Translations under genes and position numbers: made by a program
Part shown: piece after piece, positions 1-64,000 of the stretch
Layout: each line of letters starts with the position of its first letter
Numbering within the stretch: the first letter of the stretch is position 1
Source: Pavona decussata
Taxonomy: Eukaryota
DNA: 64,000 nucleotides
Direction of reading: 5' to 3'
NCBI GenBank assembly: GCA_977016875.1
Contig: CDRNST010000006.1
Span: 3,658,001 to 3,722,000, forward strand
The notes under the pieces: generated by a model
The model's database searches: none
The model's input: only the letters and a program-made list of their open reading frames with translations
Told to the model about the DNA's origin: nothing

Positions 1-70
1 CAAAATGCATTTGTGAAAACCAAGTTTACTTGACGTTTGATTGTGGATGGTCAACACATCAGAAACTTAC

Positions 71-3000
71 TGAGTAAATCCTTTGCAGGTATCGAGTCAT
101 CACTGTCAAGTAAGCAACAGACTCTTTCAGATCATTTGTCCTCTTGACAAAAAAGCCATCTACTACCTAAAGCAACATCAACACAAAACAATTACACTGC
201 AGCCGGTCTGGCTATAAACAACAGGGATTATGCGTTGCTTCGGCCAAGTGATTGGGGTTCAGAGTAAGGAAAAAAGGTGGTACCGCACGTAGGAAGTAAT
301 ACAGCAATTTCAATGAACGTTCGCGGTTTTGAAGAGTCTCGCGCTTAAGCAACAAGACTTAAAGGGATCATGGGAATTTCACAAAATTATCGAAAATTAG
401 CCGGGTTTAATTTGCGAAGATGTTTTGAGAGGAAGTCGTTGGCTGTCCTCGAGATGCTGACAAACTAACAATAAATTTCTACACAAAGAAAGACAAATTC
501 AAGACAGTCCCTTTGTTAAAAACAAATCAAAACGAAAAGACACCAAATGCATGAAATATGAACTTACTGTAAGTAATGACGACAGCATTTGATGGGGCCT
601 GTCGTTCTGTGAGCATAATGAACATGAAGTAAAACTGCTGACCAACCTGAGTATTAACAATGGCTTGCTGCAGTGTGCTCTCTGGAAGGCTCATGTGTTG
701 TATGGAGCCAAAATCCTCCACAAGATAGATTGGATGTCTTAAGCCGCAATGGTGCAAACGAAACTATAGCGGAACAGTAAGGGGACAAACAGCATTTAGG
801 TCGTTACTACTTTGTTTTCTACACCACCTAAATACTATTAAATTTGATTTAGTGTTGCTTAAAAAACCGCCAGTAAAAGGAAAATGTACGGCCCGGGGGG
901 TGGGGGTTACTCCCCTATATGGGCTATACGGGGACGTGCCGCTGGATATGGTATGGTTTTTGGCCCCTCTGTCCTGAACAGGGGATAAAATATCAAGTGA
1001 GTCTGTCCTAATCAGGGTCTAGACGCGTCCTAAACAGGGTATAGCTGCAAGACTGTCGTTGAATATTTAGCAATCCAAAATCAGAGACATTTATCTGTAT
1101 CTGTTTAGGAGGTGATCAGTCAACATTAGATCATTTTCAGGACTACATATTATTGCTATTGCTTTCAGTATCAAAATAGTGTCTTAAAATAGAGGGCGTT
1201 GTACTACACAGGGTAGGTATGTAGAGTGATTTTCGTCGTAAACAGGGTCAGGGTTTCAAACTCCCCAGGGGTACCCCTATACCCAAACATGGGTCAAGTA
1301 CCTCTCCACCCTGGATGAATATATAAATGAAAAAGCACGACATCCTGGTTCAGTTTAGCATGCAAATTGGTCACGATGAACAAAGAAAAAGAAGTCTAAT
1401 TATGCTTCCGTTCTTAAGGCAACCAGAGCTAATTTGGCCATGTAATTTTGGGGAATAGAGGATGACAGAACCCTACAACCGTCTATATCACAGAAGGCTG
1501 GGTACTTAAACTGTTACCCTAGAAAGACTTGCTCTGTACGCCACTTAAACAACATTTCAGACCTGTTGACTCCAACACGTACACCTTTAAGCGAGAAATG
1601 TGTTCAAGCACGTTTTTACTCTCGAGTTATAGCCTCAGCATTAATACAAGATAGAAGATAGACCTTTTGTTCCCGAAATCGACCATCAATGATACTTCCA
1701 CAGAGGTCATCCATTCTTTTCCTCTCAACTACATAATCCAGCACTACCTCGCGAGCTACTGGCACCGACAAACAACCTACAGCATGATCAAAAAACAATA
1801 AGGCACACTATTGAAAGTTTGTTTCTAAGAGCATCCCAAACTTCAGTTTTACTTGTTTTTGTTTGTGTTTAAATATGTGGCTAATCTGTTGGTAAATACG
1901 ATCACCTGGCAATAAGAAATGTTTACCGCAGCAAAAAAAGAAAAAAAAAATACAGAACGAAGCAGTGAGATTACTATCTTCTTTGCAGGAGGACAAACGT
2001 GAAAAAAAGCACGCGAAAGAATGAAAACAACAACAAAAAACATTGTAGACAGAAGAGGGGCAACGGTGCAAAGCAAAGAGAGTATTTTATGGTTGTTATT
2101 ATTTAGTAATCTTTACACACAATACCTGGTGTTGGCACAGTTCTTTCACGTGCTACCCACAGGAAGTCCCCAAGTTGTAGCTTACGGACATCAAATTGCA
2201 CTCCTAAGAGAAAATGTAATGCTCAATTATTCCTGCTACAAAAGACTTTCTATATGTACTAATTTTATCTACATAATACTTTGAGGAGGACTTCAAAATT
2301 GCACTTAAATGCCAACAGAATTCATTTCTGAGAGATTCTGAGAAATAATTATTTGATTCAATCAATTAAGGCAATAATAATAATAATAATAATTATAATA
2401 ATAAATAATTCTATAATAATTATTATGATAACACCTTCCCATATAATCCGTACCATTTTTCTTTAGTTCAGGTACAAGAGCAACTTTTCTTGACTTGGCT
2501 TGTCCTGTTGTTGTCTCATTGACATCAACGCACAACATAATATCAAATGTTCCTGTCAAAAAAAAGTTAGATGTAACTTAGGTTCATCTCAAATTTACTC
2601 ATAGAAACTAGTCATAATCAAAGATTAGGGAGTGCATTCGATGATCTCGATCCCAAACTCTCTCTTCTTTGCCGAGTTGGTAATGATGTCATCCACCCCT
2701 GTAAAATCTGCAGAGGATGCCAGATACGTGTCCCAAGATCAATTCATTTGTTGATCGATAGCCTGCGAGCAAGCTCTCCACTCCTTCTCCCCTCCCTGCC
2801 CCTCCTCTTCCCTAAGAGCTTGCTTGCAGGCTAGTTGATCGACTGTCCCATACAATCTCGAGTCCAATCTGTATTAGGAGTGCGTTCTTTCTACATGAAA
2901 TTCATACATTTGAACTGCAGGTGAAAGAACCATCAAAGTTATGTATGCAACTAATGTGCTTGCGAAAAGAAATCCAGAAAAAAAAAGTGAGGCTTGAACG

Positions 3001-6000
3001 GGATGTTCTTGTGCTTAAGTTTAATGATTTGTGATTCCAATGTGTTGATGTGTACTGAACCCAGTAAATTTGACAATAATTGAAGTGCTGAGAGCATAAC
3101 CGCCCTAAATGACTTTTAAGATTGATCGCTTTTTGTTGTAAGTTTTAGCTCAGATTCACCAGCTTTCCCATTTATTAGGGCTTGAATTCCATCAGGGAAT
3201 GTTGATCCAATGTTTTACCCGCTGCTTTGCGCTTTGTTTGCAAATTTTTATTTATTTAAAAACCTGTCGTTATGGGCAAGATTTCCATTTTTATCACAAA
3301 ACGAAGTGTAAAGCAGCCAATAAAACATTGGAACAATTTTTCCTGAAGGGATTCAAGGCCACATGCAAAAATACAGTGAATCTGACCTAAAATAACAAAA
3401 AGCAACCTGAAAAGTCATTTAGGTCGGTTATGGTCTCGGCCCTTCAATTTTAAGTTCAAGCCACTCTAAGTGTGATGATTAATTCTTCAATAGTGCTATC
3501 ACTGCATGAACATAATTCACAGAGTCATTTAGTTTGTCCTTTACTCCTGGGATGGGGAGGGTTGACCTCCCTAACAACACCTAAGCAGCTATGTGTCACC
3601 CATTGGGGTCATGATTTTGTGACTCTTGGTCTAGAACACAGTATCCATACCTCGGGCATTTTCTAGAATGGGGTATAATAAATTATTGCAAATGTACTCA
3701 AGCTTCAAAAATAACACTAAAATAACAATAATAATTATTTTGAACTCAAATTAGTATTGCATCCCTTATGCTGAAACAGATAGGGAAAGACAACAAAAAT
3801 CTGATTTGTGTGGAGACACAACTTTAGCATTTCAGATATATCAGTTGAACGAACAGGGGTTATGAAATTTAAAGAACATCTACAATGGGGCATAAAAAAT
3901 TGCCAATTTCTAGAGGAATACACTTAAGGAGCAGGGTCCAAATTTCTAGGCCTTGGCCTGTGTTCAGCTGAAGGCGGTTTACTAAGTAATATATCAAACA
4001 CAAGAAGGTGTGTTTCATCAGATATCCAAACACTGAGAAGTAGGTTGAAAAAACGAGGTGCACTCGAGTTTTTTAAAATGACTTTGAGGTGTTTGGAGGT
4101 CTGATGAAACACACTTTCAAGTGTTTGATATGGCTTCTCAAATGATCAATAATTCTCGGAGAAATTCAAGGCTAAAGTTGGCAAAATTTTATGGTAATTA
4201 GGAACACATATCCAAACCACAGCGACGGTAATGATTTTCTTTGTTTTCTCTTGATGAATTATTAATGAGTTTGAAAAGGATAGGGAACCCAAAGAGAGTG
4301 ACAGAAAATTCTTTGGAATGACCAACTGCAGAAAACTTGCACTTATCTTAAGATGCTTTATGTAACCTGGCCCTGGATGGCAAATATTTACCCAAAATTT
4401 TCTCAGACCTCCCCTGCTGGTGGTAGGGGGCATCTTCCAAACCCTGCTACTCTTCCCAAAGAATGTTTTTTCCTTAATCAGGTTGCATAAGGAGAGGCTA
4501 AATTATGTACAATGTACCTGGTCTCATCACAAAGTCATGGGTGAAACTGTCATTGTCTTCTTCAATCCTACCAAATGAAAAAAAATTAATGTAGTCTGTT
4601 ATATATCAAATAAGCTAGAACTTGAGCTCTAAGCCCAGTTGTTCAAAGCCTGATTAAGCCAATCCTTGTTTAACATGAACTTTGATTACTAATCATGTAC
4701 AACCAGATAAATTTTAGAAACATCCATGCAGTTTGGTGGTGTTTTCTTGAAAAAAGATATTGGACGATGTTAGAAATGGGTACAGGAGGCAAGTCAATGT
4801 TGAGGCACTTTTTGCTATCCTTTTATGATAAAAAAAGGTTCAAGCTCACCTTGGTTTGATTTCTTCTTGTTTTCTTTTTCTTACACTTGTAAAATTGTAA
4901 TAGCCAGTAGATTCCTTACAGATGCCTTCAGGTTCTTTCAAGTCTATACACACGTGCTGTACTAGTTTGGAATTCCTAGCTACCTCTGCAGTTGCCAAAG
5001 TGAAGTTTCTTTCACTTGTTAAATCAACTGTACTGCATCTTGATGGAGACTGGAAGGAGTCATTAGCAAAGGATGCAGTGGTGCTTGATACTGGTGACAA
5101 ACTGTCTCCTGTGACAGTCTCAAGCTTCTCAGCTAAACCACAACCTTCATCTGTCAGGGAATATCTGAAAACAAAACAAAAAAGTCTATTGCTTCCAATG
5201 AGCCTCAACACAGCTAGTAGTTAGCGGATGTTAATTTGACTTTTCACAGCTATGATTTGGACTTTTTTTTTTCAAAAGTATACGTGTAGCATGTACTAGA
5301 CATCTATAGAGGTCACTGTACATCTCCACTTAAATTATTTATATAAACAGTGAAGTTGCTATTATAATAATTACATCATAGAATTATTTCGTATCAGAAA
5401 TGTAGTTAACTGCAGGGTTGATACTCAAAAAATATTTCATTTAGCTTGTAAAAAAACACACCTGACCATATGCAAACCTGTGGAAGGTACAGTAAAATAA
5501 ATAAGGATCTGATGAAAGCAACAAACAACAACAACTTCATTTAACTATCACGAAAAATTATAAAAACAATGGCATGGCAGGGGCAAGGAAATTTTAACAT
5601 TAATTTTTTACTTAAAAGTTATATTTGCCCGTTTTACAATACCTGGCAGGGTTGTTTGTCTTGAGAATAAAGCCTTTCTTGATCAGTGTGGACATAGAAG
5701 ACCAAGCTGTGTAATGACTCCCGGGATCAGGCTATGGCAATAACAAGCACTTAGTCAGTTGTGTTAAGCTAGTTGAAAGGTTGTGTTCTATTGCAGTCAG
5801 CCATTTTCAGTTGGTTGCAGGCAGTGCTTGTGTCTTTTTCTTTTGTGTTTTGACATTTCTTTGCAATTTGGTTCTGAATAGTTTTCCCACTGCTACCATA
5901 CAATCAAACAGGTTGGGTTTGGTCAGATCTTCAGAAGTAAATGTTAAGATAAATACTGTACTTAAGTTTTGAAATGTTATGTTTACGGTGCATGCTGCTG

Positions 6001-9000
6001 CGGTAATCACTGCTTTCTTTAAATATGTTATTTATCTTTCTTTGGTTCATGCACGTGTTTGTTTCTGAGCAGTATAAATATTTTTGCTCAATTAATGTAG
6101 TTAGGTTTTTTGTAGAGTCAATGCATCTTTTAAGCATTCTGCTTTTCGAACACCAAGCTAAAGGAAACCTCCACTCTCGAAGCATGTTAACGTTACATTA
6201 TTGAAAATACAATTTTCTTTGAAATTTCATTGGAAATAATGGAAATAATATTTCAGTGACAGAAAAAACATAATTTGATTATCGGCTATTTTCGCTTTTA
6301 AATTTCCAGCACGCCGCCATCTTGGATTTCATGACGTAATAAGGTTGCTCAATTGTTTTACACAAAAGAACTTCTGCTGAATAACAATAGCGGCAACCAT
6401 TACACATCATCAAATTCAAAATGGCTGCCCCCAGGAAATTTAAAAGCGAAAGTTGTTGATAATCATATCTAATTTTTAACACACTTGAATGTCATTTCTA
6501 CGTTTTAGACGATTATTTAGAATTTAGACACTATTTCCAACGCTTAACCATCAATTTGTTGTGAGAGTGGAGGTTCCCTTTACAGGGGCAGTGTCACCTA
6601 TTTTTAGCATCACTGTGAATGGCCAAAAAACACCTTTTGTTTCAATGGAATCATTAAAATAATGGTTCAGTGTTGTTAACAATAACCCTACTAGTGTACA
6701 GAAACTAGTATTAATTATGTTTGGCTGTGGATGGCTAGGATGGAAATGGATTGCAACTTGAAAAAATTGGCAACTTTTTTCAAGTTCTTCATGTGTATTT
6801 TAGAGAAGCTGCTAAAATTTATGATGGTTTGTTATTCGTTGGAGAAAAACCTTAATATTTTTTTCCAGGTGTTGAAAGAGCAATTTCATGTTACCAAACA
6901 GTTCTTTGTCAAATATTTGTTCACTCAGTTTTGATGAAAATACAGCAAAATCAGCGTAACAATACCCCTTTAAGATCTAACAGCAAAATAACTTATTTTT
7001 AATTTATAAATTCCAATTTTCATTTTCATAGATTGACCTCTCCTTGTCCTAAACCTTAACTGTGTCCTGGAAATAAGCAATGCTGCACTTTTTTGACTAC
7101 ACACTCACATAAAACTTTACACAGTAATTATTATTTTACATTACCATGGTGAAGGAAGCATCACAGAGTGGCTGAGCTTCCTTTTGCAACTCAGGTCTGG
7201 TCATGTATCCTCGATAGCTGGGCCTCTGCAAAACAAAACATAACGGTGTACAAACCTGTTGTTTATTAAGGTTGCAATATAGTATGTTCAACTAAGACAG
7301 CTAATTTACAAAATAAGATCATAAAACTTGAATGAAGAAACATACGGACGGGAAGAAGAGATACCCTGGGAATGAGGTTGAAGAAACATATGATGCAAGT
7401 ACTGAATGTCTTGGATCACAGGTCCACCCTCCATTATGCCCTGTCCTTCACATAAGGTCCCTCCGTGTTATGAAATGTGAAATTCAAGCCAGTGTATTGA
7501 TGTTGAAAAGACAACAAAGCAGAATTTTGAAATAAGTGTCCCGGGTGTTTGCTATCGAGAAAACATAGTGTAACACCAAATCTTATGATTATCATTAGTA
7601 ATACAGCTTAGTACAGTCTGGGGTCCAATGAACTGTATAGCATAAGACACAATATATACTAAGACTAATAAGATCACATCATGCCAAAATGCCTTATTCG
7701 CTTTCTTGATATCCTAACTAGTAGTATACCTGCCAACTCTCACGCCTTAGGCGTGAGTCTCACGCCTGTGGGTTGAAAACTTCGATCTCACGCCGGCTCA
7801 CGCTTGCGGGCCAATTTCTCATGCTTGATTGAAAAATGTGAGTTGTTGCCGTCTTGCTTGACACAATTTCCAAAAATATGTTAACTCAGACCCATGTTAG
7901 AACAAAAAACCATGTGCAAAAGGAATAAATGACAATACCGTCCTCGCAATCTCTGATTTTTGAAGGTGAAAAGCACTGGGAGCAAGCTCGCGTCTATATG
8001 CGTCCTGAGAGTTCGGACGTCCTCAGAAGACTTCGGACGTCTTCGGAAGACTTCGGAATTCTTCGGGAATCTTTGGAAATAATCGTGTCGTCTTCAAAAA
8101 TCCCAGCACTCCCAGGATAAAAATCTCACGCCTATAACTTAGAAAAAGTTGGCAGGTATATAGTAGACCAAAGTACACCAAAGGGACATGCAAAAGTGTC
8201 CGTACACATCTGCACAATGTTTTATTGACACAAAGACTAAACATACAATTTACATGGAAAAGCGACTGTAACATAAATTCAAACTTAAGAAACCTTATGC
8301 TCATTCAAATAGTCTGCCACGGGAGTTAATGTTATCTTGGTCCTTTAAACGTGGCTGGCAATGTAATCATTTAAGATAGTCAGTGACTTTGCTCTGCACT
8401 CACATATTTTCAGTTTGTAGTTCAGCCAGATGGACTGAATACTAGACAATTTATAAAATGCACAGGTAACCAGTGTCGTAAAGTGAGGTTAACTTTGTAT
8501 GAGAGTGTGTCACTTGGGTCACAGAAAAGTGTATGAAAAGGCTCTGTATTAAGCGGGTGTCTGTAAAGAGGTTGCTCTGTACGACTAAAAATATTATTAC
8601 AGTCAGAATTCTCCATTTTTGGAATGAGACTACAGATGAAGCTTGAAACCAAGAAATGTTATATGCCTTGTGATTAATGAGAAATATGGATGTTATTGTG
8701 AAATAATGACCAGAATGCACTCTGACTGTATGTAAGACACACCCCAATCATTTCAACTTTATTAAAGTATAGAGTATTAGCAATAACCTGGCTTTGCCTA
8801 TACAGGGTCAGCATCAAAGCATGTGCTCCTGATCTGTAAGTTGGAATGTATTCACGCACCATTTTCGTCCTGCTTTGTTTCTTCTAAAACCAGTGAAGCA
8901 AAATCAGAGAACAAAAATCCAATCAATTACAAATATTTCATACTGACTTTACTTAGACCTTGTGGGTCTACTTTTGACTGACACTTTATAGAAAAAATAA

Positions 9001-12000
9001 TTATTGTAATTCATTATAGTTAACATGAAATGATTATTCATCTTGGACAAAAAAATGCAAAATGCACCATAATAATGTTATATTAATTTTATTTCAATTT
9101 ATTGTAACCCATTAACCCCTGAACCAGCTGGGGACTACATAATTTATGGTCCTTGTACCAACCATGACATCATCACTTTTAATACCAGATATTTTTTGTA
9201 CATGTATCAACTGAATCTTATAACGCATGCAAAAATGAGCCTGATTTTATTGAACATTGCCCACAGAATCAAAGAGCTACTTTAAACTTGTCCTTCCCCG
9301 CAACTGACGCTTCTCATCAAAAACTTTCGAATTTCTTAACGTTAAGGCAGAAACTTTCTCGATAGCGATAAAGGCGACTGAAAGCCCAGTAAAACCCCTA
9401 AAGAATGCTTTTCTCATTCCAAAATTTTGCTTAATACATGTATGTGTACTACTGCATGCCCTCAAAAGATATCAAGTTTGGCTCATCTAAAATAATAAGA
9501 AAAAAAATTATTTTCCACACCACAAACAAAGATTTTGACAGCTTGCCTGCAATTATTGGTCAGGACAACTGGAAACTGATTATTAATAATAAATTGATTG
9601 GAATCAAAATAGTGTTGTCATCTTGACGTACAGATTATATGGTAGTTAGTTTGAATGAAGCCAGCAGATGGTACAGTAACTAGGAACTGCCTGAGTAGGA
9701 AAATGTCGCACAAAAGAAGCTATTGGTAAAAATGTTAAATAGAAATGTATTTTCTGACTAATGAATCGATAAATTGCCTAGACTGTATTTAGATCAATAT
9801 GCCATGTGAGTACCTTAGGAGTCCTTTTTTTAACGGCATCAATATCCAAGTCCAGCAGTGGTGGAGATGGAATACTCAGTGATTCTATCACAGGATTTAT
9901 ATCTCTTGAATACTGTTCCTGTACAACATCGTATCTAACAGCCACTGAAAGTAAACATCCATAACATCAAGTACAGAATTACATGGCATTTCTCTCTACT
10001 CACTGTCCACACAAGAAGATGCAGGTACAGTGTATTCTCAAGGTTGCCATGTTGCACATGTATTGGTACAGTGTACATCATAACATTTAAGATGATGTTA
10101 CATTGAACAATTTTTGATGACAAGTTGTGAATGTGCAACTTTAGGTGCACAGACATCTTGCAACATTTTGTTGTGTCAATGTATTCCAAGATTTTGAAGC
10201 TAGATAGTAAAAATGCAATGTCTTGCCACAACAATATTGAGTTGCCATGACACAATGAGTAGTCTATATGCCGTTACATGTATGTGATAACAAGTCACAA
10301 CAATATATTATTGCGTTAAGATCATTCTGTGTGGCATTGTCTTTATAGTTTAGCTGTTATCAAAGGGTTCATATTAATTACACTTATTATTTAATAGGTC
10401 TTCACTAATTCCTCACAAGATAAAAATACATGTCCTATGCTACAATGATTATAAGAGAACTTAAAATTGAAAAATAATTATTACAGAAAGATAGCTATAC
10501 TAGTTTTTACAATAACTGTCTAAGTTCCTGCGCGCTGATTGGCTCGTAGCTAATTTGTCTATAAGAGTGCAGACAATAAATGATGTAACGCGCGCGCTTT
10601 CTCAACGAAAAAAAATAGCCAATTCCGCTCGTACTTTTTCCATGTTATTGTAAAAAGCAAATCAACGGCAGTTTTCTATGGTCTATACTCTTATAGACCA
10701 TAAAATGATGCCATAAAATGTCCAAACTTGGCAGTGAAACCAGTCGCCTGCGGCTCGTGGTTCCACTTGAGTTTTGAACATTTTTTGACGTCATTTTATG
10801 GTCTATAAGAGTATAGACCATAGAAAACTGCCGTCGATTTGTTAAGTAATAACTGTTTGTAACAGAGTACTCATAATCACTCCAAACAGGGCAATGATAC
10901 CGTAAAATTCCAAAAGTAACGACCCTCATTACTTTCAGAATAAGCAGCCTTTGAGGCTTGTTACTTACTCCCCCTAGCAATGTTGACAGCAACTGGAATT
11001 ACTTGGACTGTAGATAAACACAGCAACATAACAACATTGCTTGAAGGAGGGGAGCGGAACATTTCATGTTGAGTTTTGGAAATTGTCCCAACATATTTGG
11101 CCAGGATTGTAGGTATTTCATCCTTCCTTTTTAGAAGGGTGGGAGTACACAGACAACACAAAACTCACTTACACACTTACCTTCCTGATTACTGGCATGA
11201 TATTTTGCCATGGCTTCATCCAGCCTGCGAGCTATCATTTCACCTGTAAGCAAACACATTGAAACACATTTATGAAAAGAGAATTGAGTGTTGGTGCACT
11301 CAAGTTTGTTTCTGGACTGCACATGATCCGGCCATCCTGCATCATTTATCATTGGTATACCAGTACTTACCAATATTATCAAGTATCATTGCATCCTTTC
11401 CACAGCTTAAAGGTAACGGATACTTCTTCAAGGCAGCAGCTGCCTAGAAAAAAAATGTAATTTATACAATATTATTGTGAACTAGAATACCACACTGTAC
11501 AATATCATGCATTTTAAAAGATAACAAGAGAGAGTAAGTTGGCACACAAGGTTGAAATCTAGGTAAATACATTTTTTAATATTTGCTTAGTGATTCAAAG
11601 TATTCAGCTTATAAATGCACTGCTTCTAATAATTCCTTTTTATTCATATTATCATCAGCCCTTGCGAATACCATGAGAAAATACCTTTTTGCAGTAAAAT
11701 CTGACCGCAGTTTGTCAGAGCGCGCGCGGTTTAGCATGCATCATTGCACAAATATATCAAAATTAACGAAATGAAAAGATTTTTTTGCTTCATAGATCGA
11801 TCACTGAGGTATGCTAAAACAATTAGACGGCTCGCTTTCGGTTTCTATCGCCTTTGATAGTTCAGCCGATAGAAACCTCGAGCTCGCCGTCTAATTGTTA
11901 ACTATTGTTATTTGCTCCCTACTGGGATTACAAAATTGAAGGGAAAACAAAATGAATTCTAGTAGTTGTAGTCAAATGGCACCATCATGAAAATAGCCAA

Positions 12001-14608
12001 TGTTGCAAGGTTACGATGCCAGGTTAAACATTTCTAATTATATTTAAATTGAAGGGACGAAGCTGGGTCCTACATGTACATCTGACTGTAAACATTTCCT
12101 CAAGAGTTTGACAAGATTTTACAAAATTAAAAAGCAAAGAGCATGTTTTCTAGCTTAAGGCTATCTATACAATTTCCTCAAATTTGATCAGAAAATCTCT
12201 TGGTGTCAATCAGTCAAATAATCAGAGTTCATAATTTAAAAGCATTTGCCTTGTGTGAACATTTTCATAAATTGCCATTGATAAAATGACCAAAATTTTG
12301 TCTTTAAGCCAAGGCACTGGACATTTTCATGTTCTTACACAATCCATGAAAAATCGCAGAATTTGTACAAAATCGCACCATTTAAGAAAAAAAGAGCAAA
12401 ATCTCGCTTTATGTTAAGTTTTCTGATAATTTAAATGTTATCTCAAAGCGTTTTATCTTTCAAAAGGCCTCAAAAGTCGCCTGGAAGCGTTCTTTCATTG
12501 AACAAATGAACAAACAGGCGTTCTATGCGTCATTTTACATGTTGGGGACCTGGTGCTGGTTTTCAATATTAAGCAAGTGATCATTGGCCCAGAATAAACA
12601 ATTTCCATTTCTGTAAATACACCAATCAAAATCATTGATATATTTTTAAGAAGTCATTTGATCCCTTCATACTTGATTTCATACTTGCGATGTAAGTATT
12701 GGCGTGAAAACTGCTCGATGGTTGCTTGCAGTATGTAGTTATTCTGTTTTTTATTGAAACAAACATCCTCATTATGGAAAAGTTTGTTGTTAAAACACAG
12801 AGCGCTTCTTCACAGGAGAAAAAAAGATCACACCTTTCTGTAAATATTTTGGCGAAAGACAGGGCAAGAAAGTACCCCAAAGGAACATTTCATGTTGACG
12901 ATGGTCTGTTGTTTTGCTCTTCGTGTAACATAGTGGTTGATCATCTACAGAAGTTTGTGGAGGACAAGCACCTTGAAGCTGAGCCACACAAGCAGAACGC
13001 AGAAAAAAATTGTGGTTGCGAAGCAACAAACCTTGATAACAGTTTTGACCTTTTAAATGGAAACTCTTTCTTTGTATGTTGTGAAAAAAAACATTAACAA
13101 ATTGCCTGCAACTACTTTAATTTAGTTTTCTGCTTTTCTTATTAGAGGTAATAACTTCATACATGCCAAGCAAAAAAATAAATATCTGTCGATATTAAAC
13201 ATATTTATGGCTGCAAATGATCGGTGAGTTATGCTTGTGTCTACTGAAGTTGTTCTGTGTTTATTATTTGCATGTGACACTCAATTGACCAAATAAGCAA
13301 TCTCTGATCTTCAATAATTTGAAATGAGGTAACAAATGATTTATTTCAGCTGTTTCATCATTCCTTTGTGCCCTAATTGCTTCTTGAACAGCAAAAAATG
13401 GATTATGTTCCTCTTCGACCTAATAAAACAAGATTAAATTAGCTAAAATGAAATCACATGATTTGCCGCATAATAGACCTTTCTTGCCGCATAATTTCCC
13501 TGCTTTGTAGGTCAATAATAAATAAGACCACTTCATTGATTTTTCACAAATACTGGTCAGGAACAGTTTTGGAACAAGCTTGACATCAAATGTAGTTCAA
13601 GGATGTATGCACAGCAATAAAACATTAATTAATAAGCTGTTAACTCTTTGACAAATAATTTGCAAATGATCTGTCATTGTCTTTTCTCTTATCTTACGAC
13701 ATAAAATGAATACATCACCACAGTTCAATTCAAGTCTTCATTTCTCATGAACAAGGATAGGACCCAGCTCTTTTGATATCATATGGCCACCAAAAATTCA
13801 GTATAATAAATTATTGTGCACATGATTCAGTTTATGCTCAAATGATCATAAAGAGCTGTGTTTCTATGTGATAGCAAAGGATTTTAAATTTATGATTTCA
13901 AAACAGATATGTTTTGGTCAATAATTAAGGGATGAGTTTTGATTTGCAGAACATGGTTTCCATATTTTCACACAATCACAATTGATTGAAGGCTATCATG
14001 GAAGTTTCTTCAGTTCCCACATATGATCATAGATGTTTTGGTAACTGATTCTGCAATCAGCTGCATCCAGCTGCTTGAAGTCTGCTTACATTAAGAAATT
14101 TTGTGACATTGCAGTATGAACTTCAACGTTTTGAAAATTATTATTAAATGGTACACCATCAAAAGACCTATCCTAACAGTCGGGACCTATCTGTGAGGAA
14201 AATGAGTCAAGGGGAAATGGAATCGAAGGGCCCAGGTTTCACACACAGCCTGTCCTTTCACTCTACATTCCAACAAGGATGTCTGTTGACAGGCAAGAAG
14301 CATCTGTCTTCTGAGGCTTCAAGGCATAGTTTGTCACAACGCGATTTGATTGCTGCACACTGTGCACAGATATTGCCTTTGTGTGCGTTCATTTAACATG
14401 AATTCTTTCTTTTATAAAAAATGAATTAAAGCTTCCATATAGCTTTTCAAATTGCTCATTTGCACTTCAATTTTAGTAATACTTGACTCACCTTTCCGTA
14501 TGTGTACTGGAGCTTCGAGTTTTTCTGCTTAGCCTCATCCCGCCATTCCTCCAGCCACTTTAAGAAAAGTGGGTTGGGGCATTCTCTTTGTTTTTTACGA
14601 TGATTCAT
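71..14608 (-). CDS. MUS81: Crossover junction endonuclease MUS81 (XPF/ERCC4 family). 14 exons in window; 3' end lies beyond position 1.
   Basis: Exons 5'->3': 14492-14608, 11371-11443, 11181-11243, 9814-9944, 8788-8883, 7145-7225, 5643-5731, 4850-5164, 4518-4567, 2454-2552, 2126-2203, 1664-1776, 647-763, 71-166. All GT-AG and phase-consistent. Motifs: N-terminal HhH region ([39 protein letters not shown]), winged-helix region ([40 protein letters not shown]), ERCC4 nuclease ([59 protein letters not shown]). Confidence 0.95.
892..1314. mobile_element. Degenerate MITE with CCCGGGGG...CCCTGG-type ends in a MUS81 intron
   Basis: G/C-run-rich imperfect inverted termini (cccggggggtgggggttactccc / aagtacctctccaccctgg) and a repeated AAACAGGGT internal motif. 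Confidence 0.5.
2759..2833. mobile_element. 75-bp hairpin micro-MITE (TAGCCTGC...GCAGGCTA) with 9-bp TSD
   Basis: TIR tagcctgcgagcaagctct / agagcttgcttgcaggcta. Direct repeat GTTGATCGA at 2750-2758 and 2834-2842. Confidence 0.8.
3080..3447. mobile_element. Non-autonomous DNA transposon with ~38-bp TIRs and TTAA-like ends
   Basis: ttgaagtgctgagagcataaccgccctaaatgactttt versus the reverse complement of aaaagtcatttaggtcggttatggtctcggcccttcaa. Confidence 0.75.
3984..4275. repeat. Dispersed repeat with a related copy at about 56560-56850
   Basis: Both copies start with taagtaat..aaacac..gtgttt and end with tgaattattaatgagtttg/ttttgaa. Confidence 0.5.
6159..6582. mobile_element. TTAA-type non-autonomous DNA transposon
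   Basis: TIR taaaggaaacctccactctc / gagagtggaggttcccttta. Confidence 0.75.
6580..6973. mobile_element. Second TTAA-type element abutting the previous one
   Basis: Degenerate TIR ttacaggggcagtgtcac / gtaacaatacccctttaa. Confidence 0.6.
7725..8160. mobile_element. MITE TATACCTGCCAAC...GTTGGCAGGTATA, copy 1
   Basis: 13-bp perfect TIR, flanked by TAGTAG on both sides. Highly similar to the copy at 25102-25487. Confidence 0.9.
10658..10841. repeat. Long palindromic (foldback) repeat
   Basis: Arms caaatcaacggcagttttctatggtctatactcttatagaccataaaatga... and ...tcattttatggtctataagagtatagaccatagaaaactgccgtcgatttg are near-perfect reverse complements. Confidence 0.85.
11818..11899. repeat. Hairpin repeat (AACAATTAGACGG...CCGTCTAATTGTT)
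   Basis: Imperfect inverted repeat with an inner gtttctatcg/cgatagaaac stem. Confidence 0.65.
12340..13505 (+). mobile_element. hAT-derived relic carrying a CGGBP1-like BED zinc-finger fragment (ORF 12726-13097); boundaries approximate
   Basis: [45 protein letters not shown] matches the CGGBP1/hAT N-terminal C2H2 BED pattern (F..D.G.LFC..CN.V.H......HL....H). No transposase core follows. Confidence 0.65.
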
Positions 14609-15604
14609 GCCTATTTTGACGGTAAAAGCGAGGATTATTTGCAACCCAAATTAAAGCAGTTTATCATCTTATTTTGCCCGCCATCTCTGATCGCACCACG
14701 ATAGAACCGCTGACGTCAGGCTCAGAAAGATTTGTGGTGAGCCTGTGGTTCCTCTTGCGGTTCCTCTAGTAACACTTGCGCGCTGTGCAAGCCGGCTGAT
14801 GATTTTTGTGAGGACAAAAGATCCAATCTGCGCGGTTTTAACGTCTTTGATTGTTTGTTCTGCATTGCGTGGAAAATGGTAGCAAAACTCCAAATCTGTG
14901 GTGTAAACATGTAACTATTTTAGAAGAAACGTGGACGCCAGTAGACAACGCACCGGTCACCAGCTCAGTTCTTGTCAGTGAGCGGCTCGCCATCGCCACT
15001 GGGGCATTTATCCAGATGTTGAACTTTACGGGAATACTCTTTTTGCAAGAGACGTTCTGTTCTTGAAAAAGTTTTATCACTGCATGACAACTTTCATTGG
15101 ACGTAATTTTGCATTTAAATGGTAAGCGCCAGTGAATGGCCAAATGGTTTGCCTTGTTTTACGTTATTCCTTTCCACAATCGCCGAACCAATGCTTTTAA
15201 ATTTTAAATAGATTTGTGAGGATTTGCCATTATGCAGCATTATACGCCCACAGCCTATTGGTTCCTGCAGCTCATTATTTATTCGTAAAGCATATTTATT
15301 CCGGAACTAAAAGCGGATACGGGGTGTTTGAACTGAATAATGAACGCTTGAATCAGGTGGAAAAGCCTTCCTTCATTTGACATTTCTGACATCAACGCGC
15401 CAGTAATTCCTTCAACCGCTTGTAAACTACCGCCTGAAAATCATATTTTGGTGTTTCCAGAGTTGAGTATTCACAGCCATTGACGCCGCTTATTGTTGCT
15501 ATATGAACATGTCCGTTGGCCGTATGAATTTTGTGTACTTATCCTCCACTGTTTTATGGTTATAATGGGACGCAAAAGTCTTTCGGCGCAAGAACAAGGT
15601 GAAA
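14609..15604. promoter_or_regulatory. Divergent promoter region shared by MUS81 and the synaptotagmin-like gene
   Basis: Start codons about 1 kb apart on opposite strands; locally CpG-rich. A YY1-like AAAATGGC overlaps the synaptotagmin ATG. Confidence 0.65.
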
Positions 15605-18600
15605 ATGGCTGCCGCGTTGATGTCGTCGTTCGTCGATCTGACCGGACCACTCTCTCTAGGAGGTAAGTTGTTATTGTTTGGTTTTTGAAAAAGTTTGAAC
15701 TTTCTTGTTTCGCTGAAAATCGTCCAAGTTTTGGGTCAAATTGTTCAGAATGTGGGTTTAATAGAGTGAGTTTAGTTTATGTCAGTCAATAGTACTGCTT
15801 ATAATAAGCAAGCGATTTTCTGGGATCATTGCTCGCGTGGAAAATTTTGCCAACACTATCCGGTGCTGAAAGAATATCAAGAAACTTTTAAATGAAAGGA
15901 CAAGTTCGAAATCGCGACATAAATTTTTAATTTTACGCACTAAGCCCCACGTTGTCGTGAAGTGTTCGAAAAAAAATTGAATTAAGATTGTGCATCAAAT
16001 AAGGTCGTCATGAAAGGCTTGAAAATAATATTCTTTGTCATTCAACTTCGTTTCTTTTTGCGCTGGAGTTCTGGGCTTTTTAAGCCGTTGAACATTTTTT
16101 CAAGGAATGGCTTAATAGTATTTCGCAAATAACACAAAATTTACTTTGTAAGGAAGATCGAATCTTTCAAGTTTGCCTTTATAAACCTTTTGAGCTTAAG
16201 CCTATGTCTTTTTGCGAGTTGTTACTCTTTGTATTTTTCATTCATTCGGGTGAGGCCAAATGTTGCGGTTTCATAGAAACAGTCTTTTTAATGTTAGAAA
16301 ACAGCAAGAGTCTTAAAAAATACTCTTGCGCTGGCTAACTAAGTTTTGGATTAGTTTTACGAGCCATCAGGTATAAATGAATGTCAACAATGAATTATTT
16401 ATTCCACCATGTACTGTATCGGGTATGTGAACGTGTGTTTTGGCTTAATACATTTCTGCATGTGCTTCTCAGTCAGGCGCTTATTCGTAAACTCATGTTC
16501 TGGTCGCCTTTTACCCAGAAAGGGGCTTTTCATGTAATTTATTGATAAGAACTGTAGATGAAAAGATCACCGCACTGATCAACGCATGTTGTTTTGAGGG
16601 GTTCACAGTCGGTTTGAAGCGCGGGCGTTCATCGTGGAAATAATTTCAAAATTTTGTACAGTATAAACCGAGAAAATGACCATGTTAAAAGAAGCTTTTA
16701 GTTTTTTCTGCAGTCGGTTAGTAATAGTCGGGGATTTCTGTTCTTTTGGAGATGTCACCATCACGAGCAGGTGCGCTGTAGAGACCACAAGTCAAATGCT
16801 TCAGTACAGCTGCAGAGATCTCGGGCAGATTTGGACAGAAAAGAAATAAAAATTCATTTCACGTATGGAACGCTTGAGTGGGTACTCAAAAGAAAAACTT
16901 GACACATTGAAACGGACGTTTTCAGGTAGCTAGGAATCTGAATCCGTGAAGTTTTGTTCGTTAAATTCTGAATATGTGTTTTATTGACAAGCGGCGATAG
17001 TCGTCAGCAGCTTGTCTGCCAGTTGAAACCAATGTACTGTCATCACAATGCAAATGAGCATTTCATTTATTGTTTTGTGTTCATTTAAGAAGTGATGAAT
17101 CACAGAGTGTTTTCTAAGTGAGAAAGAAAGGCATTTCCTTAATTCGTTTCAGATGGTTTATTAGTTAGCCAAATCAAACTTATAATAATCAGTGTATTTC
17201 ATTTCTCATTATATTTTGTTAAATCTCATTGAGCCATAATAACAAATTCCAGCTTATGCACTAATAAAGAACAAAGTGTTAGATAAAAAAATCTTAAAAA
17301 TTACATAGGAAGATTTCAAACAAACTGAAGCTGTATTAAACTAAAGTGTCTGGTATCAAGGATTTATTGATAAACATTGGTTTGGTCTAATGCTGATAGT
17401 GTCATCTTGCCCCTCTCCCTCAAAAATACATTTGCAATGGCTGGCAAATTTCCCTGTAACACTTATCAAAAAAATGTTACCTGTTCTTCATCATTAGACA
17501 GTGAGACATGCAACCTTGTGTTCAACTGGATGTAATAATCTGAGAAGCATTAAGTTTTGTATTTCGATAATTTGTACAAAGTCGAATTATTACCCTGTAA
17601 CAAACAGTCATTGTCATGAGAGTAGTGTCATGATAGTTTTAAAATTAGAAGGAAAAAAAAGACATGCTAGCTTGCAATCAGCATAGAGTTACTAATATTG
17701 ACCAATACTGTAGTTAGTATTTAAAAATGGCGAAGCTATCTCTAAATATGTGATACCGGCATAACACCGGTCATGGGGTTAGATTTTTGTTAGTGATTTA
17801 TAATTGAGTTCAAACTTCTAAAATAGAAGGTCTTACTGTCATCCCTTGAGTGATAAACATGTTTTTCGGTTTATGTTCAGGTTAGAATCGTGTTCTCAAG
17901 TGGTGTTGCTAATCCATGGAACAGTGGAACTTACTAAAAATGTTTTATTTTGCACAGCTCTCTGGAAATAACCTATGCCAAGATCTGCTTTACACAGTTA
18001 TAAACCACACAAAAATACCTTTGTGTATTGGGTTGTTCCAAAAAAAATCCCCCCTCCCCCCAACGGATGACATTCCGGAAAATCTCACGGAAGGGGGGGT
18101 TCAAGGGGCTTGGAAATCCAGACGGGAGAGGGGGCGAAACCTAAAATCCACGTCTTCGGGGGTTAATTTTGAGCGATCGATGTTTCGATGACTTCGAGAT
18201 ATTCGGACCACTTATCTTCTTTTCAAATTGTATTATCCTTCGAACTGTACAATGCTTACCACATTTTTTTTAAGTTTCCTTCCACAGGATCCATTTTTAA
18301 CCTCATACTCGAGAAGGAAAACCGAGAAGAAAAACGAATTACTTTGCCGAGCGGATACTCGAAGTGTTCAGCGTACGCAATTAACGCCTGGAACTTTTTG
18401 ATGTTGTACCCAGGCCACTCGTGCGTAGGCTCGATTACCAGCCGCTCGATTTATACCGCTGCTCGATTACCAGTCAAGCTTTCTTATCCGATTTAGATTT
18501 CAGTTTTACAAATAATTTCGTGAATTTGTTTTGTTTTGAACTAAATCGACATAATTTGGTGACCGCGAGTTCTCTTTGCGCTTTGCAAATCGATAGCTAG

Positions 18601-21600
18601 GAAGAGGTTTAGCTCAAGTTAGAGTTTATAACACTTAACGACGGTTCATCAAGATGCCCGGAATAACACATGAAGGAAGCTTTACTTGCATTTGTTTTCT
18701 TGCGTCGACCATTTTGGCCGTCTTACATTGAAAAAGAAGATTAAGAGTGTCAGTTGACCTATTGACCCTTTGAGGTAAGCAATTTGAGTTTCGGGCCAAA
18801 AGAAAAATGATGATTTATTTACATCTGTCTGATGACTTGAATTGCCCTGTGTTTATAAGCTGCATAATTTTATGGAAGGTCTAGATGAAATTCTGCACGC
18901 ATTGTTCTGTTTTCTCAAGTAGTCTGAAGCCTTTTATTGTAGTTTTTGACACAAATATCACTTGGCCCTGAACCTGTGTGTTTTTCGTGGTCTGAAAAAC
19001 AACAAGACAAAAGAAGTTTACTCCGACTTGTAAAATGCCAATGTAACACAATTCAACACAAAATTAATGATGTCAACTTAAGTTCCGTGCAAGGATGCAC
19101 TCAATACGTGTTCCACTCTGAAGAAATGGCAAAGTTTTAAAACGCGATGCTTTAAATCCTTTGTTATTGTGAACCAAAATAACTCATTTGAAGGACAATT
19201 TAAATACCCCGAGTACGATATAGTGCGCTATCGCGCACCTTTGAAATTTTAATATGGCGACATATTAAACGTTTTTTACATAAAATATAGCTTAGCTTTC
19301 GCGGAAATCGAGGGTTAAATAATAAAAACAATTATCTAAATGCATTTACGAGTCTTCTGCATTGACGTTATTCAAAATTACGGCCTCAAGAAATTTCTGG
19401 AAATCCAGATGGGAGGGGGGGTCTTAGCCCTTGGAAATCCAGGCGGGAGGGGGGGTCTAGCGGCCCTGGAATTCCGGGTAGAGGGGGGGGGGTCAAAAAA
19501 GCATGCTATCCGTCAGGGGGTGTGGATTTTTTCTGGAATAACCCATTAGGCATTACTGACACCTGTACCTTAGATCACTGCTGAAAAGTTGGCTCAACCA
19601 TCCTCTTGTATACCTTGCACATGGTTCCAAAAAGGGCATCCAGTGCTTTGATTTTAAGCTAGCAAAATAATAACATTTTTGGAGGAAGGAAACGTTATTG
19701 ATGAAAGTGTGTTGGGACAGAAAATTTGGTAAATGGAACATCACATTATTAGGGTTGGTGGATACTTTTTCAAACACTACCGCATGTATGATTTTGGTCA
19801 AATGTAATGGGTTAATTCCAGTCTCCACATTGCTCAGAGTTCTTTTCTGAGACTAAGAAAGTGTCAGGAATCACAGAAAAGAATGCCAAGTCTTGAATTT
19901 ACCATATTGCATCTGGTTCAAGAGATCAGTAGAGATCGACTGAGGGAAAACCGAGCAAACAAGAATGACAGAAAAGCAAGAATAAAGGAATGAAAATCCA
20001 GTTTTCAAACGGTTAAGAGTTGAGAGATATCTACGCTGTAGGAAAATTTGGCTAAAACAAAAGCCCTCGAGCTCTCAATGTTCCTATAATTGTGAGAAAG
20101 TGGGTCCTACTAGAATCAAAGGCTCCTGTGTAAAAAACACTATTCGAATTGTGTTTGTTGGCCCAGGAATCAAAATATAAACTGTATTTAACAAGAAAGC
20201 CATAAAGAATAAGCGGTCTCATTTAATTGTTCAGCATTTACCGTATTTATGGAATACTCGAATAAGCGCCGCGGCGCTCATTTAATTTTTCGTGTCTCCT
20301 GTGCGGCGCTTATTCGAGGGCGGCGCTTATTAACCCTTTAATCCCTAAGAGTGCCATTTGGCACATAAGGCCACAACTCTGTCAATATTTGACAGATTTC
20401 TATGAATTTTTCACACCAAGATGATCTTGTGAAGATCTACTCATTAAAAGAAGAAAAACTTTACCCCCTCCCATATGTGATATGGTTGACCACCCCCATA
20501 ACTTTTCAACTTTTTTCCCCTAGAAGTTGTGGGTCTTAAGACATCTCTCACATTTATGAAGACGTTGAGACCTGCAAAAGGGGTAGGGGTATATTTAGGG
20601 GTATACCTAATATACACAAGGATTGGGACGTTTTTGAAGTTTTAAATTTTTACGTTTTAAGGCCATTTATCTCAAAGCCATAACTTTTCTCTTTCATAAT
20701 TATATCAGTTATGAAATACACTCATGAGTAGCTTTAAAATGGTATATCATACATAGACATTGAGTTTGTAGACTTGGATCTGGAGAAAATGTCGTTTTGC
20801 CTTAGGGGTTAAAGGGTTAAAAGGCTCATACCACAAAGCCAAAACATTTTGATTTTACAAGCAAACGCTGACAATCTCCTTACTGCAACAGTTACAGGGA
20901 AGAGAAAGAGGGAGGTTGGGCTTGTCTAACCGGCGAAGTTTACAGCCTTCACGCAAAAACTGAAGAACAAGAACATTTTGAAGAGAGAATTGAATGAAAA
21001 AGCATCAAGATATACTCACTTCGAACTGAAAAACATCACTATTGCTGGCTTAGAACCGCATTGCAGCAATTACAGTGTATTTTTATCATCTTGTGGAAAT
21101 ACTCAAATAAGCGCCGCACTGGAGCTGCGGCGCTAATATTCGAGGGCGACACTTATTAAACATTCCGCTCCATATGCGGCGCTTAATCGAGGGCGGCGCT
21201 TATTCGGAGGCGGCGCTTATTTGAGTAAATACGGTATGCCACATTCTACTCCACTTAGATTTTTAGCCGTTCCTCTCAGTGAGATTGAGCTCCTTGAATA
21301 CATGTAGTTCAGGGACCATTAGTACCATTAGTACTTAAATTACTGTCAGTGGTATTCAGTTCAACCCAAGGGAAAAAAGTGAAATATTACTTCAACTGAG
21401 CTTCTACAAACAAAAATACATTTACAGTGTTTTCATGGCAAGAATAAAATTGAGGTACATTAAAAACATCATGCAAATTCCTTTCCAAGGAACGGTCTGT
21501 CATGTCTGAGCACATACACAAAATGATTTAATGAGTAAAATTTTCTGCCATTTTTAGCAAAAATATGTATGCCTCATTACATTGACTTTTGTTTTTTTAG

Positions 21601-24600
21601 TTCTAGTGTTTGAAAGAATTATCTGTTGTGCCATAATAATGGCTAATTGAGAAAATTTTTATCATTTATTGAAGTGAAATCTTCTTGCCATGCTTGTTCA
21701 TGCATGAAGGGCAGTTTCTCGTCTTGACTAAGTTCAACGTTGGCCTGTTGTACTTCCTAGGTGCTAACTTTTCTTAACTTCAATCAAAAACAAGGCAAAC
21801 TGTATTATTTTCTAGAATAGATTTGATTGTCGATAATATATAATAGTCGTTTGTCTTATACAGTCACTTAAGTTGTAGATTGGGGTTACTGTTAGTCTTT
21901 GTCAGGCGAGGAGGAAGTTGATTGTCAATGTTTTTACAATGGTTGAGGTCACACTTGAGCATTTTTTACCACAGTAAAGTGAAGCTTACTAATGTATGGT
22001 AAACACAATTTTAAGTGTGACCGCTTTTTTTCACTTACAGTGTAACCATGGTAAAATGTAATATGTATATTTGGTTTGTCGTGATAGCAATGGCGGCAGG
22101 ATGAAATTAAAGTTTACTATGGTAAACCGACCTGAAAAAGCATGGTACATCATGCCTTTATCTAAACTTTGTTTACTTAAGTGACAGTTTGTCTACTTTT
22201 TTGATATGAAACGTCCTGAGCTCTGGAAATTATGTAGGACGTGTAGTGAAATGGCACCATTTCAATATTCATGCTTGTCTTGAAGTCTTCACATCCAACC
22301 ATGTGTGTAACATCTACTTAGCTGAAAATATCCTGAGAAATGGCAGAAAACAGCTTCAATTCAAAGTAAGTTAGACTTAATTAGCCGAACTCGTCTCAAG
22401 AGGAAACACTCATCAGCTTCTGCTGTCTTCTCTTACAAAGAAAATACATGCATCTGCAAAGTGATGAATCTGGACCCTCTAACTTTCCAGATAGCGATTA
22501 TTAAAACGAGAAGAGCAGCAATTGAAAGAATCACGTGTTCAGACTCTGGCACAAATTGCGAAAACAAAATTCCCAGACAAAAGTCACGCATGTACGGAAG
22601 TAATTTCTAGGGCATATTTATTTTTGTCATCAAATTGCCGTTTTGATTAACAGGCTGAGACAAGAGGCTATCTGGCTAATGTCTAAGCTTTGACTTAAAT
22701 GTTGTCAAGTTCAGATGTCAGCTGGTAACTGGTTCCACAGCTTAGGGGCAGAGATTGCAAAAGCTCTCGCACCATACATCTTCATGTACTTCATGTACAT
22801 GTAGCCAATACAGGAAGTAGGGTTTAACATCATTAGAAACAGGTTTGCAGTTTGACAAACGTTTGCAACTTCCAACGGAAGTCAGTATACAGCTGTATAG
22901 ACATGTATGTTCTTATAATGTTTGGCTTTCTATGCTTTCTATGCTTTTGGGTTCAAAGTTCACCTTTTTGTATTGGAAATTTTTTTGTATGTCTGTTTTA
23001 GGTGATATTCTTATTGTGCAGTTCCAGAAAATATCCATACCCCCCCCCCCCCCCCCCCACGGAAGGTCATTGGAAATTCCGAGGAGGAGGGGGACTAATA
23101 GACGGAAATTTCCGAGGGGTTGGGGGTGTTCCTATGAAGAATTTCTCCAGAGGGTAAGGAAATTCCCGAAAAAATCGTAAGCGAGGCACAAAGTTGGCTG
23201 ACAAGAATTTTCAGTCGCCACTACGGACAAATAATTATAATCCAGCATAAAAGCAGCGTAAACGATGAGTCATTCTGGAAAAAGTCATTTTGGTAGAAGT
23301 GTTGTTTGGTTAGTCCTTCTGATAAGCGAAATTAGCGCGTGACAGGTATTTTTCTTATTTCAACTTCCCGCATGCATGGCTGTGACTTCACAATCGTTTG
23401 GAGTTCGACTTTTGAATTAAAGAAAAGCCCTCTTTACTCGTATTGTAACATCAAATGAGGAGATTAAAATGTTTCTGAACAAAGCAACTATTTTTTATGA
23501 GCATGGCCTTCTTGTAGTTCCACAGGCTAGTTTGAGGTTGAAATCTATTTCTGACACGACGAAATGTACAACGGGCAGGCGTGCTGTCAGCGCTGTCGTG
23601 TTCGATGAAATTATTTTACTGCGGCCACAAATCGTGTAATTTCTATAATGGAATCTTTCACAAAAAAGATTTCTGGAAGAAGGGAAAAGATTCTGCAGAG
23701 ATATTTCCATCCAGTGAATATTGATGAACATTGGAGTTGAAATTTGATCCTGAGGTAGGGACGTTTATTTTGTAAAAACCTGACATAAAACGTTGAAAAC
23801 ACAAACTTCTTTTCTTTCTCAAATTCATTTCATTCACGATCTCAGTGCCGAGATGTGACTCCACGGACTAATTAATTTTGAAGTTTTGAAAGGAGAACCT
23901 TTTGAAACTGTTCACAAAGGCGGCTTTGTGCATGTAGCCAGTTTCGACTGGGTTTTCAAAGTTCTTCAAAATTCTACTTGATAAATTAAAATCCAGCATC
24001 GTATATTCAATGTGCAACTTATATTCATAGCGGTTTCTTCGCGGTAATAGCAAACGTTTTTCTGCGGAGGTCATTATGAAAATGGAATTTGCAAAGGCTG
24101 GTCGTTTTTAGGCGAAAAAGAAAAGTTGTAATGTGATGGAGATAATTAAGCGCTCGAGAGAGTAATAGACGTAAACTACGCAACAACAAAGAATTAAGCC
24201 GTGTTTTATTGAGTCAGACGTAAAAAATCGACCATTTTAGAGTTTTTTCCAATTTTTCCGGATGTGATTTTAGCAAAAGGATAAACAAGTAAAATAGTGA
24301 AGTGTTGTAAAATCTTGTAAATAGCTGAACTAGAGTAGTCGATGTTGCTTCAATAATAAAAAAAAAATTGATCGTAATAGTGTGCGTCGTCAATTTTCTT
24401 AGTTTAAATGGATTTTGAACTTCTGAGGGGTTCAGGGAGGAGGGTTTTAATAACCCGAGAAATTCCGGAGGGGTGGGGGGGGGGTTATCATAAACCCTCT
24501 AGAACGGAAATTCCGAGGGGTGGGGGGTTAAAATAAAAAACCTTCCGTGGGGGGTATGGATATTTTCTGGAACTGCACATTCCTAGCCATTACATTTTGT

Positions 24601-27600
24601 GGAAACTAGCAACATAAAGTGACCCAAGTAATTTTAACAATGATATTATTACACTTGGGGAGGAGGAGGGGGGGGGGGGGGTGAGAAACACAAGCTGGGT
24701 CTGGGTACATCTACCATATACATTAATTTTATTCAATATGGACTTTTCACTGTGTTTCAGGTGTTTGCTAGTCAGTTATCAAACTGAACTAAACTGCTGA
24801 TGCTGCTGCTGCCTTTGACCACTGGTGATGAATAATTCAGGTAAATCTTCATTCATCTGTGGCAGAAATCCACAGGACCAAAAACGATGGCGCGACTGGT
24901 ACATTCTTAGCATACAAAAACCATAAAAACCCTACAAAAAACACCCAGAAAAGTTCAAACCTGGCATACACAACGTTGTTAGTAAAGGGACAAATAATTT
25001 TTGCAAAAAAAATATGGCTTTCTATATACCTATTGGCTGTGTTAGGTTCACGGGGTGTTGTGGTAAAATGTACAGCCATTACAGTGGACTGCAAAGCATG
25101 GTATACCTGCCAACGCTCACACCTTAGGCGTGAGTCTCACGCCTGCAGGTTGACAACTTCGATCTCACGTCGGCTCACGCTTGTGGGCCAATTTCTCATG
25201 CCTGATTGAAAAATGTGAGTTGTTGCTGTCTTGCTTGACACATTTTCCAAAAATGTGTTAACTCAGACCCATGTAAGGAACGAAAACCATGTGTAAAATG
25301 AATAAATGACAATACCTTCCTCGCGATCTCTGATTTTTGAAGGTGAAAATCACTGGGAGTGAGCTGGCGTTTATACGCGTCCTAAGACTTCGGACGTCTT
25401 CGGAAATGATCGTGTCGTCTTCAAAAATCCCAGCACTCCCAGGATAAAAACCTCACGCCTATATCTCAGAAAAAGTTGGCAGGTATAGCGTGGACAAAAC
25501 ATAAATTCCAGGGCCCAGTTGTTCAAAGCCCAATTAAGTTTGATTTGAGTTTAAGTACTAACTAAAGAATATACATTTTCCTAAACATTTTTGCCCTTCA
25601 ACTTTGTCTTAGACTTTTCTTTACCTTTGGCTAAAAGTCAGCTTTTAAAAACATTTTTGATGAGCGAGATACAAACCTTGGTTAACTTTTAATTGGGGAT
25701 TATTTTCTACTTTGTGACTAAATTCATTCTACTGTAACAGCAACAGTTAACAGTCAACATGAGTTCCCACAAAGCAATTACCCAGGGGAAATGGGGTCAA
25801 TATCCCTTAATGACAGCCCAGAAGCCAGATTGTGGTAATATTTCCACATGTAGTTGCTTCATGATAGTTAGAAAACAAGCAGAGGATTCTGCTGTATTGT
25901 CACTTACATGTGTGTAGGCCCATTTAATTCGTAACTCCAGTCCTGTGATTTGATCATTTAAAGAGTGAGTTTTCTTATTTCCCTTAGACTTTTGTCTTAC
26001 TGTTTTGCAGTGGCCTTGGCGGCCGGCTTAGCAACAGGAATTCCAGTAGTTGTTCTGGTGTCAATATACATGGTCTACTGCTGCTGCCGCCGACGGAAGC
26101 AGGAGGATCGTTTACAAGAACCCCGTCTTTGGAGGAGGGATGCACACCCCTCTCATGACCCATATATTCCACCTTTTGTACCAAGAATTGTACAGAAATT
26201 TGTGCAACATTCTCATCGTGGAACTCGTAATAGTAGCAGTGCAACTTCAGCACAGACATCACCTGTAGAAGAGAAATCATTTTTCAGTGAAGATTCTGGT
26301 TCCTACAGGACAGCCCCAGATGACACAGGCTTACCAGAAAAGAGACACAGTCTGGGGAGTTTTGAGGCTCTAAATGTGCCAACAGTTAGGCGATCTTCAC
26401 TTCTTCAACTTAGTACTTCAAGTGGGGAAAGCTCTGAAAGTATTTATGAACAACGAAAGAATTCAGATCTCAAGTCCCCAAAAAATTTTCCCAAAAGTAG
26501 CAGCAAGTCATTTGAATTTGTGAGGCCCATTCCTGTAAAACCACTCATAACCATTACCCGAGTAGAATCTAAGGATGACATGAGTAATACTAAAGCACAT
26601 GTGGCTGATGTAGATCCCAATGGACAAAGTCACTCTGATTCACAAGTGCTTCCGGTCAGGAGGCCTCCTAAGCCTTCTCGTAGTTTGGATAATGTGTCAG
26701 TACCATCAAGGTCAAGCCAGGAAAGGAAAGGAAGTACCGACAGGAATTTAGGGGGAAGAAGAAAGGGAAGTGTTGGTGCCCTTGGGGAAGACCAAAGTAA
26801 ACAAACAACTCTGGGCAAGATTCCAATGAATATTCCCTCCCAAGTCATACATTCACGTAAAGATGGAAGACAAAGGAGTTCCCAAGGTGGATTAGGCAGA
26901 TTGAATGTGGCCTTGCAGTATAAACAGACCACATGTGACTTGTTTATTAAGGTAATGTTTTAAACCCTGCCCAGCTGGGAGTGTCATTTTTATTGTTACA
27001 TGGTATCTATTCATCCACAGACTGAAACATTTTTAACATGCCATACTTCATTTGACAGTGAGACTGCAAAGAGTGAAGAACCTCCAAACATTAGCTTTTC
27101 CATCACTTGTATACCCTAATATATAGGATCTCAGAGTTTTAAACAGAATGTTTCCATGTTTCATGTTGCTCTTCATACTAATTCAACTCACGAAATGGAT
27201 CAAAGGATAATGTTTCCAGAGTTGAGTATTATTTGTTCCATGTGAATTCATTTGCTGGCAAAGATTCAGCTATGATTGATGACCATCGCTCAGAGGAATT
27301 CACTTACACTGTACTTGTTTAAAAAATCAAACTTGTTCATGGTGTTGTAATACCACCATTTGAGGACATAGTAGCTTAAAAGAGCTTAATATTCACTGCT
27401 GCCCCTTCAGCAGAATAGGAGGCACTTGTTTTTAGTTGATTATGGGATATTTTACCTCAAAAGAATTCAGGAAATATTTTGTTGGTGCAGGTTTTTTGTG
27501 AACAAACTGAATTAAAATAGATTGATGTGAACTTAAATATTAGTGGCAGTAAACAAAACAAATCTTTTAATCACATGAATTTTAATTCTTGTTAATCCTC

Positions 27601-30505
27601 TTGTGTCTGTACCTAGATTCTGCAAGCACGTGAATTGCCTCCTAAGGACCTACGTAACAACACCTCTTCACCATACGTACGAGTATATGCACTGCCAACA
27701 CGAAGACATAACCACAGAACAACAGTGATAGAGAAGAACCTGCATCCTGTGTGGAATGAACTGTTTATCATCAGTGGACTTACACTATCTGAGATTCGTC
27801 AGCTTGCATTGCACTTCCTGGTTATACATCACCAACCTGTGTCACGCAATGTTGTGATAGGAGAGGTGATGATGACGCTAGGTGGAATGGATCTGACTGG
27901 AGAAGAAGTTAATGTCTGGAGAGAACTGAGACCACATCAGTTTCAGAATGTAAGAAAGTAGTTCCATTAAGTATCAAACTAAACTTTATGATAGTAAAAA
28001 ATCTTCGTTATCACATGTTCTCATTGCACCATGTCTCAAGTAGGGCATAAAATAGGAAAAGATATTTTGTGATTATTATTAACACTGTTAATTTCACTGA
28101 GCACTACACAACCTTCAAAACCAAAACAGTATCATCCAACCCTTAATAGCTACTCTCTGATTATGACGTCTCTGTTACTGTTGCTTTTGGGGCTTTGGTT
28201 CTCTTAGAACTTGACAGTTAAATGATTTCCTGTGATTTAAGGACGGTGCCTCCTAATGCAGAAGTGTTTTTGCACAGTTTATGACTATGCGGGAAAAGCA
28301 GATCTTAATATGGGCTACTGGAATCCAGAAAGAATACTCGGGGCAGCAGGGCATTTTTGTGGAGATAATTTATTAATAATTATTCTAAAAAGTAAAATAC
28401 AAAGCAATGTATGGCATTTTTTTTTCCAAACTGAAGCATTATTATCTCCAAGAATGCATGGTTACCACCAATTTTCTTTTTGGATACCAAGAGCACTTGC
28501 TAAGTTCTGCTTTTTCCGCATAGTTTTAAAGTGCACAAAAATATCCCTGTATTAGTAGGCACCACCCATAGGAAACTAGGGGTGCTTACCATTTACGCAA
28601 ACCACCCGGGTGGAAATTTTCGGCATAAATACGAAATGATTAAGCTTGTCTTAAACAGAAGATATATAACATGCAAAATGTATGAACATCAGCTGTAAAT
28701 CCCAAAAGGAGTAATAAAAATTTATCACCTTGACCATAAGCCCATAATTTCAGAAGTACTCCAAATGGAATGATGTATACCATTTGATTTTCCAACTGGA
28801 ATTTCTGGGTTTTCCATGTAAATGATAAGCACCCCAGAGTATCTTGAGATACGCAGAAAGTATGCTCAGTAACAAGAGTAGGCACCATCCTTAAATTTAT
28901 AATATTTTATATGAAATTTTGCAAGCCAGTTTGATATTTGTTTCCCTTTGTTCCAAATTTAAACCCTCAATCAAATTTCAGTCAGCAGAATGTCATTTTT
29001 ACCAAGACTCTCAATCCTTGATCATAGTTAATTTTTGTTTTTTAAAAGTATATTAATATTTGGGGGGAAATAACTATTTACTGCCTTATTTTCAGATCCT
29101 TGGAGAGTTACATGTGTCAGTGTGTCATCAACCTCTGTCCAGTAAACTGTCTGTAACTGTGTTAGAAGCAAGGAACTTACCAAAGATAAGCAGTCTCAAT
29201 ATAGGAGGTGCATAAAATTCAATGTACACTGTACTGCTCTGTGCATAACTGACTGTGATGAGCTTTTTGTTGTTTTAGCTTGACAAATGCACTGGAGTTT
29301 TTGCATGTGGCTTTCAGTTCATTCAGAAAACATTGTTGTGGTGTTTCATCCGCTGCTTTGCTATTCATTTTGTGATAAAAATGGAAATCCTACCCACAAA
29401 CATTGTTTTATTTTTTGCTCAAAGGAACCACAAAAAAGTGAAAATATCGTAGGGTACCTGTAACATTTCGTAGAGCACTTGATGTTGAGGGCCACATGGA
29501 AAAGAATCCAGCAAATCTGAACGAAAGCAATGAAAGGCAATCTAAAAAACATAATAGGTCAGTTAAGGCCAAGTAATATGGGCTTGCAACATTTTTTTTT
29601 TGCAACCTGTCGCACAACAATGTTGCATTGCAAGTTGCGATTGTTTGTTGTCTTTATTACCACCTCTGCGCGCAATAAATTTTCCTGTTGCAAAAAATAG
29701 ACGCTGTTTCTACTTTTTGCAACAGGAAAATTTGTTGCGCGGGAGGTGGTAATACAGGCAACAAACAATAGCAACTTGCAATGCAACATTGTTGTGCGAC
29801 AAGTTGCAAAAAAATGTTGCCTTTATTACTTGACCTTTATGCCCTGAGCACTTCAAATTTACATTCACAGCTATAGTGATTTAGAGAAATCCGGTGAAAG
29901 TACTGTAAATTGATTGCAATACTTGAAACTTTAGTAGCACTCACAAAGCTAAATTAATTTTACAGTGTAATTCCATTAGTAAACTTGACAAACCTGCATG
30001 TCCAACTGTTTTGTCTCAAGTTTGCTGCACTCTTTACTCTCTTTGTAAAACTGTGTACAATAATATTGACATGGCCAGCCAAAGCAAGGGTGGCAAACTC
30101 AGGGAGATGTCCCTGGAAGCTAGATTTGTGATGCATTCTGTCCAATGCCAGGTTGTAAAGCCTATCAGTCATTTTAATTATGTCTCATTTCTAGATCCGT
30201 ATGTCAAAGTCGAACTGTTCTCTACAAACCACCGTATTGCCAAGAAGAAAACTCGCGTGAAAAAGAAAACAGTAAATCCCAAGTTTGCTCAAACATTTAC
30301 ATTTGACTTGGGAGGAAAGATGTCCCTGGACCACATGACTCTGATGTTTACAATACTCGTTCAGGACTCCAGTGGATGCCATGAACGTATTGGCCAGGTA
30401 GTCCTGAGTACTGCCGCAGGAGATGGACCAGAGTTTGGCCACTGGAGTCAGGTGGTATGTAACCCACACTGTCCTATTGATCAGTGGCATATGATACATG
30501 AGTAA
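15605..30505 (+). CDS. Synaptotagmin-family protein (TM + tandem C2A/C2B), 584 aa; C2B most resembles Syt4/11
   Basis: Exons 15605-15662, 26011-26951, 27617-27949, 29096-29207, 30195-30505 (1755 nt, phases 1,0,0,1). TM ALAAGLATGIPVVVLVSIYMVY followed by CCCRRRK. C2A: LGRLNVALQY..QARELPPKD..SPYVRVY. C2B: LGELHVSVCH..EARNLPK..GDPYVKV..KKKTRVKK..HWSQVVCNPHCPIDQWHMI. Exon 1 is less certain than the others. Confidence 0.88.
18030..19544. mobile_element. 1.5-kb non-autonomous DNA transposon, ATT target duplication (PIF/Harbinger-like)
   Basis: TIR gggttgttccaaaaaaaatcc / ggattttttctggaataaccc; ATT at 18027-18029 and 19545-19547; G/C-run-rich subtermini. Confidence 0.85.
20241..21234. mobile_element. 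Tc1/mariner (pogo/Tigger-like) MITE with TA TSD, interrupted by a piggyBac-like MITE
   Basis: ta|ccgtattta...taaatacgg|ta termini; repeated subterminal GCGGCGCTTATTCGAGG motifs at both ends. Confidence 0.85.
20334..20816. mobile_element. piggyBac-like MITE
   Basis: TTAA at 20330-20333 and 20817-20820; TIR ccctttaatccctaag / cttaggggttaaaggg. Confidence 0.88.
22690..22800 (-). mobile_element. L2/CR1-type LINE 3' fragment
   Basis: Minus strand reads MKMYGARAFAISAPKLWNQLPADI*, matching the typical YG.RAF...AP.LWN.LP C-terminus of L2/CR1 ORF2. Confidence 0.65.
23016..24578. mobile_element. 1.56-kb non-autonomous DNA transposon, ATT target duplication
   Basis: Perfect TIR gtgcagttccagaaaatatccatacccccc / ggggggtatggatattttctggaactgcac; ATT at 23013-23015 and 24579-24581. 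Confidence 0.9.
25102..25487. mobile_element. MITE TATACCTGCCAAC...GTTGGCAGGTATA, copy 2
   Basis: Same TIR and body as 7725-8160 but shorter in the GACTTCGGA repeat block; flanks GCATGG / GCGTGG. Confidence 0.9.
28237..28894. mobile_element. TTAA-flanked MITE containing a nested element
   Basis: Termini ttaaggacggtgcct / aggcaccatccttaa. Confidence 0.8.
28579..28835. mobile_element. Harbinger-like MITE nested in the TTAA element
   Basis: TIR ggggtgcttaccatttac / gtaaatgataagcacccc. Confidence 0.75.
29566..29836. mobile_element. Almost fully palindromic MITE (Harbinger-like)
   Basis: Ends aggccaagtaata / tattacttgacct; long arms (ttgcaac..tcgcacaacaatgttgcattgcaagttgc) mirrored around tagacgctgtttcta. 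Confidence 0.8.
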
Positions 30506-30739
30506 GCTAAACCTCATCACTGTTAAGTGTTGTTTTGAACAGATTTACCAAAGGGTTGTGCATGTTTCGGTTATTGAAAGAAAAGAGATACTTCAAAAGA
30601 GAAAATAACACAATGTTAAAACATTCAAAATATGATAGGTGTGATTTAAAATAGGCTGTCAAATAGTAACTATCAAAAGTTTTGACAAATTGAAATGTCT
30701 CACAGTGCAGCTAATAAAACCGTGAAATGCTAGTGAATG

Positions 30740-31016
30740 AAAAGTAAAGTAAAAGTAAAGTAAATTTATTTATACACCGTTGAATTTAAAGCTTTAAAGA
30801 AACTTGTGGGCCGTGTAAAAAAAAAAACAGAACAGAAACTCTTTAAAAATCCCAACTGGCAGGGAGGCTTGCCAGTTGGTTATTTACAAAGCTTGGCCAA
30901 GGATTTGAAACAGGACTACCTCGAAACAAATCCAGCTAGTGGTCAGAGAGGGGACTTGAACGTGGAGCCTCCAGATTATGAGTCCGCACTTCTAACCACT
31001 CAACCACGTTGCCCCC
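30740..31016 (-). mobile_element. tRNA-derived SINE
   Basis: Minus-strand head ggcaacGTGGTTGAGTGGTTAGA (A-box) ... GTTCAAGTC (B-box); simple-repeat (TTTAC)n tail at about 30740-30765. Confidence 0.75.
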
Positions 31017-32547
31017 CACAGTAAAATAAACATTGGCTTTTGCAGATGGGGCTGGATTTTTGAAGAGATATTGGGAGGCCTTTTGTCCTCTAGAGGATTC
31101 TTCTTAACTTACTATAAAAAGAAATCATAAATGTTCACAGTTTTCTTAGCAGCACTGTAAGCATTCATTATAAAGCCTCTCGGGATCTCATTCACTGAAT
31201 ATTAAATCTTTTTACTTAGGATTAGCTCTTTCCATGTTGTTTTGTGGGAAGTGGATGGACCATAGGGTGACTTGTCTTAAAAGTAAGAGCTACATGTATC
31301 ACCCAAAGAGCAAGTTAATATCAAACTTTACTTGATTGAGGAAGCTAGCATTACAGACAAGTGTTGTTCTGTGTCATAATAACAAGAATATCCATGATAG
31401 CTTTCAATGTGCTTTGGAACATATCAACTGTGTACTAATGGTGCTCATTGGTCAATTCATTGTCTGATGAAGACCAACAGTAACTAGTCTTGATTCAAAG
31501 TGAATTCATTGTTTTACAGGTGAAACTAAGATATCATGTATAAGCATGATGGACAAAAGCCACATCAATCAATATTTTGTGAGACTGAAATAAACTGACA
31601 GAAGCAAATTTAGGTTTAAAATCCTATCCTCATCCCTACTAGAACAAATGTACATTGTATGATGATGGTCTTAAAAGTGTTCAGTTTACAAATTTATTTT
31701 GATAACTACTTGTTTCATGTGTTTTCTTTTTGTTGTTGTTGACTAGTGTTGACATTATTACCGTGGACATTGAACTAAATTTCTTTGTTTTTTGAGATCA
31801 GTGTTTGCTAGGGGTAACTGAAGCCAGACAGGTGCACCTTTCATTGAGTTATGAAGGGTGCAGCACAGTCTATTTCGCTCTCACATGTTGTGTTTATAGC
31901 TCTACAGTGTAGGTAACTTATTTCGTTATTTAAAGCTCTATACTTTAATTACTATACTGGTATAAGCTCTGTTTTTCTTGGTACTGTTGGAATAATTTGG
32001 ATTGACTCAGGTACTCTCTAGCCTGTGCACAAAGGAAATAGGAGACACCTGCATGCAGGCTAGGTGCAGTCTAGCATTTTTCACAGGTTTTAGTACAAGT
32101 GTGAAAACCCTTCATTGTTTCATTTTGCAATTGGGCTTGGCACATGACACAAAATCTTGTCTGTTTGCCATCTTAAGGCCAGCAATAGGCTGGAAGCATG
32201 GTTTTCACTATACCATTTAACTGGTGTTGCTATACAAACACATCTCAAACTTCTCGCTTTCTCAAATTTCTAGTTCCATTGCATAGTGTTGGGTTTGCCA
32301 TGGACAATCTAATGTTGAGTACCACCAGATGTTTCAATGCAGTTAAAGGCTAATTATCGTGAATCACAAGATTAACCTAGGATAGAATTTGTCATTTGGA
32401 CTCCCCCCCTACCCCTCCCCGGGTGAAACGGGCTCTCATTTGGATAAACAATTAAAATTCCTGGAAAAAAGACAATATGGCAACTAAATGTGCTTAAGGT
32501 AATATAAGTTTGAAATTGGATATGTTTACTTCTACCGGTTGCATAAA

Positions 32548-33337
32548 CAGGGTCCGAAATTGCGCCTTCCTGGTCGCCAATGCGACTAAAAATTTTGCAC
32601 TGGCGACCAGAATTTTACAACTAGTCGCCAGCGGGCGATTAACTATTTCATGCCGCGATCATTATACAAACAATAACTTTGATTTTCAGCCAAATCGATG
32701 AAAATAAAATTCAAAGCCGCCCGCCAATTGGTCACTTACTTTTTACCTTTCCACTGCTTTTGAAGTATAAAACCGATTTTCCTGTTATTATAAATCTATC
32801 ACAACGCTTCACAGCTCGAGCAGTGCGAAGCTTCGCCGCCATGTTTTTTAAACGAGAAATGCTGCACGGTTGTGGCCTGGTGCGAACAACATGGCGATCC
32901 GTCGATCGCGAAAGGAAAGATCGTTTACGGTTTTGAACATAGACCAAAGAACCAACCGGCAGTTTTTTTAAATCGGGTATATTTCTTCTCCAAAAGGTAG
33001 AGACAAGAGAAGGTATTAAGTTGACCTAAAACATTTAGCAGTCTTATGAAACTGCGTATATAGCCGGCATTCGATTCGTTTGTCGTGGTTTTTCAGTGTA
33101 AATCGCCATTGCGGCCCCAAACGCCGTCTTTTCGTTCTGATTCTTAAAAGAAAAATTGGCGACCAGAATTTTCCATCTGGCAACCCAAAATTTTGGTTTG
33201 CGTTTCGCTGCGAAGGAAAAATTTTATTGACACTTTTTTTTCTGCTTTTTGGCGACCACATTTTTCCATTTGGCGACTGAAAAAAAAATTTCAGTCGCCA
33301 CTTGGCGCCTGCTTAAAAAAGTTAATTTCGGACCCTG
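32548..33337. mobile_element. 790-bp non-autonomous DNA transposon with CAGGG termini
   Basis: Perfect 14-bp TIR cagggtccgaaatt / aatttcggaccctg; repeated subterminal TGGCGAC/GTCGCCA; ATAAA on both flanks. Confidence 0.88.
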
Positions 33338-33561
33338 ATAAAACAGTATTGTTTGTATGGTCTTAGTACTAGACTAACTATCACCAATGCAGAGCACTTC
33401 CCCAAAGTGGTTGTGGTTCCTAGTACTGTTGAAGTTCAGCATTTAGCCTATTATTAATATTAAAAACCTATATGAAGGACCTTTTAGGCTAACTTGGAAA
33501 AATGGTGGTTCTTATACGTGGTATTTTATTGTTGGCTAATCTAAGAACAAGTCTGTATGAT

Positions 33562-33597
33562 TAGCCTGCGTGCATACGTGCAGCTGTACACAAGCTA
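33562..33597. mobile_element. 36-bp TAGCCTG-family micro-element with 8-bp TSD
   Basis: TGTATGAT at 33554-33561 and 33598-33605; ends tagcctg / caagcta. Confidence 0.65.
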
Positions 33598-35778
33598 TGT
33601 ATGATTTGCTTCTTTGAAAAACACTAGCTATAAGTCCAACTGAAGTAAGATTTGAATGCAAGCAAGCAAAAAGGAAACAAAATGCTTCCAAAACCTCCAA
33701 AGGCTCTTTTCAGTTCACATTACTAAAAACAAAATTTTTTGATTAATAGTCAGCTTTGGTAAAGTGTGCCAGAGCAGGCACGTGTTTAACTATGGGTTGG
33801 TCGGGGACTGAGGTGAGCGTGCAAGCTTCCTTTACAAAATTTGCACACTCTCTTGAGAAAGTCGTGTCTTTACACTCGTTTGGAAATTTTTTTTGTCTCA
33901 TGCCAGAATTACAGAATGAATTAGACACAGGGAATGTTTTTTTCCCCTGCTTACTAGTGGGGGAGTGGGAACGAATGTTTGGCTACTGTAAAGACGTTAC
34001 TGGTGGCCAAATAAGTATATCAACTCTGTTGGTTAAACCAAACATTCGTTCACACCAGACACATTAGCTCACACGCGTGATTTAGCACTCGCATTTAGGG
34101 TTCCCTCCTCCTCAACGATCGTGCTCACTCTCATTCAGGGCTGCTAGTCTTTCCCAAAATGAGCTACTTATAAATTAAACACTGTTCGCTCTCGGTTTCT
34201 ATTCAGTTGACTTTGCCAGTGCTTTTCAGCATAATCCATAATACTGGTTTCTAAATCACCGAATGTTGATGAAGCTGGATTGTTGTCAGGTTTGTTTTTT
34301 ACAGGTTAATCAATTGAACGCTGGCTCATGCTAATCCTCTTTGGTTCTTGTGTGTTTGATTGGTTTAACATTAGCTGGTACAAAGGTAGCGTTATCACGT
34401 TTTCATCAAGTGCCACGTATGTCCACAGTGTAAACTTTGTGTGAGCTGTCCTGTTTGTGAAGGCTTTTTTAAACGTTAAAACGTTTCGGAACTGAAGTGG
34501 TTTTCCATTGACTGCAGTAATTGCATCACTCTATATCCTCAGTTATTTACCGTGACTGCTCGATGTTCGGTGACCTTGCAACCAATGAGGATAGGTGCTT
34601 TACGCTAAGTGCATTTTGACTACACATAAAGATGCATTTGATTAACCATATCCCAGAAAAAACACTACCATCACTAACTAACATACACAATTCAGGTGGC
34701 TGTACAGTCTCAGCATAAGGAACTTTTTAACGGTCACCCGGTGTCAGTTTTCTGTTCGTGAATGTAATCAATTGAACGCGATTCTTATCCAGATGAATCA
34801 GGGTTTTATTGTTGCCTCGACGTGTTAGACGTCCGTCATTTCACTGCTAAAAGCTCTGTTTTATCCAGTTTACCCTCTGCTGAAGTTTTGCCCTCCATTG
34901 CCTCCCTTGTCTGCTTCTTCTTTTTTTTTTTTTTTTTTCTTTTAGAAAGATTTGTTCAGATATAAATCGTTGGAAAACCACTAAGCAAGCCTGCAATGCA
35001 AGGCTCAAAAAGTTATTCTAAGCGGATGTGACGATAATCTTGTGTGGAGGGTAACAGTGAGTGAATAATGAAAGTTTTCATCGCTTGGCTCCAAAATGGT
35101 ATATTATCAAAACATTAGTTAAAAATATAAAGGTACGTGTAAATTGGTTGAAAAATAATGTTCTGGCTGTTCTCACCTTACTTTTTAGGCCAACCGCAAA
35201 GCGGAGTATTAACGGCAATTAGCGGTGTTTTGTTTGTTGAGTCATCAGGTGTAAGCGAGGGATTTCCTGAATAGGCTTAAATAGTAAACTGAGAACAGTC
35301 CCAGCGTGGATGAAATTAACAGATTATTTATTTTGGAAATACTTGTTATGAAAGAAAGATCTATTAGGTATTTATGGAAGACACTATTTAATATCTTATT
35401 TAGTTATTAAAACTGACGGAATGAAGTTATATTATGGAACTAATAAATTTATTTGGAAATATTTGATTGATGAGTAGCTTATTGTTGTTTAGTTACTCTT
35501 TGTACTGGTTGGGTACAGTCCCAATTTCAAACAAAAACACGTGTTTGGTTTTGTTTTCGTTTTGTTAGTTTGTTTTGCACGCTGTTATCCGGCTCCAACC
35601 CTTTAAAAAATCTGTATCCTTCTATACCCGCAGGCGAGAGTTGCGAGCCCTGTTACAAATAAGTTGCATGCTAATGGGCTTTTCACGGCGCCCTCTGAAC
35701 CGGCTACAGTGAAACACAGTAAGCTGTTAAGGTCGTGTCGGCCAGCAATTGTCCACACATAAACATGCAAGTTATGAG

Positions 35779-35953
35779 AAAAACGAATTATAGCAGGTAA
35801 ACTTTTTCTGATTGCCCTTCCCAAGTAAGCTATTACGCAAATATACTGGGTAAGTTTGGTTCAGAGGAAAACGAATTATAGCAGGTAAACTTTTCTGACT
35901 GCCCTTCCCAAGTAAGCTATAACGCAAATATACCGGGTAAGTTTGGTTCAGAG
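35779..35953. repeat. Tandem duplication of an ~87-bp unit
   Basis: aaaacgaattatagcaggtaaac...ggtaagtttggttcagag occurs twice in a row with few mismatches. Confidence 0.85.
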
Positions 35954-36347
35954 CTGTTTTGAAATGCACAATACTTTTGAAGTCAGTTGCGATAACAAGC
36001 AACTGAACATTTGGTAAGTTTATTGCAGATGTAACTTCCGCTCACCTTCAGAAATGTACAAAAACAAGGGAAAGTAACACTTTTTCTTTCATCCCCGACT
36101 CATCTTCAATAAAATGGATAAACTAGCTAAAGTAGATGAGGTCTTAGTTTTCGTAATTACGCAAGCTTGTTACGAAAACTAAGATCCCACCGGAAAAGTG
36201 ACCTATCAAGAAAACTGAAAAGGTCTTAGCTTTCGTGACAACCGAGATTTGCTGGCCATTTTCACGCCATCCTTGCTCCCAGTGCCTCTGGTAAGGAAGG
36301 GATGGGGAAACCTGGACTCAAGCTTCCACAAAAAAGCTGTAGTCTGT

Positions 36348-37117
36348 TTGAGAGTGAATGTCATTAAAATTCGAAGAAAATTTTAAAAAAATGTGGCCAC
36401 AGTCAAAAAATCGATTTCGCTCATACTTTGTCAGTTTGAAGGCCTAGGTAAGTGAGTAAAGGATATGAGGTTAGTTTTTTGAAATATTCCATAGAACGGC
36501 AGAAAACCATGAAAAACGGTTACCCTACCGGAAGCTCGGATTTCACCACGAGAGAACTCGAAATTTTACACTTTTCAGCTTCTCCCTAAACAGACATTTA
36601 CATAGCTGCAAAACTTTCTTCACTTTGACTTAACGCACTGATTCTTCCTCAGTCAAAATATAGCAATTATTTTCATCTCTGCTCTTTTGTGAGCGAACTG
36701 AGCTCAGATGAAGTGGACACGTTATGCTCTATCACGCAAAAGTGTAAAATAATCCAAATTCAGCGAGAAAAAAAGCTGACCGGTAGTTTCTCAAATTCGC
36801 TGATACTTTGACAAAAGACAGTTCAGTCATTGATTTTTAGGTGTACGGTTTTAAATCTTTAGGATCTAGCAGAACTTTTGCACGAACGCCGATCAAAGTT
36901 TCACAAAATTACAATTCAGCGTCATTGAAATCTACAACTCTACATAACAAGGCGTACTAGAACAAATTAACTCCTCGGCCAAAGTTTGTATAAAAAGACT
37001 TAAAACTTTTTCAACGCTTAAAACGTTTTAAAAAAATATATTGATGTTAAATATTGTCTACACGATTTTTTGACCGTGGCCACGATTTCTTTGATTTTTA
37101 CTGACATTTACTCTTAA
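36348..37117. mobile_element. TTAA-type non-autonomous DNA transposon
   Basis: ttgagagtgaatgtca..gtggccacagtcaaaaaatcg versus cgattttttgaccgtggccac..tgacatttactcttaa. Confidence 0.8.
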
Positions 37118-38680
37118 ATTGTTTTTGCATTGTAATATTTTATTGCAAATACCTAAGCCTAAACCTTCATTAAAAATAATGGTAACCTAGTTTTAGCTAC
37201 GTATACCAGCCTCAATTTTCTAACCCCCTCCCCTCCCACCATCCAAAAAATTGAAAGTCGCCATCATCCCGCACGTTAAATTATGCGGCCTTTCTATACT
37301 TAACTGCACTGAAAAAAAGGCAAGCGCTCTTCAAGCCAGGTAAAGTGCTCAGTGACTTTCACGTCGTGTCCATAAAAAGAGGCAGAAAAAAGCCCGCATA
37401 CTTTCATATTCTTGTGATTCACATTTTCATTCATAATGTACATTTTCTTCGTTTTCTTTAAAAAAAAATTCTCCCTCACAAAAGCTGCATTGTCTGAAAG
37501 TATGAGATTCGATTCTTGCGACAAGTCACCCGCAAAACCAAGCTCTTCATCATTCTCTATACTTGTCTGTAAATTTCACCATGTAAACACTCTTTAACAC
37601 TTAAACACCCCGAAAACTAGGATCCTTGATATGTCGCTTTTCCGGTGGGGAAATTATTCAATTACGTTTAGGGCACTGGAAAAGGAAACGCAGACAAATA
37701 TCTTCTTCTCCGGTGTTAAGGGTCTGCCCCTTACGTTTGATGACAAATAACAACATTGTTGGACTTCCGATATAAATCGATAAAATCATGAAAAAATGGA
37801 TAATATCTATTTGACACACCAAATTAATGTATCGATTTTCACCGATTTCCGTTATCAATCGCTAAAAATCACTTGATCGATACCGATTTTTATCTAACCC
37901 GGGCTACTTCATACCTCGCTTTTTCAAAAGAAGAATCGTTTAGCGGCGAAATAGCCTGACTTCAGACGACATCGCTACCTCTCCCCTCTCTCGACAGCAA
38001 ATTGAGGATTTCACCCAGAACTACATCCTGCGAGGTAACGTTAATTTACATTTCGATCGGATGACAGAATGCGTCTAACTGCACGTTTTTCACTTCCCGC
38101 AACAGAATTCCGCTACCAGAAATTGAGAACTCACCGTAAACTTTCCCATTGAGGACTTCTTTAATGATGTTCTTCTCCAACCATAACCAGATGGCTGTAC
38201 ATTTTATTTTCGAACATATCTTCCCCACCCTACTGCCTACCATTACATTAAAATTAAAATTTATTTCTAACAAGTCTTTGCAACATTAATCTCTTGTCAC
38301 TGCTGATAACCACCTATGTTGAAACTCTATGTCAACATGACATATCAAATGAAGGTGAGTTCCGTCCAATGCTATTCATTGATGTCACTGCAAGGGATTA
38401 TCACTTAGCTTCATGCAGCGTGTTAAAACTCGCCAAAAGAATTGAGGTAGGTAAACTAGGTCTAGGATGCTTTAACTCTTTAGTAAAGTATCAACATGTC
38501 TGATTATTTAAAGACAGTAGACCAATTCATATTTGAAAATGGTGTCCGGAGCAACTGACCCTTCCCGCCAGATTCGCCAGTCTCCCCACCCCACCTCATC
38601 CCCCAACTACCAATCTGTTCTAGAAAAATATATGGACAGAGCTCTCAAGACGATTTCAGGGGCTGTCAACAACAAACCTG

Positions 38681-38796
38681 GGCCCAGTTGCTCGAAGCAT
38701 GGTTAGCGCTAACCCGGGTTAAATGCCATAACAACCTATAGGTTTAATACCTCTTAACCAATGGTTAGCGCTAACCATGCTTCGAGCAACTCAGCC
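38681..38796. mobile_element. 116-bp palindromic Harbinger-like MITE, CTG TSD
   Basis: agttgctcgaagcatggttagcgctaacc mirrored at both ends; CTG at 38678-38680 and 38797-38799. Related termini at about 4634 and about 25511. Confidence 0.85.
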
Positions 38797-38866
38797 CTGT
38801 ATGTTAATTCACCCGAAATAAATAGGGTTTTAGACTAAGCGTATTTTGCACTCTCCCCTCCCTCGA

Positions 38867-39059
38867 NNNNNNNNNNNNNNNNNNNNNNNNNNNNNNNNNN
38901 NNNNNNNNNNNNNNNNNNNNNNNNNNNNNNNNNNNNNNNNNNNNNNNNNNNNNNNNNNNNNNNNNNNNNNNNNNNNNNNNNNNNNNNNNNNNNNNNNNNN
39001 NNNNNNNNNNNNNNNNNNNNNNNNNNNNNNNNNNNNNNNNNNNNNNNNNNNNNNNNNNN
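38867..39059. other. Assembly gap (N run)
   Basis: Run of n. Confidence 1.
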
Positions 39060-39148
39060 AAATATTCTATCGAGATTTCCTTCTATTTCTTTAAAAAATA
39101 AAAATCATAATAATTGTTAACATTACACCTTCAGCGTGATTTGCCACG

Positions 39149-42100
39149 TTATCTATTGCCATTGTCCCGGGAAGATATTCTTTCATACGTGTTCCTGGAA
39201 GGTCTCCCATTTTCTGGAGACGATGAGCTACTTCCTCTACTCGACGCCGAGTGTCTCGGACGTAATTTAATTCCGGTTGACAAAGGCTCATCTTCTTCCT
39301 CCTGGATGAAGGGCTTGTGACACGAGAAAAGCATGCCGGGATGGTCATCCGGGACCTTAGCGCAAAGCTCCAGAATCAGAAGTAAGAATGTGAGGCCAGT
39401 GATGAAGAAAAACACGCAGCACACTTTATACAGCGACCGGAAATCACTCTTACGCCATTTAGGGTCGTCACCAGGCACAAAGTCTCCAAGTCCTATAGTG
39501 GTCAGCGAAATGAAGCAAAAATAAAGCGCTTCAAAGTAGCTCCAGTCCTCTAGGAACATGAAGAAAAAGGCGGGAACTATGATGACCAGTATGACAGCGC
39601 CACACATGATGATTGACAGGTGTACGAAGCGCAGATAAGCAGGCGGGATTCCACGCACGGTGCACGTGCTACACATGAACTTTTCCAGGAAGTCTGTTAA
39701 CTGCAGGAGTCGTTCTACTATGGCCGTCAGCATGATAGCGGTCATGGGAATACCAAAGACTGCAAACACCATACAAAACACCTTTCCACCATCAGACAGG
39801 GGAGTTATGTTTCCATAACCTGCAACAAAGGAGAAGTTTGGTTTCAGTGTGTTATTTAGGCACTGCTTACATGGAGGACGGAAGATCCTAGAAGGAAAAA
39901 ACAACTTTTCGTTTGGTTCACATGCAGAAATTTCAGTCTGGGTGGTTACCAAGTAGCCCTGGCCGCCGCCATGTTTGTTTTTAGTCCCTAGTACTAGGAC
40001 CTTCCGAGCGAAGGCAGTTTACATGGCGCTAGGATCTTCCCGTCTCTCAGCTAAGAAGATCGTATCGCTAGAAAGATCCTAACGCTAGGGCCAAGTACAA
40101 CCTTTTGCTTATAAACTGAATAGAGAAAACATATGGCGATAGGATGACCAGCTTTAATTTCTGGGATCATTCGTAGTGCTTGGATCTTCCTCCCTCCATG
40201 TAAACCGCCCCTTAGAGGGCTATGCGGATATTTTACCCTCGCTCGGACACAACAAGCGGTTTCAATACGGAACGAAGGAGATATCAATTGACTTTCCTAA
40301 GCGAGTGATAGTTTTTTTACGTGACAAATTAACAGAATTTGAAAAATTGGTTTGCACCAATCGTCTGCAGATGAGGAAAACTACTTTCTCTCTTCTCTGG
40401 TCAGTATTGGCAAAATGTAATAAATTACACTTATTGAGCTAATTTAAAAAGAAATGATTCGGTTAGCGTTGTTAATGACAAAGGCTAAAACTGCTATTTG
40501 AAATGCTTACTAACTAGGTTCGGAACGCATAGTCCTAAGAAATATAGATAGGTCGAAAGTAATTTCGCGTTTGCTTTGGTTTTGCATTACAACGCTCTAT
40601 GATTAGTTAACAAAACTCGCGCCACTTTCTCAGCCAATGAGAAAACCAATCGTGTTTTCGCGCATGCATTTCCCGCGCTTGGCGCCAGTTACATGTATTT
40701 GCTTCGAATTCTGATTGGCTCGTTGTGTAGTTTACATCTGTTGCGATTGACCAGAGTAATTACTTTGGTTTTGGTTTCACGACACTCAATTGGAAACCCC
40801 TCTAAAACATAGTTATAACTTACTTAATTTTGTCCATAATTAATTTTATTTACTGATTATTGTTGGTAACTGTTGTTATTTTTATGGCCGGAGTATATTT
40901 TCACAGACAGTGGGACGCTGATTATTTAATAAAAAGAAACAAACCAAGCTAAGCGCGCATTCTTTTGGATTATTTCTGGCTATCCTTATTCCGGTTCAGG
41001 AAAAACAAATACACAAAATACCACTTTCCAAAAGAACTATTCCGATTAAACTTCCTTCCCAAAAGAATACAATTACTTCTATTCCGGCTGAGCAAACCAC
41101 ATTCCCTTCATTCAGCTATAGCCGGACAAACTGTCTATTCCATTTATTCCTATTCCGAAAATGGCCAAAACAATGCGTCTAAGAAATGATGTTAGTATAC
41201 AGCCTGTATAATGATGGCAGTCTCTTCCTTTCCGACAATACGAGAGGTGTTTTGTTCCGTCCATAGCTCCACGCTTTCACGCCCCTCTCCTAATCGAGGA
41301 GAGGAAAACGATTATTTCCATCAAAAATTCAGTCAATCAGTTTACTAGGTCAAACCTTTCAAGGAACAATGTCACTGTTAAACAGTTTAAAAATAACCGT
41401 AGCATTTTTAATATTTCTCTATACTTTTCTTTGTTGTGGTCCAGGTCGTTGTTTTCGTCTTCTTGACAGTTTAAGGTCAGTCTGGGCTGCACTGATTCGT
41501 TAACGTTGTAAATGCTTAAAATAACGTTTTCAAGCTCCATAGATCAAAACTGCATCAAGCTTCTAGTCTATTGTTGGTATTCAATAAATACTAACATTAG
41601 TAGTCACCCAGCGTTTCCTGCAAATGGGCAGCCAAAATAATGCTTGTTGTAGCTGTTGTTGTAAAAAGTCAGTGTACTTGTGTCGTGTACACAGATGTCT
41701 CGCTGTTGGTGAGTAATGTGAAAACGAATTTAAGCTTAGAATTTGTCCCATTTCATTTCAGAAACGCCCGGACTTTTATACTGATTTTTTTCGTTGTTTT
41801 GTTACGCTTTTACTGGCTGTAGTATGCACCTTACTCAGTATTCAGATCATAGTGCTAAGCAACTTGTGTAACATGTATTCAAAACAATATCTCCTACAGA
41901 GGATAAATTTTCTTTCATTCGATGTCGTATGTAAAGAGAAGTTTTTTGTGCCTGTTACTATACTTACGGGCTGAAATGTGCGCATGAAAACAGTAATGCG
42001 ATAAGAAATGTTAAAGTTAACTTGGAATTACTTGAATTAAACCGGTAAAACGGATTCTTCTAATTCTTTAGTCATACGCCAGAGCTGACAGAATGTTTGG

Positions 42101-42321
42101 AAGACATGATCGACTTCCCTTCCCATGTTTGTTATAACGAATGAATTCACGCCACATTTTGTTCGTGCATGTCTATGTAATAATAATAATAATCATATTT
42201 AATCAGAAATTTACAAGCACTAAAATGCAATCAGTCAAAAGCGAAAGTCTAGGCAAACTTTTCACAGAAAGCTACCTACCTAGATCAAAAGCGGCGAAAT
42301 TATACATCGTCATCTTAGAGC

Positions 42322-42394
<73 letters not shown>

Positions 42395-44388
42395 TATTCC
42401 AAGCAAAATGCTATTCACAAGTTAAAAGTAGGAAAAAAACTATTAAACCCTATTTACAATTCATTTCGATTAGAAAGAAAAATTATTTTCAAGCACAACA
42501 GAGCTTTTTTCAAGCACAAAATTTCGTTGTTGTTTATTTAAAAAGAAAAAACAAAAGACATAAAGCCACAATAATATTCTATTTGTAGTAAAAAAAATCA
42601 TATCATGATTGTATTCTGGCTAAAAAAAATTGGAAATAAAAATAAGGTTCTCAATATCTTTATGAAAAAAGTCATATGATCGTATTCTGGGTAAAAGAAA
42701 TTGGAGATAAAATAGCGTTCTCAAATACCTTAGTGAANNNNNNNNNNNNNNNNNNNNNNNNNNNNNNNNNNNNNNNNNNNNNNNNNNNNNNNNNNNNNNN
42801 NNNNNNNNNNNNNNNNNNNNNNNNNNNNNNNNNNNNNNNNNNNNNNNNNNNNNNNNNNNNNNNNNNNNNNNNNNNNNNNNNNNNNNNNNNNNNNNNNNNN
42901 NNNNNNNNNNNNNNNNNNNNNNNNNNNNNNNNNNNNNNNNNNNNNNNNNNNNNNNNNNNNNNNNNNNNNNNNNNNNNNNNNNNNNNNNNNNNNNNNNNNN
43001 NNNNNNNNNNNNNNNNNNNNNNNNNNNNNNNNNNNNNNNNNNNNNNNNNNNNNNNNNNNNNNNNNNNNNNNNNNNNNNNNGACTTTTCAATAACTTTTAT
43101 AATGTCAAAATTTATTAGGTACAGGGTCTAGAAAGTAAAACACTTATTTAGACTGAGGCTGTGTGTAATATCAATCCACTAATAATTGCACCAAAAAAGC
43201 TTAGCAAAAATTGTTTCGTCCTGCGGTATAAGAGATCAATGTTGGTGCTGAAGCTATTCTTAAATATCAGACATCAAAAGATAGACTGACCGGCATGGTC
43301 GATAAGGGATATGTGTAAACGGCGCTTTGCCAGTATGGCGATCGAGTTTATCCACTGTGGGCAGATGCGGAATATTTTGTGGCATGTGATTTGTAGATGC
43401 CGAACACACATTCAAACGAATGAGATTTGAGCCTGTAATTGCTGAATCAACTACTAATTAAACAAGTTTGGAAAATAACTATTATTTGTTCTTCACTGGC
43501 GTTCTAATCAGATGCGAGATGTTTCACAAGAAAAAACGAAACCATGACTTCAATCATAAATATTGGCTCGACCAAAACCCTTCCTTAAGGACAAAATTAA
43601 CTAATTCGCGTGATTTTAGAAAGCTTTATGAGAATCGAGGAATTTTTGACGCTATCTTTTGGTAGCAGATGTTTTTTAAGTCACAGGTGTTCAGTGAGAC
43701 TCGCGAACTTGACAAGATAACCTCTCTTTGTTTAACAGTTGTTATTTCCTCCTGACAATTATTCACTGGCAAAAATGATTAACTAAAAGGTTTCCAACGC
43801 TTTCACTCGAGGAACTCAGCGAATCAAGATGATCAGTGTATGTTCTCCTCGCCTCCTGTTTATATAAAACGGTGAACTGATCTCTGAGAAGGGAACAAAA
43901 TAATAAATAACTAGTCTCTCTTGTAATGTAGGCTCACGAAAGGCCTAGGAAAGACGTTTGTGTGATTATAGCTAAGTGTCATCTGGTTCAGAACTATTTT
44001 TAACAAGGTTCCGGCGAGTAACCTGTGAAAACAGGTTGTTACAGACCTGCTGGTCACCTGTTAAGTATTTATCCTTACCTATAGTGGTTATTACAGTTCC
44101 TGCGAAGAAAAACGAACTGCCAAACCCCCAGCTTCTCTTGTCGCTCGCATTACCAAGAGGCTGGATTCCCATCTCTTGGGCTGCCACCACATGTTTCACA
44201 AAGCTTTCAAGTTCTTCATCAGTGACGCACGGATGCTTCAGTAGAAAGTCATCTCGCTTTTTTCGTAAATCTGACAATATTCTCTGCTCGTAAGGTCCTT
44301 CGATTGACGAAAATATGGCGGCACCCACGGAAAGGTAGAATATATAAACAATCACCAGGGCTATCAGGCGAATAGTCCCGCGTTCCAT
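39149..44388 (-). CDS. Two-pore-domain K+ channel, TWIK subfamily (KCNK1/KCNK6-like), 326 aa
   Basis: Exons 44079-44388 and 39149-39819, joined in phase 1 within TTI-G-YG. Four TM segments; cap Cys (HPCV); P1 SFFFAGTVITTIGYG; P2 ALYFCFISLTTIGLGDFVPG (GLG in P2 is the TWIK hallmark). Confidence 0.93.
39859..40211. mobile_element. Harbinger-like MITE with TTA TSD next to the K2P exon-2 acceptor
   Basis: ttacatggaggacggaagatcc / ggatcttcctccctccatgtaa; TTA at 39856-39858 and 40212-40214. Confidence 0.75.
40545..40805. repeat. Dispersed MITE-like repeat rich in CCAATC/GATTGG motifs
   Basis: gtcgaaagtaatt...gacactcaattggaaacccctcta structure; left end truncated. Confidence 0.5.
42323..42392. repeat. 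(AAT)n microsatellite
   Basis: About 23 perfect AAT units. Confidence 0.97.
42738..43080. other. Assembly gap (N run) inside the K2P intron
   Basis: Run of n. Confidence 1.
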
Positions 44389-47300
44389 GGAGGAAAATTC
44401 CTTCGAAAAGGGATTTCAGATCGACAACTGAGAGTGGATTCCTTCAGTGCCGATCTCCCCCCAAAGTCGTTTTATCCGATCACACCTATATTTAGGTTGT
44501 TACCCGTGGTCTGTAAAAGGCTGTCACTGCTTTCGATCGCTTTGGAGATCTTTGTGCTACTAAACGATGCCTAATGTGTTAATCAGGCAAATAAATCAGC
44601 ATAACAATGTATTTCGAAAACCAGTTTTTAAATAACGACTGTTCCGGAGAAGTCGCGATCAACATGTGATATAAGACGATTGTATTGATTTGTGACTCCA
44701 CTATTAAAAGAAACGCACTTCGTGTGAACGGTAGACATGAACCAAGTACGGGGATCTCGCAGAATTCAACGAACTTTCTTAATGTAAAATGTTCCTCAAT
44801 AACTTGAGTCATTCATGACATTTATAGACGGGCTAAGTGCCTATGCAAATAATGGCGGCATGATTTGCATTTGAAGAGTTTAGCTAGTGTAGAGATGGAT
44901 ATGAATAACACAGTGAAAATACGACCACTTTTTTAAAAGATGCATTATCAACGCATTAAGTAGACTAGGTCAGTATCGTTCCTTTTGGAAACTAAATAAT
45001 GAGTAGTATTGTACATTCACTGTTCTTTGAAAGATAAAGATGTTATCTTGTGTCGGCACAGGTCGCCCAAGCATAACATTTGCTGAAATTTGAACATTAA
45101 TTACATTGAAAAATAGACTGAAAATAATGGAATTTTTTGACATAATTAATATTCGCTCTCTGTTACTTGCTGTCTTACTAACGTAGTATTTTGGGCTTAA
45201 CTCAGTTTTCCGGCCGATAATGAAAGTGCTTTCTGACCTTCCTAAACCAATAGCAACTGGTATAAAGCGTCGGTGAAATCCATTGCTGTCTTGGTACTCA
45301 GTGAACTGATATGTTATAATGATTACGTGTTTGATCACTAGTATCCCAATGCTGAGCTTATCCATTGAAGGTAAACGACAAAGTTTTTCTCTGTGCGAAA
45401 AATTTGTGTCAAATTTTTTTTTTCCGCTTTTGCCTTCACGTCAGTATTCAGTCGTTTTTTGTTGTTGTTATTATTTTTTCTTTTTGTAAATCTGAAAAGT
45501 GTCACTTTACTGAGCAATGCGATCGACTGGAAGAGTCATTGGTCATCATAATGAAAACCTTAGGCAGCATAAAATATCTGTCAATTGTTCCAGGACAAAC
45601 GACACCTTTCTTTCAAGTTATCGGTAACAGTCCTGCGTCGAGGCAAAAGAATTGCACACGTACAGGAAGTTACTAAGTAACCTAAGGAAATGTTAGTGTC
45701 AAAAGATGACATCACTTTAGTAGCTCGTTGTACATTTTAGAGAAGTCTCAAATATTCGAGTGTTGATTGACGTCATTTATGAATTTAAAAAAAGTGATTT
45801 AAGTTTATCGTGTGCGTCAAATGACAATAGCAACTAAAACAGAAACAAATGGTTACTGCTTTTACGTTAACTCATGCGGTTGGAAATGCGGTGATTTCAA
45901 GATGTACGGACTCTGGACCCCCGAACGGTCATTGATTTCCGGTTAGAGAATTACATGAATTGAATGTGTTAATCATTACCGGCACAGGAAGACAGGCCCT
46001 AAATAGACCCTTTACTCTTGTTTAGATGCTAAGCGGCCAATAGCTCAGACTGCAAGCAGACTCTTTTTTTTCCCTAATTTACGTAAACATCTGTTGGTGT
46101 CCTCTCTCTTCTCCCGCCACACCCTATGCAAGGTGGGGGTAGAGAGAGCCCTGTGGCGGGACTACCCTAAGTTAAGGTGTATCTTAAGTGTTTATTCTTA
46201 ACAAAAGCCTGTTAATGACCTAACAACAGACTATTGCTAAATAACAATACTTCCGTAAATCTGGCTCCTGGTTCCCGCCATTTTGTTTTCATACTGTTTT
46301 CCGCAAAACTATTTCGATAGCTGATTTTGTCATTGGTGTACAGGCCTTGTTGAAAGAGTGGCATATTTGCTTTGGTTTGTTGTATCGGAGTGTAAATTTT
46401 TATCTTAAACAAAATTAGGCGTACCCGCGAAGATGAGCAGTGTGTGAAGACCACTGATTGTACATCATTGATAAGACAAGGCCATTCTTGACCCAATAAC
46501 ATCAGGACTAGCAATAACAAAGAAGCAAAAATTGAAAACAACAACGTTTAATGTTCAAACATAATTTGTCTTCAAAATGGTTGATTTTCACATTAATATA
46601 ATATATATAATTCTGTAATCATGATATCTTGAGATTATCATTAATTTAACTTGGAAACTTGTGCTCAGAAATGTGTCCTGGAATCAAGTAACAACTCTTC
46701 AGGAAATAGCTGAAAATATTTCTTTTTCTTTAAATTACCCAGCATACGGAGAATTTTACTTCAGTCAAGAAGAAAAGCCCGTTTTCCGTAAACTCATTTA
46801 GGGATTTTTCTCTTTCTTCTTTTTTGAAACTTTTATCTGTATCCATTTATTATTATCAGGCTTAGATAGAACAGGCATGGACGAAACAGATTTCGTAGTT
46901 TAGACTTACGAGGGGAGAGGGTAGAATTAAGAGATTTAGGTGTTAGTGGATATGAAGGGGTAAAAACTGTTTCAGGTCAGAACTAAGATCATTGAAAAGT
47001 TAAGCAGCACCATAGGCCAGAGTGCATTTCCCAGAGTTGCTACGTCGGCATGTATGGCATCTTTTAAGTGATAAGCTTCTGAAAAAGGCTGGACAATCAC
47101 TTGCAAAATTTAACACAGATATAAACTTTATCGAATAGTACTGTACTGACGTTTATGGCGTAGTGAACATTACTTGTTCCTTATTGTAGCTGCCAAAAGG
47201 CTCCATAGAGTCAATAATTGAGACACCCTTTGAAAAAACATTCAACACTATTTAATCGAAGTTAGGCGAGCAAACGAATGCGATGATGAACGCGAAGAAG

Positions 47301-48697
47301 ATGAAGATGAACTGAAGGTTTAAACTAGAATAAATAAGAACATTAAATTAAAACCAGAAAGATACAATAAATGCGCAAACGGGCAACAAGCAATTTTCAT
47401 TGTAGCGTCTCTGTAACTACAAAACTAGAAAACTTCGGAGAACAGATCGAGAAATTGAAAACTTGGAAACTTCGGCGAACCGATAACTGAAAACTGGCTG
47501 GCGCGAACTGCAGATAGTGTTTTAAACCACGAGGTAAAACTAGCATTATAAACTGCTAAATTAACTTAACAAAAATATGCAAACGAAACTAACAACATAT
47601 ACACCACCTTTCTACTTATTATAGTTTATTATTGTGTTTTACATCTTTGCTTATTTGTAAATGTATATCAATTCTTAATGCGTCTTCGAATTGATTCCTT
47701 AGAGAAGCGGGTAAGGACAGCAAATGGCAAAGTCAACCTTAATTGTATTTTAGGCCAATTTTTTTACTGTAAGTTTCGATATATGACAACTGTCCTTCAG
47801 AGAAAGCTTTCCAGTTCTTCCTGTAACTGAGCAAGTCAAGATCTCGAATAGGTCCAAAAATATCCCGAAAGGTAGCATGGCACCTCTCGCTCAGCCACGA
47901 GCTAAATTCCCCGAAATCCCCTGTTACACAGTGCAGAAACTTTACAGCACCCCAAAGAAAAGCCCGGAAATTAAACAAAAAAAGGGAGGGGGGGTGGAAT
48001 GCTACATTTTTGACCCAAAACGAGGGCATTTTATTTATTTTTCGTTTGTTTTTTCTATTTTTTTTATTTTGGAAATCGTTGCTGCCTTTATATCGAGGTT
48101 TTAACTAGTTACCTACGTACATCTAACACTACCAGTATTTCAAAACGATCTCATGCAGGCGCACAATATCCTTTAACTTTACGGTTAGATAAACGTTTCA
48201 AAATCACTCTTTTATTATATTAAGTTTCATTTCTGTAAAAACCTTACGGACACCCAAAATGCAGACCGTATGAACATGAAAAAAAAAAGGAATCGATGCC
48301 ATTTCGATTATTGATAAGTACTGAAAACCGATACCACTCGATAACAAGAGCAGTAGAAAATCGATTGCCAATTGATTGTTATTGATAATCGATTAATTGT
48401 TATTGATTGCTATCGATTGCCACCGATTACATCGGTTGGATACGCCGAGATTCTACTTATAATTTAAATCCCCTACATTTTGCTTTGGTAACTAAAAAAC
48501 AATCTCATGGAAATTTCAGTTAACAACAATTCGAATGATTTCTTAACACAGAGATTGACTTCTACCTACAGCACCGCTCAAATGTAAGTTGATAGTCCCT
48601 CGCGTCAAGGTTTTTTTTTTAAAACAAATCAATATACCACATCAAACTGTTATAAGTGGGGTATTGCCTGGTCAGTTTAAAAGTCTAAATGTCTATT

Positions 48698-50947
48698 TTA
48701 ACTGAGATTTTTCGACCAGAAGGAGTGTAGTGTCGCCTTCTTTGACGCTGTTCCTGATTGTTCCCGTTTTCTCTTGCCTCTATAACTTGCCGCCTCAGTA
48801 CTCCTACGATTGTCGGAGTTACAGGTATTTTTCCCCTCACCTGAATTGTTCCGTGATACAATCTCTCTGATCGTTGCCTTGTTTAGGCATAAGTCAATAT
48901 GCTTATTCAGTTCAATCATGGCGTCTTCACTCGGCTTTATTAATTGTTCTTGTCCACACACAGGACACAGCAGAGCGGACGGGTTGCAGGTTCCCGCACA
49001 TTTTACCTCGTTGGATTTTGAACACGCGATTTGCTCAACGGACGATGATGAGCACGAAATATCCGAGTCTTCAGTTTTATCAGTGTCGAGGAAATCTGAT
49101 GGTTGTGCCACCAGACAAAGTTCTTTACTTAAATTTTCGTCAGCAGGCTGTTCATCGATGGAAAACTCCTCGGTGGTAAACTCATGGGTAGGAGTGAAAA
49201 AACTGGCAGTTTTCAAATGCGATACATTTCCCTTTGGTTTTAAAAACTCTGTAATTGTGTTCTGTCGTCCATCTTTTGATGAATCAGAAATACAATCTTG
49301 AAAGTTTGACAGGCGAACTCCCATGAGGCGGAGTCTGAGTGGGTCTGGAGAACAAGCACTGATTTCATTTTTAAGCAGCTCCTTAGCTGCTAGGCAAATC
49401 TCTTCGTAAGTGGAAATGGGGTTGAGTGGTGACAAAGATCGAGACTTTACTTCAAAGTTCACAGTCTTGAGCTTAATTGTGACGGTCTTTCCTTTAAGCT
49501 TCTGTCTTTTCAAGTCTTCTGCCAGTGATTGACACAGCTTATCGCACATATCGAGTAGCTCTTCTGGTTTACTCATTTCTGGAAAGGTTGTCTCTGTTCC
49601 CATGCTCTTCCTTTTGGAGTCAGTCGCAATTGAAGTGTTTCCTAGGCCAAGTGAGACTTGTAATAAGAATCGGAAGCTGATTGGAGAGTGCAGGAGATAG
49701 AGCAAGTCTCGTTTCATGTAGAGATCTTTGCAGGTCTCTATGCCTAGAGCTTTGAGCATCTGCTCGCTAACTCTTCCAATTCCACTTATTTTCCTTATTG
49801 GCAGTTTGTGAACAAACTCTAAAACAACCTCGTAGTCTGGCTTTAGGAAAAACTGTCCGTTGGGTTTGTTACGATCTGAGCAGACCTTTGCAAGTAGGAC
49901 ATTAGGTGCGATTCCGGCACTCGCTGTAAGGCGAGTTTTCTGTTCAATTCGAAAACGTAACTCCCTCACAACTTCTTCTACATCGTTACCAAATTCCACA
50001 ATCTCACTAGCCATCATTTCATGGTCTTGCTTTGTTTCAATTCCTGGCCATGGTTGCGAATGATCTTTTGATCTTGTGAAGGTCCTTTTCTCTTTGTTTT
50101 CTCGCCTCTCTCTGAGGTACTCTGTCAGATCCAAATATGCTTCATCTAAACTTGCCATTGCAAAATTAGGGTCATACTCGGTTAAGATTTCTTGTACTTG
50201 GCGACTATATTCTTTATATTTCTCAAAGTGAGGGGGTACAATGACAAGTTCGGGACATAACTTCTTGGCTATGAACCCTGGCATAGCTGCCCTAACACCG
50301 TAACGCCTAGCAGGATAGTTTGATGTAGACAACATTGCGTTACCTCCTACAGCCATGGGTTTGTCACGCAATTCAGGATTGTCTAAGATTTCGACTGCAG
50401 CATAGAACGCGTCCATGTCAATATGAACGAAGGTACGACTTAAATCGCGCGTTTTTTCCAATTCTTTTACGATCAGTTGTGTGGTTTGTAATGCTTCTTG
50501 TCTCTGCTGCTCGGTGATTTTTTCAAGGCAGGCGGTTTGTTTTCTGATCCTCTCAGCGACTTGTTTATCTTTCTTCAATTCATTCTCATAGAACCGAGAA
50601 CCTTTGCTTGCTTCAAATATGATTTGGTTGATTTTTTCCTTATCAAGACCTACCATTCCTGCTTTATGATCATTTAGCTCCATTCTGGTGAGACTTTTTG
50701 AGCTATCTGTTGTCTTCTTTCCGTCTTTCTCAACAATCACTTTATCCTGCTCGACGTCTTGGTTTATAACGTCTTTGGTGTTTGAATTTTCCTCCCTTTC
50801 TATACCATTCCTTGACCAGATATTACTCCCAAGGCTTCTCCATTCCATTTCTGGTACGCTAAATATTTCAGTCCACTCACTAGATTCGTCTTCCTCTTCT
50901 AAATCGTGGAAGTTATCTTCAACGTAATTCAAGCTGTGGTCCGCCAT
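48698..50947 (-). CDS. POLK: DNA polymerase kappa (Y-family, DinB), single coding exon, 749 aa
   Basis: N-clasp RMELNDHKAGMVGLDKEKINQIIFEASKGSRFYENE; catalytic HIDMDAFYAAVE and SLDEAYLD; STSNYPARRYGVRAAMPGFIAKKLCP; ASAGIAPN..AKVCSDRNKPNGQ; PAD ending LRLRLMGVRLS; PIP-like QNTITEFL; RIR-like SFF; UBZ4 CPVC..NKHIDLCL; C-terminal PIP-like TLHSFW. Start taken at aaaATGGCG (50947). Confidence 0.96.
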   Translation of the reverse strand: MADHSLNYVEDNFHDLEEEDESSEWTEIFSVPEMEWRSLGSNIWSRNGIEREENSNTKDVINQDVEQDKVIVEKDGKKTTDSSKSLTRMELNDHKAGMVGLDKEKINQIIFEASKGSRFYENELKKDKQVAERIRKQTACLEKITEQQRQEALQTTQLIVKELEKTRDLSRTFVHIDMDAFYAAVEILDNPELRDKPMAVGGNAMLSTSNYPARRYGVRAAMPGFIAKKLCPELVIVPPHFEKYKEYSRQVQEILTEYDPNFAMASLDEAYLDLTEYLRERRENKEKRTFTRSKDHSQPWPGIETKQDHEMMASEIVEFGNDVEEVVRELRFRIEQKTRLTASAGIAPNVLLAKVCSDRNKPNGQFFLKPDYEVVLEFVHKLPIRKISGIGRVSEQMLKALGIETCKDLYMKRDLLYLLHSPISFRFLLQVSLGLGNTSIATDSKRKSMGTETTFPEMSKPEELLDMCDKLCQSLAEDLKRQKLKGKTVTIKLKTVNFEVKSRSLSPLNPISTYEEICLAAKELLKNEISACSPDPLRLRLMGVRLSNFQDCISDSSKDGRQNTITEFLKPKGNVSHLKTASFFTPTHEFTTEEFSIDEQPADENLSKELCLVAQPSDFLDTDKTEDSDISCSSSSVEQIACSKSNEVKCAGTCNPSALLCPVCGQEQLIKPSEDAMIELNKHIDLCLNKATIREIVSRNNSGEGKNTCNSDNRRSTEAASYRGKRKREQSGTASKKATLHSFWSKNLS

Positions 50948-51067
50948 TTTGAAGTAGATTGGTAACCAGGCCAAATTCCTTTTTCCCGCCAATAGGCGTC
51001 TCGTTCGTAAACAAAAAATCGTGCAGCGTTCATCGGAACGAAGTCCACGATCAAAGCGGTGAGAAAA
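50941..51067. promoter_or_regulatory. Ultra-compact bidirectional promoter between POLK and the MBD-PHD-F-box gene
   Basis: ATGs at 50947 (-) and 51068 (+). Motif matches: YY1-like CCGCCATTTT 50941-50950, TTTGAA 50948-50953, ATTGG 50958-50962, E2F-like TTTTCCCGCC 50981-50990, CCAAT 50989-50993. Confidence 0.65.
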
Positions 51068-54000
51068 ATGGCTAAAAAGAGACCACATTCACAATGCCAA
51101 ATAATTCCCCATGATCATTTTGGTAAGTGAGTCGTAATATTGAGAGGAAATTTCAAAATTTCTGATGTTTCTACCGTGACGTTCAGCCCCTCAAACAGCT
51201 ATCACAGCAAACCACGCGAGCTCCACGCATGTAAAAATATTGCTTCTGTTGCTTTGCAAATTCCTCAACAGAACTGTAAGCAGAACTCAAGTTTGTTTTA
51301 TTATAAAACTTTCAGTGCTAGATTTGTATTCTACTCGATCGAATTTAAGCTTCTAATTATATAGTAAAAAGTACAGCAAGGAATGTATAGTATTTGCAGG
51401 CAATTAAGAACTTTTAATTTGCGTGAAGAATGCGTTTTTTTTTTCATGCAAGGACACTTTGAAATTGTGTGCACAGTACCTCTATAATTATGAAATTATG
51501 TGCACAATAAAATGCGCCCTAATTATGAAATATTATGTGCACAATAACTCCAGAATTATGTAATTATGTGCACAATTACCCCTCAATCATACAACCCGAA
51601 TTAATTATGTCAGTGACAAAATTCGAGATTAGAAAGTCTTTGTTAACTTTTCCACAATGTTTCTAGCAATTTTGTAAGTAATAACAAAACAGTAAAAAAA
51701 AGAACCAATTCAAGTGCACCTTGTTATGCAAGGCCTGGTAACACAAGCTCTGGGAAAATTTTGTTTGGACATTCATTGTAAGTAAGTGGACATGGAAACT
51801 TTTAGAAAAAGTAACTGTTGTTTATTGAATCTGTATCAATAAAACAATAGATAACAAAACAACAATATAACTCCAGTTGTTATCAGTACAAAACCTAACT
51901 AAACAGACAATTTCTCATCAAAATATGAGACTTAAAGTATTTTTGTTGTTCTAGACAACATAATATTGTTCATTATGTGCAGTCCAACCTCTATTAATTA
52001 CCAGCCCAACAAATATATATTCAAACACAATGCTCATAGTCCTTGGCTTGTAGTGAACAAAACGCAACGTGAAACCTCCCTGTGGAGTTTATTATTCGCT
52101 CCCCGAAGGGAATTTTGACTCTCTTGAAAGAGATTATTTGCTCCCCGAAGGAGATACGACTCTTGAAAAGGGTTTAACATTGCGACACGGAAAAGATATC
52201 CAGCTGCGCAAAGCACTTGACCACCATGACACGTAAACAAGCGCGTCGATGGAGTCGTACAAATTATTTCTGTTAGTATCTAATTGCCATAAATTGTCAA
52301 AAGACCTGGCAAATCCTTTACAAACAAGTTTTCCATAAATGCGAAGACAGCGGTGCTTGATTCTTGAGCTGAAATGGTTTAAACTCATTGTAAAAAAATG
52401 AACTCACCTTTTAAACGATGCAATCGAACATGATGTGACAAAGCGAGTTGTGAGCACATGGCGAAAATCGGAGCTTTTTAGTAAAGATCGTGTGACTACG
52501 TGTTAATTCCGGAAGACATTTGAAGCCACTTGAAGCAATCGTCAACAAGCGTTGAGCGATCGAACATATTCAGAACAAACAAGACTAAAATTGGGGAATA
52601 TCGGGTGAAAATCGGCAGAGTTCATTCATATTCTATTGTTACACTCACTCACTCAACACGGTGACATAGTGGCGTTCGCCTCTATATAGGAGCCAATAGC
52701 CACAAAAAGAAGCTAAATGCACTTGCTTGACACTTGCATACGACTGTTGCTTCCGCAAGTATTTATGAAGTTTAAAGTTCAGTATTCCAAAATTACTTAC
52801 CTTTTAAAACAAATTCCTTAAGAGTGACAAATGAAACTACTTCTGCAAAGTTCTTACTTAATTTCCATGCTTTAAACAATGACATTTGCCTAAGATATGT
52901 CAAAGGCCATGTGCAATGACCCATGAATAACCAAATCCCTTAGATTGTGGCAATTATCAAATGCCAGCCCATATCTGTGCAGAGCTGAACTTGAGTCAAA
53001 TGCCTGGGGTATGCTGGGTAGGGGTGGGCGAGGGGGGATGATCATACAGATGCACATGAAGTATTAGCCTCCCACACTTGCCTCTGTGGGGGGTGGGGGA
53101 GGGTAATACAGCTACCCTAAAAATGACTGTGTGAGAGACTAATACAGTGTTGATAAATCTAGTTAAAGAAAGTTATAACTGGACAGCTGCAGAATAAGAT
53201 GTTTAAATTACGTAACTTCATGTTACAACGTAACAAGAATGCGTAAGCTCAGTATTACTTTGAAAATGTGCTATAAAAGCAAGATATATGTAGATAACTT
53301 GTGGTATTAAGTCACTCTTCTTGCCTAGATGGCCCTATGGAATCCTCGATTATAATTCTGAACTCTTTTAATGGAAACTTTTAATTCTCTAATCCTGCTC
53401 GTAATAACAACCCAGTGTGCATGCTCGTGATGCAATATAAGACACTACATCTCTCCCTTCCTCTAAGAATGAGAAGGGTAAATGTCACTATGAAAATGTC
53501 ACTATGAACAAAAACAAAAACAAAACTCAACATATCGTTTCCTTAGACTATCTGTCCAAATAATGTTCAAGTTACATAGTCCTTGAAATGTTCAGGCAAA
53601 TGTTCAAGTTACATAGTTCTTGAAATGTTCCAGGCAAATGTTCAAGTCACAAAGTCCTTGAAATGTTCAGGCACTCTTCTTGTTCTTTCCGATCTGCGAA
53701 GTGCAGGTGGTGCTTCTGGTTCATCCTCAACTGCTTCATCTGCTTCATGATATCCTTCAGCTACATCAACTGCTTCAGCTGTCTCAATGCTGAGTGTAAA
53801 TTTTTCTTCCTCGTCACTTGGAATGAGTTGTACTGGTACGCTGGAAGACAGCTTTTTAAAGAATGACGCATTTCTGGTTACAGTGCGTTCTGCGTTTTGG
53901 GCCGTAATCATGCTTCCTTTCTTGTCTTTTATCTCAAATGGCTCAGGTTTAAATGGTGTGGACATCTTGTTCTGCTTGGGCTGTTTTAGGTGCAATACTT

Positions 54001-57000
54001 TGTCACCAACACTTAGGTCTGTGTTTTTGGCATGGCTGCACCTATCCGCATATTCTTTCATCTCTGTCTTTCTCTTGGCATCGGTTTGTCTAACCTCTCA
54101 AGGTGCCAGATCGTGTTGTATCTGAGGTAGTGTGGACTTGAGTTTTCGTCCATTCAACAATTCAGATGGAGACTTTCCTGTGGTGCTGTGGGGGGTTGCC
54201 CTGTACTGTCGAAGAAAGGTAACACCTCTTGCTTCCAGTTCTTGCCTTCTATGACCGCTGTCCTAATTGCCTTCTCTAGCGTTCTCATCAGTCTCTCCGC
54301 CTCCCCATTTGCTGTGGGCCATATAGGAGTTATTCTGCGATGAGTGAAACCAAGGTGAGTGGCAAACTTTTGGAAATCTTCGCTGTTGAAAGGTGGACCA
54401 TTGTCAGTTCTCCCATCCTTGTCGCCAGTTATGGAATCCTCGATTATAATTCTGAACTCTTTTAATGGAAACTTCTACTTCTCTAATCCTGCTCGTAATA
54501 ACAACCCAGTGCGCACGCTCATAACGCAATATAAGACACTACAATAACAGGCCCAACATTTTTTTATTTGCCCCTGCCCTTTCCTTTATCACCTTGTTTC
54601 AGTTTGTAGTATCCTTTTTAAAAATCAGATGTTTTTTGTTAAATTCTGAGCAGGAGATGATAGTCCTGTGTTACTCAACATCCCACAGATGCAGAAGCCT
54701 TTTGACTATGGTGAGATATGATAATTTATAACCATCTGTAATAATATATCAATAAATTATAATTATTGTTTTGTCAAAGAAACAGAATACAGTGTTATTT
54801 AGTAAAGCCAGAGGAGCATACTTGTATTAATTTGTTCTTTGAACCATTAATATTTTGTGATAATTTTCTACTCACCAACATTTCCTGAGTTAAATATAAT
54901 ATGTGATTTTTTGTATTGATATCACACAGTTCTCAGATTTTTTTCCCAACAATTTTTGATCATCGCCAAAGGAAATCTGAAGAGGTACTGACATTTCCAG
55001 AAATACTTTGCCAAAAATCTCCAATTACTGGTAAGATTTCTGAATATTGCAAAAGGTAGCCCAAGTGTCCAAAGAGAACTGTGACTACAGCTATGTGTTG
55101 TCCAGAATGAATTGAATTTACATGGTATGTGGCATGCACTGTGGCATATAGAGATGAGATGGCTGTTTTGGAGCTACAGTTTTTTTTGGTTAAGAAATTG
55201 TTAATTCCTGTCTCCATGACTGTCTTAGACACTACACTCAGCTGAGCTGTTACGATTTGAATTCATTTTTAATTTTCCTCCAGGTTGGCAACGGGAGATT
55301 ATTTATCGGCATGTAGGATCTGGCAGAAACAGTGATGTCATTTATGTCACACCATGTGGAAAAAAATTGGTACGGTAACTGAAACAAAAAATTATTCTAG
55401 AATTTTCTTGACGTAGACTATGCAGCTTGTGTTTGTTAGGAAATACCACACTTTAAAAAAATATTCTCATCTTTTCTTATAGAATTGTCGGGCTGATGTG
55501 GAAAAGTACTGTAAGTAATGGCTCACAAAAGTTCCCAGCACTTACACTTTGATAGCTTAATACTATGACTCTCAATCAGTTCATGCAACAACAATGTTAT
55601 CAAACAAATCCTTAATCATTGGTAAACAAGTCGTGGTCATTTTCTTAACATAATAGGTTACCATAGCAACACTATAACTAGTTCAAAACACCCCTTATTT
55701 TAGCTTTAAGTGGTTATAACTAAAAAAGGAGCTTGGTGACCCCAATTTCTTTTCTTTTTTCTTTTTTTTTTTTGGAACTGTGATATGTCATTCCATGCAT
55801 CAATAATTCAACCAGTGTATATCGACCGGTGTCACCTATAGGAAGCATGATTTATGTACTTTGTGTTTTGATTTTTATCAGTGAGAACAGAGAAGATAAG
55901 CTATTTATCTCCAGACTGGTTTTCTTTTGACAATCATGTTCTGGTTGGAGGAGGAGATAAGGAGGTACGTAAGTAAAGGATTTTACACAAGACTATCTTA
56001 ATTCAGTGACTTTTCAAATAGAAATTGTTCTGAATATTTATAAGCACTATTTTTGCACAGAGCCTGGTTATCATGTAAGAGACAGTATTTATTATTACTT
56101 TGTTCTGCATTTAGTTTTTGAACAAAATGCTCTAACACAAAGAGTTAGCCTATTCCTTTTTGCTTGTAACTGAGCCAGCTGAAGCAAAGATTTACTAGAG
56201 GTAAGCAAAATAAACCATACAAGTGCATTTTAAAGAAAAGTAATAAGCTAGAAGAGTTTTTTCTGAGCCTTTTGCTCAAAAACTAAAACGCAGATAATTT
56301 GAACTATTAAGTTTGTTACATGATAACCAATGTCTGTACCAAAACAGAGCTTATTAAAGCAATTTGATTTCAAGGCAGAAAAGTTGGTAAAATTGAAGAA
56401 TAGCTCCCCCACAAATCTGTCGGGTGACTATCGGTAAACTGTCGGCCACAAATTACTGACAGATTACCAACAAGGTAACTGTGTGATAATTCTCCTCACT
56501 TACAGCACTGAGTCTTGCGTAATATAAGGAAGTGTTGGATGCCATCCTCCTCCCATGTTTTATGTAATGTTTAAAACACGAGCAGCAGTGTTTTAGCGAG
56601 ATTTAGACCCAATAAAACACGTGCTGCAAGTTTTTTTAACGGCCTCAAAAACATTCCTGGAAAAGCGTGTGTCAAGAGATTTCATAACAATGATGCTTTT
56701 GTGAACATTGGAAATTAGCATATGAGAAAACATTAAACACCGCAAATTAATAAGGACAAAGTTTTATCGGGTTTTAAAACCAATGCACATGATGTTTCAT
56801 CGACCTTCGATAGGTCAGTGGGCTTATGAATTATTAATGAGTTTTGAAGGAAATATAAAATGGTTGATTATTTTGGGGTTATTTATATTTTTGATTATTT
56901 TTCATTAAAATTATATATACGGGCCTATCATGACTTGGGTGTAGGGTCTTCTACCCCCCCCTCCCCCCTGCAGCTTCTAACATCAAGACTCTTTATTTAC

Positions 57001-60000
57001 TTACAACTTCCTTACGTAGGCAAAAAAGGTGAACAATTAGTAGCCAACTGTATTTGTAAAGTTGGCCGCTCATTTAAAGAAACAGCCTCTGTAAAAGTCC
57101 TTGTTTTAGTGCCAGACAACTAAACTTTCCTTTTTTACCAACTTGAAGGATAAAACACCACTGTTAAGCAAATCTTTTGTTGTATATAATTTAAATGTCC
57201 AGGTTGTGGATTATCATACATATTTGGTAAAACTAATAGAACACTACGCAAACTCTTACTAGAACATGCATGTGACAACAATAGTGTTGTTTAAATGAGC
57301 ACCTATCTAAGTGTGAAGGTTTTTTAAAAGTTTATCAGGAGCTTGTTTGAAATCCAGATTGATTCCCTGCACTCTCTAGACAAATTATACAAGATAATAC
57401 CACAGGCTGTAATTGCTCAAGCAAACCATTGGAATGTGCTACTTTTTAAAGAGGCCTTAATGATTAAACATTGCACAGCCAATCTGAACTTGGGACTGAA
57501 GGGGTTAAGGGACCTACAGTTGTTCTAACATAATTGTAATTTCAAATTACTAGACTAAGTATAGTTTCTTGTAGCCTTTTCTATTTGTGATCATTACCTG
57601 ATGATGTTGTTGAAATAAACAACGAAAAATTATATAAAATTATGTCTGTCAAATCCCGCATCCTTGTAATCTAAATCTTAGATTTGTGACATGCAGTTCT
57701 TTGGACTCACGTTTACATGTATACTTGACTGTCTGTTGTCCCCATTTCCAGCCTCTCCACTGTCAATTTATTGATTGAAGTCCTGTACCATTTGTGAAAT
57801 CTTTATTCAGTTGACCATCTCTGTCATCCTCCAGTCCACTCTCTGCACTCCCCACTTAAGTACTATATCATTAAGATTATTGGACTCTGAGTACAGAATA
57901 CTACCTACGTGTGTGGACTATGCAATGTAAGCGGACAGAAAATTAGTATATAAAAGTGCACTGTCTGCAGGTGGTTGCTTACATTTTAGCAGAAGCATAT
58001 CAGTTTTTCAAGCGGATAATTTTATGTTTCTGACTTTAGTTATAGGGATGTGTTTAATAGGGAAGTGGGTTTTTCTTAAGAGAGGTGATTGCTGTTAATT
58101 ACTTGTATTTATTTGCCATAATAATAATTTATGTAAATTTCAGGTATCTCGTGCCACATCAGTTGCACCTACACAGTCTGAGCCATGGAGAAAATCCAAG
58201 TAAGCTTGTGCTTGTCCATCATAATAATATTATGCTGATGTTGTTGTTGTTACAGTTGCAAACAGTAATTATTTCCAAACCTACATGTATGGTTATTCAC
58301 AGTACTTTTTCTCTTTGGGGAGGGTTTGTTTTTCTTGTACAGGGGAACGATGTGGTGGTGGTATTTATTAGAGGGAATTTTGTTTTTCATTATTGGTTGG
58401 ATATGACAATAAAAGACAAAGCTAACCGCTTAAAACAGCCAACTTGGTGGGAGACCATCACGGAAGACATAAACAGTGAGATAAAAATGTATAATTTTGC
58501 AATAAATTCAACAAAAATATAACACTAGAGCTTCCAAGAGTTTCTCAGAGAGTAATTTAAGTTATTCATTTTCTTTATCGCAATAATGTGGGGGAAATGT
58601 CACTCACCTGTTGGGCTGTAAACTTGTTTTTCCTTTTGTTAATTTCTTTGAGTTTGATTTCCAAAACAAAACAAACTTGACACATATAGTAGGACTGGCA
58701 AAACCTCATACTAATCAATAGCCATACTGGGATAGTTGTCTCTCCCCCACCCCCTCCCCCTCCCAGTTATTCAGCTTATAAGGTAGATGTGGCAGGATTA
58801 CATAATTTATTGCACTGTGCAACTTGTAGGTGGTCTACAGTGGTGATATGTACAAGATATTGTCCTGATCGAAACAATGCCAGGCCTTCACTGCAATGCA
58901 AAATGTGCAAATCCTTCTTTCATCCTGAATGTGTGTTTCTTCCACCAACGGAAGTCAAGAAATATAAAGACTGCTATGTTTGCACAGTAAGTTGAATCCT
59001 ATTGATACTGGTAGTGAGGTCAGGATTTTTGATATTGTTCACTGATTTCTTTGCGAAATATTATGTTAATTGTCTCTGTCAATACTTTCCTGTTTTGAAT
59101 TGAGGAGCTCTGAAGAGCTGGAGGGTTAATTGTCAACTTAACATCGATTTGTACTTTCTGTGGGGCATCTCTACGTACTGTACTTTTAAGACCTAGCACG
59201 CAATGTGTCATTGTTGTATTTAATAATATCAATAGTCACATTGCAATATGTTGCGACATTGTCTTGAGACAGATCAGTTCGCCTTTTCTGTGTGGCTAAA
59301 CCAGTGAATGCTGAAATTCATGTCTCCTTTGCTTTGATGTAGTTTCTTCTAAGCAATTAGCACAACCCTGACCATTGGCCCAGACCTTGAATGTTGTCTA
59401 GCTATAAATGCATGATAGAAGGGTTTTTAAAAGTCGCACTTGGTCATGACGTCTATTTATTCACTGTTCAGCTGTATAAAAATTTACTCTCCCTCCCTCC
59501 CTCCCTCTCTCCCTCCCTCCCTCCCTCCCTTTGGAGGTTGATCTGTAATATTATTAAATGAGTTAAGTCTGTGTAGCAACTTATTTTTGGTTGACCTGCC
59601 AATATTTCGGTCCGACTCGGCAGCGCTGGTGAGATAAGTGAGGCACGAGGTCCTTCAGTTAATTAGGTTTGCACGTTGCTGGCCTTGGGCTTCATCTCGT
59701 AGTACTGCCAATTTGCAGCATGTTGCTGGTCTAGGTTGCAGCTCGTAATGCTGCCATTGCAGCATGTTGCTGGTCTAGGTTGCAGCTCGTAATGCTGCCA
59801 TTGCAGCATGTTGCTGCCTAGGTTGCAGCTCGTAATGCTGTCATTGCAGCATGTTGCTGGCCTAGGTTGCAGCTCGTAATGCTGCCATTGCAGCATGTTG
59901 CTGATCTAGATTGCAGCTCGTAATGCTGCCATTGCAGCATGTTGCTGGCCTAGGTTGCAGCTCGTAATGCTGCCATTGCAGCATGTTGCTGGTCTAGGTT

Positions 60001-63000
60001 GCAGCTCATAATGCTGCCATTGCAGCATTTTGCTGGCCTAGGTTGCAGCTCGTAATGCTGCCATTGCAGCATGTTGCTGGTCTAGGTTGCAGCTCATAAT
60101 GCTGCCACATCAGCATGTTGCTGGTCTAGGGTGCAGCTCTTAATGCTGCCATTGTAGCATGTTGCTGGCCCAGGTTGCAGCTTGTAATGCTGCAATTGCG
60201 GCATGTTGCCATATCAGCTTGTAGTGCCAGGAGAAGTGAGGCCTTGAAATGGACATGTAATTGGAGTCATCAGTCACGCTAATTGCCGAGTGCTCAGCCT
60301 TCCCCAAATTTATGCCTGATGCATCTTGTAGTCCTGTAGTGTTACTCTATGTTTTGTTAAAGCTCATGTGTCTAGATACTCTAAAGGGAGCAGTGACATT
60401 ACTTCTTAACAGTCTTTCCTAACCTCTTTACTTGAGTTTTCATTACCCCAGCGTTAGTTATCTAACTACATTGTAGGTCATAGCTGGAATATATTTCCAA
60501 GTAAGGCCTATGAATATTTGGCTTTGTCAACTGAGTTGATATTAGGTTATTAGACCACTGTAACGAAATTCGAGAGTTCTTGATTCTCTGTATGGTAGCC
60601 AAAATGATAACTTTTACTATCATTCACGAGTTCGCGCACAGAGCACTTTGATTTCGAACAAGTAGTATTCGACTTATTAGCTTAGATTTATATTTTCTAT
60701 AACACGGTGAATATTCAATAACGGCTGGGAGTTGTTTTTAAAGCCGCCAGTATTTACGCAGCGGATAAGATTCGAAATATGATAGCTGTCGCTCGTTGAT
60801 TTCATAAAATGCTAATTTTGTGTTTGTCGTTAACCCGTTGAAGTCTTTTGTTTTGTTTGACAATACCACACAAAGAGAACTTACAGCGATGAATGACAAT
60901 GGCAAAAACGCGCACATTTAGACACGTCTAAAAATACGCGCATGCACGTTTTTGCTGCGTATAAAACGCGTCTGCGTAGTTCGCTTAATTCTGGCCTGCA
61001 CTGTAGGTGATAAACCAAAAATTCATTTCCAGTCTCCACCAGTGATGCAGTATGACAGTTCTTTAGAAATGTAACCTCTCATCTATTATTTTGTACAGAC
61101 CAAAACTGCTTTTTCCTAATTATATATTTGCAGCACTGTCTGCTAGAGGAAAATCCAGATGCACTCAAAGTCAAAATCAAGTTAACGGATGTGTGTCCTG
61201 TTCTCAAGTTATCATTTGATTGCCTGCTACACATCTTGTCTTATCTCCCACTCATTGATTTGTGCAGGTATGTGTATGGGTCATTCTTGACCATTGGAAA
61301 CATTGCAACGACACATGTTGCTTTTCATGGTATCCCAGAATTTCTGTTTTAGAATGCTGGCCAACTCTACTAGTAGTCATCTGTACAACACAATGTACAG
61401 TAATGAAGACAAAATACTTGCAAAGTATTTTTAACTGCATTTTTGTCAGTTTTACAAGTAGTCCATGTACCAGTAGTCAAAATGAAAACAAAAATTTAAA
61501 TTATACATGTAGCAACTCACACATCTATAATTTAAGATTGAATTTCACTGGAAAAGTGGTTAAAGTTCTTCAATGACATGAAATCACAGCTTCACTGCAA
61601 TGGGCACATCTTGATCACAAGATGGAGATTCTTCTGACAGCCATTGAAGCCAATCCATAAAATTACAGATGAACTTTCATGTATTTGTGGTTTTACAACC
61701 AAAAATACATGAAAATGGTCCTCGTTTCCTGTGTCCTTAATGCCACTATCAGAGCTCTCCTATCTCATGTCTCCATGTCTGATGCCACCAAACATGTTTC
61801 TGCATCCCCATCAAACACACAAGTTTTATTAGACATTGATTGTACATTGTGCAGTTCTAGAAAAAATCCATACCCACCCTGAGGAAGGTCATTGGAAATT
61901 CCTAGGGGGAGGGGGATCTTAAAAAGTCAAAATTTTAGAAGGATTCAAGTATGAAGCTAAACTGGAATATTTTCCTTGGGGGAGGGGGTGCAAACAAAAA
62001 CCTTCTGTTGGGGGGTGGGGGGGGGGAGTATGGATGTTTTCTGGAACTGCACATTTGACTTGTGGTATAATTTTTCTCTTGCGAGTGCCATAGTTGCCCT
62101 TGGGTGATTTGGTGCTGCTGATAAGTCACACTGGTTACTAGTACTTGTTATCTTATCACAATGAGTGATACTCTTTTCTGTTTGTAGTGCAAGTTGTGTT
62201 TGCAGTATGTGGAATCAAGTGTCATCCCAGCCCATCCTGGTTAGAACTCAACCTTGCTTTCTATGTTTGTACATAAAATGTTTCAATTGCTTCAAATTAT
62301 GCTACACTCTAAATTAATGTGATATCTGTAATGATCCCTGAATCTATAGGTCTTAATACTATATACAAGGCTGTTGCCTAACGGGAGCCTGGGGCACCCA
62401 AGAAATTGCTCTGGGCACCTAAATTTTTTGCTGCCTGACCAGCTGGGCTCCTTACTTCTTGGCTTTTAGCCTTGTGGGCTCCATGAAATAAATTTATTTT
62501 TCTTAGGCTTGCAAAAGCCTTGGTACGTGTTAACTGCAACAGCCAGATTTAACTCAGCATTTTTAATAAAGCTTGTGAGTCCAACATGGCTGCCAAGCAC
62601 ATGGTCCCATTTCCCAGCATATTTAGCAAGCTAATACACTGCAATAACCTGTATTGGAGGGAGGATGTGCGAGGGGAGGGGGTGGGGAGGTATTGTAAGG
62701 TCAACTCAGAGGAGATGTCACAGATATAGCCAGTTCCCAGGAGGCTGGGAAGCTGTTGCAGTCATCCAAGTCGCTCTTGAAACTGATTCAGTTTGTTTAT
62801 TCCTATATAATCTGTTCAGCTTTGTTCTGTCTAAATATTTTCACTTCAAATGCAATGTTATTACACTGTAGTAAGTAGGTTTCAGTAATGGTGTTATGTG
62901 ATTCTACAGTGGAGAAGAGTGTCACTGCATGGACTTCAAGTTAAGGACTGGGACATGGCAGTGAGATGGATGATGCAGTTTTCTACTCAGAGACTGGTGG

Positions 63001-63846
63001 GTTGCTAAATTTTGATTCTTCAGAAGGAATACTTTCATCTTTGTGGAGTAATGCCATTGTACTTACAAACTTTTGAATGTATGAACATTAAACTACAGTG
63101 TAGGTTAACTAAAAAAGATGGATAATTAGAGATTTTGTACAACCATTCCCAGTGTTCTGGAACTCTCTCACGGTCTCTTGTCTTGGGTAATTGGTATGCA
63201 GGCAAGTGTTCCATGAAATAACACAAGAAACTCGTAATTGGGAATGTAAGCAGTCGTTGCATAAAACCTCTTGTTATCTAAAGGTTGTCTTATGTACTCA
63301 GGCCATGGATGGTGTGAGAAAAATATTAGATTTCCCCTAAAAAAACCTTGGTTAACCTCCCCAGATGATAAGACTAGGAAATTATTTAAACTGGTAAAAC
63401 TTGTGTACGCAGGACTTGAGAGGCCTTGTACATTGCAAGAATCTTGCCAATTCCTGGTCAACCATTGGAAATGTGTTACGTCAATTATCTGGTCTCAAGA
63501 GGCTGGACTTTGGCCTGGTACCAACCTGGATCCTTCACCAAGTAGCAGAATCTTTACCAGAGTAAGCAGCCAATGTAACAGGGGGTATTTTGCAGAATGC
63601 AGAATGTAGTATTATTTTTACACTCATCTACAACATCTAGGGTTAAGCAATGAATGATAAGTTAGTATTATTTACATGTATGCCCAAACACTTCTCTATA
63701 TTCATTATTACTGATTACACAGATGGTTAGCTTTTAGTTGTTCTTATGACAGACATTTAACATTATAGGACTTCACTCTATGGACTCAGCATTCAACATG
63801 CTGCAAAATAACCCTGCCAGTCATGTTGTGTAGCAATGCACTGCAG
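51068..63846 (+). CDS. MBD domain + PHD finger + F-box (+ probable LRR) protein; continues past the window end
   Basis: Exons 51068-51122, 54654-54710, 55284-55369, 55483-55510, 55882-55964, 58144-58199, 58830-58986, 61134-61267, 62188-62239, 62910-62996, 63769-63846 (last is tentative). All GT-AG, one open frame. MBD: KPFDYGWQREIIYRHVGSGRNSDVIYVTPCGKKLNCRADVEKYL..FSFD. PHD C4HC3: CTRYC..CKMC..HPEC..CTHC. F-box: LSFDCLLHILSYLPLIDLCSASCVCSMWNQVSSQPILWRRVSL. Confidence 0.85.
51460..51590. repeat. Short degenerate tandem repeat (AATTATGTGCACAAT core)
   Basis: Four copies of (a)ttatgtgcacaat/ttgtgtgcacagt interspersed with taattatga. Confidence 0.6.
53336..54543 (-). mobile_element. Miniature, internally deleted Ty3/Gypsy LTR retrotransposon
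   Basis: 114-bp LTRs at 53336-53449 and 54430-54543 (7 mismatches). PBS 54411-54427 (TGGCGACAAGGATGGGA on minus). PPT 53450-53464. Frameshifted integrase C-half: TDNGPPFNSEDF..ITPIWPTANGEAERLMRTL..YRATPHSTTGKSPSELL..LRRSER. Confidence 0.93.
53560..53672. repeat. Three tandem copies of an ~37-bp unit at the integrase stop codon
   Basis: aatgttcaagttacatagtccttgaaatgttcaggca repeated; encodes PEHFKD/NY/FVT* on the minus strand. Confidence 0.8.
56985..57640 (+). mobile_element. Penelope-like retroelement 3' relic (GIY-YIG endonuclease region)
   Basis: Broken frames read IYLQLPYVGKKGEQL..KDKTPLLSKSFVVY/FKCPGCG..GKTNRTL..EHA..LLFKEALMIK..NLNLGLKG..LQLF*, followed by CTGATGA...GAAA. Confidence 0.8.
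59487..59530. repeat. (CCCT)n microsatellite
   Basis: About 11 units. Confidence 0.9.
59664..60225. repeat. 44-bp minisatellite, about 12 copies
   Basis: Unit ctaggttgcagctcgtaatgctgccattgcagcatgttgctgg(t/c), head-to-tail with no spacers, degenerate at both edges. Confidence 0.95.
61849..62052. mobile_element. 204-bp MITE of the GTGCAGTTCCAGAAAA family, ATT TSD
   Basis: Same TIR as 23016-24578; ATT at 61846-61848 and 62053-62055. Confidence 0.85.
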
Positions 63847-63866
63847 GTGCTCTTTTGTCGTCATGT

Positions 63867-63944
63867 AGGGTGGTGTACAAAATTCACTGCAAGGACTGTG
63901 AGGGAGACTATGTCGGAGAGACTGGAAGAGCCTTTAATGCCTTG
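63867..63944 (+). mobile_element. Penelope-like GIY-YIG fragment
   Basis: Reads RVVYKIHCKDCEGDYVGETGRAFNAL, the VVY.I.C..C...YVGETGR signature of Penelope endonucleases. Confidence 0.75.
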
Positions 63945-64000
63945 GAACGGTTTACTATCACAAAACGTTCTGAATATCTGGAAACAGTTTTGTGTTTCTG

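Follow-up and report, generated by a model that had tools for sequence, protein, structure and literature searches.

The F-boxes of SKP2 and KDM2B have both been solved in complex with SKP1, and KDM2B employs its F-box and leucine-rich-repeat (LRR) region, with SKP1, chiefly to assemble a Polycomb complex and not a CUL1 ligase; an F-box alone is therefore no proof of degradation. Gene-body methylation occurs in corals and aphids. An animal family that joins an MBD to an F-box, "MBD-Fbox", was named in de Mendoza et al. 2019 (Genome Res; PMC6673714), where its MBD falls with those of BAZ2 and SETDB in an outgroup of the clades that bind methylated DNA. R166 and R188 of MBD2 are required for mCG binding, Arg-to-Lys changes in MBD2 lower this binding 8- to 30-fold, and the TAM domain binds double-stranded DNA and double-stranded RNA irrespective of methylation (PMC8600091); gene-body methylation has been documented in Cnidaria (PMC8857923).

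We have analyzed a locus in a 64,000-nucleotide stretch of a Pavona decussata contig (the window), for which an earlier sequence-only reading had proposed a hidden gene of small exons encoding an MBD, a PHD finger, and an F-box. The locus is a real, expressed gene of the coral, a cnidarian, and belongs to the MBD-Fbox family, which is absent from vertebrates. The reading had mentioned that such proteins were listed before, and the family has indeed been named already, with one mention in 2019 and no known function, to which the coral copy adds a new member.

The gene model comprises 18 exons and 625 codons without a stop, with AG/GT borders at all 18 exons, a single open frame throughout, and an LRR-like C-terminal half; exons 1-12 lie inside the window, and exons 13-18 follow in the next 4.5 kb, from +137 to +4489 past base 64000 (Table 1). 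The sequence-only reading had laid out 11 exons of 28-157 nt in one frame, starting at 51068, with the MBD exons at 54654-55964 and the product running to ..TQRL, all of which fits the borders and the frame, and its suggestion to look for LRRs past 64000 is borne out by six further exons and their LRR-like region. Its ending, ..TQRLDF, had to be given up. The proposed terminal exon (63769-63846), which supplies 'DF' after TQRL, was not confirmed: it sits in a dispersed repeat (the segment 63582-63800 has more than 40 genome copies), has no Pfam match, and corresponds to none of the conserved blocks in a relative (L005), and the conserved exon that follows exon 11 is exon 12 in its place.

Table 1. 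Exons of the coral gene model. Coordinates are those of the window, except for exons 13-18, which are counted past base 64000 (L003).
Exon	Coordinates	Strand	Content and basis
1 (predicted)	51068..51122	+	ATG + 18 codons, phase 1 out
2	54654..54710	+	N-terminal lead-in to MBD; AG/GT borders, frame
3 (30 nt)	55001..55030	+	MBD start; residues before GW motif; AG/GT borders
4	55284..55369	+	MBD core: beta strands, first arginine finger, Asp
5 (28 nt)	55483..55510	+	MBD; Asn at the second-arginine-finger position of readers
6	55882..55964	+	MBD helix and C-terminal SPDWFSF motif
7 (56 nt)	58144..58199	+	Linker; RNA joints on both sides
8 (157 nt)	58830..58986	+	PHD finger, C-x3-C ... C-x2-C-x4-H-x2-C ... 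C; RNA joints on both sides
9	61134..61267	+	Last PHD cysteine, linker, first F-box half
10 (52 nt, predicted)	62188..62239	+	Second F-box half
11 (predicted)	62910..62996	+	Post-F-box segment WRRVSL..TQRL; AG/GT borders, frame
12 (predicted)	63413..63561	+	First LRR-like repeat; AG/GT borders, frame
13-18 (predicted)	L003 137-217, 774-930, 1616-1723, 2666-2766, 3376-3478, 4136-4489 (stop)		Beyond the window

The junctions called in the sequence-only reading are now backed to different degrees. Five GT..AG joints (55369 to 55483, 55510 to 55882, 55964 to 58144, 58199 to 58830, and 58986 to 61134) are seen in RNA contigs from two runs (X1 and X2) of two studies; both are assembled contigs, and their RNA nature is a guess. 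Exons 4-9 stand in a row on one 889-nt contig (X1 record 1), and the exons for the MBD, the PHD finger, and the first F-box half are therefore spliced into one mRNA, as the reading had supposed in linking the MBD exons to the PHD and F-box exons. In the same record, the piece 55283-55368 starts right at the acceptor of exon 4, and the 86 nt ahead of it fit exons 2 and 3 taken together (87 nt), so that the exon 2-3 and 3-4 junctions are placed by splice signals, frame, and contig-length fit. Exon 1 and exons 10-18 are modeled without read backing, and the exon 1-2 junction, like exon 1 itself, is based on splice signals and frame only: exon 1 has an A at -3 and a G at +4 of its ATG, a GTAAGT donor, and a frame that runs on into exon 2, and no counterpart of it was found in the relatives. 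Translation could also begin at a Met that lies in frame in exon 2. At 55931 (exon 6), both runs carry a C>T change, which is synonymous by the frame as read.

Membership in the family can be followed exon by exon. Full-length relatives occur in ctenophores and aphids: Mnemiopsis leidyi KAL5248024.1 and a relative (P0007 and P0013) score 26.5 bits for the MBD and 45-47 bits for an F-box-like domain and carry a PHD-like finger, while the aphid members with MBD, F-box, and LRR are Cinara cedri VVC43512.1 and VVC41308.1 and Rhopalosiphum maidis XP_026816770.1. The relative, encoded on a ctenophore-like metagenome contig (P0013/L020), is 72% identical to the Mnemiopsis protein and has the same domain order in one intronless ORF. 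Ctenophore and aphid profiles align to each other (hhalign) with a probability of 97.9% and an E of 6e-13 over 279 columns, and the ESM Atlas includes three or more large clusters, of 53-135 members apiece, of arthropod MBD+F-box proteins. A family profile made from the ctenophore and aphid proteins only finds seven pieces at i-E<1 in the coral DNA, all on the + strand, inside modeled exons, and colinear, and has no match on the reverse strand; colinear matching recurs in three other relatives (L005, L009, L011). Exon 2 gives a weak match (profile positions 11-29) and has a PVLL motif in common with the ctenophore N-terminus, the SPDWFSF motif of exon 6 is also present in ctenophore orthologues, and the EPWRKS tail of exon 7 is kept in L005. 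Exon 10 (positions 223-243; conserved in L005 and L008) alone among the local AG..GT exons links exons 9 and 11 in frame and resembles the F-box of the ctenophores. Exon 11 (positions 242-260) is 52% identical in L005, and exon 12 (positions 271-322, i-E 0.017) is 41% identical over 49 residues in that relative (E 3e-9).

The sequence-only reading described the protein as very compact, with three domains in about 240 residues, and we find MBD, PHD, and F-box together within about 250, the linker between PHD and F-box taking up only about 25-30. The MBD and the C4HC3 PHD finger it named are recovered by Pfam. Exon 4 alone reaches 33.3 bits for the MBD (PF01429; cut-off 21), and 37.4 bits in a whole-genome scan, and exon 8 scores 25.3 bits for the general PHD profile (cut-off 24). 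The F-box it named (PF00646/PF12937) is divided over exons 9-11, none of which passes the Pfam cut-off by itself, the half-domain in exon 9 scoring 19.3 bits (cut-off 20.5) over profile positions 2-22 of 43. Over 34 residues, the PHD exon shares 56% identity with Mnemiopsis, and in two cnidarian relatives its identity is 65-71%; exon 9 shows 60-77% identity in relatives. Against a related coral contig, dN/dS is 0.10 over 111 codons, with an intervening intron that is not alignable; purifying selection acts on the PHD and F-box exons. For the C-terminal half, single coral exons have no Pfam LRR match, and the LRR_14 scores of the relatives, 19.9 and 34.7 bits, are under the cut-off of 40. Exons 12-17 show an LxxLxL periodicity, and the family profile matches many LRR proteins among solved structures (E 1e-5 to 1e-7). 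Structure prediction for the ctenophore protein gave pLDDT values of 37 and 31, too low to provide evidence on its fold.

The sequence-only reading saw an FBXL19/KDM2-like adaptor with an MBD in place of the CXXC, and one could go further and regard the gene as a KDM2/FBXL19 paralogue in which the MBD was swapped for the CXXC and the PHD-F-box-LRR part is of shared descent, a methylated-DNA counterpart of FBXL19/KDM2B at unmethylated CpG islands. The order of parts is identical, and the F-box-LRR part of the family profile aligns with KDM2B (5jh5) without a break over about 240 residues (E 4e-8, 36.0 bits) and scores 27.6 bits with KDM2A. SKP2, however, scores equally well (36.3 bits, mainly via the F-box, which like that of KDM2B is retrieved at E about 4e-8), and the coral PHD finger reaches only 13.7 bits on the KDM2-type profile PHD_4 (PF16866; cut-off 30.6), which is also not among the matches of the ctenophore proteins. 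A separate PHD_4 locus exists in the coral genome (C241:291191, 46.5 bits), and its F-box exon ranks only 28th of 40 among own-genome matches to the family profile. A phmmer search with the PHD exon against 1.84 billion representatives returned 12 proteins at E<=0.001, and no KDM2-like protein was recognized in the seven of these that were examined, which are fragments apart from one MBD-F-box protein and an unrelated PHD protein. No zf-CXXC was found in Pfam scans of exon 4 (MBD) and exon 6 (no match), and the translated exons before the PHD contain scattered cysteines only, with no CXXC-type cluster. Methyl-reading residues are moreover missing from the MBDs of the coral and the ctenophores. 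The PHD_4 score, the separate locus with the low rank of its F-box exon, and the tie with SKP2 lead us to regard the KDM2/FBXL19 likeness as one of layout, with signs of kinship that are weak at most; common descent of this kind seems unlikely.

What the MBD would read is constrained by four residues. The coral MBD keeps the first arginine finger and the Asp, in alignment with MBD2 (R166) and with the coral's own MBD2/3 exon. The methyl-cytosine tyrosine (first Y of DVYY) is Ile in the coral and His or Gln in ctenophores but is retained in aphids and the springtail, and the second arginine finger (R188 of MBD2) is Asn in the coral, at the first codon of exon 5, whose junction is seen in RNA; this arginine is retained in aphids, in the springtail, and in the coral's BAZ2-like and MBD4/MeCP2-like paralogues. 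Ctenophore orthologues have none of the four key residues (0/4), and one distant cnidarian orthologue has no detectable MBD, so that the core function may not depend on this domain. Among solved structures, the coral MBD core is matched best by the TAM domain of BAZ2B (7win, E 0.0069), gap-free across exon 4, and a TAM domain is also the best solved match of the ctenophore N-terminus (E 0.011), for which an AlphaFold model has a pLDDT of 37. In BAZ2 TAM domains, the MBD-like core is accompanied by an extra, BAZ-specific beta hairpin, which gives a five-stranded sheet. Methyl-specific reading by the coral MBD is doubtful because the tyrosine and the second arginine are absent, and the residues together with the likeness to TAM lead us to expect that it binds double-stranded nucleic acid in a backbone-type manner and prefers methyl-CpG little or not at all.

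The sequence-only reading had raised a possible link from gene-body methylation to ubiquitylation, which the Ile and Asn of the coral, the ctenophore residues, and the MBD-less orthologue weaken. A true methyl-CpG reader, bringing the ligase to methylated genes, would suit two of the three aphid proteins and the springtail relative, which keep both arginine fingers, the Asp, and the Tyr (the third, P0027, has Asn in the aspartate column), as well as the two residues left in the coral and the gene-body methylation present in corals and aphids. In MBD2, however, even Arg-to-Lys costs 8- to 30-fold of mCG binding (PMC8600091), and both the branching with BAZ2/SETDB (PMC6673714) and the match to TAM point away from methyl reading, which we consider improbable for the coral protein.

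We favor, with moderate confidence, the model that this MBD-Fbox member is an SCF substrate receptor tethered to chromatin with little or no methyl-CpG preference. By docking on SKP1, the F-box would turn the protein into the subunit that selects substrates for an SCF (SKP1-CUL1-RBX1) ubiquitin ligase; the substrate would be held by an LRR-like arc, about eight repeats long, and a conserved C-terminal block, and the N-terminal MBD and PHD finger would anchor the ligase on chromatin, where nearby chromatin proteins would be ubiquitylated; the coral MBD would contribute through backbone-type contacts to double-stranded nucleic acid. The coral SKP1 gene lies at C25:1238139-1238745 and is split into small exons. 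It is conceivable, and in our judgment again improbable, that the F-box-LRR region and SKP1 instead form a non-degradative scaffold for a chromatin-modifying complex, as KDM2B does in PRC1.1, without CUL1-dependent degradation: the unbroken alignment with KDM2B and the chromatin type of the N-terminal domains would agree with this, but the protein has no known partner, SKP2, a classic SCF receptor, is just as similar, and sequence does not distinguish scaffold from SCF use. Finally, a linkage artefact, in which two genes are joined by chimeric assembly or read-through, or a decaying pseudogene, could draw on the guessed RNA nature of the assembled contigs and on the distant orthologue without an MBD but is close to refuted, since the contigs of two studies skip five introns exactly and in frame, the domain order recurs within one intronless ORF of the ctenophore type, dN/dS is 0.10, and 625 codons are free of stops.

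A broader and more tentative proposal, which we hold to be unlikely as it stands, is that MBD-PHD-F-box-LRR is an ancestral, pre-bilaterian, chromatin-anchored ubiquitin-ligase adaptor, kept whole in cnidarians and ctenophores and reduced to MBD-F-box-LRR in aphids and to MBD-PHD in springtails, and that, where the reading residues are kept, it couples DNA methylation and a PHD-read histone mark directly to the ubiquitylation of chromatin proteins. If true, such an ancestral pathway would have no vertebrate counterpart.

Compared with known systems, the coral protein shares with the aphid and ctenophore MBD-Fbox proteins an N-terminal MBD, an F-box, and an LRR-like C-terminal half in one order; the coral and ctenophore proteins have a PHD between MBD and F-box, whereas the three aphid proteins have none (no cysteines there), and of the four residues for methyl reading, the coral MBD has lost two, while the aphid MBDs keep most. 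The springtail Orchesella cincta ODM98753.1 has a canonical MBD followed by the same unusual finger as in the coral protein, C-x3-C-P..P-x-L-x-C-x2-C-x3-(F/Y)H-x2-C, but differs in that neither the annotated protein nor the similar Logan contig L010 yielded an F-box or LRR, and its C-terminal half is proline-rich; its database name, 'Immunoglobulin A1 protease autotransporter', is a misnomer. The PCGKKL and KYL..FSF motifs of the BAZ2A/BAZ2B TAM domains are also present in the coral MBD, which stands outside any DDT, WHIM, or bromodomain context and keeps Arg at the first-finger position, which is Lys in BAZ2A. SKP2 and other FBXL receptors share the FBXL-type F-box followed by LRRs, SKP2 being the top solved match of the F-box, but SKP2 has no chromatin-reading domains. 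With KDM2A, KDM2B, and FBXL19, the coral protein shares the layout of DNA-binding module, PHD, F-box, and LRR; it has an MBD instead of CXXC, with no JmjC seen, and by analogy the mode expected to be common to both would be that of a SKP1-bound F-box protein anchored on DNA.

The coral gene is transcribed as one spliced mRNA with an open frame, encodes recognisable domains, has colinear orthologues and is under purifying selection. Within the 602-Mb genome in which the window sits, the full model comprises 18 exons, with GT-AG at every border and 625 codons free of internal stops, and its stop codon lies at the end of L003 4136-4489, in the sequence beyond window base 64000. The exon model of the sequence-only reading stood in part: 11 exons were rebuilt with borders and frame, whereas its 3' end, 63769-63846, is repeat and has been replaced by 63413-63561.

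Exons of the coral MBD-F-box gene, with positions in the window or in L003 (sequence past the window) and the support for each
Feature	Position	Strand	Support
Exon 1 (predicted)	51068-51122	+	AG/GT-type border, open frame
Exon 2	54654-54710	+	AG/GT borders, frame; length fits upstream part of X1 contig
Exon 3	55001-55030	+	AG/GT borders, frame; length fits upstream part of X1 contig
Exon 4, MBD	55284-55369	+	AG/GT borders, frame, RNA contig
Exon 5	55483-55510	+	AG/GT borders, frame, RNA joints
Exon 6	55882-55964	+	AG/GT borders, frame, RNA joints
Exon 7	58144-58199	+	AG/GT borders, frame, RNA joints
Exon 8, PHD	58830-58986	+	AG/GT borders, frame, RNA joints
Exon 9, first half of F-box	61134-61267	+	AG/GT borders, frame, RNA joint
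Exon 10, completes F-box (predicted exon)	62188-62239	+	Located via ctenophore protein, splice borders, frame
Exon 11, segment after F-box (predicted exon)	62910-62996	+	Splice borders, frame
Exon 12 (predicted)	63413-63561	+	Comparison with ctenophore protein and related cnidarian contig
Exons 13-18 (predicted), past window	L003 137-217, 774-930, 1616-1723, 2666-2766, 3376-3478, 4136-4489		Same comparison as exon 12

Logan contigs of four sequencing runs were placed on 55270-61269. Two of these runs, X1 and X2, which represent the same organism in different studies, both contain the GT..AG joints 55369/55483, 55510/55882, 55964/58144, 58199/58830 and 58986/61134. One 889-nt X1 contig reads consecutively through exons 4 to 9, with a further 258 nt downstream and 86 nt upstream, the latter matching the length of exons 2 and 3 together, and an 846-nt X2 contig connects exons 7-9 and extends 502 nt further. 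The RNA contigs therefore speak for the point on which the sequence-only reading had staked itself, namely that transcripts link the MBD exons to the PHD/F-box exons. The metatranscriptome runs X3 and X6 cover intronic repeats and no exon within 55270-61269.

Three candidate exons were discarded along the way. A single-exon PHD at 58783-58986 is ruled out by RNA, which places exon 7 at 58144-58199 and the next acceptor at 58830; a second F-box exon near 61540 has no AG acceptor in the right phase, and the ctenophore protein led instead to 62188-62239; and the terminal exon at 63769-63846 lies inside a repeat that occurs more than 40 times in the genome, has no Pfam match and corresponds to none of the blocks conserved in L005, a distant cnidarian orthologue scaffold.

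Intron 1 (3.5 kb) carries on the minus strand, at 53642-54061, a 139-codon ORF resembling a retroelement integrase tail, probably a transposon remnant. Intron 6 contains a dispersed repeat of ~290 bp (56556-56849) that resembles a SINE- or MITE-like element, for which a first look at the genome gave more than 2,400 candidates (84-91% identity), with very high depth in all four RNA runs (up to ~81,000) and zero Rfam matches; across 51000-64000, Rfam likewise returned zero families at gathering score. Tandem copies of a ~44-nt unit fill 59640-60230 within intron 8, and RNA or DNA contigs join into 60232 at differing lengths, which suggests copy-number variation of the array among individuals. 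In intron 12, the stretch 63582-64000 holds a dispersed repeat (more than 40 genomic copies for 63582-63800) followed by an open frame at 63834-63998 that looks by eye like a GIY-YIG nuclease motif, as in Penelope-like elements, and that gave zero Pfam matches.

Domain searches were run exon by exon, the joined sequence being used only for frame checks and for aligning the RNA-confirmed MBD segment. Exon 4 scores 33.3 bits against Pfam MBD (cut-off 21), confirming by HMM the domain first proposed from the sequence alone, exon 8 scores 25.3 bits against Pfam PHD (cut-off 24), and exon 9 matches the first half only of Pfam F-box at 19.3 bits. The finger follows the pattern C-x3-C-x11-C-x2-C-x4-H-x2-C, its last two cysteines falling where exon 8 meets exon 9. 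LxxLxL repeats are visible across exons 12-18, which gave zero Pfam LRR matches when searched singly. On architecture, the sequence-only reading of MBD, PHD and F-box with a possible LRR part was right. AlphaFold2 models of the ctenophore N-terminal 165 residues and of residues 160-571, built on two-row alignments, reached pLDDT 37 and 31 and are unusable.

A phmmer search with the PHD exon against 1.84 billion representatives returned 12 proteins at E<=0.001, and none of the seven inspected is KDM2-like. Mnemiopsis leidyi KAL5248024.1 (571 residues) has an MBD at 26.5 bits and an F-box-like domain at 45.4 bits, together with a finger of PHD type and a tail that resembles LRRs. A second ctenophore-like copy of 572 residues, 72% identical to it, is encoded by one intronless ORF (L020 10001-11719, on a 292-kb metagenome contig), compared with 18 exons in the coral, and on L011, the third contig of ctenophore type, the gene is interrupted by introns, with MBD, PHD and F-box on separate exons. 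Three aphid proteins (VVC43512.1, VVC41308.1 and XP_026816770.1) combine MBD, F-box and LRR without a PHD; they surfaced solely through the MBD ORF of springtail-like L010, and homologous-protein searches with the ctenophore protein or a five-protein alignment as query gave only two ctenophore-type clusters. The springtail protein itself, ODM98753.1 (P0020; springtail-like counterpart at L010 521-2574), pairs a canonical MBD (56.8 bits) with the coral gene's odd C-x3-C PHD-like finger; no F-box was found in it, and it may represent a sister architecture. It is an MBD protein, and the database entry that calls it 'Immunoglobulin A1 protease autotransporter' is probably misannotated.

Ctenophore and aphid profiles align across 279 columns (probability 97.9%, E 6e-13). 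The five-protein profile combining them, applied to all open frames on both strands across 34 kb, gave seven matches at i-E<1, all on the plus strand, within modelled exons and in profile order, and zero on the other strand. In the ESM Atlas, at least three large clusters of 53-135 members each, mostly arthropod, combine MBD with F-box. The family is old, being present in ctenophores, cnidarians and arthropods. It receives one sentence in de Mendoza et al. (PMC6673714), the sole paper that searches of PubMed Central open access and bioRxiv yielded for an MBD with an F-box in these three groups and the sole one there to use the family's name, and the same literature reports no function for it. 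Because relatives were found and the family is named in PMC6673714, the architecture is already known, as the suspicion that it might not be new anticipated, but unstudied, and our locus is a cnidarian member new to the family.

Head to head with the coral gene, and overlapping its exon 1 by 21 nt, lies an intronless 796-codon ORF for DNA polymerase kappa (48698-51088, minus strand; IMS 166 bits, IMS_C 75 bits). The same head-to-head arrangement is found in Tara metagenome scaffold L005 and in L009 from another sample, where POLK is only 46% identical to that of the window, so the L005 species is distant; exons 8-18 are kept in order in L005. On L020, by contrast, the 10 kb around the ctenophore-like copy contain no POLK. 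Against the closer coral relative L008, exons 8-10 give a dN/dS of 0.10 (111 codons); dS is saturated, and the intron could not be aligned. In the ~1-kb interval that separates POLK from the PHD exon (L005 8981-10100, L009 2591-3710), no MBD was found by tblastn, by Pfam on ten open frames or by the family profile, and the MBD seems to have been lost in this lineage. Since the exon-7-like exon of L005/L009 contains an in-frame ATG, the species may produce an MBD-less PHD-F-box-LRR protein.

Among solved structures, exon 4 is closest to the BAZ2B TAM domain, gap-free at E 0.0069, ahead of MBD2 at E 0.17-0.7, and the ctenophore N-terminus gives the same ranking. TAM domains bind the backbone of dsDNA and dsRNA irrespective of methylation, and mCG binding requires R166 and R188 of MBD2 (PMC8600091). 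In a key-residue alignment that took in the coral's own MBD paralogues and relatives, the coral MBD keeps the first arginine finger and the aspartate and has Ile for the tyrosine and Asn for the second arginine finger; the ctenophore MBDs have lost all four. Aphid P0026 and P0029 and the springtail keep all four, and aphid P0027 keeps both arginine fingers and the tyrosine, with Asn in the aspartate column. Use as a methylation-specific reader, one of the main rival readings, is improbable for the coral protein and more plausible for arthropod members. Because the tyrosine and second arginine are missing, the coral MBD would be expected to show little preference for methylated over unmethylated double-stranded nucleic acid when it binds, and the methylation reading first suggested was too specific. 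That methyl-reading residues have been lost patchily, and in one cnidarian apparently the whole MBD, urges caution with the label 'methylation readers' when it is given from a domain match alone. Other MBD loci in the coral genome (G000:C80:4092444, C84:2980303, C67:2701584, C90:1812844 and C99:204304) comprise what look like one gene of MBD4/MeCP2 type, one of BAZ2 type, MBD2/3 and a pair of divergent MBD loci that are almost identical to each other; this last pair may reflect haplotigs or recent duplication.

Animal MBD proteins are usually counted as few kinds (MBD1-6, MeCP2, BAZ2 and SETDB), to which the MBD-Fbox family adds a further one; to our knowledge, the human domain repertoire lacks it. 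What is new from this locus is that the family extends as far back as cnidarians and ctenophores, that early-branching members additionally bear a PHD finger, and that the coral gene is both transcribed and held under purifying selection. The animals concerned have gene-body-methylated genomes. By analogy with F-box/LRR proteins, the F-box would bind SKP1, and hence CUL1-RBX1, and the LRR arc with the conserved C-terminal block would choose the substrate, while MBD and PHD would keep the complex on chromatin. The coral SKP1 gene is divided into small exons. Taken together, the domains of the protein suggest a direct connection between the recognition of chromatin or nucleic acid and ubiquitylation, which is a testable hypothesis.

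Among known systems, KDM2/FBXL19 proteins have the identical order of parts, and KDM2B (5jh5) is matched by the family's F-box-LRR profile over a single 240-residue stretch at 36.0 bits. A non-degradative scaffold of the KDM2B sort is an unlikely use of the coral protein beside that of a ubiquitin-ligase adaptor. The same profile scores SKP2 at 36.3 bits, and the coral PHD fails the KDM2-type PHD_4 model (13.7 bits, cut-off 30.6). A separate PHD_4 exon exists in the coral genome at C241:291191 (46.5 bits), with an F-box exon 6.8 kb downstream that ranks 28th of 40 own-genome matches to the family profile; the top match, an 875-residue ORF on C38, is an ordinary F-box-LRR protein with only F-box and LRR in Pfam. 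The kinship with KDM2/FBXL19 first proposed was therefore too specific: judged from sequence, we do not read the coral gene as a member of that family, but as one that resembles it in build and probably in working mode.
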